In this document: in pieces, positions 1 through 64,000 of the stretch
Numbering within the stretch: the stretch's first letter is position 1
Layout of the letters: every line of letters starts with the position of its first letter
Assembly (NCBI GenBank): GCA_046758745.1
Contig: JBHIAV010000013.1
Span: forward strand, 1 to 64,000
Direction of reading: 5' to 3'
Length of the DNA: 64,000 nucleotides
Source of the DNA: Gemmatimonadota bacterium
GTDB taxonomy: Bacteria; Gemmatimonadota; Gemmatimonadetes; Palauibacterales; Palauibacteraceae
Notes under the pieces: generated by a model
What the model saw: only the letters and a program-made list of their open reading frames with translations
What the model was told of the DNA's origin: nothing
Databases searched by the model: none
Made by a program: the position numbers and the translations under genes

Positions 1-350
1 TTCAGCGTGCCCCACCCCCCCGCCACGGCGATGACCGCCTCGGAGGCCTTAACGACCAGCGTGTTGCGGGCCTCCCCCAGACCGGTGGGCAGCGGGATCG
101 ACACCGCCGGGGCGGCGGCGCGGGCGTCGTCCCCGGGTAGAAGACCGACCACGGTCCCTCCCTCCGCCGCCGCCCCCTCCGCCGCCGCCGCCATCACTCC
201 CCCGAGCCCGCCACACACCAGCACCGCCTCCGCGCGGGCGAGGCCACAGCCCACCGCCCGTGCGACGGCCATCGCATCCTCGTCCGCCTCGGCCGAGCCG
301 ATGACCCCGATGCGGAGCGGACGCTCCCGCCCGGGGCCGGGGCCGATCAC
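1..350 (-). CDS. TIGR00725 / LOG-like Rossmann-fold protein (partial, runs off the window)
   Basis: Manual translation: LRIGVIGS..VLVCGGLGGVMAAAAEGA..GTVVGLLPG..PTGLGEARNTLVVKASEAVIAVAGGWGTL; GTG start at 350. Not in the ORF track because it is truncated. Confidence 0.85.
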   Translation of the reverse strand, partial: MIGPGPGRERPLRIGVIGSAEADEDAMAVARAVGCGLARAEAVLVCGGLGGVMAAAAEGAAAEGGTVVGLLPGDDARAAAPAVSIPLPTGLGEARNTLVVKASEAVIAVAGGWGTL

Positions 351-429
351 GCGCCCCTCCGCGCCCCGCACTCCGCGCGGCGCTTCACGCTTCGGCCCTC
401 CTCGGCCGCCAGCCGGCCCGCACCGCGCC

Positions 430-1941
430 TCAGTCTGCCGCTGCGGCCCCGGCGGCCCACCAGAGCGTCGCGCCGACAGCCCGCAGCCAGCCGGCATACC
501 CCTCCTCGACCGCGGACGGCTCGGGCGACGGCTCGAACGTTCGGGCCGACCCTCGGGCGGGCAGGAAGTCCGCCGGATCGCTCCAGAACCCCACCGCCAC
601 ACCGGCCAGGCCGGCCGCGCCGATCGCCGTCAGCTCCACCGCCTCCGGACGCTGCACGGGGACACCGACGAGGTCGGCCTGGAACTGCATCAGCCAGTCG
701 TTGCGGGCCGCGCCTCCATCCGCGTTCAGGCTGACCAGCCTCAGATCGGCCCCCGATGCCATCGCGTCGAGCACCTCCCGGGTGGAGTACGCCATCGCCT
801 CGACCGCTGCACGGACGAGGTGCTCCCGGCGCGTGCCGCGCGTGAGACCGAGGATCGTGCCTCGGGCGGACGGCTCCCAGTGCGGGGTGCCGAGCCCCAC
901 GAAGGCCGGGACGAAGTACACGCCGCCGGTCCCATCCACCGACCGGGCCATCGCCTCGCTCATCGCCGCATCCTCGAGCAGGCCGAGCCCGTCCCGCAGC
1001 CACTGGATGGCGGCGCCGGCCACCAGGATCGACCCCTCGTACGCATAGGCCAGCTCGCCCCGCGGCCCGCACGCCGCGGTGGTGAGCACGCCGGGCACAT
1101 CCGGGCCCCTTCGATCGCCGGTGTGAAACAGCACGAAGGCGCCCGTGCCGTAGGTGTTCTTCGCTTCCCCGGACGACCAGCCGCCCTGCCCGTATAGGGC
1201 CGCCTGCTGATCGCCCGCTACCCCGGCCAGCGGGCACTCCGCACCGAACCCGGAGCCGTCCGTGAGGCCGAAGTCACCGGCCGAGGAGCGCACCTCCGGC
1301 AGCATGGCCCGCGGCACCCCGAACAGCTCGCAGAGATCCTCGTCCCATCCGGCGCCGAGCTTGTACAACATGGTGCGGGAGGCATTGGTGGGATCCGTGG
1401 CGTGGACCGTTCCTCCGGTGAGCTTCCATACGAGCCAGCTGTCCACCGTTCCAAACAGGAGCTCCCCATCGGCTCCGCGGGCGCGCCACTCCGGGTTTCG
1501 GTCGAGCAGCCATTCGAGCTTGGTGGCGGAGAAGTAGGGGTCCGTGACGAGCCCCGTGCGGGTTCGGATCAGCTCGGCCGCGGGGGAGCCGCGGAGCTCC
1601 GCGCATCGCTGCGCGGTGCGCCGGTCCTGCCACACGATCGCGGGGGCGGCTGGCCTGCCGGACGCCCGGTCCCAGACGACGGTCGTCTCCCGCTGGTTGG
1701 TGATCCCGATCGCCGCGACGTCGCTTAGGCCGAGGCCCGCCCCTTCCAGCGCCTCGTCGAGGGAGGCGCGAACGGACCGCCAGATCTCCTCCGCGTCGTG
1801 CTCGACCCACCCCGGCTGCGGGAAGTGTTGCGGGAACTCCCGATACGACGAAGAGAGGATCGTCCCGTCGGGGCCGAGCAGGAGAACCCGCGAGCCCGTC
1901 GTCCCCTGGTCGATGGCCAGTATGGCCCGCGGCGCGCTCAC
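430..1941 (-). CDS. glpK: glycerol kinase
   Basis: DQGTTGSR, NQRETTVVWDR, WQDRRT, DPYFSATKL, GDQQAALYGQ, KNTYGTGAF motifs; GTG start overlaps the mtnA stop (GTGA). Confidence 0.95.
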   Translation of the reverse strand: MSAPRAILAIDQGTTGSRVLLLGPDGTILSSSYREFPQHFPQPGWVEHDAEEIWRSVRASLDEALEGAGLGLSDVAAIGITNQRETTVVWDRASGRPAAPAIVWQDRRTAQRCAELRGSPAAELIRTRTGLVTDPYFSATKLEWLLDRNPEWRARGADGELLFGTVDSWLVWKLTGGTVHATDPTNASRTMLYKLGAGWDEDLCELFGVPRAMLPEVRSSAGDFGLTDGSGFGAECPLAGVAGDQQAALYGQGGWSSGEAKNTYGTGAFVLFHTGDRRGPDVPGVLTTAACGPRGELAYAYEGSILVAGAAIQWLRDGLGLLEDAAMSEAMARSVDGTGGVYFVPAFVGLGTPHWEPSARGTILGLTRGTRREHLVRAAVEAMAYSTREVLDAMASGADLRLVSLNADGGAARNDWLMQFQADLVGVPVQRPEAVELTAIGAAGLAGVAVGFWSDPADFLPARGSARTFEPSPEPSAVEEGYAGWLRAVGATLWWAAGAAAAD

Positions 1942-3080
1942 GTCGTGGCCACGGCCACGGCCGGGTCGTCGTCGAAGATGGCGCGCAGCGACTCGGCGTA
2001 CGGCGGGCGAGCGATCCCGCGGTCGGTGATGATCCCCGCGATCAGCTCCGCCGGCGTCACGTCGAACGCGGGGGTCCACACCCGCACGTCGGCCGGCGCG
2101 GTGAGCCGCCCGAAGCCGCGTCGCACCTCATCCGGGCTCCTCTCCTCGATCGGGACCTCCGCCCCGCTCGGAGTGCCGAGATCCACGGTGGAGCGCGGCG
2201 CGGCCACATAGAAGGGGATGCCGTGGTGACGGGCCAGGACCGCGAGGCCGTACGTCCCCACCTTGTTGGCCACGTCGCCGTTCGCCGCGATCCGGTCGGC
2301 ACCCACGATCACCAGGTCGACTTCCCCGCGCCCCATGAGGGCCGCCGCCGTGCTGTCGGCGATCAGCGTAACGTCCACGCCGGCCTGCTCCAGCTCCCAA
2401 GCCGTGAGGCGACTTCCCTGAAGCAGAGGCCGGGTCTCATCGACGAACACCCGCACGCGCCGACCTTGCTCGCGCGCCACGTAGATCGGCGCCAGAGCGG
2501 TGCCGATTCCGGCGGTGGCGAGCGCGCCGGCGTTGCAGTGCGTGAGGGCGGTGGCGCCGTCGGCGAACAGGGAGAGAGCGTGCTCCCCGATCCGGCGGCA
2601 CATCGCGCGATCCTCCTCGAGGATGTCGGTCGCCTCGGCGCGCAGGCGTTCCGCCAGCTCGGCCGCGCCCTCGGGTTGCGGGACCGTGCCGCCGGCCTTC
2701 GAGGCGCCGCCGGCCGGAGCCGAGGCCGTGCGCCGGTACACCCGGTCGAGCGCCCATCGGAGGTTCCGGCCGGTCGGCCTGGTGGCGGCGAGTCGATCGC
2801 ACCACCCCGCGACGGCAGCCGCCAGCTCCCGGACGGCCATCCCCTGTTCCGCGCCCGCCGTCGCCAGGGCAGCCACCCCCATGGCCGCGGCGACCCCGAT
2901 GAGCGGCGCGCCCCGCACACGAAGAGAGCGGATCGCCTCGGCGATCGACTCCAGGTCGCGGAGCTCCAGCTCGATCCGTTCCTCGGGAAGCCGGGTCTGG
3001 TCGAGGATCACGATCCCGCATCCGTCGTCCGCCCAGCGCACGGTCGTGGGCGGTCGGACGCGGTCCGTCGGGGAGCTCAC
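1938..3080 (-). CDS. mtnA: S-methyl-5-thioribose-1-phosphate isomerase
   Basis: LDQTRLP, VRGAPLIG, TRPT, THCNAGALAT, DETRPLLQGSRLTAWEL, GADRIAANGDVANKVGTY, PAFDVTP. Confidence 0.95.
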   Translation of the reverse strand: MSSPTDRVRPPTTVRWADDGCGIVILDQTRLPEERIELELRDLESIAEAIRSLRVRGAPLIGVAAAMGVAALATAGAEQGMAVRELAAAVAGWCDRLAATRPTGRNLRWALDRVYRRTASAPAGGASKAGGTVPQPEGAAELAERLRAEATDILEEDRAMCRRIGEHALSLFADGATALTHCNAGALATAGIGTALAPIYVAREQGRRVRVFVDETRPLLQGSRLTAWELEQAGVDVTLIADSTAAALMGRGEVDLVIVGADRIAANGDVANKVGTYGLAVLARHHGIPFYVAAPRSTVDLGTPSGAEVPIEERSPDEVRRGFGRLTAPADVRVWTPAFDVTPAELIAGIITDRGIARPPYAESLRAIFDDDPAVAVATT

Positions 3081-3667
3081 ACCTCCTCCAGCTGGCCGAA
3101 AGCGTAGCGCAGCCGATAGAGGCCCAGCAGGCCGAGCAGCAGGTGCACGGGAAGACCCATCACGTTGAAGTAGTCACCGTCGATGCGGCGGACGAGAGAA
3201 GAGCCGTACCCCTGGATCGCGTAAGCTCCTGCCTTGTCGAGAGATTCGCCGGTGGCAACGTATTCGGCACACTCGGAGCGAGCAAGCGGGCGAAACCACA
3301 CCCGCGTCTCCTCCACTGCGGCTTCCACCCGATCGCCGTGCGCCAGCGCCAGACCGGTGAAGACGCTATGCGCGCGACCGGCGAGCCTCATCAGCATCTC
3401 GACCGCCTCCTCGCGGTTCGCCGGTTTGCCGAGGAGCTGTCCGTCCACGGCCACCAGCGTATCGGCGGCGAGGACAATCTCGTCGGGCTCCCGGGAGACG
3501 GCGATCGCTTTCTCCGCCGCGATGCGCACGGCTGCTTCGCCGGGCGTCTCCCGCGGGTCCCAGCGCTCGTCGACGGAGGGCGGACGAAGCTCGAAGCAGA
3601 GACCGAGGCGCGACAGGATCTCTCTGCGACGGGCCGACGCCGACGCGAGGACCAGCCTGGGGATCAC
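3077..3667 (-). CDS. maf: Maf/YhdE-family nucleoside triphosphate pyrophosphatase
   Basis: LVLASASARR, AADTLV, LGKP, DKAGAYAIQG, NVMGLP; GTG start overlaps the dtd stop (alternative ATG at 3679). Confidence 0.92.
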   Translation of the reverse strand: MIPRLVLASASARRREILSRLGLCFELRPPSVDERWDPRETPGEAAVRIAAEKAIAVSREPDEIVLAADTLVAVDGQLLGKPANREEAVEMLMRLAGRAHSVFTGLALAHGDRVEAAVEETRVWFRPLARSECAEYVATGESLDKAGAYAIQGYGSSLVRRIDGDYFNVMGLPVHLLLGLLGLYRLRYAFGQLEEV

Positions 3668-4101
3668 CGTTCCATCCATAGAGTGACCGGGCCGTCGTTC
3701 ACCAGCTCCACCTCCATGAGCGCTCCGAACTCCCCGGCCGCCACCGGGATCGTGCCGGTCCGGCACAGATCGAGGAATCGATGGTACAGCCGGTTCGCTT
3801 CCTCCGCCGGAGCGGCGCGAACGAAGGAGGGCCTGCGTCCCCGTTCCACCTCACCGTACAGGGTGAACTGCGACACCACCAGGAGCTCGCCGCGGACCTC
3901 CTCGAGCCCCAGGTTCATCCGGCCCTCGGCGTCTGCGAAGAGCCGAAGGCCATGGATCTTCTGGGCCATCCACCGCAGCTGATCGTCCGCGTCGCCGGCT
4001 GTGAAGCCAACCAGGACGAGCAGACCCCGGCCGATCTCCCCGGCTACCCTTCCCTCTACCCGCACTGTCGCGCGCGAGACCCGCTGCACCACCGCTCTCA
4101 T
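3664..4101 (-). CDS. dtd: D-aminoacyl-tRNA deacylase
   Basis: MRAVVQRVSRA, SQFTL, RRPSF, GEFGALMEVELVNDGPVT. Confidence 0.96.
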   Translation of the reverse strand: MRAVVQRVSRATVRVEGRVAGEIGRGLLVLVGFTAGDADDQLRWMAQKIHGLRLFADAEGRMNLGLEEVRGELLVVSQFTLYGEVERGRRPSFVRAAPAEEANRLYHRFLDLCRTGTIPVAAGEFGALMEVELVNDGPVTLWMER

Positions 4102-4219
4102 CGGGTCGCCTCCTTCAACGCTCCGAGCCACGCCGCGCCGCCCCTTCCCGCGGCCGTCCCTGCCCACCGCGCCGGGTCGCCCCTCCGCCGGCTCCCGGTC
4201 CCGCTCAGTTTCCGCGAGG

Positions 4220-4335
4220 CGTGGATAACGCTCTCCACGCAGCACGGCCAGACGCCTCGCACGGCCGCATCACAATTCCACAATTTTCCACAAGATATTA
4301 ACACCTTATCCACACATGCCCTTTTTTCGAAAAAC
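4220..4335. promoter_or_regulatory. DnaA-box cluster (candidate oriC or other DnaA-binding locus)
   Basis: Perfect TTATCCACA at 4306-4314; TTTTCCACA 4284-4292; AATTCCACA 4274-4282; ATATTAACA 4295-4303; opposite-orientation CGTGGATAA 4220-4228; AT-rich patch in an otherwise GC-rich sequence. Confidence 0.7.
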
Positions 4336-4470
4336 CAGCTCTGGGACGTCGCTCCCGAAGGCGGCGTTCGGGGATCCACCGGGGCCGGGCTGCCCAGGCG
4401 GAAAGCGCCCGGCCAGCAGGAGATACGGGGAGACCATGTGTCCGGGAAGCGGAAGTGGGAGGAAACACCG

Positions 4471-4515
4471 ATAAATACTCAGCCCCCGGCGCTCCGAAGA
4501 GCGTCAGGGGCTGAG
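4471..4515 (-). terminator. intrinsic terminator-like hairpin
   Basis: Minus strand: CTCAGCCCCTGACGCTC-TTCG-GAGCGCCGGGGGCTGAG followed by TATTTAT; C(UUCG)G tetraloop. Confidence 0.7.
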
Positions 4516-4720
4516 GGAGGATTTCTTTTCCGCACCGTCGCGTTAATCTTGGTCGGTTGCGCTTACCTTCCAAGACTCAACGGGCCTGGCACCATCACTC
4601 CCGACCAGCTGTGCGGCGGTCGTTCTCGCGGGGAGTCCGTCCCGCCGCGCCGGGAAACCCGTTGTCGCGTAGCCGGTACAGCGGCCTTCCGCGTTAGGCC
4701 GGTGCCTCCTCCGGCGCACG
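4471..4720 (-). ncRNA. candidate structured non-coding RNA, family unknown
   Basis: Bounded by a sigma70-like promoter and a terminator; several nested stems with G-U pairs that favour the minus strand; no credible ORF. Confidence 0.55.
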
Positions 4721-4725
4721 GCCTC

Positions 4726-4753
4726 AACATAATCTAAAATTTACGGGCGTCAA
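4726..4753 (-). promoter_or_regulatory. sigma70-like promoter
   Basis: TTGACG-N16-TATGTT, with an A/T-rich UP-element-like tract upstream (about 4773-4790). Confidence 0.65.
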
Positions 4754-4933
4754 GCCCGGCTTCGCCGCAATCCTTGTTTTTTAAAATTCTTCTTCCTCCG
4801 ACCCGCCCCGCGCGCGCACATCCGAGAGCAAAGAATCGGGTTTGCTTTCTCGTGCCTCCGCCGGGCGATCCGGACCCCGGCATTCGGCCCCCACCGCCGC
4901 CCGCGCAGAGACGGGTGTGGCCCCTCCCTCCGT

Positions 4934-7063
4934 TCACCGGGCCGCGGGTGCCGCCCCAGACGGGAAGAGCTTGCGGCTCTCCTCGAGGAGGCGGCGGGCG
5001 TCGAGCGTGACCCCTTCGCTCCGGATGCGCTCGATCACCCGGTGCAGAAGAGCATTCGGCGGCAGCGTACGCCGGAGCCCGTCCACGCCGCCGACCAGCA
5101 CGAGCATCTCCCGGCTCCGTGACAGGGCCACATTGAGCAGGCGAGGGAAGTCAGGGTTCCGCCGCTCGTTGAGGAACCAGCTGCGCGCGGGAGGCGCGTC
5201 GACCGTGTCGAACACCACCACTGCCTTCTCCCGTCCCTGGAACCGATGGATGGTGCTGATCTCGAGCTGTCGCGGCGCCACCGGCCCCAGGCGACCGCGG
5301 GCGAGGGAGGCCAGCCGGCGAATGTGTACCCGGTACGGAGCCACCACCGCCACGTCGGAGAGGCCGCGGCGAGCCAGGATCTCGAGGAGCCGGAGCAGCA
5401 CCTCCAGGTGCTTCGGGTTGGATCTGGATCCCTCCGCCCGCACCACGGACGGCCGGAGGGTCGTCGTATCGACCAGGACAAGCGGCGCCGCGGCGAGCGG
5501 GCGGCGCGCCACCTCCGCTGCATCGCGCAGCCGACCGCCGTAGAACACGTCGCTGACGAGGGCTCGGATCGGTGGAGCCATGCGGTATTGCTCGACGAGC
5601 ATGGCGCACAACCGGTCGCGCTCGCTCGGCAGAGCCGGCTCCCCGGCGGGGCGGTCGGGGACGATCCCCGCCTCCCGGAAGGCATCGCGGGCGAGCCAGC
5701 GGGCCGCGCGCCCGTCGCGGGAGACCACCACGGCAGGCAGCTGCTGGAAGTCGCCGATCGCGATGGCCCGGCGGGAGGCCCGTGCGGCGGCGACGAGGAC
5801 GCACGGCAGCGGCGCGGTGCTCGCCTCGTCGACGATGACCGAATCGAAACGTAGCCCGGCCAGCTCTTCCCGTACGGAGAGCCGGGCGAACGTGGATACG
5901 ACCACGTCGGCTTCGCCCAGGACCAGCCGCGCGGCGCTCTGCATCTCGCCTACCAAGCGGCCGAGGCGCGGCGGAAGAGAGGGGTCCTCCGCGCCGCGGG
6001 CCGCCGCCAGAAGCCGGCCGAGGCGTGCCCGTAGCCCGCCGGGCGGCGTGCTGCGGGGTTCGGGCCCCGCGCCATGGAGCCGGGAACCGGCGCCGTCGAG
6101 CTCGGGCCCCGCGCCGTGGAGCTCGACGCCCGAGCGGCGAGCCCCGCGACCGGTCGTGCGTCGCGCCGCCCCACCGGCGGCGCGCCGAGGCCGCCCTCCG
6201 AGCAGCTCCCGCTCCAGATCCGTGATGGCGTCCTCGAGCCAGCCACCGGGACCGGACGCGAAGCGATCGAGGGCCGCCTCGAGGGAGAGGCGGAGATCCC
6301 CCGTGACGCTGAACTCCGCTCCCAGCCGCACGATCCGGTTCGCCGTCACGCCCGTCGGCCCCAGGCTGTTCGCGACGCGTTCGGCCGCCTCGTCGACCGC
6401 GGCGTTGGTCGTCGCCACCACGAGCACCCTGCCCCGCTCGGCCAGCTCGGCTGCCGCGTGCCCGAGTAGCCGTGTCTTTCCGGTCCCGGGAGGGCCCCAC
6501 ACGAACTGGACATCGCTGCCGAGCATCCGACGCAGCGCCGTTCGCTGCGAGTCGTTCAGCTCGTCCGACTCCGGGCGTCGAGGCTCCTCCTCGCCGGTTC
6601 CGGGAAAGAGCCTTCCGAAGAGCCGCAGGGCCGTCTCGGGGTGGAAGAGGTCGGGTTCCCTCCCGATCTCGGCGAGCCGATCGGCCAGCGCGTCGAGGAG
6701 CCAGGTCGGATCGAAGGCGAGCTCGGCGTGGCCCGGGTGCCGACCCAGCCACTCCGAGGTGGTGAGTCGCACCGCGGGTCGGTCGCGCTCGAACGCCGTG
6801 ACGAAAGCGAGTCCCTCGCCCGCGTCGCACTTCACACGTACGGCGTCGTCCGTCCGGATGTCGTAGCGGCCCGCAGGGAGCTCCCACTCGTACAGGAAGC
6901 CCGAGCCCGCCCACTCCTGGAGGTGCCCCCCGGTGGCGGGAACCGGCCGATCGAGGCCGCGCCGCACAAGCCGGTCCCGGACGGCCCGGGCCTCGACATC
7001 GACGGCCTCCAGGCACCCGTCCACGACCTCCCTCAGCGACTCGATGATGGCCGGATTCGTCAT
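4934..7063 (-). CDS. superfamily 1 (UPF1/DNA2-like, AAA_11/AAA_12) helicase
   Basis: GPPGTGKT, ATTNAAVD, IVDEAS, GDFQQLPAV, EQYRM, TIHRFQGREK, RLLNVALSRSR. Confidence 0.9.
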   Translation of the reverse strand: MTNPAIIESLREVVDGCLEAVDVEARAVRDRLVRRGLDRPVPATGGHLQEWAGSGFLYEWELPAGRYDIRTDDAVRVKCDAGEGLAFVTAFERDRPAVRLTTSEWLGRHPGHAELAFDPTWLLDALADRLAEIGREPDLFHPETALRLFGRLFPGTGEEEPRRPESDELNDSQRTALRRMLGSDVQFVWGPPGTGKTRLLGHAAAELAERGRVLVVATTNAAVDEAAERVANSLGPTGVTANRIVRLGAEFSVTGDLRLSLEAALDRFASGPGGWLEDAITDLERELLGGRPRRAAGGAARRTTGRGARRSGVELHGAGPELDGAGSRLHGAGPEPRSTPPGGLRARLGRLLAAARGAEDPSLPPRLGRLVGEMQSAARLVLGEADVVVSTFARLSVREELAGLRFDSVIVDEASTAPLPCVLVAAARASRRAIAIGDFQQLPAVVVSRDGRAARWLARDAFREAGIVPDRPAGEPALPSERDRLCAMLVEQYRMAPPIRALVSDVFYGGRLRDAAEVARRPLAAAPLVLVDTTTLRPSVVRAEGSRSNPKHLEVLLRLLEILARRGLSDVAVVAPYRVHIRRLASLARGRLGPVAPRQLEISTIHRFQGREKAVVVFDTVDAPPARSWFLNERRNPDFPRLLNVALSRSREMLVLVGGVDGLRRTLPPNALLHRVIERIRSEGVTLDARRLLEESRKLFPSGAAPAAR
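6060..6122. repeat. in-frame 21-bp tandem repeat x3 inside the helicase gene
   Basis: tcgggccccgcgccatggagc / cgggaaccggcgccgtcgagc / tcgggccccgcgccgtggagc, encoding LHGAGPE-LDGAGSR-LHGAGPE. Confidence 0.8.
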
Positions 7064-7465
7064 TGCAGGTTACAAGGTACTGACGGACCGGGACGGAGGG
7101 GACCTGCCGCACGTCGGGCCGGCCGACTGCGGAGGGCGTGACGGACGCCGAGCTTCATGAGGCTTTCTCCACCACGCTTCTCGTCGGTGGCTCGATCGTG
7201 ATTCCGCATCTGCAGCAGCCGTCGCTTTTCTTGAGTGGCTCCCTCCGGCCGAGTAGAGTGCCGCGGGTCGCACGGGGAGGCCAGGATCGGGCGACCGACC
7301 AGCTTGCGGCCCTCCGGCAGGATCGTACCCGGAGCCAGGACGCCCTGGAGCCACGGGCGCCCGACGGGCGCGCGGCACCAGGGCCCTGCGGCGCACCGCC
7401 AAGCCGAGGCACCGGCCGCGCGGCGCGCGCCGGACCAGCGGCACGGACGACAGGAGGAGAAAGAC

Positions 7466-8473
7466 TTGCCCCACCCGGGAGACATTCGCGCCTTTCGGAG
7501 GCACGCCGATTGGGCGCTGGTCGCCGCGACTGCGCAGGAGCTGGGGATCATCGACGCGCTGGCGCAAGGCCCGGCGACGGCCGAAGCGCTCGCCGCCCGA
7601 CTCTCGCTGAGCCCCCGCGGGGTGACGATCCTGCTGGGAGCCCTCGAGGGGCTTTCCGTCGTGCGGAGGGATCCCGAGGGGTTTCGGCTCACCGGAGCGG
7701 CGCGCGGACGGCTCGTCGACTCCGACACGCCCGACTACGAGGCCGCCTCCCTCCGGCACTGGCTGCACGGGGTACGCCGGTGGGCCGCCGAGCTCCCGGA
7801 GGCGCTGCGGCGCGGAGCCCCGGTCGGGGACGACGGACCGAGCCGAGGAGCCCCTCGTGAGCCCGAAGCGCTGGAGCGCTTCATGGCGGCGATGGAGAAC
7901 AAGGATCCCGAGCTGGTCGCGCGAGTAGTCGACAGGTGCCTGGCACGGGTCCCGGGGGCGGAGCGGATGCTGGACGTGGGGGGAGGGCCGGGCACCTTCG
8001 CGCGGGCCTTCGCGGCTCGAGGCATCCGCGCCACGCTGCTCGACCGCCCCGAGGTGATCGACTTCGTCGGACCGCGGTACGGCCTCTCGTCGCACCCGTC
8101 CGTTGAGCTTGTGGCCGGGGACTTCCTCACCGAGCTGCCGGAGGGAGAGTTCGACATCATCCTGGTTGCGAACATCACCCACATCTATCCAGCGCCGGTG
8201 AATGCGGAGCTCTTTCGACAGCTCGCCGGGCGGCTCGGGAAGAGCGGGGCGCTCGCCGTCGTGGACTTCGTGCGTGAGCTTTCCGAGTTCGCCCCGCTCT
8301 TCGCCATCACCATGCTGCTCAACACGGAGGCCGGGGACACGTACCGCCTCGCCGAGTACGAGGCGTGGCTGGAGGCCGCCGGGCTCCACGAGGTGCGATG
8401 GAGCCCGGTGGGGGCCGACGTGCAGCTCATCACCGCGACGCTGCAAGCCTCGACCTCGGTGGAAGCGGGATGA
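7466..8473 (+). CDS. class I SAM-dependent methyltransferase (O-methyltransferase-like, with N-terminal dimerisation domain)
   Basis: LDVGGGPG, GDFL, ANITH; AGGAGG ribosome-binding site (RBS) then TTG at 7466. Confidence 0.85.
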   Translation: MPHPGDIRAFRRHADWALVAATAQELGIIDALAQGPATAEALAARLSLSPRGVTILLGALEGLSVVRRDPEGFRLTGAARGRLVDSDTPDYEAASLRHWLHGVRRWAAELPEALRRGAPVGDDGPSRGAPREPEALERFMAAMENKDPELVARVVDRCLARVPGAERMLDVGGGPGTFARAFAARGIRATLLDRPEVIDFVGPRYGLSSHPSVELVAGDFLTELPEGEFDIILVANITHIYPAPVNAELFRQLAGRLGKSGALAVVDFVRELSEFAPLFAITMLLNTEAGDTYRLAEYEAWLEAAGLHEVRWSPVGADVQLITATLQASTSVEAG

Positions 8474-8672
8474 GGATCGGCGCAACGGAAGGAGCCGGAG
8501 GGTCGGAACCGCCGTCTCGCCATGGCGGTTACCCGGCCGAGCCGGGTCTCGCTCTCGCATGGGGAGACGTCCGGCCGCTATACTCGGGCCCCGGGCGAAC
8601 GGCGCGCGTTTTGCCGCCGGGGCGTCGAGAAGCGGACGCGGCCGCCCGGCGAACCGCGAAGCGAGGAGCGGG

Positions 8673-9134
8673 ATGACGAAGGCTGGAGAGATGGCGCCCG
8701 AGTTCGAGCTCACGGCGGACGACGGTCGCACGATCCGACTGCGCGACCTTCGCGGCCGCCGCGTGGTGCTCTTCTTCTATCCGAAGGATGACACGAGCGG
8801 CTGCACCAAGGAAGCGTGCGGGTTCCGGGACAGCCTGGAGGCCTTCACCTCCCGGGACACCGTCATCCTCGGCGTCAGCCCGGACGACGAGGCCTCGCAC
8901 GCCAGGTTCCGGGACAAGCACCGACTGAACTTTCCGCTCCTCGTGGACGCCGGCCATCGGGTGGCCGAGGCGTACGGCGCGTGGGGGCTGAAGAAGCGCT
9001 ATGGACGCGAGTACGAGGGCATCCTCCGGACGACATTCGTCATCGGACCCGACGGGCGGGTCGAGCGTGTGTACGAGCGAGTGAGGCCGGACGGGCACGC
9101 GGAGGAACTCCTCGAGGCGCTCCCCGTGGGCTGA
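8673..9134 (+). CDS. bcp: thioredoxin-dependent peroxiredoxin (BCP/PrxQ)
   Basis: FFYPKDDTSGCTKEACGFRD, RTTFVIG; GAGGAG RBS. Confidence 0.95.
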   Translation: MTKAGEMAPEFELTADDGRTIRLRDLRGRRVVLFFYPKDDTSGCTKEACGFRDSLEAFTSRDTVILGVSPDDEASHARFRDKHRLNFPLLVDAGHRVAEAYGAWGLKKRYGREYEGILRTTFVIGPDGRVERVYERVRPDGHAEELLEALPVG

Positions 9135-9152
9135 GAGGAGACGGTCTTCGAC

Positions 9153-9830
9153 ATGGGACTTTCGCGTCGGGTAGCCGCTGCGGTCGTGGCGGTGCTGGCC
9201 GGTCCTCTCGTCGGGTGCGGGGGAGCCGGCGCGGCGCAGCAGCCCTCGATCGTGCCGGAGGACCAGGCCGTAATCCTGGAGCGGGCCGATCGGGCGCGCG
9301 TGAAGGGAGACAGCTCGGCACCGATCCGCATGCTGGAGGTATCGGACTTCCAGTGTCCCTTCTGCGCCCGCTTCAACGCCGAGACGCTGCCGGCGCTGGA
9401 CAGCCTGTACATCCGGACCGGCCGCGTCCAGTACGTGTGGTTCTCCTTTCCGAACCCCGGCCATCCGCTCGCGTGGCCCGCCATCGAGGCGGCGTTCTGC
9501 GCCGGGGCCGTCGGCAAGTTCTGGCCCATGCACGACCTCATATTCGCCGGCCGGGACGAGTGGGGCGGCTCCACCGATCCCATGTCGCACTTCGTGAGCT
9601 ATGCGCTGTCGCTGGACATCGACGAAGCGTCGTACGCCGCCTGCCTGCGCGAGGACCGGCCGGCCCCACTCCAGGTGAGAGACTACGAGCTCGCGCTGAG
9701 GGCCGGGATCTCGAGCACCCCGTTCTTCGTGCTCGGCGATGAGGTGGCGCTGCGGGGCGCGCTTCCCCTGGAGAACTTCCGCCGCACGATCGACAGCCTG
9801 CTGGTGGCCCGCGGAGGCGCGGACCCCTAG
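9153..9830 (+). CDS. DsbA-family thioredoxin-fold lipoprotein
   Basis: Lipobox-like LVGC, SDFQCPFC, STPFF cis-Pro loop. Confidence 0.9.
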   Translation: MGLSRRVAAAVVAVLAGPLVGCGGAGAAQQPSIVPEDQAVILERADRARVKGDSSAPIRMLEVSDFQCPFCARFNAETLPALDSLYIRTGRVQYVWFSFPNPGHPLAWPAIEAAFCAGAVGKFWPMHDLIFAGRDEWGGSTDPMSHFVSYALSLDIDEASYAACLREDRPAPLQVRDYELALRAGISSTPFFVLGDEVALRGALPLENFRRTIDSLLVARGGADP

Positions 9831-9831
9831 A

Positions 9832-9920
9832 AAGCTGTCGGGCCTCCGACGCTGCCGGGCCCCGTGGAGCTTTCGCTCCCCTTCGAGCTATCGGGGGCTC
9901 CAGAGCTGTCGGGCGGCCGC
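9832..9920. repeat. degenerate ~18-bp intergenic tandem repeat x5
   Basis: gagct(g/a/t)tcg core recurring at about 9832, 9849, 9867, 9885 and 9903. Confidence 0.55.
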
Positions 9921-9929
9921 CACCGCCTG

Positions 9930-10625
9930 TCACGCCTCGCGGAAGACCTCGCGCATGCGCTCCAGGGCGATCGATGCCGTCCGGGCCCCGGCCGCGAAGA
10001 CGCGCGCGAGCTCCGGCTCGCCGGTGCCGGCGAGAGGAATGTCGAAGGTGAAGTGGATCGACACCCCGGCCGGGCGCACATGGGCGGAGGGATCGGCCCA
10101 CCCTCCGGTGGCATCGAGGGAGCCTTCGATGTGGACCTCGACCGAGTCCGATTCGTGGCCGATCTCCTGTGCCATCTCGGATAGACGGCCCGCCAGCCTC
10201 TCGTTCGCCGCCGGCTCGGACTCCCGCTCATCCAGCCAGAGCCCGGGGGGCGCCACGTCCAGGTTCAGGAAGCCGAGCATCACGCCGGGGTCGAAGTCCA
10301 TCTCCTCGGGTGAGACAGGTTCCCCCTCCTCCTCTCCGGGCGCCGGGGAGACCGTGAGGTAAGAGGCAAGGCCGTCGATCCCGATGGCGGCGCAGGCCAG
10401 GGCCACCTCGTCGAGGGTGAGCTCAACGAGCGCCGAGGGCGCATGCAGCGTCTCCACCGCCCCGGACTCCATGATGTCGAGCTCGGACTGGTCGTACGCG
10501 AGGCACCGGAAGAACCAGGTGGCCGGTTCCTGACGTCCCTCGAAGAGGTCGCGGATCCCGAAGCCCTCCTGGCGAAGGGCGCTCAGCAGCGTCGTGCCGA
10601 TCTGGTGACGGGTAAGCTGCGGCAC
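9930..10625 (-). CDS. hypothetical acidic protein
   Basis: Protein-like composition; GTG start 2 nt after the upstream stop; no recognised family. Confidence 0.7.
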   Translation of the reverse strand: MPQLTRHQIGTTLLSALRQEGFGIRDLFEGRQEPATWFFRCLAYDQSELDIMESGAVETLHAPSALVELTLDEVALACAAIGIDGLASYLTVSPAPGEEEGEPVSPEEMDFDPGVMLGFLNLDVAPPGLWLDERESEPAANERLAGRLSEMAQEIGHESDSVEVHIEGSLDATGGWADPSAHVRPAGVSIHFTFDIPLAGTGEPELARVFAAGARTASIALERMREVFREA

Positions 10626-10627
10626 GG

Positions 10628-11209
10628 TTACGGGCGGCTCACCATGATGTGGGCCCAGGGAGTTCCGGGAAGCATCAGCCACGGCTCGCCGGCGGCGGGT
10701 CGGGCGGGGACGCCGAGCTGCTCCGGCGTCACGTAGGGCGTATAGACCACGAAGAGGGCGTGCGCGCCGGTGACGCTTCCTGTCTCGGGGTCGAAGCTGT
10801 CCTCCGGTCCTGTCAGCGTGTACAGGGCGGCCGGGTGGTCCGGCATGCGGAGATCACCCGACTCGAGGGCGGCAAGCCGGGCGCTCTGCACCTCCGCCCT
10901 GTTCTTCCCCTCCGCTCGCAGCCGTCGCCCGATGGCCATGAAGGGCTCGAGGGATCTGTGGTAGCAGGCGACGTGGAAATCTTCTCGATCCGGGTCGTCG
11001 GCCAGGCAGACCAGCTGGCCCGTGCCTTCCCGCAGGGTGACGAGCTCCCCGCCCCGGTAGCCGAGCACCGCGGCGTCCTCGCGCAGCGCCTGGGGAGCCG
11101 CGCTCACGGCCTCCGCGATCTGGCGATCCGCCGGCTTCTCCTGAGCCGACACCGCGCCCCGGCACGAGATGAGCCCGACACAGGCCGCCACCGCTGCGGC
11201 TGCACGCAT
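10628..11209 (-). CDS. hypothetical exported protein
   Basis: Signal peptide, GGAGG RBS, LVCLADDP..VACYH..LEPFMA motif. Confidence 0.8.
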   Translation of the reverse strand: MRAAAAVAACVGLISCRGAVSAQEKPADRQIAEAVSAAPQALREDAAVLGYRGGELVTLREGTGQLVCLADDPDREDFHVACYHRSLEPFMAIGRRLRAEGKNRAEVQSARLAALESGDLRMPDHPAALYTLTGPEDSFDPETGSVTGAHALFVVYTPYVTPEQLGVPARPAAGEPWLMLPGTPWAHIMVSRP

Positions 11210-11393
11210 AGACGCCTCCAAAGAGAGAGCGGACCGAGGCGACCAGGAGGCCTCGCGCCGGCCCGGACGCCGGAGGAAGTCCCACGTAGGATAACCGTCG
11301 GGGGCTCCGAGGCGCAGCCCTGGGCCCGGGAGACCTCCGAAGGGGAGGACGGTCCGAGACGGGGCCCGAGAAAGAGGGGCCCTGCGGCTCTCA

Positions 11394-11435
11394 GAAAAGA
11401 ACGTGGGCGCCCGCGCCGTCGGGCGGGCGCCCCGT
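11394..11435 (-). terminator. intrinsic terminator after csp
   Basis: GGGCGCCCGC..GCGGGCGCCC stem followed by TTCTTTTCT on the minus strand. Confidence 0.75.
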
Positions 11436-11466
11436 GGTCCGGCCTCGAAGCGCGGCCGCTCGCGTG

Positions 11467-11676
11467 CTAGCTTAGCTTCACCACGTTTCGGGCCTTCGGG
11501 CCCCGGCCTTCCTCGACGAGTTCGAACTCGACCAGATCTCCCTCATCGAGTGAGCGAAAGCCATCCCCGGTGATCTCCGTGTAGTGCACGAAGGCATCCT
11601 TGCCGCCATCGTGCGTGATGAAGCCGAAACCCTTCCCGTTGTCGAACCACTTCACGGTGCCCTGCAGTCGCGACAT
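11467..11676 (-). CDS. cold-shock domain protein
   Basis: [15 protein letters not shown] (RNP1), FVHY (RNP2), GPKARNV; 69 aa. Confidence 0.96.
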
Positions 11677-11719
11677 TTGAACCATCTCCAGCTCTTGCCG
11701 ATGAATCGCGCGCGTGTGC

Positions 11720-11752
11720 AAAAAAAAGCCTCCCACACGCAGCCGGGAGGTC
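11720..11752 (-). terminator. terminator hairpin inside the csp 5' leader (attenuator candidate)
   Basis: CCTCCC-GGCTGCGTGT-GGGAGG-CTTTTTTT lies between the promoter and the ATG. Confidence 0.6.
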
Positions 11753-11784
11753 TCGCGTACCGCGTACGCCAGATCACGGCAACC

Positions 11785-11812
11785 AGTTTACTCGATAACT
11801 CCCGGCCGTCAA
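11785..11812 (-). promoter_or_regulatory. sigma70-like promoter of csp
   Basis: TTGACG-N16-TAAACT. Confidence 0.65.
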
Positions 11813-11935
11813 GGGGAAGGCGCTCCCGGCCGTCCAGGGGCGGGCCTCTCCCGGCCATCCGCGGGGAAGGCGCTCCGGCCGTCCACGGGGCGGGCGCTCC
11901 GGGCCCTCAGGGGGCGGGCCTCCCGGCCCTTCCAG
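11813..11935. repeat. ~24-bp tandem repeat x5
   Basis: gggg(aa/cg)ggc(g/c)ctcc(c)ggcc.tcca units between the csp promoter and pntA. Confidence 0.75.
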
Positions 11936-12077
11936 ACGCCACGGTCCTCCCGGCGCGACACCCCGCTGAGCCCCTTCCCGACCGCCGCCGGCCCTGTTAC
12001 TCTCAGGCCCGACCGGCACCTGGAAAGCGCGGCCGCAGGCGTCGGGCCGGCCCCCCTCCCCTCCCGAAAGGAGGCCG

Positions 12078-13211
12078 ATGCGCATCGCCGTTCCGAGAGA
12101 GCGAGCTCCCGGAGAGACGCGGGTGGCCATGACGCCGGAGGCCATCCGGCGCCTCGCTTCCGATACTTACCGCTTCGCTGTCGAGGCGGGAGCCGGAGAG
12201 GCCGCGTTCTGGTCGGATGAGGATTACCGGGAGGCCGGCGCGGAGGTGGCGGCCGATCGGTCGGCGCTTCTCGCCGGCGGCGACATCGTTCTCAAGGTCG
12301 TCGCTCCCGCGAGGCTGGACGACGGGAGCCATGAGGCCGACCTCCTGCCCCCGGGCTGCGTGCTCATCGCTCTCCTCCGTCCCCATTTCAACGCCGACCT
12401 GCTCGAGCGGCTCGCCGCGCGGGGTGTCACCGCGCTGGCCCTCGAGCTGATGCCGCGCATCACGAGGGCGCAGCGGATGGACGCGCTGTCCGCGATGAGC
12501 ACGATAGCCGGCTACAGCGCCGCCCTCCTCGGGGCTACGTCGGTGGGAGTCTTCTTCCCGATGTTGATGACGGCGGCCGGCACGATCGCTCCGGCCCGTG
12601 TGCTGGTGCTCGGCGCCGGGGTGGCGGGGCTGCAGGCGATCGCCACCGCGCGGCGGCTCGGGGCCGTGGTCGAGGCGTTCGACATCCGGCCGGCGGTGAA
12701 GGAGCAGGTCCAGAGCCTCGGAGCGACGTTCGTGGAGTGGGAGACGGAAGAGCCCACCGCGCAGCTCGAGACGGCGGGCGGGTACGCGGCGGAGCTGTCG
12801 GAGGAGCACCAGGCCCGTGAGCGCGAGCTGATCGGGCGGCATGTCGCCAGGGCGGACGTGGTGATCAGCACCGCCCTCGTACCGGGAAAGCCCGCGCCGA
12901 GGCTGATCACCGCGGAGATGGTCGAGCGGATGCGGCCCGGCTCGGCGATCGTCGATCTCGCCGCGGAGACGGGCGGGAACTGCGAGCTCACCGTGCCCGG
13001 GAAGACGGTGCGCGAGCACGGCGTCACCATCCACGGACCGCTCGAGCTCGCCGCATCGCTGCCGGTTCATGCCAGCCAGATGTACGCGCGTGTGGTATCG
13101 GCTCTCCTCGGGCATCTGATCGCCGACGGCCGGCTCGAGATCGACCTGGAGGACGAGATCACCGGCGCGATCTGCGTCACGCACGGGGGCGAGGTCCGGT
13201 TCCGGCCGTGA
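12078..13211 (+). CDS. pntA: NAD(P) transhydrogenase alpha subunit part 1 (dI)
   Basis: ETRVAMTP, PRITRAQRMDALSAM, GAGVAGLQAIATARRLGA, GGYA, AETGGNCE. Confidence 0.96.
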   Translation: MRIAVPRERAPGETRVAMTPEAIRRLASDTYRFAVEAGAGEAAFWSDEDYREAGAEVAADRSALLAGGDIVLKVVAPARLDDGSHEADLLPPGCVLIALLRPHFNADLLERLAARGVTALALELMPRITRAQRMDALSAMSTIAGYSAALLGATSVGVFFPMLMTAAGTIAPARVLVLGAGVAGLQAIATARRLGAVVEAFDIRPAVKEQVQSLGATFVEWETEEPTAQLETAGGYAAELSEEHQARERELIGRHVARADVVISTALVPGKPAPRLITAEMVERMRPGSAIVDLAAETGGNCELTVPGKTVREHGVTIHGPLELAASLPVHASQMYARVVSALLGHLIADGRLEIDLEDEITGAICVTHGGEVRFRP

Positions 13212-13251
13212 GAGCCGCAGGCTCGAGTCTCACAGACAGGAAGGAGCGAGG

Positions 13252-13548
13252 ATGAGCGGAACGCTGCTCGTAGGAATCTATGTCTTCGTGCTCGCGATGT
13301 TCGTCGGCTTCGAGGTGATCACCAAGGTCCCGCCGACCCTCCATACGCCACTCATGTCCGGCTCCAACGCGATCTCGGGGATCTCGATCGTCGGCGCGCT
13401 GGTGATCGCCGGGGCCGGCAACTCCCCCGTCCTGATCGGGATCGGGCTCGTCGCGGTGATCCTCGCGACGATCAACGCGGTGGGCGGCTTCCTGGTCACC
13501 GACCGCATGCTGCAGATGTTCAAGCGCAAGCCGGACGCGGGGCGGTAG
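13252..13548 (+). CDS. NAD(P) transhydrogenase alpha subunit part 2 (membrane)
   Basis: KVPPTLHTPLMSGSNAISG, GGFLVTDRMLQMF. Confidence 0.96.
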   Translation: MSGTLLVGIYVFVLAMFVGFEVITKVPPTLHTPLMSGSNAISGISIVGALVIAGAGNSPVLIGIGLVAVILATINAVGGFLVTDRMLQMFKRKPDAGR

Positions 13549-13555
13549 GCGCGGA

Positions 13556-14947
13556 ATGGACGCGCCCCTCGCCATCCAGCTCACCTACCTCGTCTCGGCC
13601 GCTCTCTTCATCCTCGGCCTCAAGCGGCTGAGCTCCCCCGTGACGGCCCGCCGGGGGAACATGCTGGCGGCGATCGGCATGCTGCTGGCCGTGGTCGCCA
13701 CACTGCTCGACCGTGCGATCCTGGACTACACGTGGATCATCGTTGGCCTGGTGGCGGGAGCGGCGGTCGGCGCCGTGATGGCGCAGACGGTCAGGATGAC
13801 CGCCATGCCTCAGATGGTCGGGGTCTTCAACGGGTTCGGGGGCGCCGCCTCGGGGCTCGTCGCGGCGGCCGAATATCTGCAGCGCGCCCCGGGAAGTCCG
13901 AGCCCGATCGACGCCGACGTATCCATTCTGGCCGGCACGCTGATCGGCGCGGTCACCTTCTCCGGAAGCATGATCGCCTTCGGGAAGCTCCAGGGGCTGG
14001 TCAGCGAACGAGCGGTCACGTATCCGCTCCAGAAGACCTTCAACTTCCTGCTGCTCGCGGGGATCGTGGCGGTCTGCACACTCCTGGCGGTCGGAGACGT
14101 CGATGCCGCGGTGTATCTGGGGATGGTCGGGGGATCGCTCCTCCTCGGCGTGCTTCTCGTCATCCCCATCGGCGGCGCCGACATGCCTGTCGTGATCGCC
14201 CTCCTCAACTCGTACTCGGGGCTCGCGGCCTCGGCCGCCGGCTTCGTGCTGAGCAACAACGCGCTCATCATCAGCGGGGCCCTGGTCGGCGCTTCGGGGC
14301 TCATCCTCACCGGGATCATGTGCCGCGCCATGAATCGCTCTCTGGCCAACGTCCTGTTCGGCGCGTTCGGCGCCGGCGCCGTGAGCGGCGGCGCGAAGGC
14401 GGCGATCGGCGAGCGGCCGGTGAACGCGGCCGAGGCGGCGGACGTGGCCATGATGCTGGCGTACGCCCGCTCCGTGGTGATCGTGCCCGGGTACGGGCTC
14501 GCCGTCGCCCAGGCGCAGCACAAGCTCCGCGAGCTGGCCGACCTGCTCGGGAAGCGCGGCGTGCAGGTGAAGTACGCCATCCACCCGGTGGCCGGTCGCA
14601 TGCCGGGCCACATGAACGTCCTCCTCGCCGAGGCCAACGTCCCGTATACGCAGCTGTACGAGCCCGAGGACGTCAACCCGGAGATCCCGAACACGGACGT
14701 GGCGCTCGTGGTGGGGGCGAACGACGTGGTGAACCCGGCCGCGCGGGATGAGCCCGGGAGCCCGATCTACGGGATGCCGATCATCGAGGTGGACCGGGCC
14801 TCGCACTCCGTCGTCCTCAAGCGGAGCCTGAGCCCCGGCTTCGCGGGGATCGACAACGAGCTCTTCTACCGCCCCACCAACATGATGCTGTTCGGGGACG
14901 CGGCCGACTCCATCGCCCGCCTCATCGAGGAGGTGAAGGAGCTGTAG
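13556..14947 (+). CDS. pntB: NAD(P) transhydrogenase beta subunit
   Basis: MPQMVG, IGGADMPVVIALLNSYSG, VPGYGLAVAQAQH, HPVAGRMPGHMNVLLAEA. Confidence 0.97.
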   Translation: MDAPLAIQLTYLVSAALFILGLKRLSSPVTARRGNMLAAIGMLLAVVATLLDRAILDYTWIIVGLVAGAAVGAVMAQTVRMTAMPQMVGVFNGFGGAASGLVAAAEYLQRAPGSPSPIDADVSILAGTLIGAVTFSGSMIAFGKLQGLVSERAVTYPLQKTFNFLLLAGIVAVCTLLAVGDVDAAVYLGMVGGSLLLGVLLVIPIGGADMPVVIALLNSYSGLAASAAGFVLSNNALIISGALVGASGLILTGIMCRAMNRSLANVLFGAFGAGAVSGGAKAAIGERPVNAAEAADVAMMLAYARSVVIVPGYGLAVAQAQHKLRELADLLGKRGVQVKYAIHPVAGRMPGHMNVLLAEANVPYTQLYEPEDVNPEIPNTDVALVVGANDVVNPAARDEPGSPIYGMPIIEVDRASHSVVLKRSLSPGFAGIDNELFYRPTNMMLFGDAADSIARLIEEVKEL

Positions 14948-15009
14948 GGCGGTGCGGCCCGGAGCCTCCGTCGCGGGGCTTCATCCGATCCGCGCCTCCG
15001 CCAGAGGGC

Positions 15010-16368
15010 TCATCCGATCTTTGCCTCCGCTCCCTCGAACGACCACCGAAGCCGGGACGCGCGTGCCTCCTCGATATCGACGAGAGCGAGGAGCGTCCCC
15101 CCGATGATGAAGAAGGCGATCAGCGACAGGATCGCGTTCCGGCCGGAGCCCGTGCGATCCGCGACGGTGGCGAAGATGAGCGGTCCCCAGATCGCCGCGA
15201 ACTTGGAGAGCACGGAGTAGAAGCCGTAGAACTCGGCCGACGCCTCCGCCGGGATCATCGAGCCGTACAGGCTGCGGCTCAGAGACTGAGCCCCACCCTG
15301 CACGAATCCGATCACCGCACCGAGCGCCAGGTAGGGTAGCAGGCGACCGGCCGGAAGGAAGAACGCCGAGATCGCGACCAGCGCGTAGACGACGAGGCAG
15401 ATCAGGATGGCGGGTCTCGTCGCCAGCCTGCCCGCCACCCAGCCGAAGAAGAAGGCGCCCCCGAAGGCGACGAACTGCACGACGAGGAAGGTGATCATGA
15501 TCTGCACCTCGCCCAGTCCGAGCGTGCCGGTGGCGTAGACGGAAGCCATGTTGATGATCGTCTGGATCCCATCGATGTAGATCATGTACGCCACCAGGAA
15601 GAGGAGCAGCTGCTTGAAGCCGACCAGCTTCCGGATCGTGGCGAGGATCCTCCCGAAGCCGATGCGCGCGTAGGCGACCGGCGTGGCGAGCCGCTCCAGC
15701 TCGGCCGGGAGCAGCTGAGCCGTACCGGTCTCCCCCAGCCGGTTCAGGGCGAACACCGTGAATCCGAACCACCACACGCCGGCCATGGCGAGAGCGAGGC
15801 GTACGGCCAGCGCCCGATCCAGGCCGAGCGCTTCGTGGAAGGAGACGAGGAGAAGCGCCAGCGTGAACTGCAGGCCGCCGCCGATGTACCCGAAGGCGTA
15901 CCCCTTGGCGGAGACCCGGTCGATCGTGTCGGGCGTCGTGAGGTCGGGAAGGAATCCGTCGTAGAAGACGTTGGCGCTCACGAAACCGACCTGGGTGAGG
16001 AAGAAGAGCCCCATGGTGAGCAGGACGTCGCCGGTTCCCATGAAGAAGAAGGAGACGGCGAAGAGGGCTCCTCCGTACGCGAAGGCTCGCAGGAAGCGCT
16101 TCTTGGCGGCAGAGAAGTCCGCCACGGCGCCCAGCACCGGGGTAAGGAGGAAGATGACGAAGGTCCCGAAGCTCACCAGATAGCCCCACAGACTCTGGCC
16201 ATCCAGGGTCCGGCCGAAGATCTCGTAGCCCCCCTCCGGCACGATGCTGCGCGCGAAGTAGGCCGGCAGCAGGGCCGCGGCGATGGTGGTGAAGTAGGCG
16301 GAATTCGCCCAGTCGTACATCGCCCAGCCGAAGATGACTCGGGGATCGTTCTTTTTCGGTTCACTCAT
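15010..16368 (-). CDS. MFS transporter, UMF1/Atg22-like family
   Basis: WAMYDWANSAY, GYAFGYIGGG, QSLSRSLY, EFYGFY; many hydrophobic helices. Confidence 0.9.
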   Translation of the reverse strand: MSEPKKNDPRVIFGWAMYDWANSAYFTTIAAALLPAYFARSIVPEGGYEIFGRTLDGQSLWGYLVSFGTFVIFLLTPVLGAVADFSAAKKRFLRAFAYGGALFAVSFFFMGTGDVLLTMGLFFLTQVGFVSANVFYDGFLPDLTTPDTIDRVSAKGYAFGYIGGGLQFTLALLLVSFHEALGLDRALAVRLALAMAGVWWFGFTVFALNRLGETGTAQLLPAELERLATPVAYARIGFGRILATIRKLVGFKQLLLFLVAYMIYIDGIQTIINMASVYATGTLGLGEVQIMITFLVVQFVAFGGAFFFGWVAGRLATRPAILICLVVYALVAISAFFLPAGRLLPYLALGAVIGFVQGGAQSLSRSLYGSMIPAEASAEFYGFYSVLSKFAAIWGPLIFATVADRTGSGRNAILSLIAFFIIGGTLLALVDIEEARASRLRWSFEGAEAKIG

Positions 16369-16434
16369 GCCTGTCGCTCCGGCGGCGGCGAGGGATGGGT
16401 GGGGCGCGTGCGATCGCTCTTGTGGGAGGAGTCG

Positions 16435-17772
16435 CTATTCGTAAGACCCGTCACCGCCGATGACAAGGCGCTCCCGTAGCTCGTCCAGCTCGGCCGCCAG
16501 CTCGGCGCGGCGCCGGAGGAGTCGCGCCCGGAGGGCGGCCCGCCGCCGGAGGAGGAGCCACCGTCGCGCATCCGCTCTTGCCCTTCCCCAGCGGTCGCGG
16601 ACTCCCTGTGTGAGGAAGCCGAGGGCCGGGAGGGCCGCCAGCGCGGCCAGTCCCCACGGACGGCCGGCGGCGAGCCCGAGAGCCCCCGCGAGAAGGGCGA
16701 TCCACCCGGCGTAGATGGCGATCCCGCCGAGGAGCTTGTGGGTGGCGCGCACGTCCGGCTCGAGGTCGACGACGCTCTCGATCCGCCCGGTAAGCCAGTA
16801 CGGCACGGCGAACAGAACGTGCCCGACCAGCGCGAGGGGCGCCAGGATTCCGAAGTAGACGAGCCGCCGGACGACCCACCCGGCCGCGGCGCGCGGCCGG
16901 ACCAGGCGGTCGAGAGCCGCGGGCGTGGTGCCGAGCATCTCCATGACGGCGGCGAATCGGCTCACCGAGGCGTACAGCCCCCTGAGCCTCTCCGGGTCCT
17001 GTCGCCTCAGCACGCCGAGCCCCTCGGTGACCTGGCGGAGGCGCTTCACGCGCGCCGCCACGTCCCGCTCCAGGCCGAACTCGGCCGCGTAGATCGCCTC
17101 CGCGCACTCCACCGCCGGCGCGTCCTCCCACCGCTCGAGGTTCACCGTCACCTCGCGGAGCGCGGTCTCGATGCGCGCCGTGAGCTCGCGCACGGCCTCC
17201 ACGTCCTCCTCGGCCCGACCGGCCAGGTCGTCCCACCGGATCGCCGCCCCCACCACGGCGAGAGCCCTGGAGCGGAAGCGCTCCTTCCTGCGCAGGACGA
17301 TGCCGACCGGAACGATCGGGAAGGCGGCTCCCAGCCCCCCCGCCGCCGCTCCGAGCGCGATGCGGGCCGCCCCTGTGCGCAGGGTGGCCAGGGAAGGATC
17401 GCTGTGGCTCAGCCCCTCCGGGAAGATCCCGACCGCGGCCCCGGCGGCCAGCGCCTCGTGTGCCGCCTCGAAGGTCGAGACGTTTCGGTCCATCAGCGAC
17501 GGGTCGTCCTGCCGGCGGTACACGGGAATCGCGCCGGCAGCGCGAATCAGCCACCCGACCACCGGGTCCGTGAAGAGCGGGGACTTGGCCAGGAAGCGCA
17601 CCGGGCGTCCGGCGGCCGCCGCCACGAACGCCGGATCTACGAGTGAGTTCGGGTGGTTGGCCACGTAGAGCACCGGCCCTTCGACGGGCGTTGGGGGACC
17701 GGCCACGGCGAAGCGATAGTAGCCGTGCGCCGCCCACCGGGAGAGGCGCGATACGAAGGGAAGGAGCCACAT
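16435..17772 (-). CDS. PlsC-family (lysophospholipid) acyltransferase with C-terminal membrane helices
   Basis: NHPNSLVD (HX4D), FLAK, FPEG. Confidence 0.9.
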   Translation of the reverse strand: MWLLPFVSRLSRWAAHGYYRFAVAGPPTPVEGPVLYVANHPNSLVDPAFVAAAAGRPVRFLAKSPLFTDPVVGWLIRAAGAIPVYRRQDDPSLMDRNVSTFEAAHEALAAGAAVGIFPEGLSHSDPSLATLRTGAARIALGAAAGGLGAAFPIVPVGIVLRRKERFRSRALAVVGAAIRWDDLAGRAEEDVEAVRELTARIETALREVTVNLERWEDAPAVECAEAIYAAEFGLERDVAARVKRLRQVTEGLGVLRRQDPERLRGLYASVSRFAAVMEMLGTTPAALDRLVRPRAAAGWVVRRLVYFGILAPLALVGHVLFAVPYWLTGRIESVVDLEPDVRATHKLLGGIAIYAGWIALLAGALGLAAGRPWGLAALAALPALGFLTQGVRDRWGRARADARRWLLLRRRAALRARLLRRRAELAAELDELRERLVIGGDGSYE

Positions 17773-17816
17773 GGCGCTCAGGTTGTATCTCGACGGCGGG
17801 TGACGATCGGCGGACC

Positions 17817-17990
17817 GGCGCGGGCCGGTGCCGCCTCCTCATCGGTTGTGGTCCAGCTCGGGCCGCCTCGTCACCGGTGCGGTCCAGCCGGGCCGCCTCG
17901 TCAAGGGGCGCGGGCCGGCGCGGCCTCGTCACGCCGTGTGGTCCAGCCGGGCCGCCTCGTCAAGGGGCGCGGGCCGGCGCGGCCTCGTCG
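17817..17990. repeat. 25-32-bp alternating tandem units x6 overlapping the egtA 3' end
   Basis: Units ggcgcgggccggcgcggcctcgtca and ggtccagccgggccgcctcgtca, forming a ~59-bp higher-order repeat. Confidence 0.85.
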
Positions 17991-19285
17991 GCCTGGGTGA
18001 GCCGCGCGCCCACATACCGATCGGCGAACTCCGCTGTCGCCGCCACCATCTCCGCGGCGAAATATCCCGGCGGGAAGCGGCGCGCGGCCCGCAGGGCGAT
18101 GCCGAACGCGGCCTCGGCCAGCCCGCCCAGCTCCTCGTCCTCCAGGCCGAGGCGGGCCGCCCGTCGGGCGAGCTCGGTCCGACCCGGCGCCACGGGCTCC
18201 AGCACGGAAAGGAGCTCCGACAGCGCCTCGTCGTCGTACAGGAGCGCCGGGAGCAGGACCAGCGGCACGCCCCACCACTCCGGTCGGGGGGTGTCGATCG
18301 ACCGCACTTCGAGCCACCCGCGCGGCCGCACCTCGGGAAAGAGGGTGGTGAGGTGCACGCGCCACTCCTCGGCCCTGGGTGGCGGCGAGGCGGCGCCGGC
18401 GCACCACTCCCCGAAGCGGAAACGTCCGCCCGGTGGGTGCGGAACGCCATCCTCCCCGAGCCGCGTCATCACGCCGGCCCGCATGGCGAAGGCGAGGTAG
18501 CGCTCCCAGGGGGCTTCGATCCCCTCCGGGGCCTCGTCGATGACGAGGCCCGTGCGAGTCGGGTCCGTCCTCTCCCAAGCCACCGCCCGCCCACTGCGCG
18601 CCAGCGTCCCGTCGGGAAGAAGCCGGGGGGAGTTGGCGAACGCGGCCGTGCAGACGGGGCTCAGCAGGTTGGCGGCGCGCCACCGCCTCTTCGCCTGGCG
18701 CGGGCTGCCGAAGTCCAGGTTCACCTGTAAGCTGGCGGTCAGCCGCATCATCGGCCGTCCGCCCGCGTCCACCTCTCCGAAATACCGGTCCATCAGGCGG
18801 TACCGGGGCGTCGGAAGCTGGAGTCCCACCTCGTCGGCCGCGTGCCATGGGTTCATTCCCCGGCTCAGGAGGTGGATGCCGGCTCGCGAAGCAGCCCCTC
18901 GGAGTCCGCCGAGCACCCCGACCAGGTCGCCCAGCGTCTCCGCCGGGGTCGCCCGGGGTTCCGTGCTGAACTCGAGTTGCCCGCCGGGCTCGAAGCCGAT
19001 GGCCCCATCCCGCGAGGTGCGGAACCGGGGGCTGCCGTAGTCGTCCCAGTCGGCCGCGATGCGCTCGGTGGCCTCGGCGTACTCCTCCAGGAAGCCGACC
19101 AGGGAGCGTCCGGGGGTGCCCTCGGCCTGCAGCGGGAGGACCGCTGGCCGGCCATCCGGCCCCTCGGGCCCCGCGGGGAGGAGCTCGAGCTCGGCCCCGA
19201 CGGTGCCGGGCCGGACCGGCGGGTGCGCCGGCGAGAAGAGGGAGACGACGTCGGCGTGGAGGCCCGCCGGGGTGAGAGCCGTCAC
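17960..19285 (-). CDS. egtA: glutamate--cysteine ligase (GCS2), EgtA-like
   Basis: VGAELE, FEPGGQLEFS, MMRLTASLQVNLD, AFANSP, HLTTLFPEVRPRGWLEVRSID; GTGA overlap with egtD. Confidence 0.88.
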   Translation of the reverse strand: MTALTPAGLHADVVSLFSPAHPPVRPGTVGAELELLPAGPEGPDGRPAVLPLQAEGTPGRSLVGFLEEYAEATERIAADWDDYGSPRFRTSRDGAIGFEPGGQLEFSTEPRATPAETLGDLVGVLGGLRGAASRAGIHLLSRGMNPWHAADEVGLQLPTPRYRLMDRYFGEVDAGGRPMMRLTASLQVNLDFGSPRQAKRRWRAANLLSPVCTAAFANSPRLLPDGTLARSGRAVAWERTDPTRTGLVIDEAPEGIEAPWERYLAFAMRAGVMTRLGEDGVPHPPGGRFRFGEWCAGAASPPPRAEEWRVHLTTLFPEVRPRGWLEVRSIDTPRPEWWGVPLVLLPALLYDDEALSELLSVLEPVAPGRTELARRAARLGLEDEELGGLAEAAFGIALRAARRFPPGYFAAEMVAATAEFADRYVGARLTQADEAAPARAP

Positions 19286-20265
19286 GACGGGCGCGCCAGC
19301 CCAAGGCCGAAGTCCCGCTTGCCGTCCGTCTCCCAGCGGGCGAGCCGCAGGCCTCCGCTCTCGAGGAGGGAGGCGACGGAGTCGCGCGTGTACTTGTGGC
19401 TCAACTCGGTGAGGATCGTCTCCCCCTCGCGGAACTCGACGCACAGGTCGAGCGCATCGACACGGACCATCTGCGGCCTGAGGGACACGAGGTGCATCTC
19501 GATCCGCGCCTCCTCGGAGCTGTAGAACGCGCGGTGCGCGAACGCGGTGAGGTCGAAGTCCGCATCGAGCTCGCGGTTGATCACCCGCAGGAGGTTCAGG
19601 TTGAACTCGGCCGTGACTCCGGCCGCATCGTTGTACGCGCGCTCGAGGCGCGAGCTGTCCTTCACCAGATCGAAGCCGATGAGGAACCCGTCCTCGCTCC
19701 CCATCTGCCCGCGCACGTTGCCCAGGACCGCCGTGGCCCCGCGGGGCGTGAGGTTGCCGATGGTGGAGCCGAGGAAGGCGATGAGGCGAGGGCGGTCGGC
19801 GAAGGGCAGCATCATCTCGGCTTCGAAGTCCCCGATCACGCTGTGCACGATCAGGCCGGGATACCTGACGATGAGCGCCTCCGCCGCCTGTCGGGAGGCG
19901 TCGTCGCTCACGTCGACGCTCCCGTACGCCTCGAGGAGCCCTTCCTTTCGCATCGCGTCGAGGAGGATGCGGGTCTTCGATGCGCTCCCCGAGCCGAGCT
20001 CCACGAGGGCGAGGGGACGGAGCTCGGCGATGAGGAGGGGGGCCAGCTCCTCGAGGATCGAGCGCTCCGCGCGGGTCAGGTAGTACTCCGGAAGCCGGGT
20101 GATCTCCTCGAACAGCTCGGAGCCCCGCGCATCGTAGAAGTACTTCGGCGGGAGATTCTTCCGCTCCGCCGTAAGGCCGGCTCGCACGTCGGCGGCGAGA
20201 TCGAACGGCCGATTCCTCTCGTCCAGCCGATTCCGAAATACGACCCGCTCCGTCGCCTCGATCAT
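19282..20265 (-). CDS. egtD: L-histidine N-alpha-methyltransferase
   Basis: LPPKYFYDARGSELFEEIT.LPEYYLTRAE, ELGSG, FLGSTIGN, AYNDAAGVTAEFNLNLL, TELSHKY. Confidence 0.96.
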   Translation of the reverse strand: MIEATERVVFRNRLDERNRPFDLAADVRAGLTAERKNLPPKYFYDARGSELFEEITRLPEYYLTRAERSILEELAPLLIAELRPLALVELGSGSASKTRILLDAMRKEGLLEAYGSVDVSDDASRQAAEALIVRYPGLIVHSVIGDFEAEMMLPFADRPRLIAFLGSTIGNLTPRGATAVLGNVRGQMGSEDGFLIGFDLVKDSSRLERAYNDAAGVTAEFNLNLLRVINRELDADFDLTAFAHRAFYSSEEARIEMHLVSLRPQMVRVDALDLCVEFREGETILTELSHKYTRDSVASLLESGGLRLARWETDGKRDFGLGLARPS

Positions 20266-20341
20266 CCCCACCTCCCTCACCCGCTCGTTCGGCGGCGGTC
20301 GCCTCGAAGATGCGCCTGGCTCCCCCGCGCGGCCGCCGGTC

Positions 20342-21754
20342 TCATCCGACCTCCCGGGCCAGGCGGAACCCGGCCAGGATCTGCCGCCGGACCGGGTAGT
20401 CCCAGTTGCGGAAGCTGTTCCGGGCCACGCAGGCGGCCGTCCCCCACGAGGCGCCGCGCAGCACCCGGTACTCGTCCCCGAAGAAGACGAGCGAGTACTC
20501 GTCGTACGGGAAGGCCCGAAATCCCTCGTATCCCTTGAACGGGCTCGACGTCCACTCCCACACGTCGCCCAGCATCTGGTGGCAGCCCACGGGGCTCCGC
20601 CCCGCCGGGTACAACCCGATCGGCACGACCCCGAAACCCAGCTGGCCCAGGTTCGCGTGTAGGTCCGAGGGCTCCGTCTCCCCCCACGGATAGCGGTGAG
20701 TGGCTCCCGAGTCGGGATCCCAGGCCGCCGCCTTCTCCCATTCGAACTCGGTCGGGAGGCGGGCCCCGCTGAAACGGGCGAACGCGTCCGCCTCGTGGGC
20801 GCACACGTGGATGACCGGGTGGCTTGCGCACACCGGCTCCTCGCCCAGCGATGTGACTCGGCGCCAGCCCTCGAGGCCCTCGTCCCGCGCCAGCTCGGCC
20901 GCCTCCGCCGCCGTCAGGACGCAGGTCGCTTCGCCGGCCGGGCACCAGTACTGCGGGGCGACCGGGGCGGCCGCCACCTTCCATGCCCACCCCTCGTCCG
21001 TCCACAGGGAACGCTCGCCGTATCCGTCTGCCGCCACGAACTCGAGGTATTCGCCGTTCGTCACGGGAAAGGCCCCGATCTCGAACGCGTCCACGGGCAG
21101 GGGCTGCCGCGGCCGCTCGTTGTCGTACGCGAACGCCTCGGGAAGCGCGCCGACGAGGAACTCGCCGGCCGGAACGCGCACCATGGCGCCGGGGCGCGCC
21201 GACTCTCCCTCGCCGGGCAGCGGGCGGCGGGCCGCCGGGACGTACGGCTCGCCGCGCATGAGGAGGATCGTCTGCAGGATGGTCTCCTGGTGCTGGGCTT
21301 CGTGCTGCCGCACCAGCTCGTGCGCGAAGCCGTCCCGGAAGAGCGGGTCGTCGCTGTCCAGGTCCACCTCGGCGAGGAGGGCGAGCGCCCGTTCACGCAC
21401 CATGGCAAGACGCTGACGGACCGCCTCCGCCGCGGGAAGCGCCAGGCCGCCCCGCTTCGAGCGCGGGGTCTTGAGGGCGTCGTACGTCTCCTCCAGCGCC
21501 GATTCCGCCGCCCCCGAGCCGAGCTTCCGGACCAGCCAGAGCTCCTCGAACGCGGCGACGTGAGCCAGATCCCACACGATGGGGCTCATCAGGCGGCTGT
21601 GCTGCCGCTGGAGGGCGTCGGCGGAGAGGGGGGCGATGAGCTGAAGGGTGCGACTGCGCACCGCGGCGAGGCCGTCCCGGATCGCCTGCCGGCGCGAGTC
21701 GCTGTCCGTCCAACCGGCCGAATCGGAGAGCTGCGCTCCCGGGGCCACTGGCAT
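20342..21754 (-). CDS. egtB: ergothioneine sulfoxide synthase, type I (DinB + FGE-sulfatase domains)
   Basis: MSPIVWDLAH, RSKR, HEAQHQET (HX3HXE), YDEYSLVFF, FRNWDYPVRRQI; GGAGG RBS. Confidence 0.92.
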   Translation of the reverse strand: MPVAPGAQLSDSAGWTDSDSRRQAIRDGLAAVRSRTLQLIAPLSADALQRQHSRLMSPIVWDLAHVAAFEELWLVRKLGSGAAESALEETYDALKTPRSKRGGLALPAAEAVRQRLAMVRERALALLAEVDLDSDDPLFRDGFAHELVRQHEAQHQETILQTILLMRGEPYVPAARRPLPGEGESARPGAMVRVPAGEFLVGALPEAFAYDNERPRQPLPVDAFEIGAFPVTNGEYLEFVAADGYGERSLWTDEGWAWKVAAAPVAPQYWCPAGEATCVLTAAEAAELARDEGLEGWRRVTSLGEEPVCASHPVIHVCAHEADAFARFSGARLPTEFEWEKAAAWDPDSGATHRYPWGETEPSDLHANLGQLGFGVVPIGLYPAGRSPVGCHQMLGDVWEWTSSPFKGYEGFRAFPYDEYSLVFFGDEYRVLRGASWGTAACVARNSFRNWDYPVRRQILAGFRLAREVG

Positions 21755-21781
21755 CTCGTCCTCCCGGTCGGGTCCCATCCG

Positions 21782-21923
21782 CGCCGGCCCCGGTCGTCGT
21801 CTCGCCGCGCCAGCGCCGGCCGTCACCGGATCGCGCCCGCCCTGGCCGTCGTCTGATCCCGCCGGCCCCGGTCGTCGTCTTGCAGCGCCGGCCCCGGTCG
21901 TCGTCTTGCTGCGCCGGCCCCGG
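21782..21923. repeat. 26-bp tandem repeat x~6 between the divergent egtB and ABC transporter genes
   Basis: cgccggccccggtcgtcgtct-type units starting at 21782, 21808, 21834, 21860, 21886 and 21912. Confidence 0.85.
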
Positions 21924-22070
21924 CCGCGGCATTCTGCCGCCGGGTCGCAAGGGAGGCCGAGGGCCACGGCCTCTCCCGAGGAAAGACACAAAGGTATTGC
22001 GCGGGCGGTTCGAGACAAGGCCGGCCCGTGCTCCACGTGACGGTCGATGGGGACGCCTGGAGGCCGCAGG

Positions 22071-22820
22071 GTGATCGAGTTCGATTCGGTGTCCGTCCAC
22101 TTGGGCGGGACGAGCGTTCTGACGGGGCTCTCGCTGAACGTCGACGCCGGAGAGACGGTCGTCCTCCTCGGGCGCAGCGGGTCCGGAAAATCCACCACGC
22201 TCAGGCTCGTCAACCGGCTTCTCGAGCCGAGCTCCGGGTCGGTCCGGGTACACGGGATCCCCACCGAAAGCTGGGACCCGATCGAGCTCCGACGGGGGAT
22301 CGGGTACGTCATCCAGGAGGTCGGCCTCTTTCCTCACTTCACGGTGGCCGAGAACGTGGAGCTCGTGCCACGCCTGCTCGAGTGGGAGGTGGGGCGCCGG
22401 ACGGCCCGCGTCGAGGAGCTACTTCGCCTGGTGGGCCTGGAGCCCGGGGAGGTCCGCGGGCGCTACCCGCGCGAGCTCTCCGGCGGACAGCGCCAGCGGG
22501 TGGGGGTCGCCCGGGCCCTCGCCGCCGATCCCCCGCTCCTCCTGTGCGATGAGCCGTTCGGAGCGGTCGATCCGATCACGCGGCGCGGGCTTCAGCGGGA
22601 GTTCCGGGAGCTCAGCCGGCGGCTGGGAAAGACGATCCTCTTCGTAACGCACGACGTGCGCGAGGCGGTATATCTGGGCGATCGCATCGCCCTCCTCGAG
22701 TTGGGCCGGATCGCCTTCGTGGGATCGGTGGACGGGTTCCGGACGAGTGAGAATCCGGTCGTTCGGGCCTTCCGGATGGAGGGCGATGTGGATCCGGAGA
22801 CGAGAGGCAGAGCCATCTGA
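22071..22820 (+). CDS. ABC transporter ATP-binding subunit (OpuCA/ProV-like)
   Basis: GRSGSGKST, LRRGIGYVIQEVGLFPH, LSGGQRQRVG, DEPFGAVD. Confidence 0.92.
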   Translation: MIEFDSVSVHLGGTSVLTGLSLNVDAGETVVLLGRSGSGKSTTLRLVNRLLEPSSGSVRVHGIPTESWDPIELRRGIGYVIQEVGLFPHFTVAENVELVPRLLEWEVGRRTARVEELLRLVGLEPGEVRGRYPRELSGGQRQRVGVARALAADPPLLLCDEPFGAVDPITRRGLQREFRELSRRLGKTILFVTHDVREAVYLGDRIALLELGRIAFVGSVDGFRTSENPVVRAFRMEGDVDPETRGRAI

Positions 22821-23458
22821 TGGGGTTTCTGGACTACCTGGTCGGCCATCGCGCGGAGGTGCTCCAGCGCAGCTGGGAGCACTTCTGGCTGGTCGGCGTA
22901 TCCACCGGTCTCGCCGTGGGGATCGGCGTCCCGGTGGGCATCCTGCTCACCCGGCGCGCCCCGCTTCGGGGGCCCGTGCTCGGGGGCGTGAACGTGCTGC
23001 AGACGATCCCCAGCCTGGCGCTACTCGGGTTCCTCATCCCGGTGCCGTGGCTCGGGGGGATCGGGGCGCGCCCCGCCATCGTCGCCCTCGTGGCCTACGC
23101 GCTGCTCCCCATCATCCGAAACACGTACGAGGGAATCCGCACCATCGACCCGGCGGTTCGGGAGGCGGGCCGCGCGATGGGGATGACCGACGGCCAGCTG
23201 TTGCGGCGGGTCGAGCTCCCCCTCGCCCTGGGGGTGATGATGGGGGGTGTTCGCGTCGCCACGGTGATCGGCATCGGGGTGACCACGATCGCGGCGGCGA
23301 TCGGGGCGGGAGGGCTCGGGGTGTTCATCTTCCAGGGGCTCTCCATGGTGGACGGCGATGTCATCCTCACCGGCGCGGTCCCGGCCGCCGTGCTGGCGCT
23401 TCTCGCCGACTTCGGGCTCGGCCGGCTCGAGCGCCGGCTCTCGCGGTGGCGAGCGTGA
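22820..23458 (+). CDS. ABC transporter permease (OpuCB/ProW-like)
   Basis: QTIPSLALLG, YALLPIIRNT, EAGRAMGMT, VELPLA, IGAGGLG. Confidence 0.92.
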   Translation: MGFLDYLVGHRAEVLQRSWEHFWLVGVSTGLAVGIGVPVGILLTRRAPLRGPVLGGVNVLQTIPSLALLGFLIPVPWLGGIGARPAIVALVAYALLPIIRNTYEGIRTIDPAVREAGRAMGMTDGQLLRRVELPLALGVMMGGVRVATVIGIGVTTIAAAIGAGGLGVFIFQGLSMVDGDVILTGAVPAAVLALLADFGLGRLERRLSRWRA

Positions 23459-24372
23459 AGGGCCTGCTGTGCCGGCGCGCGGGCCTGGCGATCGTCCTCG
23501 CTGCCGCGGTCCCCGCGTGCTCCCGCGGCCCGGCCCCACTCGTGGTCGGCTCCAAGAACTTCACCGAACAGGATCTTCTCGGGGAGCTCGTGGCGGTGTG
23601 GGTCGAGCGGACGATGGCAATCCCGGTCGAGCGTCGGCTGCACCTGGGCGGCACTTTTCTCTGCCACCAGGCGATCGTCGGAGGGGACATCGACCTGTAC
23701 GTGGAATACACCGGCACCGCGCTCACCGCGATCCTGGAGCTTCCTCCCACCGGCGATCCCGACAGCGTCTACCGCTCCGTTCGCCGGGCGTACGAGGAGC
23801 GGCTCGGACTCACCTGGACGGAACCGCTCGGGTTCGAGAACACGTTCGCCATGCTCGTGCGCCGGCGGACGGCCGACTCCCTCGGCCTGCGCACCCTGAG
23901 CGACGCGGCGCCGCACACGGCCGCGTGGACGGCGGGGTTCGGATACGAGTTCGCCGATCGCGAAGACGGATATCCAGGGCTCCGGGAGGCGTATGGCCTG
24001 CGCTTCCAGCGGCCGCCTCGGGTGATGGATCTCGGCCTTACGTACCGCGCCCTGGCTGCCGGCGAGGTGGATCTGATCGCCGGAAACTCGACGGACGGTC
24101 AGATCGCGGCGCTCGACCTCCGACTGCTGGAAGACGACCGGCGCTACTTCCCGCCGTACTTCGCCGCCCCGGTGGTGCGGCGGGACGCGCTGGAGCGCTT
24201 TCCCGGCCTGCGTCTCTCCCTCGAACGGCTCGGCGGGCGAATCGACACGGACGAGATGCGACGCCTCAACCGGGCGGTCGACGTGGACGGCCGGGACTAC
24301 CGTGCGGTGGCGCGGGAGTGGGTGGAGCTCGCGCTGGCCCAAGGGGATCGACCGAGAGTCCTCGCGCGTTAG
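23455..24372 (+). CDS. ABC substrate-binding lipoprotein (OpuCC/OsmF/EgtU-like)
   Basis: Lipobox-like VPAC, VGSKNFTEQ, YVEYTGT, GFENTF, EFADREDG, STDG, FPPY. Confidence 0.9.
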   Translation: MKGLLCRRAGLAIVLAAAVPACSRGPAPLVVGSKNFTEQDLLGELVAVWVERTMAIPVERRLHLGGTFLCHQAIVGGDIDLYVEYTGTALTAILELPPTGDPDSVYRSVRRAYEERLGLTWTEPLGFENTFAMLVRRRTADSLGLRTLSDAAPHTAAWTAGFGYEFADREDGYPGLREAYGLRFQRPPRVMDLGLTYRALAAGEVDLIAGNSTDGQIAALDLRLLEDDRRYFPPYFAAPVVRRDALERFPGLRLSLERLGGRIDTDEMRRLNRAVDVDGRDYRAVAREWVELALAQGDRPRVLAR

Positions 24373-24467
24373 ATTCTGCGGGACCTTGCCCTTACATTTC
24401 TTGAGCGCCTGCCGGTGGGCGCCGCAGCGACTACGAAAGGTCTTTGAAATAGAGGACGACCAGACCC

Positions 24468-26405
24468 ATGGCCGATACCAGCGGAGGACCCACGCAGCAG
24501 CAGCGGGTGCGGGTAAGCGAGGCCGAGGCGCGCCGCGTGGCGGAAGCCGCGCGGGAGAGCGAGTGGGGGGGAGCCACGTTCGTGCGCGACCTCTTTCTCG
24601 GAAGCTTCCGTATCGACCTGATCCATCCCTACCCCGACCCGGACGAGTTCGTCGGCGACCGGGCCCGGAAGTTCATGGAGGAGCTTACCGAGTTCCTGCG
24701 CACGGAGGTGGACTCGGAGCAGATCGACCGCGACCGCAAGATCCCGGAGCGGGTCATCCGGCGCCTCAAGGAGATGGGGGCGTTCGGCCTCAAGATCCCG
24801 CGCGAGTACGGCGGCCACGGGTTCAACCAGACGGAGTACAGCCGCATCATGTCGATCGTCGGGAACATCGACGGGAGCCTGGTGGCGCTTCTGTCGGCCC
24901 ACCAGTCGATCGGCGTGCCGCAGCCCCTGAAGATGTTCGGCACCGAGGAGCAGAAGAGGAAGTACCTGCCGCGGCTCGCCAGGGGCGCGATCTCCGCCTT
25001 CGCCCTCACGGAGGAAGACGTCGGCTCGGACCCGGCCCGGCTCAGTACCACGGCCGAGCTCAGCGAGGACGGCACCCACTACATCCTGAACGGCGACAAG
25101 CTGTGGACGACGAACGGGACGATCGCCGATCTCCTCATCGTCATGGCCCGAAATCCGAAGACCCGCAAGATCTCGGCGTTCATCGTCGAGACCTCGTGGC
25201 CCGGGGTGGAGATGAGGCAGCGCAACCACTTCATGGGGATCGGAGGGATCGAGAACGGCAACTTCCACTTCGCCAACGTGAGGGTGCCGTGCGAGAACCT
25301 TCTGTGGGAGGAGGGCAAGGGGCTCAAGCTGGCCCTCATCACGCTCAACACGGGCCGTCTCACGATCCCCGCCGTGGCGGTGGGGACCGGCAAGGCGTGC
25401 ATCGCGATGTGCCGGCGTTGGGGCGCCGAGCGCGTGCAGTGGGGGCAGCCCGTCGGCAAGCACGAGGCGATCGCGCAGAAGATCGCCGACATGGCGGCGC
25501 ACACCTTCGCCATGGAGTCGGTGGCCGAGCTCGCCGCGTTGATGACGGACCGAGGCGGCTACGACATCCGCCTCGAGGCGGCGCTCGCCAAGCTCTTCAA
25601 TACCGAGACGGGGTGGCGGCTGGTCGACGAGGCGGTGCAGACGCGCGGAGGGCGTGGGTACGAGAGAGCCGACTCCCTCGCCGCGCGCGGCGAGGAGGCC
25701 GTTCCGGCGGAGCGCATGCTCCGCGACTTCCGGATCAACCGGATCTTCGAGGGCTCGAGCGAGATCATGCGGCTCTTCATCGCCCGCGAGGCGGTGGACC
25801 GCCACCTGCAGGTGGCGGGAGAGCTGGTGGAGGGAGATCTGAGCCTGGCCGGCAAGCTGGCCCGGCTTCCGAGCGTCGTGGCTTTCTACGCCGTTTGGTA
25901 TCCGCGGCTATGGATCGGGCTCGGCGGGCTGTGGGGCTTCTCCGAGTTCGGCGGGCTTGCCGCGCACATGCGCTTCGTGGAGAGGTCCTCGCGCAAGCTC
26001 GCCCGCACCCTGTTCCACAAGATGATCCGCTACGGGGCGGGTCTGCAGCGGAGACAGGCGATCCTCTTCCGTGCGGTGGACATCGGCGCCGAGCTGTTCG
26101 CGATCGCGGCGACGGTCGGGCGGGCCGACATGCTGCGCCGCAAGGGCGCACCGCACGCGGCGGAGGCGGAGGAGGTGGCCGACCTGTTCTGCCGGCTCTC
26201 GCGCCGGCGGGTGAAGGACCTCTTCCGCGACATGGGGTCGAACGACGACGCCCTCATGTACCGCACGGCACGCCGGGTGCTGAAGGGCGATCATCTGTGG
26301 CTCGAGGAGGGGTGCGTGGGAGCCCAGTGCCTGTCGCCGGCGGAGGGTGCGGAGGCGGAGAAGGAAGAGCCGCCGCATCGGGCCGCGGCCGGCGCGGGGA
26401 GCTAG
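24468..26405 (+). CDS. acyl-CoA dehydrogenase (long, VLCAD/ACAD9-like)
   Basis: [51 protein letters not shown]. Confidence 0.93.
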
Positions 26406-27418
26406 GCGGGTCGGCTCCGGGAGCCCTCTGCTCCGATCTCAAGCACGATCTTCCCCACGTTCCGGTTTGCCTCCATGTACGCGTGCGCCTCGGCGGCCTC
26501 GGCGAGCGGGAGCGAGCGGTCCACCACGGGGCGGAGGCGTCCGTTCTCCAGCAGCGGGAGCACGGAGTCCCGGAACGCGGCCGTCAGCTCGAGCTTCTCC
26601 GCGACGCTGCGGGAACGGAGGACGGTGCCGACCACGTGGAGCCTCTTGCGCAGCAGGGTGGCGAGGTCCACCTCCGCCCTGCTTCCCCCCACCAGCCCGA
26701 CGAGGAGGATGCGGCCGCGCTCCGCCACGCAGGCGAGATTGTCCTGCCAGTGGACGGCGCCGACGAGGTCCAGCACCAGATCCATCCCCCGTCCACCCGT
26801 GAGCCGATCCACCACGCGGCGGAAAGACTCGCTGCGGTAGTCCACCCCGGCGTCGAGGCGAAGGCCTCGCGCCGCGATCGCCCGAAGCTTGGCGGCCGAT
26901 GCCGTGCCGATCACCAGGCCGGCGCCGAAGGCATCCGCGACTTGAAGAGCCGCAGTCCCGACCCCGCTTCCGGCCGCGTGAACGAGGACCCGCTCCCCCG
27001 GCTGCAAGCCGCCCTGGAGGACGAGGGCGTCGAACGCGGTGTAGAACGCCTCCGGCACGGCGGCCGCCTCGACGAACGAGAGACCGGAGGGGATCGGGAG
27101 CGCCATGTCGGCCCGCGCCACCACCTTCTCGGCGTATCCGCCGCCTCCCAGCAGTCCCATCACCCGGGTGCCCACGGCCGGCTCCCGCACCCCCTCGCCG
27201 GCTGCCTCCACGACTCCGGAGAACTCCAGTCCCGGGATGTCGGGCGGCGCCTCGGGCGGCGCCGGGTAGGCTCCCCGGCGCTGCAGCAGGTCGGCACGGT
27301 TCACGCCCGCCGCCCGCACCGCGACCCGCACCTCGGCGGGCAGGGGCACCGGCTCGGGCACCTCGTCCAGCCGGAGCACTTCGGGGCCGCCGTACCGGCC
27401 GATTCGAACCGCTTTCAC
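26402..27418 (-). CDS. NAD(P)H-quinone oxidoreductase, PIG3 family
   Basis: [44 protein letters not shown]. Confidence 0.92.
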
Positions 27419-27675
27419 TTACGCTCCGATCCGTCCCGCTCGAGGCCGAGCTGAGCGCCGCCCCGGAACTCGCATCGGGAGCCGCCCCTCCGCCCGGCAT
27501 CCCGTACCCTTGCTCACTTCCGGCGAAGCACCGAGTGTGAGACGATCGCCCTCGGAGCGGCGGGGGGCAACGGGATTGTAGCCGGGAACGGAGCGGAAGC
27601 GTGCACGAACGGTGGCCCACCCTCCGCGGAGAGCGAGACCGATGAGCCGAGGTGGGTGAGGCGAGGAGCCGTCGA

Positions 27676-28029
27676 ATGACCTACCGGATCCTGGCGGATC
27701 TCGTCATGCTCGCGCACTTCGGCTTCGTGGTCTTCGTCGCGCTCGGCGCGTTTCTCCTCCTGTGGAAGAGCTGGATCGCCTGGTTGCACGTCCCGTGCGT
27801 CCTGTACGGGGCGGCCATCGAGTTCCTGGGGTGGATCTGCCCGCTGACTCCATTGGAGCAGAAGCTCCGCCGCCTGGCGGGTACGGCGGGCTACGAGACC
27901 GGGTTCCTCGACCACTACCTCGGCGGGCTCCTCTATCCGGCCAACTGGACGTCGATCCACATGTGGCTGGGCGCCCTCGTCATCGCGGTGAACCTGCTCC
28001 TGTACTGGCGGATCCTCGGCCGGCCGTGA
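27676..28029 (+). CDS. DUF2784-family membrane protein
   Basis: ADLVMLAHFGF, WLHVP, WICPLTPLEQ.LR, GFLDHY..LYP. Confidence 0.9.
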   Translation: MTYRILADLVMLAHFGFVVFVALGAFLLLWKSWIAWLHVPCVLYGAAIEFLGWICPLTPLEQKLRRLAGTAGYETGFLDHYLGGLLYPANWTSIHMWLGALVIAVNLLLYWRILGRP

Positions 28030-28576
28030 CGTATCTCGCCGCTGAGACCTGCCCTCGCGCTCCTGAAACCGGGAAGGGGCGAAGCTCGTAGGCCCTTCGG
28101 AGGCTCGAGGCGCGGAACGCATCGACTCCGATGGTCAAAGTCACTGAGATCGCCAGGCGTCGAACATAGAGGATGAGGGGAGGATGGGATGATCTACGGA
28201 AGGTGGAGGATGAAACGGCGGCCCGAGATGCTCTTCGTGCGGGTGGTGGGTTAGGGTAGACGGGAGGAAGCCGAAGCATCGAGGGGCGGGACGCCCCGGC
28301 GGACTTCGCGGATCGTCGCGTCGCGCCGTCGGGGCGTTCGCTTGGACGGGGTCCCCGAGCGGGGAAAGCATCGTCGCCGCTCGCCTTCCCGCCTCCGCCT
28401 CCTCCCTATCGTGGGCTCCCGCGCCTTGAAGTCGAGGCCGCGTGCGTCGATCTTCGGCGGGACTCGGCCCACGGGGGATCGGCCCCGCGGAGACGAACCC
28501 AACGGTGGAGAACGGTTCGGGTACGGGACGCTGGGGGCGGGCGTCGTCGATCCGATCACGGCCATGACGGAGGGAC

Positions 28577-29935
28577 ATGACACGAGTGCGGACTCTCGGT
28601 TCGCCCGACGGCGACATCGCGCTCCTCACAGACCAGTACGAGTTGACCATGCTCCAGGCGTACTGGCGCGAGGAGATGTTCGACCGGGCCGTGTTCAGCC
28701 TGTTCGTGCGCCGCCTGCCGGCGGAGCGCAACTACCTGCTGACGTGCGGCCTCGATAGCGCTCTCGACTACCTGGAAGGCCTGCGCTTCTCTTCCGACGC
28801 GCTGGACTACCTCTCGACTCTGGACGAGCTGTCCGCCCCGTTCCTGGATTGGCTGGCGGAGCTTCACTTCACGGGGGACGTGTACGCGGTGCCGGAAGGC
28901 ACGCCGGTGTTCGCCAACGAGCCATTGCTCGAGGTCGTGGCGCCGCTGCCGGAGGCACAGCTGGTCGAGACGCTGATCATGAACCAGATCCACTTCCAGA
29001 CGGTCCTCGCCTCCAAGGCGGCGCGCGTCGTGACGGCAGCGAGAGGACGCACGGTGGTGGACTTCGGGCTCCGGCGGATGTACGGGGTGGACGCGGGCCT
29101 CAAGGCCGCCCGGGCGTTCCACATCGCGGGAGTGGACTCGACCAGCAACCTCCTGGCGGGCATGCGCTACGGCTTCCGGGTGAGCGGCACGATGGCCCAC
29201 AGCTACGTGCAGGCACACGAACGGGAGGAAGACGCGTTCGCGGCCTTCGCCGAGCTCTATCCGGGGACGATCCTGCTGCTCGACACGTACGACACGCTCG
29301 AGGCGGTGCGGAAGGTCATCGCGCTGGCTCGGGCCAAGGGCCAGGCCTTCGACGTCCGGGGGGTTCGGCTCGACTCCGGCGACCTCGGCCGGCTCGCCGT
29401 CGAGGCGCGCCGCCAGCTGGATGCGGCCGGTCTCGATGGGGTGAGCATCTTCGCGAGCGGCGGGCTCGACGAGTATCGTATCGCCCGTCTCGTCGAGGAG
29501 GGGGCGCCCATCTCGGGCTTCGGGGTCGGGACGGCGATGGCCGTGTCGAGCGACGCCCCCGGTCTCGACATGGTGTACAAGCTCACGGCGTACGCCGGGC
29601 GAGGACGGCTCAAGCTGTCGCCCGGCAAGGAGACCCTGCCCGGGCGGAAGCAGGTGTATCGGCTGGAGGAGGACGGCGAGGCGGTGCGCGACGTCATCGC
29701 GGAGGCGGAGGACACGGGCCCGGGTCGGCCGCTTCTACGGCCCGTGATGCGGGGGGGAGTGAGGCTTCCCGAAGGCGAGACCGACCTGGACGAGGCCCGG
29801 GAGCGAGCGCGCTCCGAGATCGCTCGTCTCCCGCAGCGCGTCCGCTCCCTAGTCCCGGCCGAGCCACCGTACCCGGTGGCGATCAGCGAGGGACTCCTGC
29901 GTTACGAGAACGACGTGAGCCGCGCGGTCGGCTGA
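28577..29935 (+). CDS. pncB: nicotinate phosphoribosyltransferase
   Basis: LLTDQYELTM, DFGLRR, TSN, GTMAHS, LLDTYDT, VRLDSGD, ASGGLDE, FGVGT. Confidence 0.95.
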   Translation: MTRVRTLGSPDGDIALLTDQYELTMLQAYWREEMFDRAVFSLFVRRLPAERNYLLTCGLDSALDYLEGLRFSSDALDYLSTLDELSAPFLDWLAELHFTGDVYAVPEGTPVFANEPLLEVVAPLPEAQLVETLIMNQIHFQTVLASKAARVVTAARGRTVVDFGLRRMYGVDAGLKAARAFHIAGVDSTSNLLAGMRYGFRVSGTMAHSYVQAHEREEDAFAAFAELYPGTILLLDTYDTLEAVRKVIALARAKGQAFDVRGVRLDSGDLGRLAVEARRQLDAAGLDGVSIFASGGLDEYRIARLVEEGAPISGFGVGTAMAVSSDAPGLDMVYKLTAYAGRGRLKLSPGKETLPGRKQVYRLEEDGEAVRDVIAEAEDTGPGRPLLRPVMRGGVRLPEGETDLDEARERARSEIARLPQRVRSLVPAEPPYPVAISEGLLRYENDVSRAVG

Positions 29936-30044
29936 GCTGAGAGACACACGGACCGTCCGCCGGCCGCTCGACTCAGCGGGAGGGGCCGCAGGGGGGCGGC
30001 GAGCGGGCCGCCCAGGGACGCGGGACGCGGCCCGAGCGGGCCGT

Positions 30045-31094
30045 CTAGCAGCGCAGGGCTGCCGCGATCCCCGGCCAGCTCTCCATCGGATCCGTCGAGC
30101 GGACCACGTGCATCCCGGCGTCCGCGAAGCGGCGGAAGGCGGACTCGGCCTCCTCCGTGAAGTCGATCACGCCCGGGACCACGACGGGCGACGTGCAGTC
30201 TTCGAGCAGGTACACCTTGCCGGCGAGGCCCTGCGACCGGATGAGGGGATTCACCAGGAGGTCTTCGATCGTCCAGGCCACGCAGTGACTCTTGGCCTGG
30301 CCGGCGACGAGGATCGCGTCGAAGCCGATGAGCATCTCGATGAACCCATCGTCGCTCCCGGCGATCGGCCTGCCGTCCGGATCCTCCCGCACCTCGGGCC
30401 CCAGCACCGAGTAGTGCTCGGTCAGCGGGAGGTTGCCCTTCACCTGGAAGGCCGCCGGGCTCTGCCGCGCGATCGTGTGGAAGAAGACGGCTTCCTCCAC
30501 GGCGGAGACCAGCGCGTGACCGATCCCGCCTAGCATGGCGTGGTAGGGCCAGATCGTGAGGTCGTACTTCCCTCCCTCCTTCAGACATCTCGTATAGTGA
30601 CGCAGGAACTGCCGTGCGCTCGCCTCGTCCAGCCCGAGTTCCGCGTACACCGCCGGGTTGACCCTCCACGCGCCGCGTTCCACGTCCTCGGCCGAGATCA
30701 GCGTGTAGGGGTCCGGATGCCGTCCGTCCGCGCCGATCAGAAAGACGGAGTGGAAGATCTGGAAGGCCTGGTGCGTGTCCATGGTCGGACAGATCCGCGT
30801 GATCGCGGCGAGGTTCCGATAGATGAACTCGCACAGACGGCGGTTGTCGTCGACCGCCCCGGTCCCTGAGCGGCCACCCACGAACAGCTCGAACTCCGGA
30901 ATGCAGAAGGTGTTCTGGACGTCTACCGCGACGAGGCATACCCGGAGCTCGTCCTCGGCGGCGGGCCGGAGGCCGTGCTCCGCGGCCCAGCGCTCGGCCT
31001 CGGCGGCCCGCCGCTCGTAGGGGACCCTCCACACCTGGCCGACCCTCTCCGGGTCGAAATACGCGGGGACGGGGAGGCTCGATCCGATACTCAC
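30045..31094 (-). CDS. long isochorismatase-family cysteine hydrolase (nicotinamidase-like)
   Basis: VDVQNTF, TMDTH, IWPYH, VKG, AKSHCV (D-K-C triad plus metal ligands). Confidence 0.85.
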
Positions 31095-31182
31095 GGGGAT
31101 CCTCCGAGCCGGAAGGCCGACCGCCGGCGATCGCCCGGGACCTCGGCGCGCCCTCGCCGCCGCCTGTGGGGACCCTCGTGCC

Positions 31183-31926
31183 TCATCCCTGCTGCGCTCC
31201 GGCCTCCAGCCGCACCCGGCGAAGCGCCTCCAGCGGATCGGCCGCGCCCGTCACGGACCGCCCCACGACCAGGAAGTCCGCCCCCGCGTCCCGCGCTACG
31301 GAAGGGCGCGCGACACGCTTCTGATCGTGCTCCGCATCACCGGCGAGCCGTATACCGGGTGTGGCAACGAGAAACTCCTCGCCGCAGGAGAGCTTGATCG
31401 CCCGACACTCCGCCACCGAAGCGACGGCTCCATGAACCCCGCTCTCCCGCGCCAGCCCCGCCAGCCGGCCGACGGCCTCCTCGACCGCCACACCGGATCC
31501 CATCACGTCGGCCAGGGCGCCGTCGTCCAGCGACGTGAGGACCGTCACCGCCAGGATGCGCAGCTCCGATCCTCTCTGCGCGCTCTCCACGGCGGCTCGC
31601 AGCATCGCCGCCCCTCCGGAAGCGTGCACGGTGAGGAGGCGGACGCCGAGGCCGGCCACGGACCGCACGGCGCCCGCGACCGTGGTCGGGATGTCGTGCA
31701 GCTTCAGGTCGAGGAGGATCGGGTGCTCCCGCCAGGCGAGACGCTTCACGAAGCCGGGGCCGCACCGGGTGAAGAGCTCGAGCCCCACCTTGCACCAGGT
31801 CCCGGGAGGAAGCCGGTTGACCAGGCCCCATGCCGCCTCTTCCTCCGGGTAGTCCAGGGCCACGATCACCTCGGGAGCCGGCCGCCGAAGGACGGTCGCC
31901 CCGGAACCCTCCCCCGCGGCCCGCAT
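31183..31926 (-). CDS. pyrF: orotidine-5'-phosphate decarboxylase
   Basis: [43 protein letters not shown]; start uncertain. Confidence 0.95.
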
Positions 31927-31966
31927 CGAGGAGAGGTCCGAGCCGGCCCCGGACCCAGAGTCGCTG

Positions 31967-32899
31967 TCAGGCATCTGCCACCTCCGAGAGCTGCACGGCG
32001 CCGATGAGGTCGGAGATACGTTCGATACGGTGTCGGCCAAGATACGCTTGCAGCCCGTCGTTCACCCGCACGGCCGCCCCCGGGTCCACGAACAGGGCGG
32101 TCCCGATCTGCACCAGTGATGCCCCGGCCAGGATGTACTGGAGGGCGTCGGAGGCCGAGCGGATCCCGCCGGCGCCGATGACCGGTACACGAACGCTCTG
32201 GGCCGTCCGCCAGGTGAGGTAGACCCCCATGGGGAGGATGGCCGGACCGCTCACGCCGCCCGTCACGTTCCCGATCACCGGCGTCCGTCGCTCCACGTCG
32301 ATGAGCATCCCCGGGAAGGTGTTGATCGCGCTCAGGCCGTCCGCTCCGCACTCCTCGCAGATACGAGCGTACACCCCGATGTCCGGCACGTTCGGGGTGA
32401 GCTTCACCACGAGCGGGCGCTCCGTCTCCTCCCGAAGGCGGGTGACGAGCGCCGCCAGCGCTCGCTCGTCCGTCCCGAACATCGTTCCCCCCTCCACGTT
32501 CGGACAGGAGACGTTGATCTCGTAGCCGAGGAAGCCCTGCTCGGTGTCGAGCGCCGTCACCACCGCCGCGAACTCGTCGACCGTGCGACCCACGACGTTC
32601 ACGAAGACGCGCGCCCGCCTCAGGTTCTCCCGCAGCCACGGAAGCTTCTCGGCGATGAAACGCTCGAGGCCGACGTTCGCCAGCCCGATCGCGTTGATCA
32701 TCCCCGCGGGCGTCTCCGCCACGCGGTGCGGCGGGTTGCCCGGCCGAGGCTCCACGCTCACCGCCTTGGTGACGAGCCCGCCGAGCTCGTCGAGGGGAAT
32801 CAGATCGGCGTACTCCTCTCCGTAGCCGCACGTCCCCGAAGCGAGGAGGACGGGGCTCACGAACTCCGTTCCGAAAACGCGCTGCGCCAGGGGTCTCAC
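31967..32899 (-). CDS. pyrD: dihydroorotate dehydrogenase 1B, catalytic subunit
   Basis: ASGTCGYG, NAIGLAN, EINVSCPN, VKLTPN, GGVSGPAI. Confidence 0.95.
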   Translation of the reverse strand: MRPLAQRVFGTEFVSPVLLASGTCGYGEEYADLIPLDELGGLVTKAVSVEPRPGNPPHRVAETPAGMINAIGLANVGLERFIAEKLPWLRENLRRARVFVNVVGRTVDEFAAVVTALDTEQGFLGYEINVSCPNVEGGTMFGTDERALAALVTRLREETERPLVVKLTPNVPDIGVYARICEECGADGLSAINTFPGMLIDVERRTPVIGNVTGGVSGPAILPMGVYLTWRTAQSVRVPVIGAGGIRSASDALQYILAGASLVQIGTALFVDPGAAVRVNDGLQAYLGRHRIERISDLIGAVQLSEVADA

Positions 32900-32960
32900 G
32901 GACGCCCCGCGGCGAAGGGAGGCGGGTGAATCCGGCGCGTCGAGTCAGGGGGGAGGGTTC

Positions 32961-33785
32961 TCACGGCCAGGACAGCTCCGAGGCGCGGAACACCGGTCCC
33001 TCCGTGCACGACTGGATCCACCGGCCGTCCGCCCCGGCGACCACACAGCCCTGACAGGTACCGATCCCACAGGCCATGTGCTCCTCCACCGAGACCTGGA
33101 GCGGGAGGTCGGCCTCCCGCGCCAGCTCGGCCACGGCCCGCAGCATCGGCGTCGGACCGCACGCCATCAGAAGGGGATCGCCGCGAAGGTCGATCCCACG
33201 GGTGACGGGCCCGCGCAGCCCCGCTCGGCCATCCTCCGTCCACACCTCCACGGATCCTCGAGCCAGCGTCTCGAGGAGGGCGGGATCGAAGACGCGCGAT
33301 CCGACCCGCTCGCCGTACAGGAGGCGGAGCTCCCTGCCCCTCGCTCGCTCCTCGGCGGCGAGAAATATGAAGGGGGCGAGACCCACCCCGCCGGCGACGC
33401 ACAGCGACGGGCGCTCCGGGTCCGGGCGGAAGGCGCTCCCCAGCGGGCCGAGGAGGAGCAGTCGGTCCCCCTCCCGCACCGAGGCGAGGCGACGGGTCCC
33501 GGCCCCGAACTCCCGCACGAGAAAACCGAGGCGCCCGTCGGGCGACCGCCATCCCACGCTGAACGGTCGGGGCAGGAACGGAGCGTCGGTGTTCTCGAGC
33601 CCGAAGCCGATCATCACGAATCGTCCCGGCCGGCTGCCGCGCGCCACGTCGGGGCACTCCACCTCGAGCCACCATGTCGCCTCCGCCACGGCCCGATGGC
33701 TCAGAACCGTGGACCAGCGGCGGAGGGGGGCGCCGGGGGCGGACCGCGACCCCGGCCCGGTCCGCTCGGCGTGTGCGGCCGCCAC
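32961..33785 (-). CDS. pyrK: dihydroorotate dehydrogenase electron-transfer subunit
   Basis: LPRPFS, GPLG, AGGVGLAP, ACGPTPM, MACGIGTCQGC..CTEGPVF; start approximate. Confidence 0.9.
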   Translation of the reverse strand: MAAAHAERTGPGSRSAPGAPLRRWSTVLSHRAVAEATWWLEVECPDVARGSRPGRFVMIGFGLENTDAPFLPRPFSVGWRSPDGRLGFLVREFGAGTRRLASVREGDRLLLLGPLGSAFRPDPERPSLCVAGGVGLAPFIFLAAEERARGRELRLLYGERVGSRVFDPALLETLARGSVEVWTEDGRAGLRGPVTRGIDLRGDPLLMACGPTPMLRAVAELAREADLPLQVSVEEHMACGIGTCQGCVVAGADGRWIQSCTEGPVFRASELSWP

Positions 33786-33799
33786 GGCGTCGGAGCCGG

Positions 33800-35320
33800 T
33801 CAAAACTCGACGCGTGCGCTGTCGGCTCGCGCGCCGTGCGCGGCCGAGTCCACCACGGCCTCGGCCGTATCCGCGACCACCGGGCGTACCCGGTCGTCGA
33901 AAAGCGCGCGTATGTCGGTCAAACGCCGCCGCAGCTCCCGCTCGGATCGGACGTACGCGGACTCGGCCGCCACCGACGAAACACGGGTCTGAGCGAGGAA
34001 GTAGGGGTCCCCCGGGTCGAGCTCCCGTAGCCGCCGGTGGAGCTCCGCGTCCGTCGCGTCCCCGAGGTCGACCGCCCCCTCGATCCCGTCCGCCCGGCTT
34101 CCCGACAGGGAGAGGGCTCCGAGGATCGCCTTCGCGGCCCACGGAGATCTCGGGACGAGCCTCAGATAGCGCAGGTACAGGCCGCGGGCGAGCTCGGGCG
34201 AGCGGAGGTCGGCCCGGGCGATCTCCGCTGAGCGGAGTAGGGCCTCCGCCGCGGCCGCTCCGCGGCTCTCGTACGCCCCCATCAGACCGCTGAACAGCTC
34301 GACAGCCGCGGTGAGAGCGATGGCCGAGTCCTGCACGGCTCGCGGCGCCACACGCGTGGCGGTCTGGAGACGCCCCAGCGTCGCCGCGACCGTCCCGGCA
34401 TCCCGGGCGCCGGCAAGCTCGAGCCGAGACCAACGGTAAGCCGCCTCGCCGGCGGCGCGCGTGGTGACCGCGGCCTCGAGGGCGGCCGCGTAGGCCGCGA
34501 GCGCTCCGGCATCGTCGCCGAGTCGCTCTCGCGTGCGACCCTGGTGCAGGTAGAGGACGGATCTCTGCACCGGTCTCCGCCCTGGAGCATCCAAGAGCTC
34601 GGTGAACATCGCGTCGAGCGACTCGGGAGCGAGGACCATGAGGGTGTCCACGAGCCGCCGCTGTGGCTCGGTGAGGTCCACCAGCTGGTCGATGTCCAGC
34701 ATGCGGCGCGTGAGGGCTACCGCGTGCTCGTACTCCCCGACGCGGGCAAGGGCCGACGCAAGCTCGAGCTGGTCGAGGCCCGACTCCTCCGCCTCCTCAA
34801 CCGCCGCGCGAAGGTCCGCGCCGGCCGCATCTGCCTCCCCGAGGGCGAGTCGGGCGCGACCGCGCGTGAAGAGGAAGATCGTGCGATCCCTCGCCCCGAG
34901 CTTCCCGTCCAGCGCCTGCGTGAGGTGCTCGCGCGCCATCCCCGGATCTCCCAGCTCGAAAGCCGCGACGCCCACGATCCCCCTCGCCACCGAACGGAGG
35001 GCGGGATCGTTCGTTCGCCGGGCTGCGAGCTCGGCCGACCGGTACGCCGCTTCCCACCGCCCCCGATACACCTCCGAGCGGGCCTTGAGGATCGCCGCGT
35101 CATCGGCGTACTTGCTGTTCGGATGCCCGGTCAGCACTCGACCCGTCTTCGCGATCACGCTGTCCAGCGCGACGTTCGCCTCCCCGAGCCGCCCTTCCCG
35201 CAGCGCTCGCTCCGCGCGGTCGTATTCCCGCTCGGCGTTGTACAGGGTGTTGTAGTAGACGCAACCGGCCAGCCCCGCAGCGGCCAGAACCGTCAGGCGG
35301 GAGCGCAGCGGCGATCTCAA
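33800..35320 (-). CDS. TPR-repeat lipoprotein
   Basis: LAGC lipobox, YYNTLYNA, HPNSKYADDA, helical Ala/Leu-rich repeats. Confidence 0.8.
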   Translation of the reverse strand: MRSPLRSRLTVLAAAGLAGCVYYNTLYNAEREYDRAERALREGRLGEANVALDSVIAKTGRVLTGHPNSKYADDAAILKARSEVYRGRWEAAYRSAELAARRTNDPALRSVARGIVGVAAFELGDPGMAREHLTQALDGKLGARDRTIFLFTRGRARLALGEADAAGADLRAAVEEAEESGLDQLELASALARVGEYEHAVALTRRMLDIDQLVDLTEPQRRLVDTLMVLAPESLDAMFTELLDAPGRRPVQRSVLYLHQGRTRERLGDDAGALAAYAAALEAAVTTRAAGEAAYRWSRLELAGARDAGTVAATLGRLQTATRVAPRAVQDSAIALTAAVELFSGLMGAYESRGAAAAEALLRSAEIARADLRSPELARGLYLRYLRLVPRSPWAAKAILGALSLSGSRADGIEGAVDLGDATDAELHRRLRELDPGDPYFLAQTRVSSVAAESAYVRSERELRRRLTDIRALFDDRVRPVVADTAEAVVDSAAHGARADSARVEF

Positions 35321-36564
35321 TCCCCGGCCCCGGCCGCCGAAAGCCGCTGCAGGCGCCGGTCGACCTCTTCGAAATAGCTCCCGATCGCTCGGTCGAGGGA
35401 GCGGGCGATGCGCTCCACCCCGGTACGACTTCGCAGCATCTTCTCGTCGCCCGGGTTGGTGATGAAGCCGGTCTCGACCAGGACCGAAGGCATCGTACCG
35501 GTCGCTCCCATCAACACGTAGAAGCCGGCCTGCTTGACCCCGCGATCAGGGCTTTCCACCTCTCGGCGCAGCTCGTTCTGCACGAATCCCGCGAAGCGAT
35601 TCGACTCCTGCACGTTCTCGTTCTGTTCGAGCCCCGCCAGGATGTACTGCAACGTGCCGATGGTTCCCGCGGCCGTCTCGCCCTCCAGCTCGAGGACGCT
35701 GTTCTCGCGCATCGCCACCCGCTTTGATTCCTCGGTCCGCGCTTCGGAGAGAAAGTACGTCTCGAAGCCGCGCGCGCTCGATCCGCGCTCCTGAGCGTTC
35801 ACGTGGATGGAGACGAAGAGGTCCGCGCTCTTCGCGGTGGCGATCCGGGAACGCTCGCGAAGCTTCAGGAATCGATCGTCCGCGCGGGTCAGGATCGGCT
35901 CCAAGTCCGATCGCCTCTTCAACAAATCGTGCAGACGGAGAGCCACGGCGAGGGTGATGTCCTTCTCCCGGGCCCCGGTTCGTCGACTCACCGTGCCGGG
36001 GTCGTGCCCTCCGTGGCCGGCGTCGATCACCACCCGCCACGGTCCCCCGCGACGGCTCCGCACCGAGGCCGTTCCCGCCGGGGCGTCCGCCGAGCCGGGG
36101 TGCACGGAGGCCATGGGTGCCGCGACGCCGGAGCCCGCGGCCGTTCTCGCCCGCGCGATCGGGTGGCGCTCCGATAGCAGCTCGAGGGGAACCCAGAAGT
36201 GCCCCCTCGCCAGGTACGGGGCGTTGGCCAGTTGAAAGACGGCGTCGCCGTGGCGGACGAACGGAGACCCGGCCCGAAAGTGGAGCAGCTCCGCGCCGAG
36301 CCGAGCGCTCGCTTCGGCGCCGAGGATCCGGGTAGAAGAGAACACCACCCCGACCAGGGCCCCCAGCTCGGCCGCCGGGAAGCCCCGCTCGTACGACACG
36401 GCCAGCCGTGCCCCCCCATCGCCGAGCGCCGCGGCCTCCGACTCCGGCGCCCGTTGCACCGCGAGCGCGGGCATCGACGGGAAAGCCGCTGCCCAGCAGA
36501 GCGCGACGGCCAGCGCCCCGGCCCGGCCCGCACCTCGCCCCCACACCGCCGCCCACCCCTTCAC
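35317..36564 (-). CDS. N-acetylmuramoyl-L-alanine amidase (Amidase_3, AmiA/AmiC-like)
   Basis: VIDAGHGGHDPG, EKDITL, LTR, FVSIHVNA, GFETY, PSVLVETGFITN; start approximate. Confidence 0.92.
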   Translation of the reverse strand: MKGWAAVWGRGAGRAGALAVALCWAAAFPSMPALAVQRAPESEAAALGDGGARLAVSYERGFPAAELGALVGVVFSSTRILGAEASARLGAELLHFRAGSPFVRHGDAVFQLANAPYLARGHFWVPLELLSERHPIARARTAAGSGVAAPMASVHPGSADAPAGTASVRSRRGGPWRVVIDAGHGGHDPGTVSRRTGAREKDITLAVALRLHDLLKRRSDLEPILTRADDRFLKLRERSRIATAKSADLFVSIHVNAQERGSSARGFETYFLSEARTEESKRVAMRENSVLELEGETAAGTIGTLQYILAGLEQNENVQESNRFAGFVQNELRREVESPDRGVKQAGFYVLMGATGTMPSVLVETGFITNPGDEKMLRSRTGVERIARSLDRAIGSYFEEVDRRLQRLSAAGAGD

Positions 36565-36622
36565 GGGAGCCCCGGCCTGGACGAGCCGCCGGCCCGGGAC
36601 TCTCCCGCTCTCGATCCATCCC

Positions 36623-37108
36623 CTACCGCCGCCTGTGCAACGCACGCTCGACCTCCCGCCGCATCTCGCTGCGCTTGAGGGTTTCGCGCTTGTCGTGCAG
36701 CTTCTTCCCCCGGGCCAGTCCGAGCGTGACCTTCGCTCGACCGTTCGTGAAGTGAATGTCCAGGGGGACGAGGGTCAGACCGCGCTCGGCCGTCTTGGCG
36801 GCCAGCCGCTCGAGCTCCTTACGGTGAACGAGCAGCTTACGAGTTCGCAGCGGATCCGGCGGATCGACGTGGGCCGATTCGTACGGCGCGATGTGGAGGT
36901 TGTACAGCCACAGCTCCCCCCTCTCGACCCTGGCGAAAGAGTCCGTAAAGTTCGCCTTGCCCGCGCGCAGCGACTTGACCTCCGCGCCGCGCAGGACGAG
37001 GCCGGCCTCCACCTCCTCCAGGATCTCGAACTCGTGCCGGGCCTTCCTGTTACGGATGACCACCTTTCGGCCATCTGCCGTTCGCGCCACCTGACCTCCC
37101 GAAGCCAC
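36623..37108 (-). CDS. smpB: SsrA-binding protein
   Basis: NRKARHEF, EAGLVLRGAEVKSLR, RKLLVHRKE, RGKKLHDKR. Confidence 0.97.
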   Translation of the reverse strand: MASGGQVARTADGRKVVIRNRKARHEFEILEEVEAGLVLRGAEVKSLRAGKANFTDSFARVERGELWLYNLHIAPYESAHVDPPDPLRTRKLLVHRKELERLAAKTAERGLTLVPLDIHFTNGRAKVTLGLARGKKLHDKRETLKRSEMRREVERALHRRR

Positions 37109-37210
37109 ACGGCGGATGGGCGGGACCCATCCAATCTACCGGCCGGGAGGGCCTCCTGCCACTTCGTGGACGCGCGGGCCGGACGGCCGCGCTAGGAGGC
37201 GCGGGCGCCG

Positions 37211-38122
37211 TCAAGTCGGCTCGAACATCTCCAGCCGCGCCCGCATGATGCGCCGCAGCGCGGCCACCTTCGCCACCTCGCCTCCGAGCAGGAAGATCAC
37301 CGAGGAGTAGTACAGGGAGACCACGAGCACGATGAGGGTGGCGAGCGCGAAGGAGAACGGCCCCACGTCACCGAACGTCGCCAGGTACCAGCCGAACGCC
37401 GCCTTCAGCGCCTCGAAGGCCGTAGCCGCGAAAACCGCTGCCACCGCCGCCGTGCGCCAGCGAAGTCGATCGCCCGGCACGACCTTGTAGATGAGCAGGT
37501 ACATGAGGAATACAAAGAGGTAGGCGGAGACAAACCCGAGCGCGCTCACGACGGCGCCGGGGTCGATGCCGAGCCGCTCCAGCTCGCCGGCCCCGACGCC
37601 TGCCAGGGCCGAGGTGAGGACCACGTTCGCGGTCAGCAGGACGGTGCTGCTGACCACCATGAAGAGATCGCGAAGCAGGGCATGCAGGAATCCGGGACGG
37701 TCGCGTACATCGAACACCTCGCCGAGCGCGGCGCGCAGGGCGGCGAAGAGCCGGGCGGAGAACCATACGAAGAGGGTGCCGCTGATGAGCCCCAGAGAAC
37801 CCGCGTTCCCGATGACCTCCGCCAGCTGCCGCCCGACCTCCGCCTGGACGGTCGGATCCGAGATCGGAACGTACTCCCACAGCCGATCCAGCACGTCCGC
37901 CGGCGCGACCTGGAGGCGCGGGGCAAGAAGGAGGCCGACGACGGAGAGGATGAGCAGAAGGAAGGGGATGGCGGCCAGGAGGAGGCTGAAGGTGAGGCCG
38001 GAGGCGAGGAAGAGAACCCGGTCGTGGCCCGACTGCTCGAGGACCTCCCGGGCGAAGCGACCCACGCCGCGCACGCGGTCGAGCAGGCCGCGCCCCACCT
38101 CCCGCGGCAACCCTGGCCTCAC
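37211..38122 (-). CDS. YihY/BrkB-family membrane protein
   Basis: ASGLTFSLLLAAIPF, IYKVVP, FEALK.AFGWY, IFLLGGE. Confidence 0.88.
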   Translation of the reverse strand: MRPGLPREVGRGLLDRVRGVGRFAREVLEQSGHDRVLFLASGLTFSLLLAAIPFLLLILSVVGLLLAPRLQVAPADVLDRLWEYVPISDPTVQAEVGRQLAEVIGNAGSLGLISGTLFVWFSARLFAALRAALGEVFDVRDRPGFLHALLRDLFMVVSSTVLLTANVVLTSALAGVGAGELERLGIDPGAVVSALGFVSAYLFVFLMYLLIYKVVPGDRLRWRTAAVAAVFAATAFEALKAAFGWYLATFGDVGPFSFALATLIVLVVSLYYSSVIFLLGGEVAKVAALRRIMRARLEMFEPT

Positions 38123-38163
38123 CCCGGCCAGGTCGTCAACCCTTCAGATCCCGCGGAGCGGCG

Positions 38164-38613
38164 CTACGCCTCCTCTTCCGTTTCTGCGCTCTCCGCTCCC
38201 TCACCGACCGACACGGCCAATCGCTCCCGGTACTCTTCCTTCGACTCCGCCACCCTCTTCTCGAGGTCTTCGCGAGCCTTTCGCGCGGCGTCACGGCCGG
38301 CCCGCACGGCCTCCTCCGCCCGGTGCTTCCGTTGGCGCAGCTCGCTGCGGGCGGACTCCAGCCGCTCGGCCACGTCCTCGCGCACTTGGCCGTACTTCTC
38401 CCCGGCCTCCTCGCGCAGCTCGGCGAACTTCTCTTCGGCATCGTCCCGCAGGCGGCGCAGCCCGTCGCGGATGTCCTGCTGGGTCTCGCGACCGGACTTC
38501 GGCGCGTACAGGAGGCCGACGATCGCTCCGATGGCTATCCCTCCGAGGAACGCGCCAAGAGGAAAGCCGCTCCGCTCGATCACGATGTACGGTCCGTCAC
38601 TCTGCTCGGCCAT
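38164..38613 (-). CDS. YtxH-domain protein
   Basis: FLGGIAIGAIVGLLYAPKSGRET followed by a coiled coil. Confidence 0.9.
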   Translation of the reverse strand: MAEQSDGPYIVIERSGFPLGAFLGGIAIGAIVGLLYAPKSGRETQQDIRDGLRRLRDDAEEKFAELREEAGEKYGQVREDVAERLESARSELRQRKHRAEEAVRAGRDAARKAREDLEKRVAESKEEYRERLAVSVGEGAESAETEEEA

Positions 38614-38790
38614 CTTCCATTCCCTGCTGAAGGCATTCTCGATCCGTGGCAACGCGGCGGGCTTGCGGAAACCCTCGATCACGCTGCATGCGCCGCCGGC
38701 CTGCTCGACGACCACGGCGGACGGATCCTTTCCCGCGCTCCTCGAGTCAATGTAGGATCTCCCGTCCCCGGCTACAATACACGCACGGGC

Positions 38791-40275
38791 TCACTCCCCC
38801 GCCCCCTCCACCACGCGCCGATAGGCTTCGGGGGTCCACTCCGGCCGGGCGTCGGCGTTGGCGATCTCGAGCCCCAGGTAGAAGAGAAGCTTACCGATCC
38901 TCGAGATCTTCTCGTACTCGATCCGGTCGGGCTCGTCGGAAGGCCGGTGATAATCCTCGTGCGTGCCGTTGAAGAAGAAGAGGATCGGCACTCCCTTCCG
39001 CGCGAAGTTGTAATGGTCGGAGCGGAAATAGAACCGTTCGTTCGGCCACAGGTCATCGATCACCGCCATGTCCAGCTCGGGGTGCTCGGCGGCGACCCGC
39101 TCGGCCACCGCCCCCAGCGTGGATTCCTCCTTGCCGATCGCGACGATCGTGTCCCGCCAGTTTCGACCGACCATGTCGATGTTGATGTTGGCCACCGTCC
39201 GCTCGAGCGGGAACGCGGGGTGCTCGCTGTACCAGCGCGAGCCGAGAAGTCCCTTCTCCTCTCCACTTACCGTCATGAAGATCAGCGATCGGCGCGGCGG
39301 GGTGGGCAGGCTGGCGAACGCCTGGGCCAGCTCCACCACCGTGGCCGTTCCGGACGCGTCATCGTCGGCGCCGTTGTAGATGGAATCGCCGCTCGCATCC
39401 GGACGGCCGACGCCCTCGTGGTCCATGTGGGCGGTGAAGATCACATACTCGTTCCGGAGGTTCGGGTCGGAGCCCTCCAGCACGCCGATCGTGTTGAGTC
39501 CCTCCGCGCGCTCGACCGCCGACTCGGTGCGCAGCTCTCCGGTCCACCCCGACAGGTCCGGCGGGGCGTCAGATCCCCGGAGCGCCGCCGGCACCGCCGA
39601 TCTCCGGGCGAACACGACCGGAGGACCGGGCTCGGCCGGTTCGCCGAGCGTCACCCTGCTCGTGGAGAGGAAGGCGCCGACCTGCCGAAAGAACTGGTCC
39701 TCCACATCCAGCACCAGGATGAGGCCGGCCGGCCTGTGCCTGCGGAGGGCTTCCCCGAGATTCTGGAAGGAGCGAAAGAGGCCGCCCCGGCCGACGTTCA
39801 GCACGGCGATCTTCCCGGTGGCCGCGTCGAGGCCGCCGGTCGCCGACACGCCGATCAGCGGTCCGGAGCCCTCCGCCACACCCACCCCCTGCCCCGGTAC
39901 GAAGTCGTCTCCGGCCCGGAGAGTGAACTCTCCGTTCGGCCCACGAAGGCGCAGACGCTGTGCCTCGCGGGCCCCGGGTCTCACCGCGGTGAGCGGGAAG
40001 CGTTGCAAGTAGCCGTCACCGGCCCCCGGCTTCACTCCGAACGAGCGGAACTCCCGCGCGACGTATTCGGCCGTCTCCACCAGCTCGGGACTCGGCGTAT
40101 CGCGGCCGCGCATCGAGTCGTGCGCCAGCACCCAGATGCGACGCCGGAAATCCTCCGGCGTGATGGTGGCCGCGCCGAACGTACCCGATGCCGCCCGGGC
40201 CTGCGCGTGGAGCGCCCCACTCGCCCCCAGCACCCCTCCGAGCACCAGCACACATCCCCGCAACATCCTCCGCAT
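38791..40275 (-). CDS. M28-family peptidase with PA-like insert, exported
   Basis: Signal peptide, TAHMDH, NGADDDASG, SGEEKGLLGS, NIDMVGR, RSDH, DYHRPSD. Confidence 0.92.
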   Translation of the reverse strand: MRRMLRGCVLVLGGVLGASGALHAQARAASGTFGAATITPEDFRRRIWVLAHDSMRGRDTPSPELVETAEYVAREFRSFGVKPGAGDGYLQRFPLTAVRPGAREAQRLRLRGPNGEFTLRAGDDFVPGQGVGVAEGSGPLIGVSATGGLDAATGKIAVLNVGRGGLFRSFQNLGEALRRHRPAGLILVLDVEDQFFRQVGAFLSTSRVTLGEPAEPGPPVVFARRSAVPAALRGSDAPPDLSGWTGELRTESAVERAEGLNTIGVLEGSDPNLRNEYVIFTAHMDHEGVGRPDASGDSIYNGADDDASGTATVVELAQAFASLPTPPRRSLIFMTVSGEEKGLLGSRWYSEHPAFPLERTVANINIDMVGRNWRDTIVAIGKEESTLGAVAERVAAEHPELDMAVIDDLWPNERFYFRSDHYNFARKGVPILFFFNGTHEDYHRPSDEPDRIEYEKISRIGKLLFYLGLEIANADARPEWTPEAYRRVVEGAGE

Positions 40276-40534
40276 CCGCGCACCTCTCAGGTGGTCGTGA
40301 ACTCGCGCCGCGCCGCGCGCTCCCTGCACAACCCGAGCCGCGGCGGGAACTTTCGTCTCGCCCGCAGTATGATACGTCGCGCTCCCGAGCCGGTTGCCCG
40401 CGAAGCGCGCCAATATGCGGGGTGGCCTCCGCTGGCGCACGCCGGACCGACGGCCGCGGCCGACTCCGGGAAGCCGAGACGCCGACACCGGACGAAACGC
40501 TGCATCCACACAGAAGGTGCCGAAAGGATCGCAG

Positions 40535-41461
40535 GTGGCGAACGAGAGAGGTTCGGAACCCGGCGCGAGGGCGGACCTCGCGAGCCCACGCGCCCTGGCC
40601 GATCTCGGGCAATTGGAGTTGATCGCCCGGGTGGTGGTGGAAGGATTCCTCATCGGCCTCCACCGCTCGCCGTATCGAGGCTTCTCGGTCGAGTTCGCCG
40701 AGAACCGGCCGTACTGCGCCGGCGACGACGTGCGTCACGTCGACTGGAAGATGTACGCCCGCTCGGATCGCTATTACATCAAACAGTACGAGGAAGAGAC
40801 GAACCTCCGCGGATACCTGGTGGTGGACACCAGCCGGTCCATGGGGTGGAGCTCCGACCCGGAGCGCGTCCTTCCCAAGGTGGAGTACGCCCGCCTCCTC
40901 GCGTCCGCCCTCGCCCTTCTCCTGCTGCGACAAGGTGACGCGGTCGGCCTCCTCGCATTCGACGAGCGTGTGCGGGATCACGTCTCCCCGAGAGGTGCGC
41001 GCACCCACCTCTCCACGATTCTCCGCTCCCTAACCCGTCTCGCCGCGGACGGACGCACGGACGCGGGAAGCGCGATCCTCGACGTGGCCGTCCGGCTCCG
41101 CCGCCGCGGCCTCGTGATCCTCCTTTCCGACCTGCTCGTCGACCCGCAGGGCACGCGGCGGGCGCTGCGCTACCTGCGCCACCGCGGACACGAGGTGCTC
41201 ATCCTCCACCTGATGGACCCCGCCGAGCGGGACCTCCCGGCGGCGGGTGACGCGATCTTCTTCGACCCGGAGAGCGGGGAGGAGCTGCGCACCAACTCCG
41301 CGGCGCTGCGACGCGAGTACCGGGATTCGGTCAGCCGAGCCGTGGCGGCGTGGCGACTCGACTGTCTCCGCATGAAGGCGGACTACGAGCTCGTCACCAC
41401 GGACACTCCCTTCGGACTCGCCCTGCGCCGTTACCTGGACAAGCGCGCCCGCCTCGGATGA
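40535..41461 (+). CDS. DUF58-domain protein
   Basis: GLHRSPYRGFSVEFAENRPY..GDD.R.VDWK, KQYEEETN, DTSRSM, LSDL. Confidence 0.93.
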   Translation: MANERGSEPGARADLASPRALADLGQLELIARVVVEGFLIGLHRSPYRGFSVEFAENRPYCAGDDVRHVDWKMYARSDRYYIKQYEEETNLRGYLVVDTSRSMGWSSDPERVLPKVEYARLLASALALLLLRQGDAVGLLAFDERVRDHVSPRGARTHLSTILRSLTRLAADGRTDAGSAILDVAVRLRRRGLVILLSDLLVDPQGTRRALRYLRHRGHEVLILHLMDPAERDLPAAGDAIFFDPESGEELRTNSAALRREYRDSVSRAVAAWRLDCLRMKADYELVTTDTPFGLALRRYLDKRARLG

Positions 41462-43416
41462 GCTTCCTTCGCCCGTGGGCGCTCTCCATCGCGGCGCTCG
41501 CGCTCGTCCCCATTCTCCTCCACCTGTTCCGTCGGGACGTGGCGCGTCGCGTGCCATTTCCCGCGCTCCGATACCTCCAGGCGACCGAGCGGGAGTACGC
41601 GCGCTCGATCCGCCTGCGCGATCTCCTCCTGCTCGCCATCCGGGCCTTTCTCGTGCTGGCGATCGCCCTCGCCGCGGCCGGACCGCTGATCGGACGGGGC
41701 GACGCGGCCGACCACACGCCGACGGATGTGGCGATCCTACTCGACAATTCCGCGAGCACCCTGCGTCCGGTGGATGGGGGTACGGCGCTCGACGATCTCC
41801 TCCAGCGGGCACGGATGGTCGTCGCCGCGGCGGGCCCCGACGACCGGTTCTGGATCCTTCCCGCCGTCGGATCGCCGCCGGCCCGGAACGCCGGAGCGGC
41901 TGCGGCGACCGCGGCGCTGGAGCGGATCGAGCCGACCGACGGAGCCGGTGATCTTCTCGCCCTGGTTCGCGCCGGGCTCGGCGTCCTCCCGGCCGCCGAC
42001 GCTCGGGCGCGAGAGCTCCTGCTGCTCTCCGACCTTCAGGCGTCCGGGCTGAGCGGCGCGGCGATCGAGGCCGCCCCGGGAATCCCGCTGGTGGTGGGAC
42101 GGGCGCTGTCGGAAGCGCAGCCGAACGCGGCGGCGGGAGAGGCTGAGCTCTCCACGGGGAACGCGGCGCCGGCGGGGCTCGAGGTGCAGATCGCCACCTC
42201 TCCGCGCCTCCTCGGCGCGCCGATGGAGGCGGCGAGCGGGGCCCCTCCCTCCGACAGCGCCGTCCTGCGCCTCGAGGTGGACGGTCGCACCGAAGGGCTG
42301 GCGGTGGCCGAGTGGGGAAGCTCCGTCGTGCTCCGCCTCCCCACCCTGGCGCCTGGATCACACGCGGGTCGGATCGAGATCGAGCCCTCCGCCCTGCGAG
42401 CCGACGACTCGCGATACTTCAGCCTGCGCGTGCACGCCCCTCCCTCCGTGACGCACGAAGGTCCCCCGGAGAGCTTCCTGGCGGACGCACTCGCCACCCT
42501 GCGTGCCGCCGGTCGGGTGGGCGCCGGGCCGCAGCGCATCGCGATCGTCGAGGGGGGTGCCGCCGGCCTCGGCTCCCCCGGCCCGCCGGCGGACGCCCGT
42601 TTCTTCCTCCCGCCCGCGGATCCTTTCGCCCTCCCCCGCTTCAATCGGGGGCTGGCCGCCGCGGGGGTGCCGTGGAGCCTCTCGGCCGACTCGGCGCGCG
42701 GCGAGCTGCGGCTGGCCGGCGACGCCGGCGTGCCGGGTCTGGCCGACATCCGGGTTACCCGTCGGTACCGGCTGACAGCCACCGGCGCGACCGGAAGCGC
42801 GGACACCCTCCTCCGCACGGAGGACCGGGAGGCGTGGCTGGTTCGCGGGGAGGCGGCCGGACGCCCCTTCCTCCTTCTCCTGTCGCCGCTCGTCCCCGAG
42901 GCGACCTCACTTCCCGTCAGCCCCGCCATGATCCCGTTCATCGAGGCGACCCTTCTCCGCTGGGGGCTTCGTGGAGGGTGGCCGGAGCGCGACGTGGAGG
43001 TCGCCGAGACGGTGCGTCTGCCGCCTCGTGCCGACTCGGTCATGTTGCCCGACGGCACGACGCGGCGCGTGGAGGGGGGATCCCTCTTCGTCCCGCTGCG
43101 GGCGGGCATCTACAGGGTGTTCCACGATCGGCCGGCCGAGCCGGCCGCCTCGTACCTCGCCGCCAACGTGCCCCTCGCGGAATCCGACCTCCGCGCTCTG
43201 CCGATCGGCGAGCTCGAGACCCTCCTCGGTGGCCTCGAGGTGGTGGACGGCGGGGCGGATGCGGATGCCTGGGAGGCCGCGATCTTCCGGAGCCGCCGGG
43301 GGGCGGACGCCGCCCCCTGGCTGCTGGCCCTCGCGCTCGCCTGCGCGCTGGCCGAGGCGACGGTGGCCGCGCCCGCCCGACGCCGCTCCGGTGCGGGACG
43401 CGCCGCCGGGTCCTGA
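41458..43416 (+). CDS. BatA N-terminal / vWA-domain membrane protein
   Basis: MSFLRPWAL..PILLHL..FPAL..L, DNSAS MIDAS-like motif, LSDLQ, C-terminal AANV..ESDL and a transmembrane helix. Confidence 0.85.
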   Translation: MSFLRPWALSIAALALVPILLHLFRRDVARRVPFPALRYLQATEREYARSIRLRDLLLLAIRAFLVLAIALAAAGPLIGRGDAADHTPTDVAILLDNSASTLRPVDGGTALDDLLQRARMVVAAAGPDDRFWILPAVGSPPARNAGAAAATAALERIEPTDGAGDLLALVRAGLGVLPAADARARELLLLSDLQASGLSGAAIEAAPGIPLVVGRALSEAQPNAAAGEAELSTGNAAPAGLEVQIATSPRLLGAPMEAASGAPPSDSAVLRLEVDGRTEGLAVAEWGSSVVLRLPTLAPGSHAGRIEIEPSALRADDSRYFSLRVHAPPSVTHEGPPESFLADALATLRAAGRVGAGPQRIAIVEGGAAGLGSPGPPADARFFLPPADPFALPRFNRGLAAAGVPWSLSADSARGELRLAGDAGVPGLADIRVTRRYRLTATGATGSADTLLRTEDREAWLVRGEAAGRPFLLLLSPLVPEATSLPVSPAMIPFIEATLLRWGLRGGWPERDVEVAETVRLPPRADSVMLPDGTTRRVEGGSLFVPLRAGIYRVFHDRPAEPAASYLAANVPLAESDLRALPIGELETLLGGLEVVDGGADADAWEAAIFRSRRGADAAPWLLALALACALAEATVAAPARRRSGAGRAAGS

Positions 43417-43422
43417 GGTCCG

Positions 43423-46400
43423 ATGCTCGAGAGCTTCCTCGATCTCGTTCGCAGGGCCGGCCTCCGCCGACGGCTCCCCGGCCCCGGAGAGGTTCTGCGT
43501 CTCAGGGATCTGCCGGGGGCGGCAGGGGCCGGCGTCGCGGCGGCGCTGTCGCGCGAGGAGTCCCTCGTAGTGCTGGCGGCGCACTCGCCGGGCGCGGCGG
43601 AGGAGCTGTTCGCCGACGTCGAAGGGATCGCCGGCTCGGCCTCGGTCCGTTACTTCCCGCAACGCGAGTCGCTCCCCTCCGAGGACAGCGACCCGCACGT
43701 CGAGATCTCGGGGCGGCGGGTGGAGACGCTCGCCGCCCTGCTCGGCGGACGCGTGCGCCTGCTGGTTACCACCGCCCGGGCTCTGGTCGAGCGGTCGCCG
43801 GTGGCCGCGGGGGGGAACGGTTTCGCGCTGGCCTTGCGGGTGGGCGGGACGATCCGCCTCGACACGCTGTCGGCGCGCCTGCATGAGATGGGTTTCGACC
43901 GGGTGCATACGGTGCAGGAGCTGGGAGAGTTCGCGGTGCGGGGCGGCATCGTGGATCTCTTCCCCTTCGGTCATGACCTGCCGCTCCGGGTGGAGCTGTG
44001 GGAGGACGAGATCGCGTCGCTCAGGCGCTTCGACCTCGTCACGCAGCGCTCGGTAGGACGGGTCGAGTCGGCCGAGATCCTGCCGCTCGAGCTCGGTCCC
44101 GCTCTCCCGGATGGCGAGGGCGAGCGACGGTCGCTGCTGGAGCTCCTGCCCGAGGGGACCCTCCTCATCGAGCCGGCCCCGGAAGCGTCCGCCGAGCGGC
44201 GGGCCGGCCTGTGGCGGGAGCTGCAGGAGGCGCGAAGCGGCACGAGTCGGGAGGAAGCGCTTCCCCCGGAGGCTCTCGCCCTGCCGCCCGGCGATGCCGC
44301 CGCGCGACTCGATCGTTCGCGCCGCCTTCACTTCGTCCCCGAGCCGGAGGCCGGCGTCCTCGATCTCGGAATCCGCCCGCCTCCCGCCATCCAGCGTCGC
44401 ATGGAGAAGCTGGTGGGAGAGATCGAGCGCGCGATCGGGGCGGGCGAGCGCGTTCTCCTGCTGTGCGACAACGAGGGTCAGCTGGAGCGCCTGGAGGATA
44501 TCCTGACCGAGCTGGCGGGGAGGGAGCTTTCCCGCCGTGTCACCCTGGCGCTCGGCTCGGTGAGCGGCGGGTTCCGCCTGCCGCCACCCGAGGCGCTGCT
44601 CGTGCTCACCGACCACGAGATCTTCCAGCGAATCCGGCGCCTTCGCCGCACGCAGCGCTTTCACGGTGCCGCTACCCTCGAGTCGATCGCCTCGCTCGTC
44701 CCGGGAGACTACGTGGTTCACCTGGATCACGGCATCGGACGGTACCGCGGGCTCGAGCGAGTGGAAGTGGGTGGCGAGTCGATCGAAACGCTCGCCATCG
44801 AGTACGCCGGCGGTGAGATCCTACGCGTCCCTCACTACCGCCTGGACCTGATCGAGCGCTGGAGGGCCATCGGGGAGGACGGGAGCCATGCGCCGCCGCC
44901 CCGGGTCCACAAGCTGGGAGGAAAGAAGTGGCGGGCGCTCCGCCGCCGAACCGTCGAGTCGATCCGCCAGATGGCGACGGAGCTGATCGAGCTGTACGCC
45001 CAGCGACAGATCGCTCCGGGCTTCACCTTCTCCCCGGAGAGCCGGTGGCAGCGCGAGCTCGAATCCTCCTTCCTGTACGAGGACACGCGGGACCAGCGGG
45101 CCGCGTGGCAGGACGTGCGGCGGGACATGGAGGCTCCTCGCCCGATGGACCGCCTGGTGTGCGGCGACGTCGGCTACGGGAAGACCGAGATTGCGATCCG
45201 TGCCGCCTTCAAGGCCATCCAGGACGGCAGACAGGTTGCGGTCCTGGCACCGACCACGGTGCTGGCCGAGCAGCACCTGCACACCTTCCGGGAACGCCTG
45301 GCCGGGTTCCCGGTGCGGATCGAGGCGATCTCCAGGCTGCGCACCCGCGCCGAGCAGGCCGCTCTCCTCGCCGCCCTCGCGAAGGGTAGCGTGGACATCC
45401 TGATCGGCACCCATCGCCTCCTATCGCACGACGTGAAGTTTCGTGAGCTCGGGCTGGTGGTGGTGGATGAGGAGCAGCGGTTCGGCGTCCGACACAAGGA
45501 GCGTCTGAAGGAGCTGAAGCGTTCCGTCGATGTGCTCACCCTCACCGCGACGCCGATCCCGCGCACCCTCCAGCTGGCGCTCGGCGGCATACGCGACATG
45601 TCGCTGATCGATACGGCGCCGCGAGACCGCATGCCGGTGATCACGCATGTGCTCCAGTGGAGCGACGGGATCATCCAGGACGCCATGCGCCGCGAGCTCG
45701 ATCGTGGAGGGCAGATCTTCTTCGTGCACGATCGCATCGAGACGATCGACATCCTGGCGGAGCGGGTTCGGCGGCTCCTCCCCGAGGGACGCATAGCCGT
45801 CGCGCACGGCCGCACCCCGGAGCGGAAGCTCGAGGCGACCATGCAGGCGTTGATGGAGCACGAGATCGACGTGCTCGTCTCCACATCGATCATCGAGAAC
45901 GGGCTGGACGTCCCGTCCGCGAACACCATGATCGTCCACCGCGCGGACCGCTTCGGCCTGGCGCAGCTCTACCAGCTGCGGGGCCGCGTCGGTCGTTCGC
46001 ACCACCGCGCGTACTGCTACCTGCTCATCCCGGCGCAGGTCCCGTTCGATGCGGAGCGGAGGCTACGGGTGCTCGAGCACTACACCGAGCTCGGATCCGG
46101 CTACCGGGTGGCGCTCAAGGATCTTCACCTGCGCGGGGCCGGCAATCTCCTCGGAGCGGCACAGTCGGGATTCGCCCAGGCGGTCGGATTCGACACGTAC
46201 CAGCGGCTCCTCGAGCAGGCGGTGCGCCGTCTCAAGGGCGGGGAGGAGGCCGGCGCAGCCGACGAGGCGCCGCAGGTCTCGGTAGAGGGCGAGGCGTATC
46301 TCCCCGACGCCTACATCCTCGATTCCGAGCAGAAGCTGCACCTGTACCGGCGGATCGCCCGGGCGCGGAGCCTGTCCGAGATCGCGGAGCTGGCCGAGGA

Positions 46401-46719
46401 GATGCGCGATCGCTTCGGTCCCGTTCCCGACGCGGCGCAACGTCTGCTCACCTCCATACGCCTGAAGCTCGCCGGTGCCGGACTGGGCATCGAGTCGATC
46501 CGGACGGGCGAGGCGGCCGCGCGCGTCAACTTCCGCCCCGACGCGACCCCTCGCCTGGCCGTCCTGCGCCATGCTCTCCACGATCGACAGATCGATGTTG
46601 AAGTCCGCCGCACCCAGCCGTTATCCTTGGTGCTTCGCATGGCCGGTGTGGAGCCTCTCGCGGCGACGCTGATCGCGGCGCTCGAGAGGCTCTCCGACGC
46701 GAAGGTGATGGCGAGCTGA
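43423..46719 (+). CDS. mfd: transcription-repair coupling factor
   Basis: RGGIVDLFP, VVHLDHGIG, GDVGYGKTE, DEEQRFGV, TATPIPRTL, QLRGRVGR, DLHLRGAGNLLG. Confidence 0.97.
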   Translation: MLESFLDLVRRAGLRRRLPGPGEVLRLRDLPGAAGAGVAAALSREESLVVLAAHSPGAAEELFADVEGIAGSASVRYFPQRESLPSEDSDPHVEISGRRVETLAALLGGRVRLLVTTARALVERSPVAAGGNGFALALRVGGTIRLDTLSARLHEMGFDRVHTVQELGEFAVRGGIVDLFPFGHDLPLRVELWEDEIASLRRFDLVTQRSVGRVESAEILPLELGPALPDGEGERRSLLELLPEGTLLIEPAPEASAERRAGLWRELQEARSGTSREEALPPEALALPPGDAAARLDRSRRLHFVPEPEAGVLDLGIRPPPAIQRRMEKLVGEIERAIGAGERVLLLCDNEGQLERLEDILTELAGRELSRRVTLALGSVSGGFRLPPPEALLVLTDHEIFQRIRRLRRTQRFHGAATLESIASLVPGDYVVHLDHGIGRYRGLERVEVGGESIETLAIEYAGGEILRVPHYRLDLIERWRAIGEDGSHAPPPRVHKLGGKKWRALRRRTVESIRQMATELIELYAQRQIAPGFTFSPESRWQRELESSFLYEDTRDQRAAWQDVRRDMEAPRPMDRLVCGDVGYGKTEIAIRAAFKAIQDGRQVAVLAPTTVLAEQHLHTFRERLAGFPVRIEAISRLRTRAEQAALLAALAKGSVDILIGTHRLLSHDVKFRELGLVVVDEEQRFGVRHKERLKELKRSVDVLTLTATPIPRTLQLALGGIRDMSLIDTAPRDRMPVITHVLQWSDGIIQDAMRRELDRGGQIFFVHDRIETIDILAERVRRLLPEGRIAVAHGRTPERKLEATMQALMEHEIDVLVSTSIIENGLDVPSANTMIVHRADRFGLAQLYQLRGRVGRSHHRAYCYLLIPAQVPFDAERRLRVLEHYTELGSGYRVALKDLHLRGAGNLLGAAQSGFAQAVGFDTYQRLLEQAVRRLKGGEEAGAADEAPQVSVEGEAYLPDAYILDSEQKLHLYRRIARARSLSEIAELAEEMRDRFGPVPDAAQRLLTSIRLKLAGAGLGIESIRTGEAAARVNFRPDATPRLAVLRHALHDRQIDVEVRRTQPLSLVLRMAGVEPLAATLIAALERLSDAKVMAS

Positions 46720-46738
46720 CCGCATCGTTGGGGAGGGG

Positions 46739-48235
46739 ATGAATAGATCGATAGTGCTCGTCGCCGGCGTGGCGGGCGCGGCCCTCGGCGTGGGCTGCGA
46801 CGCCCTGGACGGTGCGCTCACGGCCCACTCTCGACCCGCCGCGGAGGCCGCCGGGGTGCGGCTCACGGCGGACGAGCTCGGGAGCATCATGGCGATGGGC
46901 CCGATCCCGGACACGGCGCTGAACGCCCACTGGGCGACCCAGATCGCCACGCTGTGGGCCGACTACGTGCGGCTCGCGACACTGTACGCCGCGCCGGACA
47001 CGACGCTGACGCTCGATTACGATCCCCTCCTCGAGGGACAGCGGTACTTTGACGCGCTCGCCGTTCAGCGGTACCGGGACAGTGTGGTGCTGCGCGGACT
47101 CGAACCGAGCGACGACGAGGTGCGGGAGTACTTCGAGACGCGGCAGCCGTTCACCCGCCTCGACGTGCGTCGCATCCGGCTCTCGGTGCCGGAGGGAGCC
47201 GACGAGGCGGTGCGCGACAGCCTCTTCCAGACCGCGGCACAGATCCAACAGGAGCTCGAGGCCGGGGCCGATTTCCTCGCGGTCGCGCGGGAGCGGAGCG
47301 ACGAACCGCTGGCCGCCCGCGGACAGCTCCTGGCCTATCAAGGGCATGAGCACTTTCCGCCGGCGGCGGACAGCGTGGTGTACCGGCTGGAGCCCGGGCA
47401 GGTCACGCCCGCGATCTCGACGGAGGACGGGATCTTCCTCTTTCGGGTCGAGCGGCGGATCGAGCCCGATTTCGAGATGGCGAGGGACCGGACGTATCGT
47501 AAGATCCTGGAGGAGCGGCGCACCGAAAGGGCGCTCCTGGTGGCGGACACGCTGATCGGGAACGCGCGGCCGAGCGTGCTCCGGGGCGCCGTGCCGACGG
47601 CCCGCCGCATCGCCGAGGATCCCGCCATGGCGGTGGGCAGGGTCTCCCCGGGCTCGCGACTGGTGGAGTACAGGGACGGGGAGCTGACCGTCCAGGAGCT
47701 CCGCCTGCTCTTCCAGGTCCGGAACGACATCCGCGAGACGTTCGCCGAGGGCTCGGAGGAGGACATCGAGTTCTACCTCCACGAGCTGGCGCGGGACGAG
47801 ATAATGGTGGCGGCCGCGCGGCGGAACGGGCTAGGACCGACCGAGGAGGAAAGACAGAAGCTGCGCGAGGCCATCGCCTCCCAGGTGGCAGCGATCGCGC
47901 GGCGGCTCGGATTGAGCCACAATCTGGTGAGGATGCCCGCGTACGATGTGAAGGTGGAGAGCCTGGCCTTCCTCGAGGAGACCGTGCGGAGAGGACACTC
48001 GCTCCCGTGGCTCGGTGAGTTCCGCCCGCTGCTTGACCCGGATTATCCGGCGCGGGTACACGAGCGCGGCGCGGCGGCGGCGGCGAAGATCGCCGCCTCG
48101 CAGCGGGCGGAGAGCTCCGCGACGGCGGAACCCCGGGATGCCGGGACGCATGGACCGACCGAGAGCGTCTCCGAAGCCGGGTCACCGCCGCCGGAGACGC
48201 CGACCGAGACGGAGGACCCCGCAGCCGGGCACTGA
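46739..48235 (+). CDS. parvulin-type PPIase / SurA-like lipoprotein
   Basis: GVGC lipobox-like motif, GADFLAVARERSDEP..RG rotamase signature. Confidence 0.8.
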   Translation: MNRSIVLVAGVAGAALGVGCDALDGALTAHSRPAAEAAGVRLTADELGSIMAMGPIPDTALNAHWATQIATLWADYVRLATLYAAPDTTLTLDYDPLLEGQRYFDALAVQRYRDSVVLRGLEPSDDEVREYFETRQPFTRLDVRRIRLSVPEGADEAVRDSLFQTAAQIQQELEAGADFLAVARERSDEPLAARGQLLAYQGHEHFPPAADSVVYRLEPGQVTPAISTEDGIFLFRVERRIEPDFEMARDRTYRKILEERRTERALLVADTLIGNARPSVLRGAVPTARRIAEDPAMAVGRVSPGSRLVEYRDGELTVQELRLLFQVRNDIRETFAEGSEEDIEFYLHELARDEIMVAAARRNGLGPTEEERQKLREAIASQVAAIARRLGLSHNLVRMPAYDVKVESLAFLEETVRRGHSLPWLGEFRPLLDPDYPARVHERGAAAAAKIAASQRAESSATAEPRDAGTHGPTESVSEAGSPPPETPTETEDPAAGH

Positions 48236-48236
48236 G

Positions 48237-49709
48237 ATGTCGCGAAGGCATCACTTTCGAAGTGGCGCGGGAGAGGCTGCCGAAGGCCGGACGTTCGCCC
48301 GGCGCGGCGTGGCCGCGCTCCTCCTGCTGTTTGCGTTCGGGCTTCCGGGTGGAGGCTTGGCCGCGCAGGAGGTCCTCCCCGAAGCGGGAGCCGCCGAGCG
48401 GCCGGCGCCGGCCGCAGAAGAGACACCCCCTCTCCGCCTGCCGGCCTTCCTCCCGGCCGACAGCCTGCAGCTCGTCGACCGCGTGGTGGCCATCGTCGGC
48501 GACACGGCGGTCCTCTTCACCGAGGTGCTCGAGGCGATCCTCGAGCTCCGTGCGCAGAACCCCCGCTTCGACATGCCGCCCGCCGGCACACCGGCGTTCG
48601 ACTCGCTCATGGCGCGGACCCTCAACGACATGGTGGACAAGCTCGTCATCCTGCAGCGGGCGAAGCGCTCGGACATCGTGATCACCAAGGACGAGCTCGA
48701 CCAGGAGACGGAGGCCCGCTTCCGGGAGATCCGCAACCAGTTCCCTTCCGCGGTCGAGTTCCAGGCCGCGGTGGCGCGCTCGGGCCGGACTCTCTTCCAG
48801 TTCCGTCAGCGGATCCGTGCGCAGCTGGAGGGCGATCTCCTCGTCAACCGCTACATTCAGCAGAACCGGGACAGGCTTCCCCCGGTCTCGGTGAGCGAGG
48901 AGGAGATCCGCGCCTATTTCGACGAGTTCCTGGCGAACGCCACCCGCGAGGCCACGATCTCGTTCGAGCAGCTCCTCATTGAGCCGACGGCATCGGAGGC
49001 GGCCGAAGACAGCGCGCTCGCCATCGCGGACACGGCGCTCCAGGAGCTCCGCGGAGGGACCGATTTCGCCATCGTCGCGCGCCGTTACTCCCGGGACCTG
49101 TCCAATCGAGACCAGGGCGGGGACCTCGGCTGGGTGCGGCGCGGCCAGCTCGTGCCGGCCTTCGCCGAGGCCGCATGGCGCGCGCGGCCCCGCGACCCGG
49201 TGGGGCCCGTCAAGACCCGCTTCGGCTATCACATCATCAAGGTGGAGAACGTCCGAGGCGGCGAGCGCCACCTGCGCCACATCCTGATTCAGCCGGAGAT
49301 CGACGAGGCCGATGTGGAGCGGGCTCGCGGCCTGGCCGAGGCGGTGGCGGACAGCGCCCGGCAGGGGGTCGACATGCAGCGCCTGGCGGACCGCTACGGC
49401 GTCCCGGACATCCCGGTCCGAGTGCCCGAGGTGGCGCGGGCCGAGCTCGGAACCCGTTTCTCTCCCTCCTACGCGGAGGCCTTGCGCGACCCGCTCCCCG
49501 GCCAGGTGGTCGGCCCGTTCGCCACCGAGGGTCTCACGCCAGGCCGTCCCGCCTTCGCCGTCGTCCGGGTCACCGGCTTCCGGGCGCAGGGACGATACGA
49601 GCTGGAGGACGAACGGGAGCGCATCCGCTCCAACCTCCTCTTCCAGAAGGGATTCGACCGCTTCCTGGCCGAGCTGAAGGCCGAGATCTACGTGGACATC
49701 AGGCTATAG
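48237..49709 (+). CDS. surA: SurA-like chaperone/PPIase
   Basis: DRVVAIVGD SurA N-terminus, FAIVARRYSRD..GGDLGW, TRFGYHIIK, RHILI; lies upstream of pdxA. Confidence 0.85.
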   Translation: MSRRHHFRSGAGEAAEGRTFARRGVAALLLLFAFGLPGGGLAAQEVLPEAGAAERPAPAAEETPPLRLPAFLPADSLQLVDRVVAIVGDTAVLFTEVLEAILELRAQNPRFDMPPAGTPAFDSLMARTLNDMVDKLVILQRAKRSDIVITKDELDQETEARFREIRNQFPSAVEFQAAVARSGRTLFQFRQRIRAQLEGDLLVNRYIQQNRDRLPPVSVSEEEIRAYFDEFLANATREATISFEQLLIEPTASEAAEDSALAIADTALQELRGGTDFAIVARRYSRDLSNRDQGGDLGWVRRGQLVPAFAEAAWRARPRDPVGPVKTRFGYHIIKVENVRGGERHLRHILIQPEIDEADVERARGLAEAVADSARQGVDMQRLADRYGVPDIPVRVPEVARAELGTRFSPSYAEALRDPLPGQVVGPFATEGLTPGRPAFAVVRVTGFRAQGRYELEDERERIRSNLLFQKGFDRFLAELKAEIYVDIRL

Positions 49710-50704
49710 TGGCCTCCCTCCGCTCCGAGACCTCCGTCCCGCGGCCCCGCATCGCACTCACGTGCGGGGACCCGCGCGGCATCGGTCCCGAGGTGATCGC
49801 CGGGGCCCTGGGGGACGCGGCCGTGCGAGCCGCGGCGGAGTATGTGCTGATCGGGCCGGAGAGACTCATCCCGGCCGGCACGGTCGCCGGGGCCGAGGTC
49901 CGATTCGAGCCGATCGGCCGCTGGCCCGCGCCCGGACCGGGCCCCGGCGAGGTCGAGGCCGGGCGGCTGTCCGGATCGGCGGTGGAGCGTGCGATCGAGC
50001 TCGCGCTGCGTGGAGAGGTGGATGGCGTGGTGACCGCTCCGCTCTCGAAGCGGGCGCTGGCGGCCGCCGGGTACCCCTACCCGGGCCACACGGAGCTCCT
50101 CCAGGCACGAACGGGCGTGCCCGAGGTCACGATGATGATGGCGGCCGAGCGAACTTCCCTCGGCGGGCCGCTGCGCCTCGCCCTGCTCACCACCCACATC
50201 GCGCTGCGGGATGTTCCCTCCGAGCTGACGGTCGAGCGGGCCGTGCGGCGTGCCGGGATCGCGGTGGCGGCCCTGCGGGAGTGGTGGGGCATGTCGAGGC
50301 CGCGCATCGCCTGGGCGGCTCTCAATCCCCACGCCTCGGAGGGTGGGCTGTTCGGCGACGAAGAGGAGAGAGTTCTCGAGCACGCCGCCGCCAGGCTGAC
50401 GGCCGAGGGAGGGTGTGAGAACCTGGGCATCTTTCCGGCCGACACCGTGTTCCGGCGCTGCCTCGACGGCTCGGCCGATGCGGTGGTGGTTCCGTACCAC
50501 GACGTGGGCCTTGCCGTGCTGAAGACCATCGCGCCGGAGGCGGGGGTGAACATCACGGCCGGTCTTCCCTTCCCGCGTACCTCACCGGACCACGGCACGG
50601 CGTTCGACATCGCGGGTCGCGGCATCTGCGATGCCCGTTCGATGACCGCCGCGATCCTTCTGTGCGCCCGCTTTTGCGGGGTTCACGCCGCCCTCTCACG
50701 ATGA
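49709..50704 (+). CDS. pdxA: 4-hydroxythreonine-4-phosphate dehydrogenase
   Basis: TCGDPRGIGPE, TAPLSK, PGHTE, TTHIAL, LNPHASE, YHDVG, RTSPDHGTAFDIAG. Confidence 0.95.
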   Translation: MASLRSETSVPRPRIALTCGDPRGIGPEVIAGALGDAAVRAAAEYVLIGPERLIPAGTVAGAEVRFEPIGRWPAPGPGPGEVEAGRLSGSAVERAIELALRGEVDGVVTAPLSKRALAAAGYPYPGHTELLQARTGVPEVTMMMAAERTSLGGPLRLALLTTHIALRDVPSELTVERAVRRAGIAVAALREWWGMSRPRIAWAALNPHASEGGLFGDEEERVLEHAAARLTAEGGCENLGIFPADTVFRRCLDGSADAVVVPYHDVGLAVLKTIAPEAGVNITAGLPFPRTSPDHGTAFDIAGRGICDARSMTAAILLCARFCGVHAALSR

Positions 50705-51426
50705 TCCGGCTGCGCTCCGTCTCCAAGGTGTACCCGCGAACGGGCGAGGCGCTCAAGGACGTCTCCTTCCACATCCGGAAAGGCGAGTTCGCCTTCCTCA
50801 CGGGACCGTCCGGCGCCGGCAAGACGACCGTCCTTCGGCTCATTCATATGCAGACGCGCCCGACCAAGGGTGAGGTACGCGTGTCCCGCTACGGCTCCAG
50901 CAACCTGCGCCGCCGCGACGTGGCGCAGCTACGACGCCGCGTCGGATACGTCTTCCAGGACTTCCGACTTCTCGAACGGCTCACGGCGGCCGAGAACGTC
51001 GCCTTCGCCCTCGAGGTGACCGGTCTTGCCCGCTCGAAGATCGGTCCCAAAGTGCAGCGGCTTCTAGCCCACGTCGGGCTCTCCGCCCGTGCCCGTTCGT
51101 ATCCCAACGAGCTGTCGGGAGGTGAGCAGCAGCGGGTGGCCATCGCCCGAGCACTGGCGTCGGATCCGCTCGTCCTGCTCGCCGATGAGCCGACCGGCAA
51201 CCTCGACGACCGGGCGGCGGCCGGCGTCTTCTCGCTCTTCCGACGCATCAACGGTCTCGGCATGACCATCCTCCTGGCCACACACGATGCGAGCCTCATC
51301 CGGGAGAACCCCGACATCCGTGTCCTCGAGCTCGAGCACGGCTCTCTGGTCTTCGACTCCGCGGAGAGGGAAGCCCGCTCCGAGCCGGGCCTTCCGGTCG
51401 AAGAGCCACGGGCCGCGAGGCCATGA
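50701..51426 (+). CDS. ftsE: cell division ATP-binding protein
   Basis: GPSGAGKTT, LRRRVGYVFQDFRLL, LSGGEQQRVAIARA, ADEPTGNLD. Confidence 0.95.
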   Translation: MIRLRSVSKVYPRTGEALKDVSFHIRKGEFAFLTGPSGAGKTTVLRLIHMQTRPTKGEVRVSRYGSSNLRRRDVAQLRRRVGYVFQDFRLLERLTAAENVAFALEVTGLARSKIGPKVQRLLAHVGLSARARSYPNELSGGEQQRVAIARALASDPLVLLADEPTGNLDDRAAAGVFSLFRRINGLGMTILLATHDASLIRENPDIRVLELEHGSLVFDSAEREARSEPGLPVEEPRAARP

Positions 51427-51489
51427 GGGCGAGGGAGGGGGGGTGAGGCCGGCGGCGACGACGAAGGACGGATCCGGAAAGGAGGGCGG

Positions 51490-52356
51490 GTGAGACCGGT
51501 CCGAGAGGCGCTGGCAGGCCTGCGGCGGGCTCCTCTCCTCGGCGGACTCTCCATCCTCGCCATCGGACTGAGCCTGCTCGTCATCGGACTCTTCGGCTTG
51601 ACCGCGCGCAACATCCACCTCGCCCTGACCGGAGTGGAGTCCCACGTCGAGGTCGTCGGGTACCTGCAGGAAGGCACGGACGAGGAGAAGATCCGCCTGG
51701 CGCGGAACGAGATCTCCCGATTCCCCGAGGTGGAGGAGGTACGGTACGTCTCCAAGGTGGAGGCGCTCTTCAACGCCTCGCGCGAGCTGACGGAGTTCTC
51801 CGACGTCTTCTCGGATCTCGACGTGAATCCGCTACCGGCCTCGCTGGAGGTGGGCCTGCGACCGGGATTCCGCACCCCCACCCATGTGGAGGCGGTCGCC
51901 ACGCGGCTCGCCGGCTACGAGTTCGTGGAGGACGTGCGGTACGGCCGCGAGTGGGTGGACCGGGTGTACGCGCTGCGAAGGATCGCGGGAGGGGCGGCGC
52001 TCGTGCTGGGCGGGGCCTTCGCGGGCGGGGCCGTGTTGCTGATCGGAATCGCCGTGCGGATGGCGATCCTTGCGCGATCGAAGGAGATCGCGATCATGCA
52101 GACGGTCGGCGCGACAGACGGGTACATCCGGCGACCCTTCCTCTTCGAGGGGATGCTCGCGGGCCTCGCCGGCGGCGGGGTGGCGCTGGGCCTCACCTGG
52201 GTCACGCGCGCCGCGGTGGAGCGATCGCTCTCGCTCTCCATCGCATGGCTCCCGGACCTGTGGATCGTGGGAGGGCTTCTGGGAGCCGGCCTGCTCGGGG
52301 TGGGTGCGGCTGCCCGTGCCGTTCGCCGGGAGCTCCGGCGCGTGCATGAATCATGA
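51490..52356 (+). CDS. ftsX: cell division permease
   Basis: YVSK.EAL, NPLPAS, EIAIMQTVGATDGYIRRPFLFEG. Confidence 0.94.
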   Translation: MRPVREALAGLRRAPLLGGLSILAIGLSLLVIGLFGLTARNIHLALTGVESHVEVVGYLQEGTDEEKIRLARNEISRFPEVEEVRYVSKVEALFNASRELTEFSDVFSDLDVNPLPASLEVGLRPGFRTPTHVEAVATRLAGYEFVEDVRYGREWVDRVYALRRIAGGAALVLGGAFAGGAVLLIGIAVRMAILARSKEIAIMQTVGATDGYIRRPFLFEGMLAGLAGGGVALGLTWVTRAAVERSLSLSIAWLPDLWIVGGLLGAGLLGVGAAARAVRRELRRVHES

Positions 52357-53555
52357 TGAACGTGCGCACCGCCGCCCGGGCGCTCGCCGCCGCCTGGGCG
52401 CTCGCCGCCACGCCGGCCGTAGCCCAGGACGTGATCGGGGAGCGAATCCAGGAGAGTCAACGGCGCCTGGATGAGATCCGGCGGGAGCGCGACCGGTTGA
52501 GCAGCGAGATGGAGGACCTCTCGGGTCAGGTGCACACCGTGTCGGAGGAGATCCGTAACCTGGAACGCCGGATCGGAACGTCCTCCAGCGTCCTCGCGGA
52601 GCTGGACGTCCAGATCCACGCTCTCGGTGACCAGGTGAGCGAGACGACGCGCGAGATGCTGCTCACGCGCGACAAGCTGACGGTGCGACAGGCCGAGCTC
52701 CGCGAGCGGCTGCGCGAGATCTACAAGCGAGGGCCGCTGCACGCGGTGCAGGTTCTCCTCGGCGCCCGGTCCTTCGCGGACCTCATCAGCCGCTACAAGT
52801 ATCTCCATCTCGTCGCGCTCTACGATCGGATGCTCGTGCAGCAGGTGAAGAGGCTCGAACGGAGCCTGGCGGATCACCGTGCCCGTCTGACGGGGGACTT
52901 CGCGCACATGAGCGGGCTGCGGACCGAGAAGGCGAGCGAGCTGGGTGTTCTGGAACGGCTCGAGAGCCAGCGACGTCGGCGCCTTGCCAACGTGCGGGCG
53001 CGCGAGTCTCGCGCTCAAAACCGCCTCGCCGCTCTCGCGCGCGCCGAGCAGGAGCTCCGCGACCTGATCGTCGAGCTGGAGCGCGCCCGCCGGGAGGCCG
53101 AACGGCTGGCCGGCGCGGCGAGCACCTCCACCCTTCGCACGTCGGATCTCGGGAGGCTGAACTGGCCGGTGGAGGGAGAGATCCTGTACCGTTTCGGACC
53201 CGAGCGGAGAGGCAACACGACGATCAACCGGGGCGGCATGGGCATCGGCGCGCCCCGGGGCACGCCCGTCCGCGCCGTGGAGGCCGGGCGGGTGGAGTGG
53301 GCGGGGGCGCGCGGCCTCCAGGGAGAGACGGTCATCCTGAACCACGGCGGCGGGTATTGGTCGATCTACCTCTACCTGGAACGGCTCCGTGTGCGGGTCG
53401 GCGATCGGGTCGAGCCGGGCCAGGTTCTCGGCCATGTCGGCGGCGATGACGGCTCGGGGCAAGGACCCCACATCGAGTTCCAGATCCTCGAGCCCGGCCC
53501 GGGAGAGGTCCCCCGCGAGGTGGATCCCGTGCGATGGCTTCGCGGCCGCTCGTGA
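52353..53555 (+). CDS. envC: murein hydrolase activator EnvC-like (coiled coil + degenerate M23 domain)
   Basis: Signal peptide, long coiled coil, WPVEG..FG, M23-like C-terminus lacking the canonical Zn ligands; follows ftsEX. Confidence 0.85.
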   Translation: MMNVRTAARALAAAWALAATPAVAQDVIGERIQESQRRLDEIRRERDRLSSEMEDLSGQVHTVSEEIRNLERRIGTSSSVLAELDVQIHALGDQVSETTREMLLTRDKLTVRQAELRERLREIYKRGPLHAVQVLLGARSFADLISRYKYLHLVALYDRMLVQQVKRLERSLADHRARLTGDFAHMSGLRTEKASELGVLERLESQRRRRLANVRARESRAQNRLAALARAEQELRDLIVELERARREAERLAGAASTSTLRTSDLGRLNWPVEGEILYRFGPERRGNTTINRGGMGIGAPRGTPVRAVEAGRVEWAGARGLQGETVILNHGGGYWSIYLYLERLRVRVGDRVEPGQVLGHVGGDDGSGQGPHIEFQILEPGPGEVPREVDPVRWLRGRS

Positions 53556-53622
53556 GCCGCCCCGACCTGCCGTCACTCTTCGGTGGAGCCGACGGAGCGG
53601 TGCGCCCCGCCGGACGGCGACG

Positions 53623-54756
53623 GTGAGCCTCCCCCCGATCGCCGGACACGAGGCGCTGCGGGAGCGCTTCCGCTCCGCCGTGGCCGCCGGCCGCTTCCCG
53701 CAGTCGCTGCTGCTGCACGGGCCCGCGGGCGTCGGCAAGCAGCGCCTCGCGCTGTGGGCGGCGGCGCTCCTCCAGTGCGGCGAGGAGGGGCGGCCGTGCG
53801 GCCGGTGCAGGAGCTGCCGGTTGGCTGACGGTCTCGAGCACCCGGACATTCACTGGTATTTTCCCCTTCCCCGCCCGAAGGGCAACCTGAGCGATCCGAA
53901 GCTCCGCGCCAGGCTCGAAGAGGCACGCTTCGAGGAGCTCGCGGCGCGACGGGCGGATCCGATGCGGGCCGCCTCGTGGGAGGAGGTGAGCGGCATCTAC
54001 CTGGCCGCCGTGGACCGGATACGCTCGGCGGCCATCCGCCGGCCCGCCATCGGCAGCTGCAGCGTGTTCGTGGTGGGCGACGCGGAGCGCATGGTCCCGC
54101 AGGCGGGAAGCCCCGAGGCGGCGAACGCCTTCCTGAAGCTGCTCGAGGAGCCTCCGCCGGACACGTTCCTGCTTCTCACATCGAGCCGCCCCGCCGCCCT
54201 GCTCCCCACCATCCACTCGCGGGTGCTCGCGGTGCGCGTGCCGCCGCTCACCGAGGGCGAGGTGGCGGCCTTCCTGCGGGAGCGTGCCGGGATCGCCGCC
54301 CAGGAGGCGGAGCGTTTGGCAAGGCTCACCGGAGGGTCGATCGGGCAGGCTCTGCGGAGGGCCACGGAGTCCGAGGCGGACCCGACGCCGACCGCCATGG
54401 CCTTCCTGCGGGCCGCCCTGTCGAGCCGCCGGGCCGACCGTCTGGGCGTCGCCCTCTCCCTCGCGCCCTCGGGTGCGCGCGGCGAGTTCTCCGCTGCGCT
54501 GGGAGCCCTTTCGGAGATCCTCCGCGACCTTCTCCGAGCGGCGGAGGGAGGCAACGGCCTCCCGGAGGATTTGCGGGGGCTCGTCCAGCGCCGGAGATTG
54601 TCTCCACAGGCCCTGCTGGCGGCCTTCGGGCGGCTGGAAGAGGCGCTGGCAGCAGCTCAGGGGAACGTGAATCCCCAGGCGATCGCGACCGTCCTGCTGA
54701 GCGACATGGCGGCAGCGTTCGGGGGCGGGGGAAACAACGGTGACCGAGCCGGGTAA
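53623..54756 (+). CDS. holB: DNA polymerase III delta-prime subunit
   Basis: LLLHGPAGVGK, C..PCGRCRSC, HPD, AANAFLKLLEEPP, LLPTIHSR. Confidence 0.9.
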   Translation: MSLPPIAGHEALRERFRSAVAAGRFPQSLLLHGPAGVGKQRLALWAAALLQCGEEGRPCGRCRSCRLADGLEHPDIHWYFPLPRPKGNLSDPKLRARLEEARFEELAARRADPMRAASWEEVSGIYLAAVDRIRSAAIRRPAIGSCSVFVVGDAERMVPQAGSPEAANAFLKLLEEPPPDTFLLLTSSRPAALLPTIHSRVLAVRVPPLTEGEVAAFLRERAGIAAQEAERLARLTGGSIGQALRRATESEADPTPTAMAFLRAALSSRRADRLGVALSLAPSGARGEFSAALGALSEILRDLLRAAEGGNGLPEDLRGLVQRRRLSPQALLAAFGRLEEALAAAQGNVNPQAIATVLLSDMAAAFGGGGNNGDRAG

Positions 54757-54812
54757 GCAGCTGCCAAACGCGACATGTGTCTTACTGGGCACGGGCATGA
54801 CGCTCCGGACGA

Positions 54813-54850
54813 GCGGCCGTCAGGGAATCGACGCGGCCGTTTTTGCTTTG
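54813..54850 (+). terminator. hairpin + T-tract between holB and moaC
   Basis: CGGCCG-TCAGGGAATCGACG-CGGCCG-TTTTTGCTTT, immediately upstream of the moaC RBS. Confidence 0.5.
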
Positions 54851-54864
54851 TATGAGGAGGTCCG

Positions 54865-55431
54865 TTGGCCGACCGGGTAGCCGACTCGACTTTTCCGCAC
54901 CTGGACGCGATGGGGCGTGCCCGCATGGTGGACGTCGGCGGAAAGCCGATCAGCCGCCGACGGGCGTGCGCCGAGGGGTTGATTCGCATGCAGGCGGAGA
55001 CGCTGTCCGCGATCCTCGGGCGGGAGATCGAAAAGGGGGATGTGTTCGCGGTGGCCCGCCTCGCGGCGATCGGCGGGGCGAAGCAGACGGCGATGGTCGT
55101 TCCGCTGTGCCACCCCCTTCCCCTCGAGGCGGTCGAGGTGCGTATCGAGGCCGAGCGGGGTCTGCCCGGCCTTCGTCTCACCGTCGAAGCCTCCGCCGAG
55201 GCCCGAACCGGAGTGGAGATGGAGGCGTTGTCCGGGGTAAGCGCCGGGCTGCTCGCGGTGTACGACATGTGTAAGGCCGTGGATCGCGCGATGGAGCTCG
55301 GGCCGATCCGTCTCCTCTCCAAGGAGGGAGGAACGAGTGGAACGTGGCTCCGCGACCCGGCGCAACGGCCGGCGCAGGCCGGCGCCGCGCAGGCTTCTCC
55401 CGGTTCGGCACGCGGGCAGGGCCGGGGGTGA
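54865..55431 (+). CDS. moaC: cyclic pyranopterin monophosphate synthase
   Basis: HLD..GRARMVDV, KGDV, PLCHP, TGVEMEAL, YDMCKAVD, KEGG. Confidence 0.96.
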   Translation: MADRVADSTFPHLDAMGRARMVDVGGKPISRRRACAEGLIRMQAETLSAILGREIEKGDVFAVARLAAIGGAKQTAMVVPLCHPLPLEAVEVRIEAERGLPGLRLTVEASAEARTGVEMEALSGVSAGLLAVYDMCKAVDRAMELGPIRLLSKEGGTSGTWLRDPAQRPAQAGAAQASPGSARGQGRG

Positions 55432-55474
55432 GAGACGGCTCGCGGGAGCGCGGGGCTCCCGGGGCGGGCATTCG

Positions 55475-56191
55475 ATGATAGGAACAAGCGCTGGAGTTGC
55501 CTATATGTGGTCGAGCATCCTGAGGCGCGGCCCGGAGTGGCCGCCCACGATCCATGCGGCGGGGGCCGAGGTCCTCGCGCGCGAGAGATCCCGTCGGCGG
55601 ATCCGACGCCTCCTCTCCTGGGCGGGGGTCCTCGGCCTCAACTCGGTGGCGTTGTTCGCCCTCTTCGCCATGACCGGCGACGGGCTGGCCGGAGCCCTGG
55701 GGGACGCCCGCTACACCAGCGAGCGCTTGAGCGGCGAGAAGGCGCTGCTCGCCCTCCAGGTGGAGCGGTTCGAGGCCGTGCACCGGTACTCCGCCCGGTA
55801 CGGCATTCCCGCCGACCTGGCCGCATCGGTGTACGACATCGCCCTGGCGGAGGGCCTGGCGCCGGACACGGCATTCCGGCTCGTCGAGATCGAGTCTTCC
55901 TTCCGGCAGCGCGCCGTGAGCGAGGCGGGCGCGATCGGCTACACGCAGATCAAGCCGAGCACCGCCCGCTCCCTCGACCCGAGCGTGACGGAGCGAGACC
56001 TGTTCGAGCGCGAGACGAACCTTCGACTCGGCTTCCGCTATCTGAGGCAGCTGCTCGAGCAGTTCGACGGAGACATGCGTCTCGCGCTGCTCGCCTACAA
56101 CCGGGGACCGAGCCGTCTCGAGGCGCTCCTGCAGATGGGACGGGACCCGGCGAACGGGTACGCCCGGGTCGTGCTCGGCGGGGGGGAGTGA
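55475..56191 (+). CDS. membrane-anchored lytic transglycosylase (SLT domain)
   Basis: IESSF, AVSEAGAIGYTQIKPSTA, NLRLGFRYL, ALLAYNRGP. Confidence 0.88.
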   Translation: MIGTSAGVAYMWSSILRRGPEWPPTIHAAGAEVLARERSRRRIRRLLSWAGVLGLNSVALFALFAMTGDGLAGALGDARYTSERLSGEKALLALQVERFEAVHRYSARYGIPADLAASVYDIALAEGLAPDTAFRLVEIESSFRQRAVSEAGAIGYTQIKPSTARSLDPSVTERDLFERETNLRLGFRYLRQLLEQFDGDMRLALLAYNRGPSRLEALLQMGRDPANGYARVVLGGGE

Positions 56192-56195
56192 CCCG

Positions 56196-57593
56196 GTGAA
56201 GCCCGGCTCGGACGCGGCGATCGGGGGAGGTGGCTCGCCGCATGCGCCCGAGCTGTTGGCGAAGATCGAGGCCCGCGAGGCGAGGGTCGGGATCCTCGGC
56301 CTGGGTTACGTGGGGCTGCCCCTGGCGGTCGTCTTCGCCGAGTCCGGGTTTCACACCGTCGGGTTCGACGTGGACCGGAGCGTGGTCGGCGGCGTCAACG
56401 ACGGCCGGTCGCACATCCTGGACATCGCGGGGGAGCGGCTCTCGCCCATCGTCCGGTCGGGAGTCCTCGAGGCGACGCACGACTTCTCGCGGCTGGAGGC
56501 GGCCGATGCCGTCATCATCTGCGTCCCCACCCCGCTGTCGAAGACGGACGACCCCGACATCTCCTTCATCCTCCAGGCTACCGAGGCGGTGCGCGAGCGC
56601 TTGCGCCCCGGCCAGCTCGTGGTGCTCGAGTCGACGACCTACCCGGGAACGACGCGCGAGGTGGTGCAGGGTCGCCTCGAGGAGACCGGCATGCGGGCCG
56701 GGCGTGACTTCTTCGTCGCCTTCAGCCCCGAGCGGGTGGATCCGGGCAACCCGGTGTGGCACACCCGGAACACCCCGAAGATCGTCGGCGGACTCACGCC
56801 GGCCTGCCACCGGTTGGCCGTCGCCCTCTACCGGCAGGTCATCGACACGGTGGTCGAGGTGTCCTCGCCGGAGGCGGCCGAGATGGCGAAAATCCTCGAG
56901 AACACCTTCCGGGCCGTCAACATAGGCCTGGTGAACGAGATGGCGGTCATCGCGGACAGGCTCGGCATCGATGTGTGGGAGGTGATCGACGCCGCGTCTA
57001 CCAAGCCGTATGGGTTCATGCCGTTCGTCCCGGGGCCCGGTCTGGGCGGCCACTGCATCCCGGTCGACCCCTTGTACCTCTCGTGGAAGATGAAGTCGCT
57101 GCGATACCGGACTCGGTTCATCGAGCTGGCGGCGGAGGTGAACGCCGAGATGCCCCGCTACGTGGTGTCCCGAGTCTCCGAGGCGCTCAACCGGGTCCGG
57201 AGGGCGTTGAACGGCAGCGAGCTCCTGCTGCTCGGCGTCGCCTACAAGCCCGGCGTGGACGATACGCGCGAGAGTCCGGCGCTCGACATCCTCCAGCTGC
57301 TGGTGCAGAGCGGCGCCATCGTGCGCTACCACGATCCGTTCGTGCCACGGGTGGAGGTAGAGGGCGGCAGCTTCCAGTCCGTACCGCTCACGGCGGAGCG
57401 ACTCGCCGCGTGTGACGCGGCGATCGTGGCGACCGACCACGAGGAGGTCGACTACGACCTCGTGGCGGAGCACGCCTCCATCGTCGTCGACCCGCGCGAC
57501 GCGCTGAGGGGACGCTACGGCCGGGCGATCGTGTACCCCATCGCGGGCCCGGCGAGGCGGCTCGAGGCTCGACGCGAGACCGTCGCGCGCTAG
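56196..57593 (+). CDS. UDP-N-acetyl-hexosamine dehydrogenase (WbpA/WecC family)
   Basis: GLGYVGLPLA, ICVPTP, ESTTYPGTT, FSPERVDPG, KILENTFRAVNI, GPGLGGHCIPVDP, DTRESP. Confidence 0.93.
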   Translation: MKPGSDAAIGGGGSPHAPELLAKIEAREARVGILGLGYVGLPLAVVFAESGFHTVGFDVDRSVVGGVNDGRSHILDIAGERLSPIVRSGVLEATHDFSRLEAADAVIICVPTPLSKTDDPDISFILQATEAVRERLRPGQLVVLESTTYPGTTREVVQGRLEETGMRAGRDFFVAFSPERVDPGNPVWHTRNTPKIVGGLTPACHRLAVALYRQVIDTVVEVSSPEAAEMAKILENTFRAVNIGLVNEMAVIADRLGIDVWEVIDAASTKPYGFMPFVPGPGLGGHCIPVDPLYLSWKMKSLRYRTRFIELAAEVNAEMPRYVVSRVSEALNRVRRALNGSELLLLGVAYKPGVDDTRESPALDILQLLVQSGAIVRYHDPFVPRVEVEGGSFQSVPLTAERLAACDAAIVATDHEEVDYDLVAEHASIVVDPRDALRGRYGRAIVYPIAGPARRLEARRETVAR

Positions 57594-57765
57594 TGGCGCT
57601 TGACAAGCACGTTGTTCAGCAGAGCGACCGGCCGTTGCCGCGGCGTGGTGTTGCCGATGTACCCGCCGACCTGGCGCAGTACTAGCCACTTGTAGACCGT
57701 GCGGACGCTCACCCGCGTGCCCTCGGCCACTGCCTTCGGTGGCTTCCCCTCCCGCAGACCGGGCG
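57590..57765 (-). mobile_element. IS481-family transposase relic (internally deleted)
   Basis: N-terminal-type HTH (KAVAEGTRVSVRTVYKWL) joined directly to a C-terminal-type tail (IGNTTPRQR..LNNVLVKRH*), ending in a CTAG. Confidence 0.65.
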
Positions 57766-57777
57766 GCTCGTAAGGCA

Positions 57778-59316
57778 ATGGTCGGCACCCTTCGCGGGCG
57801 GCTCGCCACACTCGTCACGATCTCTTTGTTGTTCGGCCTAGCCGCGGGCGTTCGACTGTACCCTTGGGCACCGCCCACTTTCATCGCCGAGCGACAGTAT
57901 CGATCCGCTCTCCTGGCTAGATCGTTCTACTTCGACGCCGAACTCGGTATCCCAGACTGGCGTCGCGAAGTCGTCCGCGCCGCCGTCGCCAGGAAGGATG
58001 CAATGGAGCCGCCCCTGTTTGAGTTCGTTGTCTCCCGAATCTACCTGATGATCAACGGCGAGCGGCTATGGATCTCCCGCCTCCTTTCAGCGACCTTTTG
58101 GTTGATCGGGGGCGTTTTCTTCCTGAGGCTCAGCAAGCGCTTTGCTTCGACTTTGGTGGCGCTCGTCCTCACAGCTTACTACCTCTTGGTTCCGCTCGGC
58201 GTCCACGTCAGTGCAAGCTTCCTTCCCGATCCCCTTATGATCATGCTCTTCATCGTTAGTCTGCTTGCGATCGTGCGATACTACGAAGAGCGTTCCGGAG
58301 CGCGGCTGCTCCTCGCGGCTCTCCTTGCCGGGATCGCGATACTCGTGAAGCCTCTGTGTCTTTTCGCCATCCTCGGAGCCTTTCTTGGCCTCGCCGTCTA
58401 CGAGTGGCAGACCAAAGGAGGGCCGATCATCGGCCACGTTGTGGCCTTTCTGACCATCTCTCTCCTCGTGGGAACGACCTATTACCTGAACGGCATGGTC
58501 CTGGACGACTATATGACGGCGCAGGCGAACAAGACCTTCGCTCCGCCCGGGGTGGTCGTGCGGCACGTGGAATATTGGGTGGGCTGGCTCCTAAATGCCG
58601 GCTGGGCTGTGGGATATCTGCCTCTCGCGGCAGGCCTCCTCGGATTGGTAGTCCAACGGGAGAGGCGCATGCGCGCGATGCTGCTCGGCCTGTGGGGGGG
58701 CTATCTCGTCTTTCTTCTCGTCTTCGCTTTTCACGTTCACATCACGCCGCACTACCACCTGCAGCTAGTGCCGATCGTGGCACTCTCAGCGGCGCCCCTA
58801 GTGTTTGCGGTGACGGATCGCTTGAGGCCGGCGCTGGCCTCATGGCCTGGAGGGGCAATCGTGACACTGGCCGGTTTGCTGGCGATCGCGTTCGGCGTGT
58901 ACGAGGTGCGGGAGTCTTTCGTCTCGGCACCGCCGTTCGAGCGCACCGAGGTCGCCGAGGAAATCGGCGAGATTGTGGAACACAGCACTCGCGTGGCGTT
59001 TGTCTCGTTCTACTACGGCTCACCTCTCGAATACTTTGGCGAGATGGCCGGCGAGGAGTGGCCCCGGCCGTTGCGTTACTGGGCCTTCCGAGAGAAGGGA
59101 GAGGGCGAGCGGGACATAGCGCAGCGCGTGCATGAACTCGGCATCTCTCCCCGGTACTTCGTCGTCACAGACTTCGCCGAGTTCGAGAAGCATCACCGGG
59201 ACCTTCGGGACTTCCTCGCTTCAGCGTGCACCCTTGTGGCCAAGACCGAGCGGTACCTGGTGTACGAGACCGAGAACTGCGTGCGGAAGCTGTTGAGCGG
59301 TCCGCGTGGAGCCTGA
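57778..59316 (+). CDS. GT-C fold glycosyltransferase (ArnT/PMT_2, GT39/83-like)
   Basis: ERQ..S, MEPPLF, RLLS, FLPDPLM, LVKP; many transmembrane helices; visibly lower GC than its neighbours. Confidence 0.85.
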   Translation: MVGTLRGRLATLVTISLLFGLAAGVRLYPWAPPTFIAERQYRSALLARSFYFDAELGIPDWRREVVRAAVARKDAMEPPLFEFVVSRIYLMINGERLWISRLLSATFWLIGGVFFLRLSKRFASTLVALVLTAYYLLVPLGVHVSASFLPDPLMIMLFIVSLLAIVRYYEERSGARLLLAALLAGIAILVKPLCLFAILGAFLGLAVYEWQTKGGPIIGHVVAFLTISLLVGTTYYLNGMVLDDYMTAQANKTFAPPGVVVRHVEYWVGWLLNAGWAVGYLPLAAGLLGLVVQRERRMRAMLLGLWGGYLVFLLVFAFHVHITPHYHLQLVPIVALSAAPLVFAVTDRLRPALASWPGGAIVTLAGLLAIAFGVYEVRESFVSAPPFERTEVAEEIGEIVEHSTRVAFVSFYYGSPLEYFGEMAGEEWPRPLRYWAFREKGEGERDIAQRVHELGISPRYFVVTDFAEFEKHHRDLRDFLASACTLVAKTERYLVYETENCVRKLLSGPRGA

Positions 59317-59502
59317 GGTGGCCGAGGACTTCTCGCCACAACTCCATCCCCGCTCGTAGAAACCGAGCGACGTACCTCTCTGCGCATCACCGCTGGCCCT
59401 AGCCGGGCCCGACTGCTCGGCCGGTGGGCCACCCGCACGGTGGTCGCGCCGAGGGGGGACGGCCGGTCAGCGCTTCGTGCCCGTCGCTCGATCCGTCTCC
59501 GC

Positions 59503-60243
59503 TCAGCGAAGGGCGAGCGTGTCGGTTCCCGCCCGCCGGAGGCGGTCCCGGGCCCCGCCGTCCACGAGCGCGCCGAGCGCCCGCGCCGCCCGAAGGCCGG
59601 CCGAGGCCAGGTGGAGGGCGGGGCTCCCGAGCGAAACGCCCACCGGTCTCGCCTCCCGGAGCGCGTCGAGGAATTCGGTCGCGCCGACGAAGTGAGGCAT
59701 CTCCGTGTAGGCCCGACCGATCTCGTGCGGGAAGTGAGCGTCCGAGCCGGCGGCGGCCGGGACGGCATCCCGGGCGGCGCGGTCGGACGCCCGGCGGTTC
59801 CACATCGGGAGGAAAGCGCGGGAGTTGAACGCCTCGACGAGATCCGCCACCCTGAGGACGCGGGCCGCGTGCCAGGCGGGAAGGAGCGCGTAGGCGAACG
59901 GATGCGGAGCGTACACCACGCCGCCCTGGTCGTGGATGCGCTCGGCGCTCTCCCGCACCGACAGCCCCTCGGGGATCCGCTCCTCGAGGAAGAGGCCGAT
60001 CAGCTCGGTGCGGCAGCGGCAGCGGATCTCCTCGCCCACGATCACCCGCGCCGGGTCGAGCGAGCGAGCGAGCGCCGCCCCCTCGATCTCGCCATGGTCG
60101 GTCACGGCGATCCGCGCGATTCCCGCCTCGGCGGCGCGCTCGACCAGCTCGGCGGGCGTCATCCGCGCATCCGGCGAGAAGACGGTGTGTGCGTGGAGAT
60201 CGACCCGGATTCGCTCCCCGCGACGGCTCCGGTGAGGCGTCAT
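59503..60243 (-). CDS. PHP-domain metal-dependent phosphoesterase
   Basis: DLHAHT..SPD, TDH, GEEI, PHPF, EAFNSR, GSDAH. Confidence 0.92.
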   Translation of the reverse strand: MTPHRSRRGERIRVDLHAHTVFSPDARMTPAELVERAAEAGIARIAVTDHGEIEGAALARSLDPARVIVGEEIRCRCRTELIGLFLEERIPEGLSVRESAERIHDQGGVVYAPHPFAYALLPAWHAARVLRVADLVEAFNSRAFLPMWNRRASDRAARDAVPAAAGSDAHFPHEIGRAYTEMPHFVGATEFLDALREARPVGVSLGSPALHLASAGLRAARALGALVDGGARDRLRRAGTDTLALR

Positions 60244-60370
60244 AGCTCCCCCGTGGCTGCTACGCTTCCGCTCCCTCCCTCGACGGCCGGCTCCGAATGC
60301 GGGCGCCGGAGGGCCGGCCGCGGGCGGCGGCAGGAAGAGCAAGATGCGGGCCGTCGGAAGACGGATCCGC

Positions 60371-61828
60371 TCACCGACCCACGGTGAGCCGGTCGCCCGG
60401 CCGGATGAGGGAGGAGGTGAGGCCGTTCCACGCCATGAGCTGCCTCGTCGTCACGTTGTAGCGGCGCGCGATCGCCCACAAGGTGTCACCCCGGCGCACC
60501 GTCACTGTCGTCGGTCCCTCGGGCGGCCGCGGCGCCCTGCGCGAGGAGCGGGCCAGCAGCGAGGAAGACGGCTTGCCCGACCGGGGCACCACGAGCTTCT
60601 GCCCGATCTGCAGCCGGCGCGGCCGCACGTTGTTGTTGGCGGCGCGGATGGCGGTCACCGTCGTTCCATAGCGCCGGGCGATCTGGCTGAGCGTCTGTCC
60701 TCGAGTCACCGTGTGCACCAGCCATGTCACACGCTCGGACGGAGGAATCTTCGCGTAGTTCACGGCGAACATCCCGCCGCGGCCTCGCGGCACGCGGACC
60801 ATGACGCGCCGGTCGGGGGGTGTCACGCGGCGAAGGTACCGCGGGTTGAGGAGCTTGATCGTGTCCTCGCTGGTGCCCGCGGCCTCGGCGAGCACGTCGA
60901 AGCTCGTAGCGTCGGGGACCTCCACCTCATCGAACTCGATCGGCTCCTCTTTCTCGATCCAGCCGAAGCCGTAGGCGGCCGGGTCGCGGCCGATGAGCGC
61001 CGCGGCGATGAGCTTCGGAACGTACTGCCGCGTCTCGCGTCTCAGCACGCGGGCGTCCGAGAGGTCCCAGAAGCTGTGCGATCCCGTTCGCCGGATGCCA
61101 CGACGCACCCTCGCGATCCCCCCGTTGTACGCGGCCGCGGCCAGATACCAGGAGCCGAGCTCGCCGTACAGGTCGGAGAGGTGCGCGATCGCGGCGTCCG
61201 TGGCGCGGTACGGATCACGCCGCTCGTCGACCCAATAGGTGATCTCGAGGCCGTACCTCCGGCCGGTGCCCCGGATGAACTGCCACATCCCCACCGCGTG
61301 CGCGCGGCTGTACGCGTTCGGGTTCATCCCGCTCTCGATGAGGGGTAGATAGAGCAGATCCTCCGGAAGGCCCGCCGCGCGCAACTTCTCCAGGATCATC
61401 CCCTCGTACCGCCCGGCCCGGGCCAGATAGGTCGCGAAGCGCTCGGGGATCGTGTTCCGGAAGTAGTCGATCCAGCGCTCCACCTGCGTGTTGATCTCGA
61501 GAGGAATCTCGAAGCGTGCCGCGTTGTCCGGGCGCGCGGCCAGCCCCAGCGGATCGGGCCCGAAGAGGAGGAGAAACTCGCGGCGAGTGGCCTCGTCGAG
61601 CTCTTCCACCGCCCGCTCGACCTCCCGCTGTACCTCGGCCAGCCGCTCGGGGTCCACTTCCTGTGGCTCGACGGGCGCCAGGAGGGCGCTGTCGGGGATA
61701 GGCAGCGGAGCCACGGCCGTCTCGGGAGGAGACTGGTGGCCGGCGCACGCCGCCGACACGAGGGCCGAGAGCCCCAGGTACACCGCCGGTCGCCGCTTCG
61801 CCTTTTGCACGGCCGCGCTGCTGGTCAT
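60371..61828 (-). CDS. mltD: MltD-like lytic transglycosylase with LysM domains
   Basis: IESG, AVGMWQFI, DERRDP, AAYNGG, ETRQYVPK; two C-terminal LysM repeats; lipobox-like ACAG. Confidence 0.88.
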   Translation of the reverse strand: MTSSAAVQKAKRRPAVYLGLSALVSAACAGHQSPPETAVAPLPIPDSALLAPVEPQEVDPERLAEVQREVERAVEELDEATRREFLLLFGPDPLGLAARPDNAARFEIPLEINTQVERWIDYFRNTIPERFATYLARAGRYEGMILEKLRAAGLPEDLLYLPLIESGMNPNAYSRAHAVGMWQFIRGTGRRYGLEITYWVDERRDPYRATDAAIAHLSDLYGELGSWYLAAAAYNGGIARVRRGIRRTGSHSFWDLSDARVLRRETRQYVPKLIAAALIGRDPAAYGFGWIEKEEPIEFDEVEVPDATSFDVLAEAAGTSEDTIKLLNPRYLRRVTPPDRRVMVRVPRGRGGMFAVNYAKIPPSERVTWLVHTVTRGQTLSQIARRYGTTVTAIRAANNNVRPRRLQIGQKLVVPRSGKPSSSLLARSSRRAPRPPEGPTTVTVRRGDTLWAIARRYNVTTRQLMAWNGLTSSLIRPGDRLTVGR

Positions 61829-61865
61829 CGCCGGATCCCTCCCGCGCTGGAATCCCGGGTGCCGC

Positions 61866-63478
<1,613 letters not shown>

Positions 63479-63510
63479 GCGTCTTCCGGGGCCGCGAGCG
63501 CCCGGCGGCT

Positions 63511-63873
63511 CTACTCTACGGTGATCTCGCGCACCTGGGGCGGTTCCTTGTCCTCGGGAGTAGGCGCGGATGGCTCCGGCCGTCCCCCTTCGAGCTCGGC
63601 CAGAAACTCCTTGCCGGCTTCGCGGAAGGCGCCCAGGACCCGATCGGCCGCCCCGAGCACCCGCATCGTCTCACGCAGGGCCGAGGCCGGGACTTTGCGC
63701 CTCCGCATCGTGCTCTGAAAGATCTCCCCGAAGCGCTGGAAGCCGGACGCCTCGGGGCTCCCGTGGGCGTACTCGGACTCGAGGAAGCTCACGTAGTCGA
63801 GGACCTGGTAGGCCTTCTCGTCCGGCAAGGACTCCAGCTTGCGCCACAGCTCCTTGCGAAGGATCTCGTTCAT
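63511..63873 (-). CDS. conserved hypothetical protein (DUF2281-like N-terminus)
   Basis: MNEILRKELWRKLESLPDEKAYQVLDYVSFLE; AGGAG RBS. Confidence 0.8.
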   Translation of the reverse strand: MNEILRKELWRKLESLPDEKAYQVLDYVSFLESEYAHGSPEASGFQRFGEIFQSTMRRRKVPASALRETMRVLGAADRVLGAFREAGKEFLAELEGGRPEPSAPTPEDKEPPQVREITVE

Positions 63874-64000
63874 CTTTCCATCGCTCCTCGGTGGGTCTGG
63901 ACGGCTCCCCCCCACGCATCTTGTGTGTCGCCGGGCCGCGCGGGCCCGGCCATGTCTTCCCTACTCCACCAGCCGGCGAAGGAGCCGCCGAGGGCGGGAG

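Follow-up and report, generated by a model that had tools for sequence, protein, structure and literature searches.

What does the DNA between an SF1 helicase gene and dtd encode, and would its product act as a free RNA, on the genes behind it, or on the DnaA boxes toward which it is transcribed? These questions are raised by a locus in the window (i.e. the whole stretch of DNA that was analysed, 64,000 nucleotides), where a sequence-only reading had proposed a structured RNA that stands alone, is specific to its lineage and belongs to no recognised family. Here we report that the ~245-nt RNA belongs to a family of structured non-coding RNAs not described before, and we consider it highly probable that the structured RNA gene at 4719-4476 on the minus strand is real, independent and of a new family. 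Our overall reading leans modestly toward an RNA that stands alone and acts in trans, over one that is a cis element.

Extent, promoter, strand and coding status

The RNA gene, its promoter and the flanking protein-coding genes are:

4934-7063, minus strand: gene for an SF1 helicase (AAA_11/AAA_12 by Pfam), lying upstream of the RNA in synteny with relatives
4748-4753, minus strand: -35 hexamer TTGACG of the RNA's own predicted promoter; a (G)TTGAC/TTGCA element occupies the same place in 30/30 related loci
4726-4731, minus strand: -10 hexamer TATGTT; TATACT, TATAAT, TAGATT, TAGAAT and similar in relatives
4476-4719, minus strand: structured RNA, ~245 nt, its 5' end placed from the -10 spacing and its 3' end placed just past the terminal hairpin
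3664-4101, minus strand: dtd (D-aminoacyl-tRNA deacylase), the first downstream gene (Pfam PF02580, E 5e-56)

The covariance model match to the RNA spans 4473-4722 (242.8 bits), and BLAST conservation of the locus covers 4720-4476. The minus-strand promoter proposed at the outset is present: TTGACG-16-TATGTT (4753-4726) is the sole sigma-70-like site within 3600-5400 (shuffle mean 0.2), and it is positionally kept, with an equivalent -35, an A/T-rich spacer and a -10 at constant distance from the conserved 5' GUGC in all 30 related loci. Transcript ends, abundance and stability are predictions from sequence throughout.

The minimum free energy of the RNA is -127.2 kcal/mol (z = -4.5), and 0/200 shuffles were as stable. 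The plus strand folds stably too (z = -4.1), and folding energy is therefore by itself no guide to the strand. G-U pairs, which make up 124 of 1618 pair cells, are more telling: reading the opposite strand lowers pairing from 92.4% to 86.5%, and this drop, together with the promoter, supports the minus strand, as had been argued from the G-U pairs.

That the locus holds no credible open reading frame was likewise borne out, and coding potential was rejected: a Pfam search of the overlapping frames returned no family, and single-base indels occur within conserved blocks of the RNA alignment. Stop-free frames are common in all members and are uninformative at 65-70% GC. DNA of the window is present in hydrothermal-vent metagenome runs; no RNA run was among the public runs matched.

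A covariation-supported, pseudoknotted fold

Covariation among relatives, named in the sequence-only reading as a way to check the RNA, was assessed on 23 aligned sequences with 71 pairs (pseudoknot included), giving 1618 pair cells. Pairing is kept in 92.4% of these cells, compared with 84.4% in shuffles and 36-44% when partners were slid, and 37/71 pairs change on both sides (20.4 in shuffles); 0/500 shuffles matched the observed value on any of five covariation measures. RNAalifold independently recovered P1 and the main helices. The fold comprises 10 helices, four branch points, two junctions and one pseudoknot, in the order P0, pseudoknot P1, hairpin P2, P3 leading to the long arm P4-P4a-P4b and hairpin P5, and a 3' terminal hairpin:

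4702-4719, minus strand: P0, 5' hairpin GUGC(G)/GGCAC whose loop contains GGAGGA; 96.4% of cells paired, with a U-A to C-G double change in one relative (G026)
4707-4712, minus strand: P1 5' strand, GGAGGA within the P0 loop; 99.3% paired, 3/6 pairs change on both sides
4516-4521, minus strand: P1 3' strand, UCCUCC, partner of 4712-4707 (RNAalifold, covariation)
4682-4701, minus strand: P2 hairpin CGGCC/GGCCG, apical loop 4696-4687 (covariation helix 3)
4674-4681, minus strand: P3 5' strand, pairing with 4537-4530; 81% paired, 4/7 pairs change on both sides
4530-4537, minus strand: P3 3' strand, partner of 4681-4674
4578-4664, minus strand: long arm P4-P4a-P4b with variable tip; 86-93% paired, 13/21 pairs change on both sides
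4664-4656/4586-4578, minus strand: P4, containing CAACGGG/CCCGUUG
4655-4649/4605-4599, minus strand: P4a, UCCCGGC/GUCGGGA (RNAalifold and covariation)
4648-4644/4617-4613, minus strand: P4b, GCGGC/GCCGC (RNAalifold and covariation)
4643-4618, minus strand: tip of the long arm, 30-110 nt across relatives
4546-4576, minus strand: P5 hairpin (strands 4576-4566/4556-4546) with near-invariant loop GGAAGG..AGCGCAACCGACC; 92.8% paired, 6/9 pairs change on both sides
4478-4515, minus strand: 3' terminal hairpin CUCAGCCCC...UUCG...GGGGCUGAG; 97.8% paired, 5/16 pairs never vary, lower stem invariant

The P0 loop and P1 constitute an H-type pseudoknot that joins the 5' and 3' ends of the RNA. The UUCG-loop hairpin at 4515-4478 is present as first described, and the five helices named alongside it were all recovered by RNAalifold and covariation; GUACCG/CGGUGC falls within 4681-4674/4537-4530, and 5 of the 7 pairs of GCGGCGG/CCGCCGC are conserved. 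An all-against-all covariation search for extra tertiary pairs yielded phylogenetic noise only. The earlier account did not include the 5' hairpin and the pseudoknot that links the two ends, nor hairpin P2 or the palindromes.

Palindromic elements and possible self-association

Three unpaired elements of the fold are self-complementary:

4693-4690, minus strand: P2-loop palindrome, CGCG here; UCCGGA, ACCGGU, UCAUGA, UUCGAA and CUCGAG in relatives
4606-4611, minus strand: Bulge 1 palindrome, CAGCUG, which separates P4b from P4a on the 3' side; the variants UAGCUA, AAGCUU, CCAUGG and CCGCGG stay symmetric
4587-4594, minus strand: Bulge 2 palindrome UGGUGCCA, with two G-U pairs; GGUACC or GGAUCC in most relatives

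Palindromes of at least 4 nt occur in 27/27 distinct P2 loops (shuffled 33%), 14/14 Bulge 1 sequences (35%) and 31/37 Bulge 2 sequences (45%); for palindromes of at least 6 nt the corresponding counts are 13/27 (6%), 8/14 (6%) and 25/37 (9%). Across 51 sequences, 8/10 self-pairs change on both sides, and the self-pair covariation score, which reflects few independent events among related sequences, is 0.163 as compared with 0.071 in shuffles (0/500) and 0.03-0.06 when slid. The inner two pairs of Bulge 1 are paired in 51/51. Outer pairs are often unpaired (17/51 for Bulge 1; 28/49 for the P2 loop, a column count that is partly misalignment), and the P2 palindrome of the window's own RNA is just 4 nt long and shifted by one base.

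That all three elements keep their palindromy through double substitutions suggests symmetric RNA-RNA self-association, and we tentatively put the prospect that copies of the RNA associate through them at a little short of even. Bulge 2 could instead form a mini-hairpin rather than an intermolecular duplex, because two genera have mismatches at its centre and a hairpin with a four-base loop (mostly GNRA-type) takes its place in sequences of the G010 and G025 type (genus g11).

Distribution and relation to known RNA families

The covariance model detected the RNA in 28/36 genomes of one Gemmatimonadota family, in 0/24 genomes of its sister family and in 0/144 genomes of other families of the phylum. 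Since the searches outside the family scored just 13-34 first-look candidates per genome, divergent homologues may be missed there. Within the family, genera g9, g10 and g20 are without the RNA, and genus g15 has an additional, full-length copy (148-151 bits). This second copy is bordered by an M1 peptidase gene and a JAB-domain gene, and its surroundings are ordinary chromosome with no plasmid or replication genes. Among 27 metagenome loci carrying the loop motif, 18 have the RNA; a first pattern scan of genome contigs was too degenerate, with 5 real loci in 121. Plasmid and phage collections gave no match.

An Rfam 15 scan of the whole window at gathering threshold, likewise a check named at the outset, returned no match, in keeping with a lineage-specific RNA of unrecognised family. 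A permissive scan of 4200-5000 gave only two sub-threshold chance matches, and a scan of eight relatives only one, unrelated and also sub-threshold. The c-di-GMP-II aptamer was rejected: its match is treated as chance because it is limited to the P5 hairpin at 19.5 bits, against a cut-off of 53.5 bits. The housekeeping RNAs, which the sequence-only reading had set aside for want of their hallmarks, are also excluded because their genes sit elsewhere. RNase P RNA (RF00010) lies at another locus in 5/5 relatives tested, and tmRNA (RF00023) is located on contig C5 of the window's own genome, ARAGORN finding none in the window. SRP RNA (RF00169, RF01854) has no match here, and 35/36 genomes of the family carry a small SRP RNA elsewhere; a search of the window's own 87%-complete assembly did not find one. 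No description of the RNA was found in full-text searches on Gemmatimonadota RNAs, new structured non-coding RNAs and origin-linked non-coding RNAs (subscription journals and supplements being outside their scope).

Coupling of the RNA to a DnaA-box array

Downstream of the RNA, toward dtd, lie:

4335-4475, minus strand: unconserved spacer from RNA to array, 39-320 nt in relatives
4322-4334, unstranded: AT-only palindrome TTTTTCGAAAAAA, head of the DnaA array; a regular expression matches in 26/30 loci, the other 4 having looser variants
4274-4314, unstranded: phased DnaA boxes with a degenerate repeat between, TGTGGATAA (4314-4306, perfect), TGTGGAAAA (4292-4284) and TGTGGAATT (4282-4274)
4220-4228, unstranded: TTATCCACG, a DnaA box in opposed orientation; relatives have it within an inverted pair TT(A/T)TCCAC-N4-5-GTGGAT

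DnaA boxes with at most one mismatch were found in 27/32 loci; all of them lie 58-436 nt beyond the RNA, and the rest of the ~3 kb loci has none. At every locus, both paralogues included, the AT palindrome, the phased boxes and the inverted pair can be made out, and the orientation is kept throughout; the cluster toward which the RNA had been said to be transcribed is thus real and conserved. The window's own assembly has 2 perfect DnaA boxes, and its sole cluster of at least three boxes is the array beside the RNA. In the RNA-negative genera g9, g10 and g20 (5 genomes examined), the helicase gene abuts dtd and the array is missing too; a loose two-box search in these genera returned mostly noise and one weaker cluster in g10, with no RNA beside it; the best model score in this search, with filters off, was 9.6 bits. 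RNA and array are therefore absent together in three genera, and in genus g15 they are duplicated together in an unrelated gene context. It is important to note that their adjacency could be partly inherited linkage, because synteny is conserved across the family. A function tied to DnaA or replication is, on these sequence comparisons, worth entertaining but doubtful. The spacer is slightly C-rich on the RNA strand (C>G in 25/30 loci); a Rho-type role for it was not relied on, the bias being weak (mean skew 0.08).

The array itself is a candidate replication origin (oriC). Were it the chromosomal origin, or a site that reactivates or titrates DnaA, the RNA gene could be a cis element for which strong transcription toward the array is what matters, the 5' domain and hairpin setting polymerase reach via termination, R-loop formation, priming or topological effects, in the manner of mioC or gid transcription at E. 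coli oriC or of RNA II in ColE1 plasmids. We regard this as unlikely. The joint loss and duplication of RNA and array favour it, as do the fixed orientation in which the RNA always faces the AT palindrome, the standing of the array as the only cluster of its kind in the assembly, the frequent lack of a U-tract past the hairpin, and the finding of no box cluster near dnaA, either within 20 kb in the complete genomes G015 and G030 or by the dnaA of the window's own genome. On the dtd side, moreover, three indicators are directed away from the locus in G010, G012, G014 and G015: GC skew (-0.023 to -0.047), the strand of the genes and the polarity of GGGNAGGG.

The helicase side, however, shows no reversal: skew there ranges from -0.007 to +0.015, neither coding strand predominates and GGGNAGGG keeps its minus bias. 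Closely spaced samples, taken near the locus, near dnaA and in a further four genera, show skew strength and polarity changing at the locus without a reversal. The locus also lies ~1 Mb from dnaA in G015 and G030. In G015, GGGNAGGG polarity and an unbiased 7-mer scan fit convergence near 2.1 Mb, opposite dnaA, and indicate no clear origin (GC skew at 200-kb steps is dominated by local gene strand and uninformative). Further points against a cis element of this type are the variable, unconserved spacer, the weaker box cluster of g10 from which the RNA is absent, and the fact that mere transcription needs no elaborate, sequence-conserved fold.

Neighbouring genes and the 3' end

Behind dtd follow maf and an IF-2B/MtnA-family gene, and the sequence-only reading had offered, as an alternative, a large riboswitch controlling this operon. 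As a riboswitch-like or antitermination leader, the RNA would be the 5' sensor of a long transcript, through which a ligand or protein governs read-through into dtd-maf-mtnA. Read-through, and with it a role in cis, is conceivable because the RNA runs at every locus in the direction of the gene that follows it, and a U-tract is missing in most members: a U-rich tail follows the 3' hairpin in ~9/25 loci, including the window (UAUUUAU), and the rest have a CAUC(C/U)A-type tail. A consensus terminator scan did not call the hairpin, the stem of which is present in all members. The pseudoknotted multi-junction fold and conserved bulges resemble large aptamers, and the hairpin follows directly after P1.

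We nevertheless hold a leader to be rather improbable, and comparison of the loci did not support the dtd riboswitch. The downstream genes are unrelated, being dtd at most loci, another gene that intervenes between array and dtd in genus g11, and the JAB-domain gene at the g15 paralogue; a further 100-700 nt, always including the DnaA array, precede the gene; and the joint loss and duplication of RNA and array, in unrelated context, argue against a dtd riboswitch. In three genera dtd follows the helicase gene immediately, and no leader lies between the two. P1 and the 3' hairpin are adjacent without overlap, no antiterminator or conserved alternative pairing being evident in a non-exhaustive look, the sequence of the hairpin stem is conserved, unlike that of typical expression platforms, and no Rfam aptamer class matches.

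The suggestion that the RNA might be 6S-like, i.e. a divergent 6S-type RNA sequestering RNA polymerase holoenzyme, gains from the strong promoter, the likely abundance of the RNA, its paired 5' and 3' ends and a slot left unfilled by the lack of RF00013 matches in related genomes of the order (0/61), yet we rejected it as very improbable on model score and fold: RF00013 has no match in the window, in 4200-5000 even at E<=10, or in the window's own genome; the fold is branched (four branch points, two junctions, pseudoknot) rather than a rod of closing stem, central bubble and terminal stem; and the RNA, confined to part of one family, is missing from 8/36 genomes of that family and all other families searched, when 6S RNA is normally broadly conserved.

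A working model for a trans-acting RNA

We thus return to the stand-alone RNA, for which action in trans is, judging from sequence, somewhat favoured. The RNA would be released as a stable molecule and would not serve as a dtd leader; its role may be tied to DnaA-dependent control, in either replication initiation or DnaA-regulated transcription, where it might be a scaffold or decoy for a protein or might work through the position of its gene and the timing of its transcription relative to the array. A base-pairing target was sought in the dnaA leader only, where no conserved mRNA complementarity was found: the GGAGGAGG complementarity seen in the window's own genome is not kept in genus g16 (G015, G030), and this candidate was rejected.

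The P2 loop and the two P4-arm bulges could each base-pair with the identical element of another RNA molecule, so that copies would join into a symmetric dimer or some larger homo-oligomer. With three distinct two-fold contacts, a closed assembly, for example a D2 tetramer, would be a better fit than a simple dimer. Given that the gene is gained, lost and duplicated with the phased DnaA array, such an assembly would work at the array, perhaps by linking or labelling sister copies of the locus, or else as a scaffold or titrating agent for a replication-initiation factor. The full combination, in which a small self-assembling RNA (P2 kissing loop plus two bulges) works at the DnaA array as an RNA component of replication control, is a long shot.

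Comparison with known systems

Good support for a new family of large structured RNAs in bacteria is seldom obtained, and each such family has tended to expose new biology. The present RNA stands out for its clean covariation, end-locking pseudoknot and near-invariant bulges, and it can serve an uncultured Gemmatimonadota family both as a lineage marker and as a first handle in non-coding RNA. Like 6S RNA (~200 nt), it is strongly promoted, stand-alone and end-paired, and no other 6S candidate is detectable in related genomes; unlike 6S RNA, it has no model match, a branched, pseudoknotted fold and a narrow taxonomic range. In mioC/gid transcription at E. coli oriC and in RNA II of ColE1, a promoter also fires toward a DnaA-box region, and those transcripts act through transcription itself or hybrid formation; the RNA described here differs in having a conserved pseudoknotted fold and a conserved hairpin before the boxes. 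The kissing-loop dimerisation hairpins of retroviral genomes have an 8-11 nt loop with a 6-nt palindrome flanked by purines, in which sequence drifts and symmetry is kept. The same features recur in 13/27 distinct P2 loops, although the biology is unrelated and the P2 loop is one of three candidate contacts in a larger RNA.

A parallel in location is CcnA, a cell-cycle non-coding RNA of 182 nt encoded inside the Caulobacter crescentus origin. It is an alphaproteobacterial base-pairing sRNA whose gene lies between CtrA boxes and whose targets are the ctrA and gcrA mRNAs (PMC8959179). Both are independently transcribed non-coding RNA genes of similar size (182 versus ~245 nt) at or beside a DnaA-box region, and the location of CcnA is proposed to couple its expression to replication control (PMC8959179). 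The RNA described here has no sequence relation to CcnA and a far more elaborate covarying fold, and its array is a candidate origin. Should the array prove to be an origin or a site of DnaA control, a structured RNA would be tied to replication initiation outside the alphaproteobacterial example of CcnA.

For self-assembly, the nearest precedents are OLE, ROOL and GOLLD, structured bacterial non-coding RNAs reported to form RNA-only homo-oligomers whose quaternary structure rests on RNA-RNA contacts between molecules (PMC12286853). Those RNAs are much longer and come from other lineages, and the RNA described here has no Rfam match. Its three covarying self-complementary elements suggest the same principle, oligomerisation being in this case a prediction. 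Three elements conserved solely in their self-complementarity would predict RNA-RNA self-assembly at a length of only ~245 nt.

Locus organization and coding potential

The RNA occupies about 245 nt of the minus strand (4719-4476) between a helicase gene and dtd, and is followed by a cluster of DnaA boxes (hereafter, the array). Features of the locus are as follows.

7063-4934, minus: SF1 helicase gene, 709 aa, AAA_11/AAA_12 (Pfam); upstream flank
4753-4726, minus: sigma-70-type promoter TTGACG-16-TATGTT
Between promoter and spacer, minus-strand reading: GC-rich sequence of about 245 nt
4515-4478, minus: long hairpin with UUCG loop
Between hairpin and array: spacer, then the AT-rich segment with DnaA boxes (4334-4220)
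4334-4322: AT-only palindrome TTTTTCGAAAAAA
4314-4274: three or four TGTGGAnAA-type repeats in 10-11-bp phase
4228-4220: one half of an inverted pair TT(A/T)TCCAC-N4-5-GTGGAT, about 60 nt beyond the repeats
4101-3664, minus: dtd (Tyr_Deacylase, Pfam); downstream flank

The promoter, already proposed in the sequence-only reading, is the sole sigma-70-type promoter within 3600-5400 (shuffle mean 0.2), and its -35, A/T-rich spacer, and -10 are kept at a fixed distance 5' of the RNA in 30/30 loci. The same reading had seen no credible ORF; in agreement, overlapping ORFs have no Pfam hits and single-base indels fall inside conserved blocks, which argues against coding. Long ORFs lacking any Pfam family occur at 8529-9590 (minus) and 3781-4737 (plus), the latter, which overlaps dtd, array, and RNA, being most likely a GC-rich artefact.

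Conservation and secondary structure

BLAST located the segment in 25/36 other genomes of the family carrying the RNA (f1) and in 0/24 genomes of its sister family (f2), at 70-80% identity spanning exactly 4720-4476; it is single-copy in its own genome. RNAalifold prediction on an alignment of 23 sequences recovered the helices listed in the sequence-only reading, together with a closing helix in which a 5'-proximal GGAGGA pairs with UCCUCC directly before the terminal hairpin. We further introduced a hairpin at the 5' end (GUGCC/GGCAC); GGAGGA lies in its loop, and the pairing of this loop with UCCUCC creates a classical H-type pseudoknot. Helices (all minus strand) are:

P0: 4719-4715 / 4706-4702
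P1: 4712-4707 / 4521-4516
P2: 4701-4697 / 4686-4682
P3: 4681-4674 / 4537-4530
P4: 4664-4656 / 4586-4578
P4a: 4655-4649 / 4605-4599
P4b: 4648-4644 / 4617-4613
P5: 4576-4566 / 4556-4546
3' hairpin: 4515-4499 / 4494-4478

In this 71-pair structure, which includes the previously noted C(UUCG)G hairpin as a stem, 92.4% of 1618 cells are paired, versus 84.4% in shuffles and 36-44% with slid partners, and both-side changes occur in 37/71 pairs, versus 20.4 in shuffles; none of 500 shuffles reached any of the five measures. Fold energy of the RNA strand is -127.2 kcal/mol (z = -4.5; 0/200 shuffles as stable), but the opposite strand also folds stably (z = -4.1), and energy by itself therefore leaves the strand undecided. 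G-U occurs in 124 pair cells, and the paired share falls to 86.5% when read on the opposite strand; this loss, together with the promoter, fixes the minus strand, as the G-U pairs had first suggested.

The tip of the P4 arm differs in length among relatives. The sequence of the 3' hairpin's lower stem does not vary, a feature uncommon in plain terminators, and a U-rich tail follows the hairpin in only about 9/25 loci (by reading sequences). For most genera, the 8 nt after this hairpin (window 4470-4477 and equivalents) read (U/G)(A/G)CAUC(C/U)A, and the remaining genera have a U-rich stretch there; such a conserved tail may serve processing or protein binding.

Association with the DnaA array

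The primary copy is ordered helicase, RNA, dtd, maf, with dtd present in 24/25 genome and 16/18 metagenome loci and the helicase in 20/25 and 12/18, respectively. DnaA boxes (at most one mismatch) were found in 27/32 loci, and these ~3-kb loci contain them only downstream of the RNA, at a distance of 58-436 nt. Sequences read across loci retain the layout of AT-only palindrome, phased repeats, and inverted box pair, and the box cluster noticed at the outset thus has a conserved design, while the RNA-to-palindrome spacer (39-320 nt) is unconserved. The own 3.08-Mb assembly has only two perfect boxes, and its sole cluster of at least three is this array.

The array is a candidate chromosomal replication origin. 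The assembly has no other strong box cluster, and no cluster lies by dnaA in that genome or within 20 kb of dnaA in two others (G015, G030). In four genera, which are not independent tests because of shared synteny, the sequence flanking the locus toward dtd is polarized outward by each of three indicators: GC skew (-0.023 to -0.047), gene strand, and GGGNAGGG polarity. However, the same three indicators are neutral on the helicase side, without reversal; in two complete genomes, about 1 Mb separates the locus from dnaA; a weaker box cluster elsewhere in f1 genus g10 has no adjoining RNA; and in G015, the polarity of GGGNAGGG is suggestive of a terminus-like convergence at about 2.1 Mb, approximately opposite dnaA (0.13 Mb). 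That the RNA matters in cis, through transcription toward an origin, is judged unlikely.

Counts of GGGNAGGG in G015 (200-kb steps) are plus-biased at 1.2-2.0 Mb (11 vs 3) and minus-biased at 2.2-3.4 Mb (3 vs 31), with mixed polarity elsewhere. The g10 cluster of DnaA-like boxes (L246, G024:C38, about 1430-1550) occupies another intergenic region with no RNA-model hit. On own contig C6 (about 94.9-97.6 kb), dnaA is divergent from rpmH, rnpA, yidD, and yidC in the classical arrangement; the dnaA promoter is near-consensus, and its pyrimidine-rich leader includes CCUCCUCC; neither an evident Shine-Dalgarno nor a DnaA-box cluster was seen in this region.

Three contexts tie RNA and array together. 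In five genomes examined from three RNA-less genera, the helicase abuts dtd and the array is absent too. An additional full-length copy of the RNA in genus g15 (148-151 bits), also with palindrome and boxes behind it, is flanked by genes for an M1 peptidase and a JAB-domain protein; its chromosomal surroundings are ordinary. In g11, an extra gene separates array from dtd while the array remains with the RNA. The RNA gene is thus physically coupled to the array, and these contexts argue against a dtd-specific leader and in favour of the two forming a unit, functional or, at minimum, structural. The dtd riboswitch that had been offered as an alternative is disfavoured by the g15 copy and the g11 insertion, with the array in tow each time, and a riboswitch-like leader is considered improbable.

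The extra g11 gene (L175, L177) resembles, by eye, a YjbQ/UPF0047-type protein, and the RNA-to-palindrome spacer there is about 40 nt. In f2, dtd has a different upstream neighbour, with neither RNA nor array; tblastn gave no helicase match upstream of dtd at loci L315-L319, where the intergenic region is short, and in two of these genomes, dtd is closely preceded by short tandem repeats (GGTAGAC- and GATCAGT-like).

Identity and distribution

Rfam 15 at gathering thresholds gave no match anywhere in the 64-kb window, and ARAGORN found nothing across it. A permissive scan of 4200-5000 returned two chance-level hits only, c-di-GMP-II (19.5 bits vs a 53.5-bit cut-off, one hairpin covered) and a Giardia snoRNA (15.1 bits), and eight relatives yielded a single unrelated sub-threshold hit outside the RNA. 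The family is thus as unrecognised as it had first appeared. Its separation from tmRNA, RNase P RNA, and SRP RNA also stands, as those genes sit elsewhere: tmRNA on another contig of the own assembly, a small SRP RNA of normal type at another locus in 35/36 f1 genomes, and RNase P RNA at other loci in 5/5 genomes tested. 6S, SRP, and RNase P RNAs went undetected in the own assembly, which is 87.4% complete. In f2, 0/24 genomes (G037-G060) match RF00169, which could mean that the SRP RNA of this family has diverged or belongs to a different type. Of the known identities, 6S alone is left open, since the Rfam 6S model found no match in the order (0/61 genomes, E of at most 0.1); any 6S RNA of this lineage goes unrecognised by Rfam, and that the present RNA is a divergent 6S RNA seems very improbable.

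A covariance model from the 23-sequence alignment (251 positions, 66 pairs) placed the RNA in 28/36 f1 and 0/24 f2 genomes and, in a 151-genome phylum sample, in f1 only (6/6; 0/144 elsewhere), in keeping with its initial description as lineage-specific; scoring in that sample covered just 13-34 first-look candidates per genome, so divergent relatives may have escaped. Public genome contigs gave the full RNA in 5/121 loose-motif loci, all five titled Gemmatimonadota MAGs, and metagenome contigs in 18/27 motif loci; plasmid and phage collections held nothing similar. The RNA gene is independent, structured, and family-restricted.

Self-complementary elements

Three unpaired elements are palindromic, with symmetry rather than sequence conserved.

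P2 loop: CGCG in the window; elsewhere UCCGGA, ACCGGU, UCAUGA, UUCGAA, CUCGAG, CCGG
Bulge 1 (P4b/P4a), 4611-4606, minus: CAGCUG; elsewhere UAGCUA, AAGCUU, CCAUGG, CCGCGG
Bulge 2 (P4a/P4), 4594-4587, minus: UGGUGCCA with two G-U pairs; GGUACC or GGAUCC in most members

Palindromes of at least 4 nt occur in 27/27 distinct P2 loops (33% of shuffles) and 14/14 distinct bulge 1 forms (35%), and those of at least 6 nt in 13/27 (6%) and 8/14 (6%), respectively, and in 25/37 distinct bulge 2 forms (9%). Among 51 sequences, both-side changes affect 8/10 self-pairs, and the inner two pairs of bulge 1 form in all 51, with four pair types between them. The self-pair covariation score, which rests on few independent events, is 0.163 (shuffles 0.071, 0/500 reaching it; slid 0.03-0.06). 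Outer pairs are often open, and in the window the P2 palindrome is short and offset by a single base.

Given that a palindrome of 4-6 nt is unable to fold on itself, the simplest reading is that each element pairs with its counterpart in another copy, by which the RNA would form a symmetric homo-oligomer. Bulge 2, which has a central mismatch in two genera and is replaced by a hairpin with a four-base loop in the G010/G025 (g11) type, might instead be a mini-hairpin rather than an intermolecular contact.

Possible function and comparison with known RNAs

As a hypothesis of function, we propose that a stable RNA would be released, the pseudoknot and 3' hairpin protecting its ends, that copies would self-associate through the palindromes, and that the RNA would act in trans as a scaffold or decoy linked to DnaA-dependent control. 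Conserved complementarity to the dnaA leader was not found, nor was any RNA-seq run listed among the public runs containing the locus. With no Rfam match and no description in the literature searched, the family is rated new, although supplementary tables of large ncRNA-discovery papers, outside that search, could list the motif; nor did that literature offer a precedent for a structured RNA coupled with a DnaA array. In placement, the closest precedent is CcnA, a base-pairing sRNA of 182 nt encoded in the Caulobacter origin (PMC8959179) and otherwise unrelated. OLE, ROOL, and GOLLD have recently been shown (PMC12286853) to form homo-oligomeric RNA-only assemblies, whereas the oligomer suggested here is deduced from sequence.
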